Counted from the first letter of the stretch, positions 1 to 23,640 are shown. The stretch: DNA of 23,640 nucleotides from Promethearchaeota archaeon (GCA_029838195.1 JALGVJ010000048.1:1-23640), one strand, 5' to 3'. Translations and numbers: made by a program. Notes: generated from the letters alone by a model not told the origin.

Positions 1-2337
1 ACGATTTATGGCGCTGAATTAGGGTCCTCCAGTGATCCCATATATATGTATGCTGGGATTAAACTCGATACCTCTAATAACGGAAAGCTAATTGAGAATA
101 ATTGTTCAAACAATTTTATAGGAATATATTTATATTCAGGTAATTATAACATGCTAAAGGGAAATAAAGTAATTAACAATTTTTATATGGGAATAATTTT
201 ATTATTCAGTGATAACAACACGGTGGCGGGAAATGACGCTAATAATTATGGGGATGGAATAGATTTATATTACAGTGATAACAACACGGTGGCGGGAAAT
301 AATGCATCCGATAATGATTTTGATGGAATATATTTATATTACAGTGATAACAACACGGTGTCGGGAAATGACGCTAACAATAATTTGTATGGAATATATT
401 TAGAGTACAGTGATAACAACACGGTGTCGGGAAATGACGCTAACAATAATTATAACGATGGAATACATTTATATCAGAGTAATAACAACACGGTGTCGGG
501 AAATAACGCTAGCAATAGTGATTATATAGGAATATCTTTAAGTGCCAGTAATGAGAACACGGTGGCGGGAAATGACGCTATCAATAATTTGTGTGGAATT
601 GGTTTATATAACAGTGATAACAACACGGTGGCGGGAAATAATGCAACCGATAATGTTTTTGATGGAATAGATTTATATGACAGTGATAACAACACGGTGT
701 CGGAAAATGACGCAACTAATAATGATTATTATGGACTATTTTTATATGACAGTAATAAGAACACGGTGTCGGGAAATAATGCAACCGAAAATGATGAGAA
801 TGGAATATATTTATATCAGAGTAATAACAACACGGTGTCGGGAAATAATGCAACCGAAAATGATGAGAATGGAATATATTTATATCAGAGTAATAACAAC
901 ACGGTGTCGGGAAATGACGCTAACAATAACTATTATGGAATAGGTTTAAATCAGAGTAATGAGAACACGGTGTCGGGAAATAATGCTAGCAATAATTGGT
1001 GTGGAATTGGTTTAGAGTACAGTGATAACAACACGGTGTCGGGAAATGACGCTAACAATAACTATTATGGAATAGGTTTATATTACAGTGATAACAACAC
1101 GGTGTCGGGAAATGACGCTATCAATAATTGGTGTGGAATTGGTTTATATCAGAGTAATAACAATACGATAGTATTAAACAATGTAAGCATCAATGACTAC
1201 GCTGGGATTTATTTACATAATAGTTATAATAACACCATATTAGAAAATTTTGGAACTGTCCAATCGACATTCTCTACATTATTTGATGGAATGTGGATGG
1301 AATATGATGTTTTCCTTTATCCCGATATGTCCGGAACTGGTACTATTAATTATAATTACTATGGAGGTTATTATTTTTTTAATGCAACTTTTAGTTCTTT
1401 TGTAGGAATTGAGTTATGGGATGTAGACCAAACTACACGAATAGCTTATAATCCAAGTGGACCGTTTAACATTAATGAGGGCACACATGATTTTTTTTGG
1501 GTGTTTACAAATATTAAAATAGGAGATCATGTATTAATTAGTCAATCTATAACTGGCGATCATACATACAATGTAACCAAGGAAGTAACTCTCGAATTAC
1601 CAAATTACGGTACATTAAGAGCTTGGCAATTAGAAGATCTTGATGTTCCCGGTGGAATTGCGTGGTACGAAAAAAATACTGGAATATTATTAAAAGGGTA
1701 CTATTATTATTCTATTGGAGATCCCAATTATTATACATTTGATTTGACGAATACAAATGTAGAATTATCCCCAATTCACCCTCCTTCAAAACCTACTAAT
1801 CCATCTCCCGTTAATAATACGATTGATGTGAGCTTAAGTCCCACGCTTAGCGTTGACGTTAGTGACCCCGATGGAGATTCTTTAGACGTGTACTTTTTTG
1901 ATGCTTCCGATGATAGCTTGATTGGAGTGGTTAATGATATTCCAAGTGGAGGAAGAGCCTCCGTAGAATGGTCAGGCCTTTCAGAGAATACGATTTATTC
2001 TTGGTATGTAAATGTATCTGATGGTGTTTTAAATAATCAATCAAACACGTGGATTTTTAAGACAGGAATTAAGTTAATCTCAGAAGAAAGCTTTAAACGT
2101 GCATTTGAAGCAGCATTTCAAAAAGCTTTTCAAAAAGCATTTCAAAAAGCTTTTAAAAAAGCTCTTGAACAAAGATTATTGAAACTAATAGAAGAGACAA
2201 ATTATACATCATCTACTCTAAAAAATGAGATGATGACAATTCCAATTCATCAACTTCAATACAACTCTAAGTATCAAAATAATTTAGAAAAACTAAAGAA
2301 TATCATAGAAAAAAAGGTGAAATTACTGATTATTTAA
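1..2337 (+). CDS. NosD-like parallel beta-helix repeat surface protein, 5'-truncated by window (beta-helix + archaeal beta-rich domain + Fn3/Ig-like domain + helical tail)
   Basis: The frame is open from base 1 (TIYGAELGSSSDPIYMYAG...), so ATG 46 is probably internal. Contains GIxLxxSxNNTVxGN repeats, a WYEKNTGILL motif domain, an Ig/Fn3-like segment PSKPTNPSP...VSDPDGDSLDVYF...YSWYVNVSDG, and TAA at 2335-2337. Confidence 0.88.
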   Translation, partial: TIYGAELGSSSDPIYMYAGIKLDTSNNGKLIENNCSNNFIGIYLYSGNYNMLKGNKVINNFYMGIILLFSDNNTVAGNDANNYGDGIDLYYSDNNTVAGNNASDNDFDGIYLYYSDNNTVSGNDANNNLYGIYLEYSDNNTVSGNDANNNYNDGIHLYQSNNNTVSGNNASNSDYIGISLSASNENTVAGNDAINNLCGIGLYNSDNNTVAGNNATDNVFDGIDLYDSDNNTVSENDATNNDYYGLFLYDSNKNTVSGNNATENDENGIYLYQSNNNTVSGNNATENDENGIYLYQSNNNTVSGNDANNNYYGIGLNQSNENTVSGNNASNNWCGIGLEYSDNNTVSGNDANNNYYGIGLYYSDNNTVSGNDAINNWCGIGLYQSNNNTIVLNNVSINDYAGIYLHNSYNNTILENFGTVQSTFSTLFDGMWMEYDVFLYPDMSGTGTINYNYYGGYYFFNATFSSFVGIELWDVDQTTRIAYNPSGPFNINEGTHDFFWVFTNIKIGDHVLISQSITGDHTYNVTKEVTLELPNYGTLRAWQLEDLDVPGGIAWYEKNTGILLKGYYYYSIGDPNYYTFDLTNTNVELSPIHPPSKPTNPSPVNNTIDVSLSPTLSVDVSDPDGDSLDVYFFDASDDSLIGVVNDIPSGGRASVEWSGLSENTIYSWYVNVSDGVLNNQSNTWIFKTGIKLISEESFKRAFEAAFQKAFQKAFQKAFKKALEQRLLKLIEETNYTSSTLKNEMMTIPIHQLQYNSKYQNNLEKLKNIIEKKVKLLII
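208..1170 (+). repeat. Intragenic tandem repeat, 14 copies of a 66/69-bp unit (22/23 aa beta-helix turns)
   Basis: Core AACACGGTG(G/T)CGG(G/A)AAAT at 217, 283, 352, 418, 487, 556, 622, 691, 760, 829, 898, 964, 1030 and 1096. Units 760-828 and 829-897 are identical. Confidence 0.97.
2089..2172 (+). repeat. 12-bp coding tandem repeat (consensus GCWTTTCAAAAA) encoding seven AFQK-like units
   Basis: Encodes SFKR-AFEA-AFQK-AFQK-AFQK-AFKK-ALEQ, with units at 2089, 2101, 2113, 2125, 2137, 2149 and 2161. Confidence 0.9.
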
Positions 2338-2909
2338 AATTTAAATCTTTTTTTTTCTATATATTTTGGGTTTTGTTAATTTATAATATCTTTACAACAC
2401 ATCATTGATATAAAATTGTAAAGATATAGAAAATATATAAGCGAAGTAAATTTCTAATATTCTTTTATTCTTAATTCTATCTTTGTAAATGGCCTGCAAG
2501 ATAAACGGAAAGGATTTCGATAAATTGCTTGATTTGATCTTTTCAGGTTAAGAGTTCAATTTAAATTCATTTTTGGGTTGTTGAGGGCAATTTTTTTTTT
2601 TTAATTTCATAGAGGAGGTGTATTTGATGTTTCTATGAGGATATAAGTCACTATGAATCATATTTTACATTAGATCCGAATATTTTTAATAAATGGAAAA
2701 ATTAAAAACTTTAGTCTTTACATTATTTTTAATTTTAATAATATTCAACAAATCATCCCTTCAAAGAATTAAGAAGAAACTGCGTTCGCTATAAGATTTT
2801 AATGGTGAACTTTTGCATTTTATTTCAAGTAAATAACACCGCTCATTTTTTTTATTCATTGCGTTCTTAAATATTATAAAATCGTATAAAAACTATAATA
2901 AAACATGGT

Positions 2910-4184
2910 TCAGGGCGTTTCTTTCAATTTTTCCTTCTCTTTTTCATAAATTTCTTCCAATGTATTAAGATCCGTGATGTTCACTTCAATTAAGCTATTT
3001 TCAAATATGACAAGGGGACCCCTTTGAAGTTCCTTCCTTAAATATAATTTATCTATTTTTTCCGAACATAACCAATCAGAAATTTTAATTCCTTTTCTTT
3101 TTTCCAATTTTGCGTATTTATTAGATTGGATTTCTAATTTTGATATTTCACCTTCTTGTAATTCTAAAAATGCAAAATAAGGAGCTTCTCCAAAATGGGA
3201 AGCAATCTCTGATTTTAATCCATTATTTTCTGAAACCGGCATGGCAATTTTAATTTTTTTTACAGGACGTGCTTGAGTTATTATAATGACCTTGAAAATA
3301 TTAGGGAATTTTGATTTTATATTTTCAGTCAATTTCCTCTTTAATTTTTCTATTTTAGAAAGCGGAATATCTTGATTTAAGCTAATATCTGCTTCAAGAA
3401 AGAGGTATTTTCCATAAGATCTTATTTCAAAATGCTCTATAGCATTTACTCGAGGATAAGATTCAATTAATTCATATAATTCTTTTTTATTTTCAAAATC
3501 GATGACCGCATCCAAGAGGGTTTTGGTTGAATTAAGAAAAATGGATAACCCTCCCTTAATAATAAATAAAGCAATAAGCAATCCAATAATAGAATCTAAA
3601 ATATAAAATTCAAATAGAGCACCAATGAAACTGATAAGCACAGAAGAAGAGAGCAAATTATCAAACAATTTTTCCTTGGCTTGGGACTCTACAATTGGAG
3701 AACCCGTTTTTTTCCCCACGTATCTCAAATATAAAGTCAATAAAAGTGATAAGAGTAGAGAAACAATTAAAAAAATAATTATTATGGGAGATGTATTAAT
3801 AGTTTTTGATGTGCCTCCAATATATAAAGAAATTTCAATAAAAGATTGTTGTATTATGTTAAAAGCAGTAATAAAAATAATAATAGATATGATTAAGCTT
3901 ACAACATTTTCAATTCTATAATATCCATAAGGAAACTTTTCATTAGGTTTTCTATTGGAATAAAGAATAGCTACAAAAGCAACAACAACCATTACCAAAT
4001 CCGTCAAATTATCAAAAGCATCTGCTTGAAGCGCCAAGCTATTGGAACGTAAGCCAAAAACTAATTTCAATAAAAACAAAATAAAATTAGCCGTGAATAG
4101 AATAATATTTAATATTTCCGGTCTTTCAAATATTTTTAATTTTTCATACGGGTTGCTATCCAGAATATTTTGCTGAGATTTCAT
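2910..4184 (-). CDS. Cation diffusion facilitator (FieF-like) with C-terminal NifB/NifX-type domain
   Basis: CDF signature SLALQADAFDNLTD...KPNEKFPYGYYRIE, about 6 TM segments, a dimerisation domain (IRSYGKYLFLE), then a NifX-like KIAMPV...IASHFGEAPYF segment. Confidence 0.9.
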   Translation of the reverse strand: MKSQQNILDSNPYEKLKIFERPEILNIILFTANFILFLLKLVFGLRSNSLALQADAFDNLTDLVMVVVAFVAILYSNRKPNEKFPYGYYRIENVVSLIISIIIFITAFNIIQQSFIEISLYIGGTSKTINTSPIIIIFLIVSLLLSLLLTLYLRYVGKKTGSPIVESQAKEKLFDNLLSSSVLISFIGALFEFYILDSIIGLLIALFIIKGGLSIFLNSTKTLLDAVIDFENKKELYELIESYPRVNAIEHFEIRSYGKYLFLEADISLNQDIPLSKIEKLKRKLTENIKSKFPNIFKVIIITQARPVKKIKIAMPVSENNGLKSEIASHFGEAPYFAFLELQEGEISKLEIQSNKYAKLEKRKGIKISDWLCSEKIDKLYLRKELQRGPLVIFENSLIEVNITDLNTLEEIYEKEKEKLKETP

Positions 4185-4281
4185 TTAATAATTTTATTTT
4201 TTATAAATATCTATTAATTTACGATGATTTCTTGATGTTTACATGAGAGATTGAAATAAAACCCATGAGAAGAGGTAATAT

Positions 4282-5385
4282 TTATTGCTTGTTAATTTTC
4301 GGCGGAAGGACAAACACGTCTCGAGGGCCTGTTCTTATTAATTGAATAGCTTCATTTGGGCAATGATATGCGCATACTCCGCATCCTATACACTTATTTT
4401 CGTCCAATTTAGCTACAGCATCATTTATTTCTATTATTTTCATTGGACACATCTCAACACACGTTCCGCAAGCAACACATTTATCTTCATTAATGCTTGC
4501 TAGATAAGAACTAATCGTATGAAGTGGAAACGCCCCTTGATGGTACATTTGGAAAGGCCCACAACAACAAGAACAACAGTTGCAAATAGCTTCAATCCCT
4601 CGGTTTGGATCTAAATGCACGTGAAAGACTTTGTGGACTAAGCCATGATCTTCAGCTTCTTTGAAGATTTTAATTGCTTCGGCTTTTGAAATCCGCTTTC
4701 CGAACTCATGTTCAATGACAAACTTAGCACTTTTATCAAAAAAAAAGCAATTTTCCTTAGGAGCGTTTAATTTGCATTTTTCCCCTATTAGTTCTTTTTC
4801 CGTTCGACAATAACAATGTGCTACAGCAATATCTTCATAATCTTCAAGTAATTTTTTTACTTCTTCATGAGGTAAAACACCTTCTACTCCAGGATCCACG
4901 AATTTTTCAACGGGGATCGTCCGGTCGAGTGCGGGAAAATCTTTAAAATGTTTAACAATATTATCATAATTTTCTTGCGTGGTTTGTCTCATTTCTTTAA
5001 AAAGTTTTTCGAAGAGTCTTGCTTTTTTCTTATCAATTTCAGTGGCGCTCCCCCTTAAAAATTGATATTCAAATATGCCCGGCCACATGGGTAATAAGCG
5101 ATAAACCATTACCCCCGTTCTTCTGCTTGGAACGCCCACAATGATGCCTTGGTGCATTAAATCTTTTAACGTTTTATTTAATGCGGCCTCATCTAATTTA
5201 GATTTTTGTTTAAGTTCCTCGATATTAAGAGAGGGTTTTTTGAATACATGGATGAATTTAGCTTGCTCTTCTGTCATTAATAGTTTTAAAAGTTCAATCA
5301 CGGTTGACGTGATGGGGGTTGGCATTTGGCTTGCCCTTGCAATCGTACGAGCCGTGCGATACCATAATTTATCTTTAGCTTCTAT
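4282..5385 (-). CDS. Cys-rich 4Fe-4S dicluster protein (putative N-terminal HTH-like region, CxC/CNCCxCCC core); start probably upstream of ATG 5325
   Basis: Motifs HCYCR, ENCFFF, ICNCCSCCC, CVACGTCVEMCP and CIGCGVCAYHCP. The frame stays open upstream of 5325 (IIEAKDKLWYRTARTIARASQ), matching the paralog's WYKLAKTIVKAG; the only candidate starts there are ATA 5385 and ATT 5388. Confidence 0.88.
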   Translation of the reverse strand: MEAKDKLWYRTARTIARASQMPTPITSTVIELLKLLMTEEQAKFIHVFKKPSLNIEELKQKSKLDEAALNKTLKDLMHQGIIVGVPSRRTGVMVYRLLPMWPGIFEYQFLRGSATEIDKKKARLFEKLFKEMRQTTQENYDNIVKHFKDFPALDRTIPVEKFVDPGVEGVLPHEEVKKLLEDYEDIAVAHCYCRTEKELIGEKCKLNAPKENCFFFDKSAKFVIEHEFGKRISKAEAIKIFKEAEDHGLVHKVFHVHLDPNRGIEAICNCCSCCCGPFQMYHQGAFPLHTISSYLASINEDKCVACGTCVEMCPMKIIEINDAVAKLDENKCIGCGVCAYHCPNEAIQLIRTGPRDVFVLPPKINKQ

Positions 5386-5472
5386 AATTCTTCACTTCTC
5401 TTCCAATGATCAAACAAATAATTTAAATTAATTAGTAAAAAAAAGCATTGTTTAATTAAGTTTTGATTGATT

Positions 5473-6567
5473 TTAAGAATTTTTTATTGGAGCTGGTAAG
5501 AACACCCTTCTAAGATCCGTTCTCTTTAATTTAATCGCCTCTTGAGGGCAATGTTGAGCGCAGATACCGCATCCAATGCATTTTTCTTCAATCACGCTAG
5601 CTAAATCGTCTTTTAATTCTATTGCTTGCATTGGACATGAGTTCAAACAATTTCCGCAACCAATACAATCCATATCGTTGATATCAGAGATATAGGAAGA
5701 ATAAGTAGAAGTAGGATGGGTTCCCTCATAATATCCCGTGAAATTTCCACAACAACACGAACAACAATTACAAATGGCAAGCTCTTCTAATTGTGGATTT
5801 CCTTTTACATGAAAAGCTTTATGCACCAGGCCAATATCCTCTGCTTCTCTTAAGAGTTTTAAGGCTTCATTTTTACTAATTTGTTTTGCAAAACCATGAT
5901 CTATCGCAAATTTGGCCGTTCTTCCAAAACTTAGACAATTTTCACGAGGAGCATTAATTTTGCAAGGATCATTTAATAAATCTTTTCTATGGCGGCAATA
6001 ACAATATGAGACTCCAATAATATCATATTTATCCACAATTGCTTTTATATCTTCAGCTGGAATGTTGATTTCTCCATTAAATTTTACTTCTTTTTCAACA
6101 GGTATTACTCTGTCGATAGGAGGTGCTTGTTGAAAAGCTTGCATTACGAGTTCATAATTATTTTGCGTTATTTCTGTCATTTCTTTAAATAATTTATCCC
6201 ACAATCGAGCTAATTTTTTCTGCTTTTCACCCGTTTCACCTTTCATGAGCGAGAATTCAAGTAAGCCCGGTAAGAAGCCTACTAATCTATAGACCATTAT
6301 CCCGGTAGTTCTACTTGGTAGGGCAGTAATCATCCCAATATCCATTAATTCATTCAGTTTTTTCCTCAACATCTCCTCGTCCAATTGAAATTTCTCTCTA
6401 ATTTGATCAAAATTGAGTGAAACTTTTCTGAATTTGAGTAAAAATTCAAGTTGTTCTTCAGTAATAAGAGTCTTTAGAATTTCAATAAGAGTTTCATTAA
6501 TGGGCACTGGAGGCCCTCCAGCTTTTACAATGGTTTTAGCTAATTTATACCAAGATGTATTGTTCAT
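5473..6567 (-). CDS. Cys-rich 4Fe-4S dicluster protein, paralog of 4282-5385
   Basis: Motifs YCYCR, ENCLSFG, ICNCCSCCC, CIGCGNCLNSCP and CIGCGICAQHCP. ATG 6567 (MNNTSWY) is preferred over 6606 from alignment with the paralog. Confidence 0.9.
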   Translation of the reverse strand: MNNTSWYKLAKTIVKAGGPPVPINETLIEILKTLITEEQLEFLLKFRKVSLNFDQIREKFQLDEEMLRKKLNELMDIGMITALPSRTTGIMVYRLVGFLPGLLEFSLMKGETGEKQKKLARLWDKLFKEMTEITQNNYELVMQAFQQAPPIDRVIPVEKEVKFNGEINIPAEDIKAIVDKYDIIGVSYCYCRHRKDLLNDPCKINAPRENCLSFGRTAKFAIDHGFAKQISKNEALKLLREAEDIGLVHKAFHVKGNPQLEELAICNCCSCCCGNFTGYYEGTHPTSTYSSYISDINDMDCIGCGNCLNSCPMQAIELKDDLASVIEEKCIGCGICAQHCPQEAIKLKRTDLRRVFLPAPIKNS

Positions 6568-6697
6568 TTTATTGATACTTTTTATTGTCAAAATTAATAT
6601 AATCATGAAGGTTTACATCATTTTTAAATTATCCTTAAATTATAGCGTTGGTTAAAAATAGGTAAAAATAAATTGTAAATGAACATGAAATTAAGAG

Positions 6698-7198
6698 ATG
6701 CTTTTGGGGATCAGCACTGGGAGATGCTTTAGGCATGCTTCTTCCATTCAATCAAAGATAGCACGTGATCATCCGGTAGCAGAGGCTGCTGCTTTTTTCG
6801 GATCATGTTCCGTTGCTCTTGAAATGACTAAAATATCTTCTATAGAAATTATCTCTCCCGTGAAAAAGTTTAATAATTTAACCCATGAAGATTTTCAAAA
6901 AGCCATTTAATTATTAAAAATAAATCTCAAGAAAAGAGAAATTGGAATCTTTAAAATTGATGTAAAGGCGATTTCTTACATTGGACAAGGTTGGATGGGA
7001 GAAGAACCATTTCCCATGGCACTTTATTCTGCAATTTGATATTTTAATGATGTTAAAACTTGCCTTCAAGTTGATGTTAATCAGGGAATAATTAATAATG
7101 ATAATGGCGTTGCTTGCACCTACCCCACAAGAAATATTTTAGAAACATTTCATAGAATGAAAATCATCTCAAAAGATTTGGATAAAATTACTTTCTGA
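6698..7198 (+). pseudogene. Degraded ADP-ribosylglycohydrolase (DraG/ARH family), C-terminal half
   Basis: Reading through TAA 6908-6910 and TGA 7037-7039 in one frame gives QSKIARDHPVAEAAA...AISYIGQGWMGEEPFPMALYSAI*YFNDVKTCLQVDVN...NDNGVAC...ILETFHRMKIISKDL. This resembles ARH motifs THxHPxAxxAA, LGxGWxxEEAxxxALY and AVNxxGDSDSxAxIAG. Confidence 0.7.
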
Positions 7199-7289
7199 AA
7201 GAAAAAAATTAGAACCCATTATTAATAAAGTAATAGAATTCTTCTTTAATAAAAAAAAATATAGTATATAAGTAAAAAAAATAAAAAAA

Positions 7290-7754
7290 TTAAATCGGTT
7301 TGAAATATTCAATGTCCAAAATTCTTTTCCTTGGTTTTTCCTTGAATACCGCTCCCACGCGCATGCCCACCTTTAATTTTTCTGGATCTCCCTCTTTTAT
7401 AACATGGACAAATCCCGTATCGGCGCCATCTAATTTAATAATGCCATACGCAAAAGGCGGTTTTAAGGGCATGACAGGAGTTTCATGCGTGACAACCGTA
7501 AAACCTTCCAGCGTCCCTTGAGGGCCTACTTCTACCCATTCTTCCATCTTTTCAAAACATTCAAAACAAATCATTTTGGGAGGAACAACAACTTTTTTGC
7601 ATTTTGGACATCGAACGCCCCAAATCTTGTTTTTCTTGCCAATTTCGGTAATAAATTTCTCAACATATGGCCCTGCCGTGTGCTTATAAGGTACTTTTAT
7701 CCTTCCTTTAAAGATTTTCTTTTCCATTTCTTCTTCCCTCATGTTTACCACCAT
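7290..7754 (-). CDS. DUF35 Zn-ribbon/OB-fold protein
   Basis: GVRCPKCKKVVVPPKMICFEC Zn ribbon; GTLEGFTVV, IKLDGADT and GMRVGAVF OB-fold segments. Confidence 0.93.
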   Translation of the reverse strand: MVVNMREEEMEKKIFKGRIKVPYKHTAGPYVEKFITEIGKKNKIWGVRCPKCKKVVVPPKMICFECFEKMEEWVEVGPQGTLEGFTVVTHETPVMPLKPPFAYGIIKLDGADTGFVHVIKEGDPEKLKVGMRVGAVFKEKPRKRILDIEYFKPI

Positions 7755-7762
7755 TATTTGTT

Positions 7763-8248
7763 TTACCCCTCCTCAATTATTCTGAAATAGGGAATATCTC
7801 CAAGATTACCTTCTCGCTTTTCTTTAAAAACCGCTTCTACTCTCTGCCCGATCTTGAATTTAGAAGGATCGGTTTCATTAATGAAATGCATCATGTACGT
7901 GTCCGCCCCATCTAATTTAAAGATAGCATAGCCATAAGGAAAAGGACGCATTCCCCCGGTATTCGGGTCAACAAATGGGTAATTCACGACGGTAAAACCT
8001 TCAAGCGTTCCCCTTGGCGGCAATTCCACCATATCATCAACTGTCATTTGTACAAGGCAATCCGCACACACCCCTCGGGGAGGCATGTGCACTTTTCCGC
8101 ATTTAGGACATTTAGAACCCATAATTTTCTTGTTTTCCTTTAGTTCTTCAAAAAATTTCACGGATAATTTTCCCATGGCCCAGTTATAAGGAAGATCGGT
8201 CTTCCATTTTATTTCAAATACTTTTTTCTCTTCTCTTTTTTTACTCAT
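7763..8248 (-). CDS. DUF35 Zn-ribbon/OB-fold protein
   Basis: GSKCPKCGKVHMPPRGVCADC, GTLEGFTVV, FKLDGADT and GQRVEAVF; preceded by a GAGGTGA SD site. Confidence 0.93.
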   Translation of the reverse strand: MSKKREEKKVFEIKWKTDLPYNWAMGKLSVKFFEELKENKKIMGSKCPKCGKVHMPPRGVCADCLVQMTVDDMVELPPRGTLEGFTVVNYPFVDPNTGGMRPFPYGYAIFKLDGADTYMMHFINETDPSKFKIGQRVEAVFKEKREGNLGDIPYFRIIEEG

Positions 8249-8252
8249 AATC

Positions 8253-8259
8253 TCACCTC
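8253..8259 (-). promoter_or_regulatory. Archaeal-type Shine-Dalgarno GAGGTGA overlapping the upstream stop codon
   Basis: Minus strand reads TTGAGGTGAGATTATG; the TGA of the thiolase-like gene lies inside the SD of the DUF35 gene. Confidence 0.75.
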
Positions 8260-9425
8260 AAGGGATATGGATCTTTACCTAAAATTAATATTTCCGTCCA
8301 AAGACTCCCGCCGAATCCCATGGCGAGGGCCGTTTCTACATCAGGCACTTGGCGCTTTTCACCCCTTCCCATGACTTGAATCGCCGCTTCTGCAACTCGA
8401 ACAAGGGCCGTGGCCCCAATAGGATTAGTACTTAACACGCCTCCGGAAGGATTGACGGGCAGTTCTCCGCTCATCTGTGTGATTCCATCGTCCAATAACT
8501 TACCGCCTTGCCCTCTTTCTGCGAAACCCAACGCTTCCGTCCAAGATAATTCTGCCCATGAAGTAGGCTCATAAATTTCGGCAACATCCAAATCTTTAAC
8601 CGGGTCTTTTATACCTGCCTTTTTATACGCTTCTCTTGATGCAATAGTTGCAGTAGGAAGGTCATACATTATGTCATCGGTTCCAAAAGTATAATAATGG
8701 GCCGTAGCAACGGATTTAAACCAAGCAGGATTATCAGTTATTCTTTTCGCTTCCTTTTCATTCGCATAAATGACCGCACACGCTCCCTCGCTCTGAGGAC
8801 AGCAGTCATGCAGGCGAAGGGGATAAGAAATCATTTGAGAACTCATGACATAATCAATGGTAATGTTCGGCATTTGGAGATGGGCAAACGGATTGTTAGC
8901 AGCGTTTCTCCTATTTTTTACCGTGACTTTTGCAGCTTGTTCGGGTGTTATTCCATATCTATCTGCATAAATATTTGCCATTAAAGCAAGGGGGCCTAAG
9001 GCACCCGCAAGAGAAGGGCGTTCCCATACAGGATCGAAAGCCGTGATGATTCCTGTCGTAGCCCCACCTTCATTTAATTTTTCCCAACCTACGACTAGGA
9101 TATTTTTGTATAATCCGGAAGCAATGCTGTAATATCCGCAAATGGCAAGAGATGAGCCTGTTGTGCCCCCAGTGGCTACTTTAACCACGGGCTTTAAATA
9201 ACCAGGTGCTGCATCTATTCCACACCACATTTCTGAAAAATTAATTCCTTCGAAATGATCCATATTTCCGATTAATATAGCATCAACATCTTTTGGTTCC
9301 ATCTGGGCATCGTCCAGTGCCATTTTTACCGCCTCATAGATCATCTCGGGGATATTAACATCCCGTCTCTTGCTTCTAAACTTAGTTTGTCCAATTCCAA
9401 CGACTGCAACATTATTTTTAGGCAT
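8253..9425 (-). CDS. Thiolase-fold (SCP-x type) protein, Ltp3-like putative retro-aldolase subunit
   Basis: VAVVGIGQTKF, NPSGG and GATALVR motifs. The nucleophile loop reads KVATGGTTG (no Cys); AEIYEP and STNPIG replace the usual His-containing motifs. The N-terminus resembles actinobacterial Ltp3 as recalled. Confidence 0.85.
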   Translation of the reverse strand: MPKNNVAVVGIGQTKFRSKRRDVNIPEMIYEAVKMALDDAQMEPKDVDAILIGNMDHFEGINFSEMWCGIDAAPGYLKPVVKVATGGTTGSSLAICGYYSIASGLYKNILVVGWEKLNEGGATTGIITAFDPVWERPSLAGALGPLALMANIYADRYGITPEQAAKVTVKNRRNAANNPFAHLQMPNITIDYVMSSQMISYPLRLHDCCPQSEGACAVIYANEKEAKRITDNPAWFKSVATAHYYTFGTDDIMYDLPTATIASREAYKKAGIKDPVKDLDVAEIYEPTSWAELSWTEALGFAERGQGGKLLDDGITQMSGELPVNPSGGVLSTNPIGATALVRVAEAAIQVMGRGEKRQVPDVETALAMGFGGSLWTEILILGKDPYPLR

Positions 9426-9427
9426 AC

Positions 9428-10585
9428 TTAATATTCACCTCCAAAGATTAATACACAATTGCCTTGGGAACATATACCATTCATTCCATTTGCCAAGCCG
9501 ATTTTGGCATCGGGGATTTGCCGTTTTCCTGCCTTTCCCATTAATTGTAGAGCTATTTCGGCTACTCGAATTAATCCATTGGTCATAGCAGGATTGCTGG
9601 AGAGAACGCCGCCGGAGGGATTGACCGGGATGTTTCCGTTCATTTCCGTTTCTCCGGCATCCATGAATTTTCCTCCTTCTCCCTTGCCGCAAAACCCTAA
9701 TGCTTCATAGCTCATTAGCTCGTGGACAGAAAAGGCATCATAAATTTCTGCCACATCAATTTCTTTTACGGGGTCATTAATTCCCGCCATTTTATAAGCC
9801 TCTTTTGCCGCCAATTCTAATCCGATTAAGTCCGTCATAGTTCGATGTCCAAGGTAATAGGCATCCGTGCAATTCGCATAACCTTTTAGCCATACGGGAT
9901 TATCCGTGAATTGTTTGGCAACCTTCTCATTGGCTAATAATATGGCGACAGCTCCATCAGAAAACGGAGGGAATTCTAACTTTTTCAACGGATAAGCCAT
10001 CATTGGGGAATTTAAGACATCATCCACAGTGATTTCTTGCTGTAAATGGGCAAATGGATTATTCAAGGCATTTTTTCGGTTTTTCACCACGACTTTTGCT
10101 GCTTGTTCTTCTGTAATGGTTCTATATTTGTGCATGTACATATTAGCCATTAAGCCAGCTGCTGAAATCTGATCGAGTCCTAAATGCCGTTGATAATAGG
10201 GGTCGAAAATGGAATTATTGATCAGATATTGATCTCCTTCGGAACATTTCGAGTGCGAAACGACCATTACCGTGTCATATTCTCCCGATAAAATTCTCAT
10301 TGCTCCATACACGTAGGCAAAGGCACCATCTCCGGAAACGCGAGATTCTGATTTTTTCACGGAGCCTACAGCGTCTTGGATTGCCATGTTGGCGATGGTG
10401 CGTCCATCATTGAAGTCGTTGGAACTTGTAATGACGCTTCCAACATCATCATTAGTAATCCCTAACGAGTCATGGAGTTTCTTGACCACTTCGAAAACCA
10501 TTTCCATAATTGTTTGATCTATTTTATTTTCTTCGTATTTTGTTTGGGCGACTCCCACAATAGCTACTTTTCCTAAATTTGACAT
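9428..10585 (-). CDS. Thiolase-fold (SCP-x type) protein, Ltp4-like subunit
   Basis: VAIVGVAQTK, DFNDGRTIAN, ESRVSGDGAFA (no Cys; compare Ltp4 ESHVEMDAAWA as recalled), AEIYDAF and NPSGGVLSSNP. Confidence 0.85.
   Translation of the reverse strand: MSNLGKVAIVGVAQTKYEENKIDQTIMEMVFEVVKKLHDSLGITNDDVGSVITSSNDFNDGRTIANMAIQDAVGSVKKSESRVSGDGAFAYVYGAMRILSGEYDTVMVVSHSKCSEGDQYLINNSIFDPYYQRHLGLDQISAAGLMANMYMHKYRTITEEQAAKVVVKNRKNALNNPFAHLQQEITVDDVLNSPMMAYPLKKLEFPPFSDGAVAILLANEKVAKQFTDNPVWLKGYANCTDAYYLGHRTMTDLIGLELAAKEAYKMAGINDPVKEIDVAEIYDAFSVHELMSYEALGFCGKGEGGKFMDAGETEMNGNIPVNPSGGVLSSNPAMTNGLIRVAEIALQLMGKAGKRQIPDAKIGLANGMNGICSQGNCVLIFGGEY
9435..9442 (-). promoter_or_regulatory. Shine-Dalgarno GGAGGTGA for the gene starting at 9425
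   Basis: Minus strand reads GGAGGTGAATATTAAGTATG, with only 2 bp between the stop and the next ATG. Confidence 0.75.
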
Positions 10586-10710
10586 TTTGGTTCAATTTTT
10601 TAAGATTATTTTTATTTCCCATGAAGAATATAGTTAAATTGATTTTTTGCTATATTTAAACTTTGTATTTCATCATGCTGAATATTTTACATTAGTATTA
10701 AAAAAGAAAG

Positions 10711-11736
10711 ATGAATTCTTTTGATCGGGTCCATGCAGCCTTAAAGAGAGAGCCGGTGGATAGACCTCCTGTTTTGCCCCATGTGGGAGATCATGCCGGC
10801 ATTATCAATGGTTTATCTTATACTACAATGTACACGGATGCCGGAAAAGCTGCTGGCGCCCACTTAAAGGCGTTAAAACTTTATGGATATGATCTCATTA
10901 CCTTTCAAGTAGAACCGAGCTGGCCCGTGGTAGAAGCTTGTGGTGCGAAAATCTTTTTTCCGCCGGATAAAAATCCGTGGATTGTAAAACACGTCATTAA
11001 TGAAGAGAAAGATCTTGAAAAATTAACAATACCCGATTTCATGGAACACGCGAGTTCCTCAGTGATGATTAAATGAACTGAAATCCTTTCGAAAAATGCA
11101 AGCGTGCCGGTAGTAGCGTACATACCGGGTTCCTTAACTTTTTCCATGCAACTCATGCCCTATACACGGGTAATTAAGCTCATGCTGAGAAATCCTCGAT
11201 TCATACATCAACTCATTAAAAGAGGAATTTCCATCATTCGAGCATATTCCAAGCTCATGGAAGAAGCGGGAGCGACCATTTTTATTGTCTGTGAGCATGA
11301 CTTGCAGCTGATTCCGCCTTCCCTTTCAAAAGAATTTAGCATGAATTATCTTCCCAAGCTTCTTGACATTTTTGATTTTAACGTGTTGCATGCGTGCGGA
11401 AAAGTTTCCCCTCATCTTGAATATTTCAGCGAAGATTTTAAGAAAATAAAGAATTTAAATGGCATTAATATAGGAGCAAGCGTCAATATTACACGGGTTC
11501 AAGAATTAGTCGATCATGAGATTGCTATTGCAGGAAATATTGACCACGTGCGATTACTTCCCTTGGGTACTCCGAGAGAGGTTAAATTAGCCGTCCGTGA
11601 GGCTATAAAAGCGAATAAAGGGCTTGAAGGATTCATTGTTGCTCCAGAATGCGAAATAACGGCAGATACGCCCGTTGAAAACGTGAAAGCTCTCGTTAGA
11701 GGGGCTCGAACATGTCCTTATCGTGAAACACATTAA
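10711..11736 (+). pseudogene. UroD/MtaA-CmuA family corrinoid methyltransferase interrupted by one in-frame TGA (nonsense allele or read-through)
   Basis: ORFs 10711-11076 and 11104-11736 share a frame and are joined by MIK*TEILSKNASVPVVAYIPGSLT. Motifs PVDRPPV, LHACG (HxC), IAGNID, GTPREV and IVAPECE give a full-length family member of about 341 codons. Confidence 0.8.
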
Positions 11737-11818
11737 ATCACTAATCTTGATATAATAGATTCCCTTCATTTTTGATTACTTGTGTACTGAATTCGTGGAG
11801 ATTCCCGTGGCCAAGTAT

Positions 11819-11872
11819 AATTAGGATAAGTTTCCTAATCTTTAGATTATAATCCTAATTTTTTTATAAATA
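11819..11872 (+). promoter_or_regulatory. Palindromic operator-like cluster plus TATA-like box upstream of the corrinoid protein gene
   Basis: AATTAGGAT 11819-11827 pairs with ATCCTAATT 11852-11860; ATTAGGA-N6-TCCTAAT at 11820-11839; TTTATAAATA at 11863-11872. Confidence 0.5.
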
Positions 11873-11927
11873 TCTAGGCTATTTTTCCCTAACTAGAAAT
11901 TTTGAACAACAAGATTTGGGATAAAAA

Positions 11928-12551
11928 TTGGAAGCAATTACAAATGTCATAACTAATTTAGAAGAAGAAAAGGTTTTGAAATTAGTAAAAGAAAAAATAG
12001 AAGCGAATGAAGATCCCATTGCCATTTTAAATGCTTTACGAATAGGCATGTCCAAGATAGGAAGTGAGTCGGGCGAAACTGTCTTCTTAACGGATTTAAT
12101 CATGGCGGGTGAGATTTTTAATGAAGCCATAGAGTTCTTGCTACCTAAACTTCAAGGTTCTGCTACTCAGACCATGGGGAAAGTCGTGATCGGAACGGTA
12201 AAGGGTGATATTCATAATATTGGAAAGGATATCGTAATAAATTTCTTGAAAGCAGAAGGATTTGAAGTAATAGATTTAGGCGTGGATGTGCCTCCGGAAA
12301 ATTTCGTGGAAGCAATCAAGCAACATAAACCATCCGTGGTAGGAATGAGCGGACTCTTGACGCTCTCTATTGAACCCATGAAAGAAACTATAGAGGCGAT
12401 TAAGGGCGCAAATTTGAGAGAAAAAGTAAAAGTCATTATTGGCGGGGAAAGAACGGATGCTTCAGTATGCGAATACGTGGGAGCAGATGCTTGGACAAAT
12501 GATGCCGTTGAAGGCATTAACATGATTAAAAAGTGGGTAGGAGGTGCATGA
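11928..12551 (+). CDS. Cobalamin-binding corrinoid protein (MtbC/MttC-like)
   Basis: N-terminal cap domain (FLTDLIMAGEIF), DxHxxG motif GDIHNIG, plus MSGLLT and IIGG; TTG start. Confidence 0.95.
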   Translation: MEAITNVITNLEEEKVLKLVKEKIEANEDPIAILNALRIGMSKIGSESGETVFLTDLIMAGEIFNEAIEFLLPKLQGSATQTMGKVVIGTVKGDIHNIGKDIVINFLKAEGFEVIDLGVDVPPENFVEAIKQHKPSVVGMSGLLTLSIEPMKETIEAIKGANLREKVKVIIGGERTDASVCEYVGADAWTNDAVEGINMIKKWVGGA

Positions 12552-12554
12552 GTC

Positions 12555-13811
12555 GTGAATGATACAGAACAATTAATTAAAGAAAAAATCGAGCGGTTGG
12601 AAACAACGGTTACGGTAAAAGAGCCCGATAGAGTTCCCATTGCTATCGCAACTACATATTTTCCGGCAAAATATGCTGGTGTTAGTTATCATGACATGTT
12701 TTTCAATAACCGAAAATATATTGAAGTAGGAACAAAATTCGCACGAGATTTTAATTGGGACGGGCTTAGCTTGCTCCGTTCCTTTGAGAGCGTTCCCTTA
12801 GGACTTGCCCTAGCGGGTCATGATGCGGATTTGGCGATTTTGGTCGCGGTGTCTTCAGTATTAGCCGGAGGGGCTTCTCATGATATCTTAAAGGATAATT
12901 ATTCTTCAATGCCTGGAAGAGAATTGGGAGAAAATGTCGAATGCCAGTGGGTTATTAAAGGAGAGATAATGAAAGCAGAGGAATACGATCAGTTTATTGA
13001 AAGCCCATTTGATTATCTGATGGGATCCGTTATTCCACGTGCCTATAATAATCTTGCCAATTTTAGTTCTCCTGCGGCAGTGGGTTCTTTATTAAAAATG
13101 GGACAAGAAGTGGCGAAATTCCCGGGATTTTTAACACAATTTATTGGAAAAATGAGACAAGAAGCATGGCTTCCCTGGTATTATGCTTTAGCACCCAATC
13201 CTTTAGATTTCATGGGCGCTTTTTTGCGTGATTTTGACACGCTCTCCTTGGACTTATATAGAATGCCCGATGAGGTGAAAAAAGCGTGTGAAATTTTAGC
13301 CCCGGTGTTAGCTGCAATAGGAAAATTAACTGGTAAAATATCGTTAGAACTCACGGGCTCACGACGCGTGTTTTGCCCAATTTGGTACAACACGTACTTG
13401 TCTCCGGATAAATTTAAAGAATTTCATTTCCCTTATATTAAACAGATTGTAAATGAATTAATAGAAGCGGGTTTCACACCGCTCATGAGCTTGCAAGGAA
13501 GGAGTGATCATCTCTTAGAAATTTTAAAAGAGCTTCCAGAACGCAAGGTGATTTTATGGTTTGATAAAACGGATTTGGTTAAAGCAAGAGATGTTGTCGG
13601 CGATGGTTATTGCCTTGGAGGAGGTGTTCCCTCTTCATTATTAATCGGAGGAACTCCAGAAAAAATAAAAAATCACGTCATAGAACTTTTTAATAACTTA
13701 AAAGCAGGCGGGGGGTTAATAATCTCTACGGAATTCAATGGAATGGGCGATGCTAAGTTAGAAAACGTGAGAGCCTTGACCGAAACCGTCATGAATCAAG
13801 GAAGATATTAA
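12555..13811 (+). CDS. UroD/MtaA-superfamily protein, probable corrinoid-dependent methyltransferase
   Basis: EPDRVPI, DLYRMPDEV, LSPDKFKEFHFP, GGGVPSSLLIGGTPE, GGGLII and KLENVRAL. GTG start 3 bp after the corrinoid gene stop, with a GGAGGTG SD. Confidence 0.88.
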   Translation: MNDTEQLIKEKIERLETTVTVKEPDRVPIAIATTYFPAKYAGVSYHDMFFNNRKYIEVGTKFARDFNWDGLSLLRSFESVPLGLALAGHDADLAILVAVSSVLAGGASHDILKDNYSSMPGRELGENVECQWVIKGEIMKAEEYDQFIESPFDYLMGSVIPRAYNNLANFSSPAAVGSLLKMGQEVAKFPGFLTQFIGKMRQEAWLPWYYALAPNPLDFMGAFLRDFDTLSLDLYRMPDEVKKACEILAPVLAAIGKLTGKISLELTGSRRVFCPIWYNTYLSPDKFKEFHFPYIKQIVNELIEAGFTPLMSLQGRSDHLLEILKELPERKVILWFDKTDLVKARDVVGDGYCLGGGVPSSLLIGGTPEKIKNHVIELFNNLKAGGGLIISTEFNGMGDAKLENVRALTETVMNQGRY

Positions 13812-14044
13812 TTAAATAATTAAAAATTTCCTTTTTTTGCTCAATTTTATTCTTGCTTTTTAAAAAAAGATTGAATTATCCATTAAAGCGATGAATGTTT
13901 TCCAAGAAATGATTTTAAGCTTGATTTTAAAAAAATTCGTGTTCACGTATCTCAAGAACGAATTTCGATGAAACATGTTTATGTGTTTGGATTTTATATT
14001 AGAATTATATCGATAAAAAAAGAACTGAGTTTACCTTCACGTAT

Positions 14045-14620
14045 TCATTTAAAACACGCTAATCCAAATCTATAGGAGTATTTTTCCGAGGGGTATTTAA
14101 TATTAATCCTCGAACTCTTTACTAATTCTAATACGGTTCTTATAACCTCAATACCCACCGCTTCCATGGAGTACCGTTTTTCCAAGGGAAATCGACAGGG
14201 TTTTCCATCATCAAATGAGCATTTTCCTTCTCCCGCGAGCAAGCAATATCTACACGTTCCATCCCATAAAATGAGCTTTTTTTTATACGTTTTTCGGTAT
14301 TGTTCCAGAAATGTGTTGATTTCTTCTTCAAGATTGTTGAGGATAAAATGTTTTCTTAGCATGAACATGCTTTTAATATAAAAGATTGAACGATTGGGAT
14401 GTTTTTTTTTTTGTTTTTGAATGTAAGACTCTAAATCGAATCTTGAGTAAATAAGATAAAATTCTTTATAGGAGTTTAATTGTTTTTCAAGATACGGGGC
14501 ATTTGGAGGGCAGCTCCACGAGTGATTATAAAACGGACATTTGAAACTCGGAGAAATGCACATTTCTTGCACTTTTGGATTAAAAAAAATATCATCACGC
14601 TCAATTCGCACGTAAGGCAT
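14045..14620 (-). CDS. DUF2284 Cys-rich metal-binding protein
   Basis: C-x5-CPFYNHSWSCPP, GTCRYC, PCRFP and RYSMEAVGIEV motifs. Confidence 0.88.
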   Translation of the reverse strand: MPYVRIERDDIFFNPKVQEMCISPSFKCPFYNHSWSCPPNAPYLEKQLNSYKEFYLIYSRFDLESYIQKQKKKHPNRSIFYIKSMFMLRKHFILNNLEEEINTFLEQYRKTYKKKLILWDGTCRYCLLAGEGKCSFDDGKPCRFPLEKRYSMEAVGIEVIRTVLELVKSSRINIKYPSEKYSYRFGLACFK

Positions 14621-14963
14621 GCTTCCAATCCCAGTTTATCTCATTTCTCTTATTAAATAAATTGAATAGCGAATCTTCAGATAAAAACTTGTTTAAAAAT
14701 TCTAATTAAATCCAGTGGTTAAAATATTATTAATTCTCGAGGATTAAAAGAGCCAATTAAAGTTTAATGGCAGGTTTATAAATTATGAGCTCCATCTTGT
14801 GTAAAAAATGGAAGGAAATTACCTCTTCTTTATCTCACGATCCTTTTCCGTCCTTCCCGAGGCTCTTTTAAAACGTATGCATTATTTAAACGATGTTCAA
14901 GAGAGAGCCTCTCACGTGTTCGAAAAAATCTATAAATACATATAAAATCCTTATAAAATTATA

Positions 14964-15779
14964 ATGAAAATAGAGGATTTTGAAGATATTAAATACAAAA
15001 AAGAAGAAAATGGAATATGCACCATCACGTTTAGTCGTCCAGAAAGGAGAAATGCAGTGACATACGTGAGCTTCTTAGAAATATATCATGCCTTAGAAGA
15101 CATGGAAAAAGATAAAAAAGCTCACGTGCTCATCCTCACGGGAGACCCGAAAGGGAATGCGTTTACTTCAGGAGGTTATTTTACCAAGGACATGTTTGAT
15201 AAGTTAAAAGAATATCCCGACATTGATTTAATGGATATCGCTCAGAAAAAATTGTGTTTAAAATTATGGGATTTCCCGAAGCCAGTAATCGCCGCCATTA
15301 ACGGATTAGCCATCGGAGGAGGAATCACGTCATTATTAGTAGGAGCAGATTTAATCTACATGTCAGAAGATGCATGGTTAGGATTTTACTTTGTTAAAAG
15401 AGGGATTATACCGGAATTTGCTAATTCTTTCATTCTTCCCTTCCTATTGGGGTTCCAAAAGGCAAAAGAAATTTGTTTTTTCGGGAACAAGATCACTGCC
15501 CAAGAAGCATTAAAATTAGGATTAGTTAACGCAGTCTTACCGCCAGAGAAGCTCATCCCATTTGCTAGGGAACAAGCTCTTAGATTAATTCCTCCCCAGG
15601 GACCTAGTATTGCCATAAAATTAATGAAAAAAACCATTCATGCCTACTTCAGGGACATTTTATCAGATACATTAGATAGGGAAAATAAAGCATTAAGAAA
15701 ATGTTTTACCACGCATGATTTTAGAGAGTCCATGAAAGCATTAAAAGAGAAGCGAGAGCCCGTTTTCATGGGAAAGTAA
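14964..15779 (+). CDS. Crotonase-family enoyl-CoA hydratase/isomerase (isomerase-type active site)
   Basis: TITFSRPERRNA, AFTSGG, PKPVIAAINGLAIGGG, GIIPE, ALKLGLVN and EKREPVFMGK. Confidence 0.93.
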   Translation: MKIEDFEDIKYKKEENGICTITFSRPERRNAVTYVSFLEIYHALEDMEKDKKAHVLILTGDPKGNAFTSGGYFTKDMFDKLKEYPDIDLMDIAQKKLCLKLWDFPKPVIAAINGLAIGGGITSLLVGADLIYMSEDAWLGFYFVKRGIIPEFANSFILPFLLGFQKAKEICFFGNKITAQEALKLGLVNAVLPPEKLIPFAREQALRLIPPQGPSIAIKLMKKTIHAYFRDILSDTLDRENKALRKCFTTHDFRESMKALKEKREPVFMGK

Positions 15780-15823
15780 AGGAACACGCACCTCTAAAAA
15801 ATGAAAAAAAATGGGCATGAAAA

Positions 15824-17023
15824 TTACCCCATGGTTAGATCTAGTTCCAAATCAGAAAGTGGATAAGAAATACAAGGGTGAATAAAGCCAATCGCTTGAT
15901 CCACTTCCCGAATAACTACTTGAGGAGGAGTGAATACTTTACCAGAAATGAGTTTCGTGCGACAAAAAGCACATTCACCGCTCCTGCATGCACTCCTTAA
16001 TTGTAGTTCTGACCTCATTTCTCTTTCCAAGCTATTTAATAACGGTTCCGTACATGGCGCTTCAAAAGTCTTTTCTGTTTTCATGCCTGATTTGAAATAG
16101 TGAACTCGTATTTTTACCCGACTAGAATGATCTAACGTGCTGGGCCATCCTATAATCTGGGTTATGTCATCGGGAACGCCAAACGCTTCAAATTTTATGC
16201 GGTGCTGAGGAACTCCCAAATTCTCTAATTCTTTCTTAATGAATTCATGCATTGCCCGATTTCCCACAATATAAAAATATTTCTTTCCAATAGAGCCAAT
16301 CTTGCTTGAAATAATTTCCTCGGTGATGAATCCGCAGTCTCCCTTCCATTCAGGCCCAGGTTCTGATAAGATATAATGAACGTTAATATTATCCCTCCTT
16401 GAGGCTATATCTTCTAATTCTTCCCGAAATAAGATGTCCTCTTCAGTTACGCATCCGAAAATCAGCCACACTTTTAGATCTAATGCTTTTTCAGAAATAT
16501 ACCGCAACAGCGAAATGAATGGCGTGACACCACATCCTCCCGCAACGAATACCAATTCTTTTCCGTGAAATAGAGGATTGTAATACAACGTCCCTAAAGG
16601 TTCCGTTGCCTCTATAATATCGCCCACTTTTAGCTCATTAAAAATATAGGTACTTACAAATCCGCCTTCTTTTTTTCGAATACCTAATTCATAGTAAGCT
16701 AATTGATTTGGAGAGGAAACTAAAGAATAGGGGCGAGTGGTCCGCACGCCATTAATTTCGACGGTTATGCCCACGTATTGTCCCGCTCGAAAGGGAGCCA
16801 AGGGCTGATCGGCTCTTGCAGACACGAGGCGATATAATTTAGTATCCCGAGAGAGCGGTTGAATATCAGTCACGCGTAATACTTGCTTGAGAGGATGCAG
16901 TCTATTACTCAAATTTTCCAACCCATCATGATACCACGGAATGGGTTGAGTCTCGTCTCTCCATTTTTTTAATTTCTCCGCTTGCTGATACTTTTTTACA
17001 TCTTTCATTATATCATCTTCCAC
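15824..17023 (-). CDS. FNR-type FAD/NAD(P)H oxidoreductase with C-terminal [2Fe-2S] domain (KshB/PaaE/Hcr-like)
   Basis: FRAGQY, RPYSL, GGFVS, AGGCGVTP, KFEAF, then CRSGECAFC...HPC; GTG start 3 bp after the upstream stop. Confidence 0.92.
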   Translation of the reverse strand: MEDDIMKDVKKYQQAEKLKKWRDETQPIPWYHDGLENLSNRLHPLKQVLRVTDIQPLSRDTKLYRLVSARADQPLAPFRAGQYVGITVEINGVRTTRPYSLVSSPNQLAYYELGIRKKEGGFVSTYIFNELKVGDIIEATEPLGTLYYNPLFHGKELVFVAGGCGVTPFISLLRYISEKALDLKVWLIFGCVTEEDILFREELEDIASRRDNINVHYILSEPGPEWKGDCGFITEEIISSKIGSIGKKYFYIVGNRAMHEFIKKELENLGVPQHRIKFEAFGVPDDITQIIGWPSTLDHSSRVKIRVHYFKSGMKTEKTFEAPCTEPLLNSLEREMRSELQLRSACRSGECAFCRTKLISGKVFTPPQVVIREVDQAIGFIHPCISYPLSDLELDLTMG

Positions 17024-17026
17024 GCT

Positions 17027-18562
17027 TCACACCCTCCCTTTTTTTTTATCGTTTAAATACATGCCTGCGGCAATTCTACCCCCCAAAATGCACGTAGAGA
17101 ATCCTCCTCCAACATTTGTCCAAGCTCCTACTTGGTATAATCCTGGAATTGCACCCCTACTCCTTAAGCGTAACAAAGGCCCGTTTAATATATCTTGCGT
17201 ATATCCGTAAATGGCACCTTCCATGTTCTTTGAGTAGCGATAATACGTGAGCGGAGTGGCAATTTCTGCGACTTCTATATAATCACGGATGTTTGGACAT
17301 ATTGTCTTTTCAATTAACTCTACCATTTTATCTCCTAAATAATCTTTCAAGTAAAAGTATTGATCAGGTGCCACGCTTTCCCATAATTTTCCAAATTGAA
17401 GGGTCGTGAGAACCAATTGCGTGGTACCCGGCGGCGAAATATCATCGTGAATGTGATTATAACATGCTGCTACCATATATTTTGGAGGTTCTAGCTTCAT
17501 GAAGCATTTAAAAGCTTCATTCATATCCCACGTCGTATTGATGAAATTTTCATGAGCAGTGATACCTAAGTCTTTATAAGATGCATTTAATCCTAGATAA
17601 ACAGACAATCCTGAAGGTCCTATTTCGGGAGCATATACCGCTTTTTTGTAGGAATTCGGAACCTCTTCAGGTGGTAACAATTTCATTGCCGTGCAAATGG
17701 GATTTACGTTTGAAATGACCGCTTTAGCGCGATAAATATCTCCGTTCAGGAGTTTCACGCCTGCCACTTTTCCATTTTCCACTAATATCTGATCTACTAA
17801 TGCATTAAATCGTACTTCTCCTCCTAACCTCCTGAACGCATCTATCATCGCACTGGTAAATGCGTGAGAGCGTCCAACGGGATAAGCCGCACCCCAATTA
17901 AGATAAAACACCAACATTGCAAGATAAGCATAAGCATTCACGCGATCTGGAGGCAGGCCAATGTAGCCCCACAATTGAGAAATGAGGGCAATTAATTTTT
18001 GATCAGTAAAGAATTTTTGATATACTTCTGAAAGCGTGAGTCCAGATATGCGGGGAAGCCATGGATGCTTTTTCAACACTTCAAGAGGTGAAAATCTCCC
18101 ACCTTGCGAGGCAACAAATTCTATTCCGGCTAACAATGCCTTTAACATGTCCATGAAATCCTCTATTCCCTTTTCTTCATGAGGAAATAATTCTATAAGC
18201 TTGCTCTTGTAATCTTCAAAAGTAATAGGCATGGTAACATCAAATCCATCCGTGTAAACGCTGCGATAGAATTCGGGAACGTGTTTAAATTTGATATTAT
18301 CCGGTAATACGCCTAATCTCTCTAAAAATCGCCTTAAACTCCCCTTATTTTCCATCGTACCAATATCGCTCAATTCATGAAGAGCTCCTTCAAATTCGAA
18401 TCGTCCTCTCACGAACGACGTGGCAAATCCTCCAGGAACGTTATGTTTTTCAAGTAATAAGACCTTTTCCCCGTTCAAGGCCAGTTGACACGCCGCTCCT
18501 ATTCCACCGAGTCCAGCACCAACGACAATTACCGAATAATTATCTTTAATACCATTTGTCAT
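17027..18562 (-). CDS. Phytoene desaturase (CrtI)/retinol saturase-like FAD-dependent oxidoreductase
   Basis: IVVGAGLGG dinucleotide fold, LEKHNVPGG...FEFEGALH, ATPLTYYRY...GAIYG and GLYQVGAWT-GGG. Confidence 0.9.
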   Translation of the reverse strand: MTNGIKDNYSVIVVGAGLGGIGAACQLALNGEKVLLLEKHNVPGGFATSFVRGRFEFEGALHELSDIGTMENKGSLRRFLERLGVLPDNIKFKHVPEFYRSVYTDGFDVTMPITFEDYKSKLIELFPHEEKGIEDFMDMLKALLAGIEFVASQGGRFSPLEVLKKHPWLPRISGLTLSEVYQKFFTDQKLIALISQLWGYIGLPPDRVNAYAYLAMLVFYLNWGAAYPVGRSHAFTSAMIDAFRRLGGEVRFNALVDQILVENGKVAGVKLLNGDIYRAKAVISNVNPICTAMKLLPPEEVPNSYKKAVYAPEIGPSGLSVYLGLNASYKDLGITAHENFINTTWDMNEAFKCFMKLEPPKYMVAACYNHIHDDISPPGTTQLVLTTLQFGKLWESVAPDQYFYLKDYLGDKMVELIEKTICPNIRDYIEVAEIATPLTYYRYSKNMEGAIYGYTQDILNGPLLRLRSRGAIPGLYQVGAWTNVGGGFSTCILGGRIAAGMYLNDKKKGRV

Positions 18563-18855
18563 GATTAAATTATCATTAACACTCCCTTTTATAAATTTAC
18601 ATCTCCCTCAAATTTTTTGTCCACCGGTGTAAAAGGATTTTTTCCATGACTTCATTTAAATCAAGATCTTCACATGAACGTACGGTTTTTTGCCTCATTT
18701 ACCATGACCATCAAGTGAAATCATCAAACAAATTAGGAAAAGTGTGTGAATTTATAATCGATCTTTCATCTAAAAATTTAATCCACATTGGTTTATTTTA
18801 TTTAATGAAAATTTTTACTTTAATATCTCAAAAAAGAAAAAAAGAGGCATGAAAA

Positions 18856-20058
18856 ATGTGGTATTTTTTTTCTCCTAACATCATCTATGGAGAAGATGCT
18901 CTTAGCTTTTTGGAAAATATCTCCGGTACTAAATGCTTTATCATCACCGATAAAATCATTGAACAATTAGGATATCTTAAAATCTTAACCGATAAATTGG
19001 ATGCTTACGGCAAAACTTATCAAGTCTTTAATGAAGTAGTACCCGACCCCCGTGAAGAGGGCGTGTTGAAAGCCAGAGAACTTTGTATCAACTACAAGCC
19101 GGATTTGATCATTGCTCTAGGGGGAGGGTCCGTAATGGACACGGCAAAAACCGTATGGGCGTTATATGAGTTTGAAGATTTCCAGCTGGATGACATCCAT
19201 GCTTTCAGAAATGACATGTATGACATAGGTAAAAAAGCAAAAATGATTGCAATTCCCACTACTTCCGGAACGGGGGCTGAAACCACCTATGCCGCCGTGA
19301 TTTCCCGTTTTCAAGACAACATTTGGAAAAAGTTTTTGTATGTTCATCGGGGATTAATTCCTACTTATGCTATCGTCGATCCAATTTTTCCTAAAGGCAT
19401 GCCCAAGGAACTGACTGCAAGCACTGCATTCGATGCCCTTGCTCATGCCGTCGAAGGCATTGTTTCAAGCTGGAGAAATGATTTCAGCGATGCTCTTGCC
19501 TTGAAAGCCATCGAATTAATCTTTCAATACTTACCCATTGCTTATAATGATGGAAATAATCTCGAGGCACGCGATAAATTACATCAAGCCGCCACCATGG
19601 CAGGGCTTGCTTTTGGAAATGGACAGGTGCATATTGGACACGCCATGGGGCATTCTTGGGGTGCTGTCTTCCACACGCCTCACGGGATCTGCGTGGGAAT
19701 TCTTTTAAAATACGTGACACAATTTTGTATAAAAGATCCCAGCGATGCGGGCAAAAAAACCATGGAAATCAATGCTAAATTCGCACGACAACTGGGGTGG
19801 GCAAACTGGGATGAGACAGATGAGAGTGCTGCGAATAAATTAATAAAAAAGATTGAAGAACTCCAAAAAACCGTCAATATTCCTTTTAGTTTCAAAGAAC
19901 TCGGTATTTCTAAAGAAGATTTCGAAAAAAACCTCGACATTCTTGTTGATTTAGTGTATCAAGACAGCAGCGGCGTCATGGCGCCCCGATCTGCTTCAGG
20001 AGATCAGTTTAAAAAAATTTTTCGCTACGCTTATGAAGGAAAAGATATTGATTTCTAA
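18856..20058 (+). CDS. Iron-containing alcohol dehydrogenase
   Basis: ALGGGSVMD, IPTTSGTGAE, DALAHAVE, HIGHAMGH and TPHG metal-binding motifs. Confidence 0.95.
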   Translation: MWYFFSPNIIYGEDALSFLENISGTKCFIITDKIIEQLGYLKILTDKLDAYGKTYQVFNEVVPDPREEGVLKARELCINYKPDLIIALGGGSVMDTAKTVWALYEFEDFQLDDIHAFRNDMYDIGKKAKMIAIPTTSGTGAETTYAAVISRFQDNIWKKFLYVHRGLIPTYAIVDPIFPKGMPKELTASTAFDALAHAVEGIVSSWRNDFSDALALKAIELIFQYLPIAYNDGNNLEARDKLHQAATMAGLAFGNGQVHIGHAMGHSWGAVFHTPHGICVGILLKYVTQFCIKDPSDAGKKTMEINAKFARQLGWANWDETDESAANKLIKKIEELQKTVNIPFSFKELGISKEDFEKNLDILVDLVYQDSSGVMAPRSASGDQFKKIFRYAYEGKDIDF

Positions 20059-20270
20059 ATTTTTTCTTTTTTTTCCTCGTTTTAATTTCATGAGCCTTTC
20101 TTTTTTTTAATTAAATCCGTTCCATTTAACAATAGATAATGACACGATCGAGAACGATTTTCATGTTTAAAGCTCATGATTCCTTTATCCTTCCCTCCTC
20201 GAATAAACCAATGGTAAAAAAAACATTAATTTTTTTTAGCTCATTGAAATTCTAACAAACCTGAGAAACC

Positions 20271-21083
20271 CTATCGATTTAATCGCTTGAGAAGCAGTAG
20301 ATTCAACACCACTAATATCCATGCGGTAAGAGAGATCATCAATAGCCACTCCCAAAAAGGAGCCCATTGCCAAACGGGTAAAAACGTCCAAAAAGGTTCA
20401 TTAATCGCCCACAAATAAGGAACGGTGTAAAAAAATCCAAAAAAAATCGGTGTGAGGATCCAAGAATTAATGGCCAATAATACGCGCGCCAGCGTGACCC
20501 GTTTTATCCCAATTTCCTCCCTTAATATGTCAGGAAAAAGAATAAATTGAGTGGCAACCAAAATTCCACTGATCATGAAAAATGTAAAAGCAAAATCTGC
20601 CATGATATCGTGCCATGGATATCCAAAAGGAAATAACTCATCAAATTGCTCCCCCACATCCTCGGAAAATACTCCCGTTAAAAAAAGACCACAAATTGCC
20701 ACGATCATGCAAAGCGCCGTTAAATTCGCTAAAACACTCCTCCCCTTGCTCTTATCCGCTCCTTTTAATACGCCTCTCAAGTAGAAAATAGCCGGAATCA
20801 TTAATAGCGAAGTCTCCATCATCGCAAAATCAAGAAGGATCGGCATGGGCGTGAATCGTAAAGAACCCAAATCACTAATGTAATTAATCATGAAATTATA
20901 ACCGGCAGGATCGTACCCCGGTCCGGCCTGATCTAATTGCGCCACGAGATAAGCAATTACCAAGCATGAAATCCAAACCACCGACGCACTAATGATGCAA
21001 AATTTAACCACCATCGGAGATAATAAAAATTCTTTAAGCCAGCAACCCTTTTCATGCCCTTCTTCGCTTGAATTTAATCCCAC
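20271..21083 (-). CDS. Multi-pass membrane protein, DUF998/Frag1-like
   Basis: About 6 hydrophobic segments; NYISDLG motif, GVFSED and a TM His (WHDIMA); GTG start. Confidence 0.72.
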   Translation of the reverse strand: MGLNSSEEGHEKGCWLKEFLLSPMVVKFCIISASVVWISCLVIAYLVAQLDQAGPGYDPAGYNFMINYISDLGSLRFTPMPILLDFAMMETSLLMIPAIFYLRGVLKGADKSKGRSVLANLTALCMIVAICGLFLTGVFSEDVGEQFDELFPFGYPWHDIMADFAFTFFMISGILVATQFILFPDILREEIGIKRVTLARVLLAINSWILTPIFFGFFYTVPYLWAINEPFWTFLPVWQWAPFWEWLLMISLTAWILVVLNLLLLKRLNR

Positions 21084-21493
21084 TTCTTCCTCCCTCTTTT
21101 ACTTTTTTATAAAATTAATCTTTTTTTAATTAAAGATCATATAGATATTTAACGTTTGAACTTCATAATTTTTATACCTTATTTTTTTCATATGAAAAAT
21201 TTTCCCCCAATTCAATTACTTAACCTAACAAAATTACGCGTTCAATCCGTTTTTATCAATTTCATTCTGTACCTCACACTTTTTTAATTTTCCTTTGGAA
21301 ACCTATTCCCCATTCATGACCCTTTTTCTCCATTTTTTAAGGATTTAATCCTTTCTTACCTAAATTCTTGCGATTTTACAATCTTCTTTTTTACAAAAAA
21401 TTCATAAACAATATAAAGTTTATAAAAGAAATTATCCAATAATATTATTAAGAAGAAATTTACCTAAAATTATGAAAAAAAATTGATGAAATC

Positions 21494-23218
21494 ATGCAAA
21501 AAGAATTGACTTATTCTTCGAGATTTTGGAAAAAAAATTGGGACCCAGGACTGGATGACTTAGACCCTAAAGAATTTGAAACCACTTACGTTGAAATGTG
21601 CAAACCTACTTTCAAAGAGTTTGCCGATAAAATGGCAGTGGAATATTTGGGCGTTGAGATTACCTTTAAGCAGATCGATGAGTATGCTAACCAATTCGCA
21701 AACATGTTATTGGACAACGGCTTTAAAAAAGGCGATGTCGTGGGTATTAACCTTCCTAACTCACCCCAATATATCATTGCATTACACGGCACTCTTCGTG
21801 CGGGTTGCATCGTGTCAGGCGTATCCCCTCTTCTCTCAGCCATGCAAATTGAATATCAATTGAACGATCTGGGAGGAAATGGCCAGAAACAAGTAGCTTT
21901 AGTAACTCTTGATGCCATTTTTGAGGGCCACATCACGAAAATAGCAGATAAATTAAGGGACACTAAGCTTATCATCACGACTAATATAGCGGATTTCTTG
22001 CCTAAAATAAAACAAATCTTAGGAAAAGCGTTGGGGAAGGTACCAAAAGGAAAAGTAACCCCCTTGCCCGGTAAAACTGTTATGGATTTCATGAAGAACG
22101 TGTTAAACTATCCAAAAGATCCCGTAGAGGTGGACATCTCGCCGGATGACGTCGGCTGGATTCAATACACGGGAGGCACGACCGGGCCGCCGAAAGGTGC
22201 CATGCTAACGCATCGAAATTGCTGTTCGAACATGAAATGCATCGTATCATGGTTGCAATGGGAACGAGGTAAAGGCGTAATGTGCTCGGGATTCCCCATG
22301 TTTCATATTGCGGGTCTTACTGTGGCGGAATCCGCCTTTTATAATGGTTGGAGCCAAATATTAATCCCAAATCCTCGTGACACTGACCACATCGTCAAGA
22401 CAATGAAAAAGTATAAAGTTACTAATCTTGTGAACGTTCCCTCTCTGTATCAGCTCTTAATTAAGAATCCTAAATTTAGGGAGATGGATCATTCAAATTT
22501 GGGCACTTGTGTTTCTGCGGCGAGTCCTTTTCCCAAGGAATCACAAGAAGAGTTAGAAAGCATTATTGGAAAGGGAAAGCTTTTAGAACTTTACGGGATG
22601 ACGGAAACGAGTCCAGTTTCCACCATGAATCCCTCTTTAGGCAAGAAAAAATTAGGAACGATAGGCATACCATTTCTCAACGTGGAGTTAAAGATTGTAG
22701 ATCCCGATACAGGGGAAGAAGTTCCGATTGGAGAGCCTGGTGAGATTTGCATCCACGGCCCGCTTGTAATGAAGGGATATTACAATAAGCCTGAAGAGAC
22801 GAAAAAAGCAATAGATGAGGATGGCTACATGCACACGGGCGACGTGGGCGTCATGGACGAGGACGGGTACATTCGGATAATAGATCGGACGAAGGACATG
22901 ATCATTGTAGGGGGATATAAAGTGTTCTCAACTAAGGTGGAGGATATTTTATCAGAGCACCCGGCGATTGGTATGATTGCTTTAATAGGGGAGCCGAATC
23001 CGGACAGGCCAGGCTCGGAAATCGTGAATGCGTACATTCAGTTAGATCCGGATTATACGTATGATGGTAATGAGGAGGCATTAAAAGAGAGCATCATAAA
23101 CTTTGCGAAGGAGAAGTGTGCTCCATATGAGGTCCCTAAGAAGATTCACATAGTCGAGGAATTGCCCTTAACGGCCGTAGGTAAGATTGACAAGAAAGTA
23201 TTGAGGCAAAAGAAATAA
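21494..23218 (+). CDS. Long-chain fatty-acid--CoA ligase (AMP-forming acyl-CoA synthetase, FadD-like)
   Basis: QYTGGTTGPPKG, YGMTE, HTGDVG, IDRTKDMI and LPLTAVGKID. Confidence 0.95.
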   Translation: MQKELTYSSRFWKKNWDPGLDDLDPKEFETTYVEMCKPTFKEFADKMAVEYLGVEITFKQIDEYANQFANMLLDNGFKKGDVVGINLPNSPQYIIALHGTLRAGCIVSGVSPLLSAMQIEYQLNDLGGNGQKQVALVTLDAIFEGHITKIADKLRDTKLIITTNIADFLPKIKQILGKALGKVPKGKVTPLPGKTVMDFMKNVLNYPKDPVEVDISPDDVGWIQYTGGTTGPPKGAMLTHRNCCSNMKCIVSWLQWERGKGVMCSGFPMFHIAGLTVAESAFYNGWSQILIPNPRDTDHIVKTMKKYKVTNLVNVPSLYQLLIKNPKFREMDHSNLGTCVSAASPFPKESQEELESIIGKGKLLELYGMTETSPVSTMNPSLGKKKLGTIGIPFLNVELKIVDPDTGEEVPIGEPGEICIHGPLVMKGYYNKPEETKKAIDEDGYMHTGDVGVMDEDGYIRIIDRTKDMIIVGGYKVFSTKVEDILSEHPAIGMIALIGEPNPDRPGSEIVNAYIQLDPDYTYDGNEEALKESIINFAKEKCAPYEVPKKIHIVEELPLTAVGKIDKKVLRQKK

Positions 23219-23347
23219 GAAGGAAATTGCATTGAAATTAATATAGAATAATTCTAATTCAAGAATTTTTTTTTAAAATTAATCTACTTTACAATATTTA
23301 AAGAAACTATTTTTTTTTATGAGGTAGCAAATTAATCTCACCTCCGA

Positions 23348-23640
23348 CTAAATTGCCGCCTCGCTTTTTTTTATTTTTTGTCGAACATACTTATTTACAT
23401 CCACGTCAAATTCCTTGTATTGCTTGCTTCTTGTCCGACCAATAGCGCTTATTTCCCGCATGGCAGCGCTTAATTGGTTTCTTAGCTGTCTTATTACTTC
23501 TTCAGAATATTGGAAGACTATATCCGATGCCAGCTCGTCCAGTTCACAATGTTTAATTCGCAAATAATCTTCTCCTCGCGTGGCAACCATCCGCCAGACG
23601 TTAGCCTTTGCTACTCTACCATAAATGGCTTGTTTCTCCA
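23348..23640 (-). CDS. Hypothetical protein, C-terminal fragment (5' end beyond window)
   Basis: The frame is open to the window edge (EKQAIYGRVAKANVWRMVATRGEDYLRIKH...EAAI*) and converges on the ligase gene. No family was recognised. Confidence 0.6.
   Translation of the reverse strand, partial: EKQAIYGRVAKANVWRMVATRGEDYLRIKHCELDELASDIVFQYSEEVIRQLRNQLSAAMREISAIGRTRSKQYKEFDVDVNKYVRQKIKKSEAAI

Follow-up and report, generated by a model that had tools for sequence, protein, structure and literature searches.

In Mycobacterium tuberculosis the genes Rv3523, Rv3522 and Rv3521 form an arrangement of the Ltp3-Ltp4 plus tandem-DUF35 type. The Ltp3-Ltp4 pair was reportedly studied genetically in Rhodococcus rhodochrous by Wilbrink in 2012, and the evidence in the literature that it is required for degrading C24-branched sterol side chains is genetic and comes from Rhodococcus only. 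In one review (PMC6678751) Ltp3-Ltp4 is presented as a heteromeric aldol-lyase whose action follows hydration. In the literature we searched we found genetics and a proposed role, but no biochemical assay of any Ltp3/Ltp4-type enzyme, so that genetics and analogy are the basis for assigning an aldolase role to the whole family. Two other thiolase-fold steroid side-chain retro-aldolases have been characterised biochemically, TcLtp2 with its DUF35 partner ChsH2 (PDB 6OK1) and CtSal with its DUF35 partner Shy (PDB 9MYR). In these enzymes mutagenesis identified as the catalytic base a tyrosine at the start of the former HDCF motif, which reads YDHF in TcLtp2 and YDCY in CtSal (PMC12329534).

Gene order and transcription unit

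The window, by which we mean the whole stretch of 23,640 nucleotides that was analysed, was initially annotated as coming from an apparent archaeon. Judged by sequence similarity, the host is a Promethearchaeota MAG of Lokiarchaeia type, within the Asgard archaea: homologues 83-91% identical come from MAGs with Asgard names (Promethearchaeota, Promethearchaeia, Hermodarchaeota and Hodarchaeota). Four consecutive ORFs on the minus strand encode ThlA, an Ltp4-like thiolase-fold subunit (P0001, 385 aa, 9428-10585); ThlB, an Ltp3-like thiolase-fold subunit (P0002, 390 aa, 8253-9425); DUF35_1 (P0003, 161 aa, 7763-8248); and DUF35_2 (P0004, 154 aa, 7290-7754). Their Pfam domains, Thiolase_N and Thiolase_C_1 in the first two proteins and zf-ChsH2 and OB_ChsH2_C in the last two, all score above the gathering cut-off. 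The genes are as tightly coupled as first described, with gaps of exactly 2, 4 and 8 bp in the ORF listing of the window.

The intergenic region upstream of the ThlA gene (10586..10710, minus strand) holds A/T-rich, TATA-like boxes with a putative promoter role; two were read from the sequence on that strand, TTTAAATA at 10660-10653 and ATAAAAATAA at 10615-10606. Directly after the DUF35_2 stop lie oligo-T tracts (T7, T7 and T9; 7251..7289, minus strand), likely an archaeal terminator, and downstream of these the ORF listing has no ORF of at least 80 aa over 683 bp. TATA-like boxes before the first gene and oligo-T after the last stop are the pattern expected of one transcription unit. The four genes are real, since their homologues number in the hundreds and evolve under purifying selection, and since the gene order is conserved: it is kept in about 55 Asgard loci, as well as in Syntrophaceae, Acidobacteriota and Bathyarchaeia. 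Orthologues from nine related loci contain a 30-nt tRNA-type mini-intron.

Replaced thiolase residues and kinship with Ltp3 and Ltp4

When ThlA and ThlB are aligned to solved thiolases (HMMER) and with MAFFT, the motifs VSGDGA, EIYDAF and SSNP of ThlA and ATGGTT, EIYEPT and STNP of ThlB fall on the nucleophilic-Cys loop, HDCF and GHP, respectively. All four thiolase residues (the nucleophilic Cys, the His and Cys of HDCF and the His of GHP) are replaced in both proteins, the HDCF His by Tyr and the GHP His by Asn in each. In ThlB, T85-G86-G87-T88 stands in for the Cys loop with Gly87 at the nucleophile position, HDCF reads Y-E-P-T, and Asn334 takes the place of the GHP His; ThlA has YDAF, SSNP with Asn331 at the GHP His, and in place of the nucleophilic Cys a shortened loop (RVSG--DGAF) like that of Ltp4. 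The alignments confirm what the initial annotation had read in both proteins, namely the loss of the acylated Cys and the GHP His and the presence of EIY. With Cys, both His and the HDCF Cys all substituted, neither protein is a conventional thiolase, as had been anticipated.

The Tyr of EIY aligns in both proteins with the HDCF His of SCP2 thiolases, at the position of Ltp2 Tyr294 and Sal Tyr302 (PMC12329534). TcLtp2 and CtSal also share with the proteins here the SCP2-type thiolase fold, the lack of a nucleophilic Cys and a DUF35 partner, and the fact that they act downstream of a hydratase is a further likeness to the module. They differ in that each is a homodimer that binds the DUF35 domain of a MaoC hydratase, whereas here there are two thiolase-fold genes and stand-alone DUF35 genes; Pfam finds no MaoC gene in the window. 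The second catalytic residue differs as well: Tyr344 of Ltp2 corresponds to Asn334 of ThlB and Cys304 of Sal to Pro287, with Pro or Ala at the third motif position across the proteins here. The position 49-50 residues past the Tyr is Asn334 in ThlB and Asn331 in ThlA, and neither protein has the acid residue of the known aldolases.

In a tree built with IQ-TREE (LG+C20), both proteins fall in a Cys-less, His-less clade (support 100/99) rather than with the Cys thiolases. ThlB groups with Ltp3 of Tsukamurella, Nocardia and Streptomyces (Mycobacteriales/Streptomyces; 15 rows, 99/97), apart from Ltp4 and from the Cys thiolases, and ThlA groups with actinobacterial Ltp4 (16 rows, 86/99), so the ltp4-ltp3 labels first given to these genes hold. 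A tree of independent duplications is disfavoured (AU p=0.036, for a group named after seeing the tree), and P0001, P0125 and Ltp4 have in common a 2-3-residue deletion and a D-G/A-A motif. The best NCBIfam family of ThlB, by more than 115 bits, is NF006180/PRK08313 (Ltp3), at 380.5 bits and below the cut-off of 514; ThlA scores 200 bits against NF005924/PRK07937 (Ltp4), below the cut-off of 419, where ThlB scores 119. The actinobacterial references, which adjoin an EchA19-type crotonase, pass both cut-offs (Tsukamurella Ltp3 734 bits, Ltp4 593 bits), and NCBIfam scores place TcLtp2 and CtSal outside the Ltp3/Ltp4 clade (PRK07855: 169 and 149 bits). By these comparisons ThlA and ThlB are true but distant relatives, orthologous to Ltp4 and Ltp3.

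We compared the locus with the Ltp3-Ltp4 system through syntenic loci of Tsukamurella, Nocardia and Streptomyces. There, as here, two adjacent paralogous Cys-less thiolase-fold genes, ltp4-like then ltp3-like, occur with two DUF35 modules and with a crotonase and an acyl-CoA ligase nearby. Ltp3 shares with ThlB a T-G/A-G, Y-x-P, S/T-N-P signature (TGGT/YEP/TNP in ThlB, TAGS/YVP/SNP in Tsukamurella, TGGA/YAP/ANP in Rhodococcus), the Y-x-P and S/T-N-P parts being found in the Ltp3-like proteins of Tsukamurella, Nocardia, Streptomyces and Rhodococcus. Identity to the actinobacterial proteins is 41% for ThlB and about 26-30% for ThlA, which is much less degenerate than actinobacterial Ltp4.

Which of the two subunits would carry the chemistry is suggested by conservation. 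Among 82 sequences of the ThlB clade, Y285 and N334 are present in all and P287 in 75, and the new residues Y285, N334 and T85-G-G-T are strictly invariant across Asgard archaea, Acidobacteriota and Actinomycetota, while the matching column in 74 ThlA members varies (S in 31, Y in 28, F in 12, H in 3). The initial annotation had both proteins carrying EIY; the motif is indeed in both, but its Tyr is invariant only in the Ltp3-like ThlB, which makes ThlB probably the single catalytic subunit and ThlA probably a non-catalytic or accessory one. ThlA nevertheless keeps the Asp of its shortened loop (74/74) and a Cys in its C-terminal loop (72/74), which could signal a role beyond the one proposed for it.

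The two DUF35 proteins have the usual architecture (PF12172 and PF01796, a rubredoxin-like zinc ribbon followed by an OB fold), with ribbons CPKC...CADC in DUF35_1 and CPKC...CFEC in DUF35_2, and the CxxC...CxxC ribbon is kept in 77/77 and 63/63 of their respective orthologues. In all three actinobacterial tandem-DUF35 proteins compared, DUF35_1 is closer to the C-half (73 against 67, 72 against 53 and 70 against 56 BLAST bits) and DUF35_2 to the N-half (84 against 66, 76 against 62 and 71 against 67). The two genes match the two halves reciprocally, a pattern that would suit either a double DUF35 split into two genes, as in the earlier description, or a fusion in the actinobacterial protein. 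The Cys4 ribbon is complete in each gene here, but the N-half of the Tsukamurella fusion lacks the ribbon cysteines.

An AF2 model of ThlB (pLDDT 83.9, pTM 0.89) has the SCP2/DUF35-partnered thiolase fold. Its best structural matches are DUF35-partnered true thiolases (Z 54.2 to 6ESQ, and 50.2), with 45-51 for other members and about 38 for classical thiolases. These true thiolases, dimers with DUF35 staples, offer an architectural template, although unlike ThlA and ThlB they carry Cys, His and Cys. Ltp2 (Z 45.7) and Sal (Z 45.6) score below the true thiolases (Z 50-54), so the aldolases are not the preferred match on predicted fold. By sequence, the solved structure that matches best is PDB 4YZO, the uncharacterised 'thiolase-like protein' ST0096 of Sulfolobus tokodaii (E-values 5e-50 and 7e-47; Z 50.3). 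It too is archaeal, of SCP2-type fold and without a nucleophilic Cys (NTSGSGG), but unlike ThlA and ThlB it retains both catalytic His (HDMA, GHP), and therefore resembles three further Cys-less paralogues in the genome (contigs C64, C22 and C34) rather than the Tyr/Asn type.

Neighbouring genes

Frequent neighbours of the module are a crotonase, an acyl-CoA ligase or CoA-transferase, ACAD (with ETF), BKACE, a CrtI-like flavoprotein, Fe-ADH and AOR. The window encodes a crotonase-type enoyl-CoA hydratase (14964..15779, plus strand; ECH_1, Pfam), a candidate supplier of 3-hydroxyacyl-CoA, which lies 4.4 kb from the operon and outside it. Its orthologues (67-82% identity) are near the module in many Asgard loci; a crotonase is at most 8 kb away in 46/79 loci and directly adjoins the module in Acidobacteriaceae and most Lokiarchaeia. 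Beyond it in the window, Pfam and NCBIfam identify an FNR-like FAD/NAD/2Fe-2S reductase (15824-17023, minus strand; in 25 related loci) and a CrtI/amine-oxidase-family flavoprotein (17027-18562, minus strand; in 22), and an Amino_oxidase (Pfam) protein of the latter's family also occurs in an Acidobacteriaceae locus. There follow an Fe-dependent alcohol dehydrogenase (18856..20058, plus strand; Fe-ADH, Pfam; in 17 related loci) and an AMP-forming acyl-CoA ligase (21494..23218, plus strand; AMP-binding, Pfam), with orthologues of 45-75% identity in related loci. Fe-ADH, which could process an aldehyde product, and the aldehyde:ferredoxin oxidoreductase (AOR) of 9 related loci both fit such a product.

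BKACE, the CrtI-like flavoprotein, Fe-ADH and AOR as neighbours, and the anaerobic archaeal host, set the module apart from the sterol-cluster Ltp3-Ltp4. No sterol-pathway genes were seen in either the window or 80 related loci, and this context lends no support to the sterol or hopanoid chains that the initial annotation had listed as candidate substrates.

Proposed reaction and alternatives

Taking these results together, we lean towards the operon encoding a heteromeric thiolase-fold C-C lyase of the Ltp3/Ltp4 kind, in which ThlA-ThlB and the DUF35 proteins would carry out CoA-independent retro-aldol cleavage with Tyr285 of ThlB as base. By analogy with solved DUF35 complexes, we infer a ThlA-ThlB heterodimer flanked by one DUF35 protein per side. 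The crotonase-type hydratase would make the 3-hydroxyacyl-CoA substrate, Tyr285 would deprotonate its 3-hydroxyl, and retro-aldol cleavage, without CoA, would yield an aldehyde or ketone and acetyl- or propionyl-CoA. The Ltp4-like ThlA would serve as a degenerate structural partner; the role foreseen for the zinc-ribbon/OB DUF35 proteins is to staple the complex together and give the substrate cleft its shape.

A more specific version, to which we attach only a small chance, is that beta-methyl-branched (isoprenoid-derived) acyl-CoAs, originating for instance from phytol or archaeal lipids in sediments, are handled by an oxygen-independent route in which the module supplies the missing C-C cleavage. 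Hydration of a 3-methyl-2-enoyl-CoA by the crotonase would give a tertiary 3-hydroxy-3-methylacyl-CoA, which is not oxidisable and which ThlAB-DUF35 would cleave to a methyl ketone and acetyl-CoA, the surrounding steps falling to the CrtI-like flavoprotein with the FNR-like reductase, the SCP2 protein, Fe-ADH, AOR, the acyl-CoA ligase and BKACE. If so, the Ltp3/Ltp4 family would deal with beta-branched acyl-CoAs in general, the sterol C24 branch being one special case.

Retro-aldol cleavage has to be weighed against another Cys-independent reaction on a CoA ester, either decarboxylation of a malonyl-type or beta-carboxy-acyl-CoA or hydrolytic or retro-Claisen cleavage of a beta-keto compound, which we regard as rather unlikely. 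Decarboxylation has precedents in chain-length-factor-type KS subunits and in the weak activity of TbSLP, which has a Sal-like YDCF motif and slow malonyl-CoA decarboxylation as its sole measured activity, whereas CtSal has no malonyl-CoA decarboxylase activity (PMC12329534). The missing acid residue of the known aldolases is consistent with such chemistry, as are the presence of BKACE, an enzyme of beta-keto acid chemistry, in 39 related loci and of a 3-hydroxyacyl-CoA dehydrogenase after the module in one locus (L081). Retro-aldol cleavage is the better fit to a Tyr that is invariant at the position of the aldolase base, and to the fact that crotonases rather than carboxylases adjoin the module.

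It is improbable that the lyase works in the synthetic direction, adding acetyl- or propionyl-CoA to an aldehyde or ketone and so building a branched or hydroxylated acyl-CoA that would feed lipid or secondary metabolism. In its favour are the reversibility of aldol reactions, the biosynthetic machines among DUF35/thiolase-fold complexes (the archaeal thiolase/HMG-CoA synthase, and the acyltransferases PhlABC and MucABC) and a terpene synthase gene 750 bp from the triad in Streptomyces clavuligerus; but the recurrent neighbours (ligase/CoA-transferase, ACAD with ETF, crotonase, BKACE and AOR) are catabolic, and so is the sole genetically studied member. We give similarly little credence to a catalytically dead complex that would serve as a scaffold, bind and carry lipids or acyl-CoA (a 'lipid-transfer protein') or regulate the beta-oxidation enzymes next to it. 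The loss of all four canonical catalytic residues, the degeneration of ThlA at many superfamily-conserved columns and a small SCP2-domain protein near the module in 16 loci would suit it, whereas ThlB retains the superfamily core motifs EK, CCPxSxGA and NPSGG alongside its invariant new residues, a pattern typical of an active site. Finally, a thiolase using another Cys as nucleophile, such as C209 (82/82) or C216 (78/82) of ThlB, is very improbable, as C209 lies within CCPxSDGA, a motif also found in true Cys thiolases where it is not the nucleophile, and the acid/base Cys has gone as well, along with both catalytic His.

The same genome keeps canonical Cys thiolases on contigs C35, C62 and C65, and the operon module is therefore not the housekeeping thiolase; the paralogues on C35 and C62, the genome's own canonical counterparts of the DUF35-partnered true thiolases, retain all four thiolase residues. 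A second paralogous module lies on another contig.

The four-gene module and its relation to Ltp3 and Ltp4

The module consists of four consecutive ORFs on the minus strand, separated by intergenic gaps of 2, 4 and 8 bp: ThlA (P0001, 9428-10585, 385 aa) and ThlB (P0002, 8253-9425, 390 aa), each matching Pfam Thiolase_N and Thiolase_C_1, followed by DUF35_1 (P0003, 7763-8248, 161 aa) and DUF35_2 (P0004, 7290-7754, 154 aa), each matching zf-ChsH2 and OB_ChsH2_C and carrying the CxxC...CxxC ribbon. ORFs, gaps and domains are all as the initial annotation described them. We read A/T-rich TATA-like boxes 5' of ThlA and three oligo-T tracts immediately 3' of the DUF35_2 stop codon, and the 683-bp spacer past the operon (6607-7289) holds no ORF of at least 80 aa. 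Because of the tight gaps, the upstream boxes, the oligo-T tracts and the want of longer ORFs behind them, the four genes look like a single transcription unit. The spacer contains only short ORF fragments on the plus strand (6695-7198), which have no Pfam match, and it could represent either the remains of a gene or non-coding DNA. The host, whose assembly comprises 4.5 Mb in 94 contigs (completeness 96.6%, contamination 7.9%), is a Loki-type Asgard archaeon; that it seemed archaeal from the sequence is borne out by homologues with 83-91% identity in MAGs named Promethearchaeota, Promethearchaeia, Hermodarchaeota and Hodarchaeota.

To what are these proteins related? The best NCBIfam family of ThlB is PRK08313 (380 bits, below the cut-off of 514), and PRK07937 gives ThlA 200 bits and ThlB 119 bits, both below its cut-off of 419. 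As actinobacterial references we used Mycobacteriales and Streptomyces loci from a plasmid collection, which serve as syntenic proxies for M. tuberculosis. Tsukamurella tyrosinosolvens has, in order, a crotonase (above the EchA19 equivalog cut-off), an AMP ligase, a 309-aa tandem-DUF35 protein, and thiolase-like proteins of 359 aa (593 bits on PRK07937) and 390 aa (734 bits on PRK08313), which is the Mycobacteriales echA19 ... Rv3521-ltp4-ltp3 arrangement. Nocardia farcinica and Streptomyces clavuligerus have the same triad. The S. clavuligerus one (plasmid pF1D10B, locus L093, 2916-9076; tandem-DUF35, Ltp4, Ltp3) comes without an obvious sterol cluster and adjoins an acyl-CoA synthetase, with a terpene synthase gene 750 bp off.

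In a tree of 41 proteins (IQ-TREE, LG+C20; supports are ultrafast bootstrap/SH-aLRT), the proteins lacking both the Cys and the His form a single clade (100/99) that includes ThlA and ThlB. Within it, ThlB groups with its bacterial orthologues, the paralogue P0126 from a second module of the same genome, and actinobacterial Ltp3 (99/97), and ThlA groups with its orthologues, the paralogue P0125 from that second module, and Ltp4 (86/99). Each window DUF35 protein also has a preferred half of the tandem-DUF35 protein: in all three actinobacterial proteins DUF35_2 best matches the N-terminal half and DUF35_1 the C-terminal half. ThlB and Ltp3 have in common the signature T-G/A-G, Y-x-P, S/T-N-P, and ThlA, P0125 and Ltp4 a deletion of 2-3 residues in the nucleophile loop. 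Separate A/B duplications in anaerobes and in actinobacteria are disfavoured, since a tree constrained in this way is 32 log-likelihood units worse (AU p = 0.036, a weak test in that the group was named after the tree was seen), and the shared nucleophile-loop indels contradict them. Given the clades, the shared signature and deletion, and the DUF35-half pattern, the label ltp4-ltp3-DUF35-DUF35 is justified as a statement of homology. The distance is nonetheless considerable: ThlB is 41% identical to Ltp3 and ThlA about 26-30% to Ltp4, and the window proteins fall outside the curated family cut-offs. The module is a variant of the known, itself poorly known, Ltp3/Ltp4 kind.

Active-site residues and predicted fold

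HMMER alignments against solved thiolases, together with MAFFT alignments, place every motif quoted in the initial annotation at the position it had claimed. The nucleophilic-Cys position is Gly87 in ThlB (ATGGTT), and the nucleophile loop of ThlA is shortened (RVSG--DGAF). In both proteins Tyr replaces the His of the HDCF motif of SCP2 thiolases (YEPT in ThlB, YDAF in ThlA) and Asn replaces the GHP His; in place of the acid/base Cys of the HDCF motif, ThlB has Pro and ThlA has Ala. Source records label the thiolase-fold genes of such modules "acetyl-CoA C-acetyltransferase" or "thiolase family protein". Judged by these residues, neither label can be right for the ThlA and ThlB genes, which affects Asgard metabolic reconstructions that count genes of this sort among the thiolases.

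We compared residue conservation across 82 B-type (Ltp3-like) and 74 A-type (Ltp4-like) sequences. Among the B-type proteins Tyr285, Asn334, Thr85 and Gly87 are invariant (82/82), Gly86, Thr88 and Pro287 occur in 79, 78 and 75 sequences, and the superfamily core motifs EK, CCPxSxGA and NPSGG are retained. The A-type subunit, in contrast, has drifted in many core columns, and its Tyr column holds Ser in 31 sequences, Tyr in 28, Phe in 12 and His in 3, so that Tyr282 of the window's own ThlA sits in a variable column; the Asp of the shortened loop is present in 74/74 and a Cys of the C-terminal loop in 72/74. Mutagenesis has shown that a Tyr at the former first position of HDCF is the catalytic base of two steroid side-chain retro-aldolases, TcLtp2 (Y294DHF) and CtSal (Y302DCY), which pair it with a second catalytic residue, Tyr344 and Cys304 respectively (PMC12329534). 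At these second positions the window proteins differ, with Asn and Pro/Ala, respectively. We read this pattern as a single active site per heterodimer, which would reside in the Ltp3-like subunit and use the Tyr as its base. The opposition of an invariant Ltp3-like and a drifting Ltp4-like subunit makes the identity of the catalytic subunit a testable prediction, one that would be of use for the M. tuberculosis proteins as well.

The AlphaFold2 model of ThlB (pLDDT 83.9, pTM 0.89) has low confidence only at residues 60-78 and 121-140, which we infer to correspond to the flexible loops that shape the substrate cleft in Sal and Ltp2 (CtSal paper, PMC12329534). Its structural matches are led by 6ESQ (Z 54.2), 7YVY (51.5), 4YZO (50.3) and BbsB (7PXP, 50.2), followed by Ltp2 (6OK1, 45.7) and Sal (9MYR, 45.6), with classical thiolases at about 38. 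By its predicted fold, ThlB is a member of the SCP2/DUF35-partnered thiolase subgroup. The fold fails as a discriminator between aldolase and thiolase, since true thiolases score Z 50-54 and the two retro-aldolases only 45.6-45.7.

Gene neighbourhood and candidate reaction

To describe the neighbourhood, ORFs of 80 loci were clustered and annotated with Pfam and NCBIfam. A crotonase lies near the module in 46/79 loci, directly 3' of DUF35_2 in most Lokiarchaeia and directly 5' of ThlA in Acidobacteriaceae. The other recurrent neighbours (counted in loci) are BKACE (39), an AMP ligase (30), an FNR-like 2Fe-2S reductase (25), a CrtI/amine-oxidase-family flavoprotein (22), ACAD (20), an OYE/FadH-type reductase (19), Fe-ADH (17), an SCP2-domain protein (16) and an aldehyde:ferredoxin oxidoreductase (9); CoA-transferase pairs are found in bacterial and Jord/Frey-type loci. 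The Pfam family of the flavoprotein, Amino_oxidase, is represented in an Acidobacteriaceae locus too. In the window, orthologues of the crotonase (14964-15779), reductase, flavoprotein, Fe-ADH and ligase are all present between 14964 and 23218. The operon-proximal crotonase, an orthologue of L012:10274-11098, has relocated to contig C22 of the same genome, together with ACAD and the BKACE pair. A hydratase would feed the module in a beta-oxidation-like setting, with aldehyde-handling enzymes nearby, and because of these neighbours the context fits a retro-aldolase.

Neither the window nor the related loci gave any pointer to sterols, and the NCBIfam names of the neighbours gave no decisive model for the substrate: many models give the crotonases much the same score (for EchA19, 146 and 200 bits where the cut-off is 400), ACAD is similar to the short-chain and glutaryl types, and the ligases are generic.

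On balance, the module probably cleaves C-C bonds as a retro-aldol-type lyase in which ThlB is the catalytic subunit. The initial annotation had proposed a retro-aldolase; the homology in that interpretation stands on the tree, the signature and the DUF35 halves, and its function is a reasoned step beyond them, to which we give moderate confidence. The nearest rival is some other reaction that needs no Cys, for example a decarboxylation or a retro-Claisen cleavage. A module that runs in the synthetic direction is less likely. So is a dead scaffold, which would suit the drift of the A-type subunit, less so the invariant columns of the B-type. A thiolase working with another Cys, for which C209 or C216 of ThlB might be put forward, would have to do without the HDCF and GHP His, and is the weakest of these readings.

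According to the literature, Rhodococcus cannot degrade C24-branched sterol side chains without Ltp3 and Ltp4 (Wilbrink 2012, as summarised in a paper citing it), and in a review (PMC6678751) the two are presented as a heteromeric aldol-lyase whose step follows carboxylation and hydration. Our literature search (DUF35 with Asgard; Ltp3/Ltp4 biochemistry) found no Ltp3/Ltp4 enzyme assay and no paper on the module in archaea.

A corrinoid methyltransferase block (10711-13811, plus strand) lies between DUF2284 and ThlA and comprises a split URO-D gene, a B12-binding corrinoid protein and a second URO-D-like gene. We considered whether this block is tied to the module, through aromatic O-demethylation, and rejected the idea: in the closest relative, L010, DUF2284 abuts ThlA directly, and the block looks like a local insertion, since L010 and nearly all other loci are without it. 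Its URO-D/MtaA-like gene (10711-11736, plus strand) has an in-frame TGA at 11074-11076, and both halves match PF01208 in register. Four homologues with 58-59% identity have a conserved Gly at this codon (MI[EK]GT), which rules out selenocysteine; from the alignment, the TGA reflects either a nonsense change (GGA to TGA) or an error in sequencing.

Distribution, paralogues and an insert in ThlB orthologues

In the 80 related loci found by a scan of genome contigs, practically every Asgard locus (Loki-, Hermod-, Hod-, Jord- and Freyarchaeia) keeps the order ThlA-ThlB-DUF35_1-DUF35_2, which recurs in Syntrophaceae/Thermodesulfobacteriota, Acidobacteriota, Bathyarchaeia and further groups; DUF35_2-ThlA-ThlB-DUF35_1 is the order in some bacteria. 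An orthologue at E <= 1e-100 is present in 44 of 301 sampled Asgard genomes, including 34/68 in the window's own Lokiarchaeial family and 5/6 and 3/3 in two others, and at this threshold several large Asgard families of the sample have none. This patchy distribution, together with Asgard sequences nested among bacterial ones in the tree, suggests spread of the module by horizontal transfer.

The family is widespread, and the only members to have been studied, by genetics, are Ltp3/Ltp4 from actinobacteria that degrade sterols. Because the cassette occurs in roughly half of the genomes sampled from the window's own Lokiarchaeial family, in Syntrophaceae, in Acidobacteriota and in Bathyarchaeia, its role is not tied to sterols, and this points to a general anaerobic means of cutting acyl-CoAs that are intractable to beta-oxidation. 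The narrower proposal, a general route by which anaerobes would process beta-methyl-branched acyl-CoAs of isoprenoid origin, strikes us as unlikely.

The same genome has a second, divergent module on contig C8 (L009:9362-12757, plus strand) in which DUF35 genes (155 and 173 aa) bracket an A-type (P0125, 380 aa) and a B-type gene (P0126, 423 aa) that overlap by 23 bp; P0125 has Phe at the Tyr position, and P0126 has the motifs YAPF and TNA. Three other Cys-less paralogues (C64:1000-2256, C22:224156-225577 and C34:32117-33340) differ in keeping both catalytic His (HDAF, GH), and resemble the uncharacterised ST0096 (PDB 4YZO). Those on C64 and C22 are each followed directly by a DUF35 gene, and the C22 paralogue is accompanied by ACAD and two BKACE genes, a block that in many other Lokiarchaeia lies directly upstream of the four-gene module. 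Canonical Cys thiolases are encoded on contigs C35, C62 and C65. Another Asgard family, f21 (G028, G047, G064, G070, G088), which is probably of Jord/Freyarchaeia type, has 4-6 ThlB-like genes per genome at E <= 1e-100, some with a single internal TAA or TGA, which suggests introns or recoding.

Nine of 57 related Asgard loci have a ThlB orthologue that is interrupted, precisely between the codons for Asn54 and Met55, by a 30-nt insert containing in-frame stops (L010:8163-8192, L021:1997-2026, L040:354-383, L046:8163-8192, L048:6270-6299, L052:8163-8192, L053:8160-8189, L056:8046-8075 and L061:8163-8192). The window's ThlB is without it, the equivalent site lying between 9264 and 9263 on the minus strand. 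The insert folds as a bulge-helix-bulge-like motif, in which a 4-bp helix joins the end of exon 1 to the 3' part of the intron (GGCA/TGCT, GGTA/TGCC, GGTA/TACT), the inner hairpin has 9 bp, and both junctions fall 2 nt after the strands of the 4-bp helix. In this fold 97.4% of cells are paired (32-43% in slid controls) with compensatory changes in 4 pairs, and the insert is likely a tRNA-endonuclease-type mRNA mini-intron.
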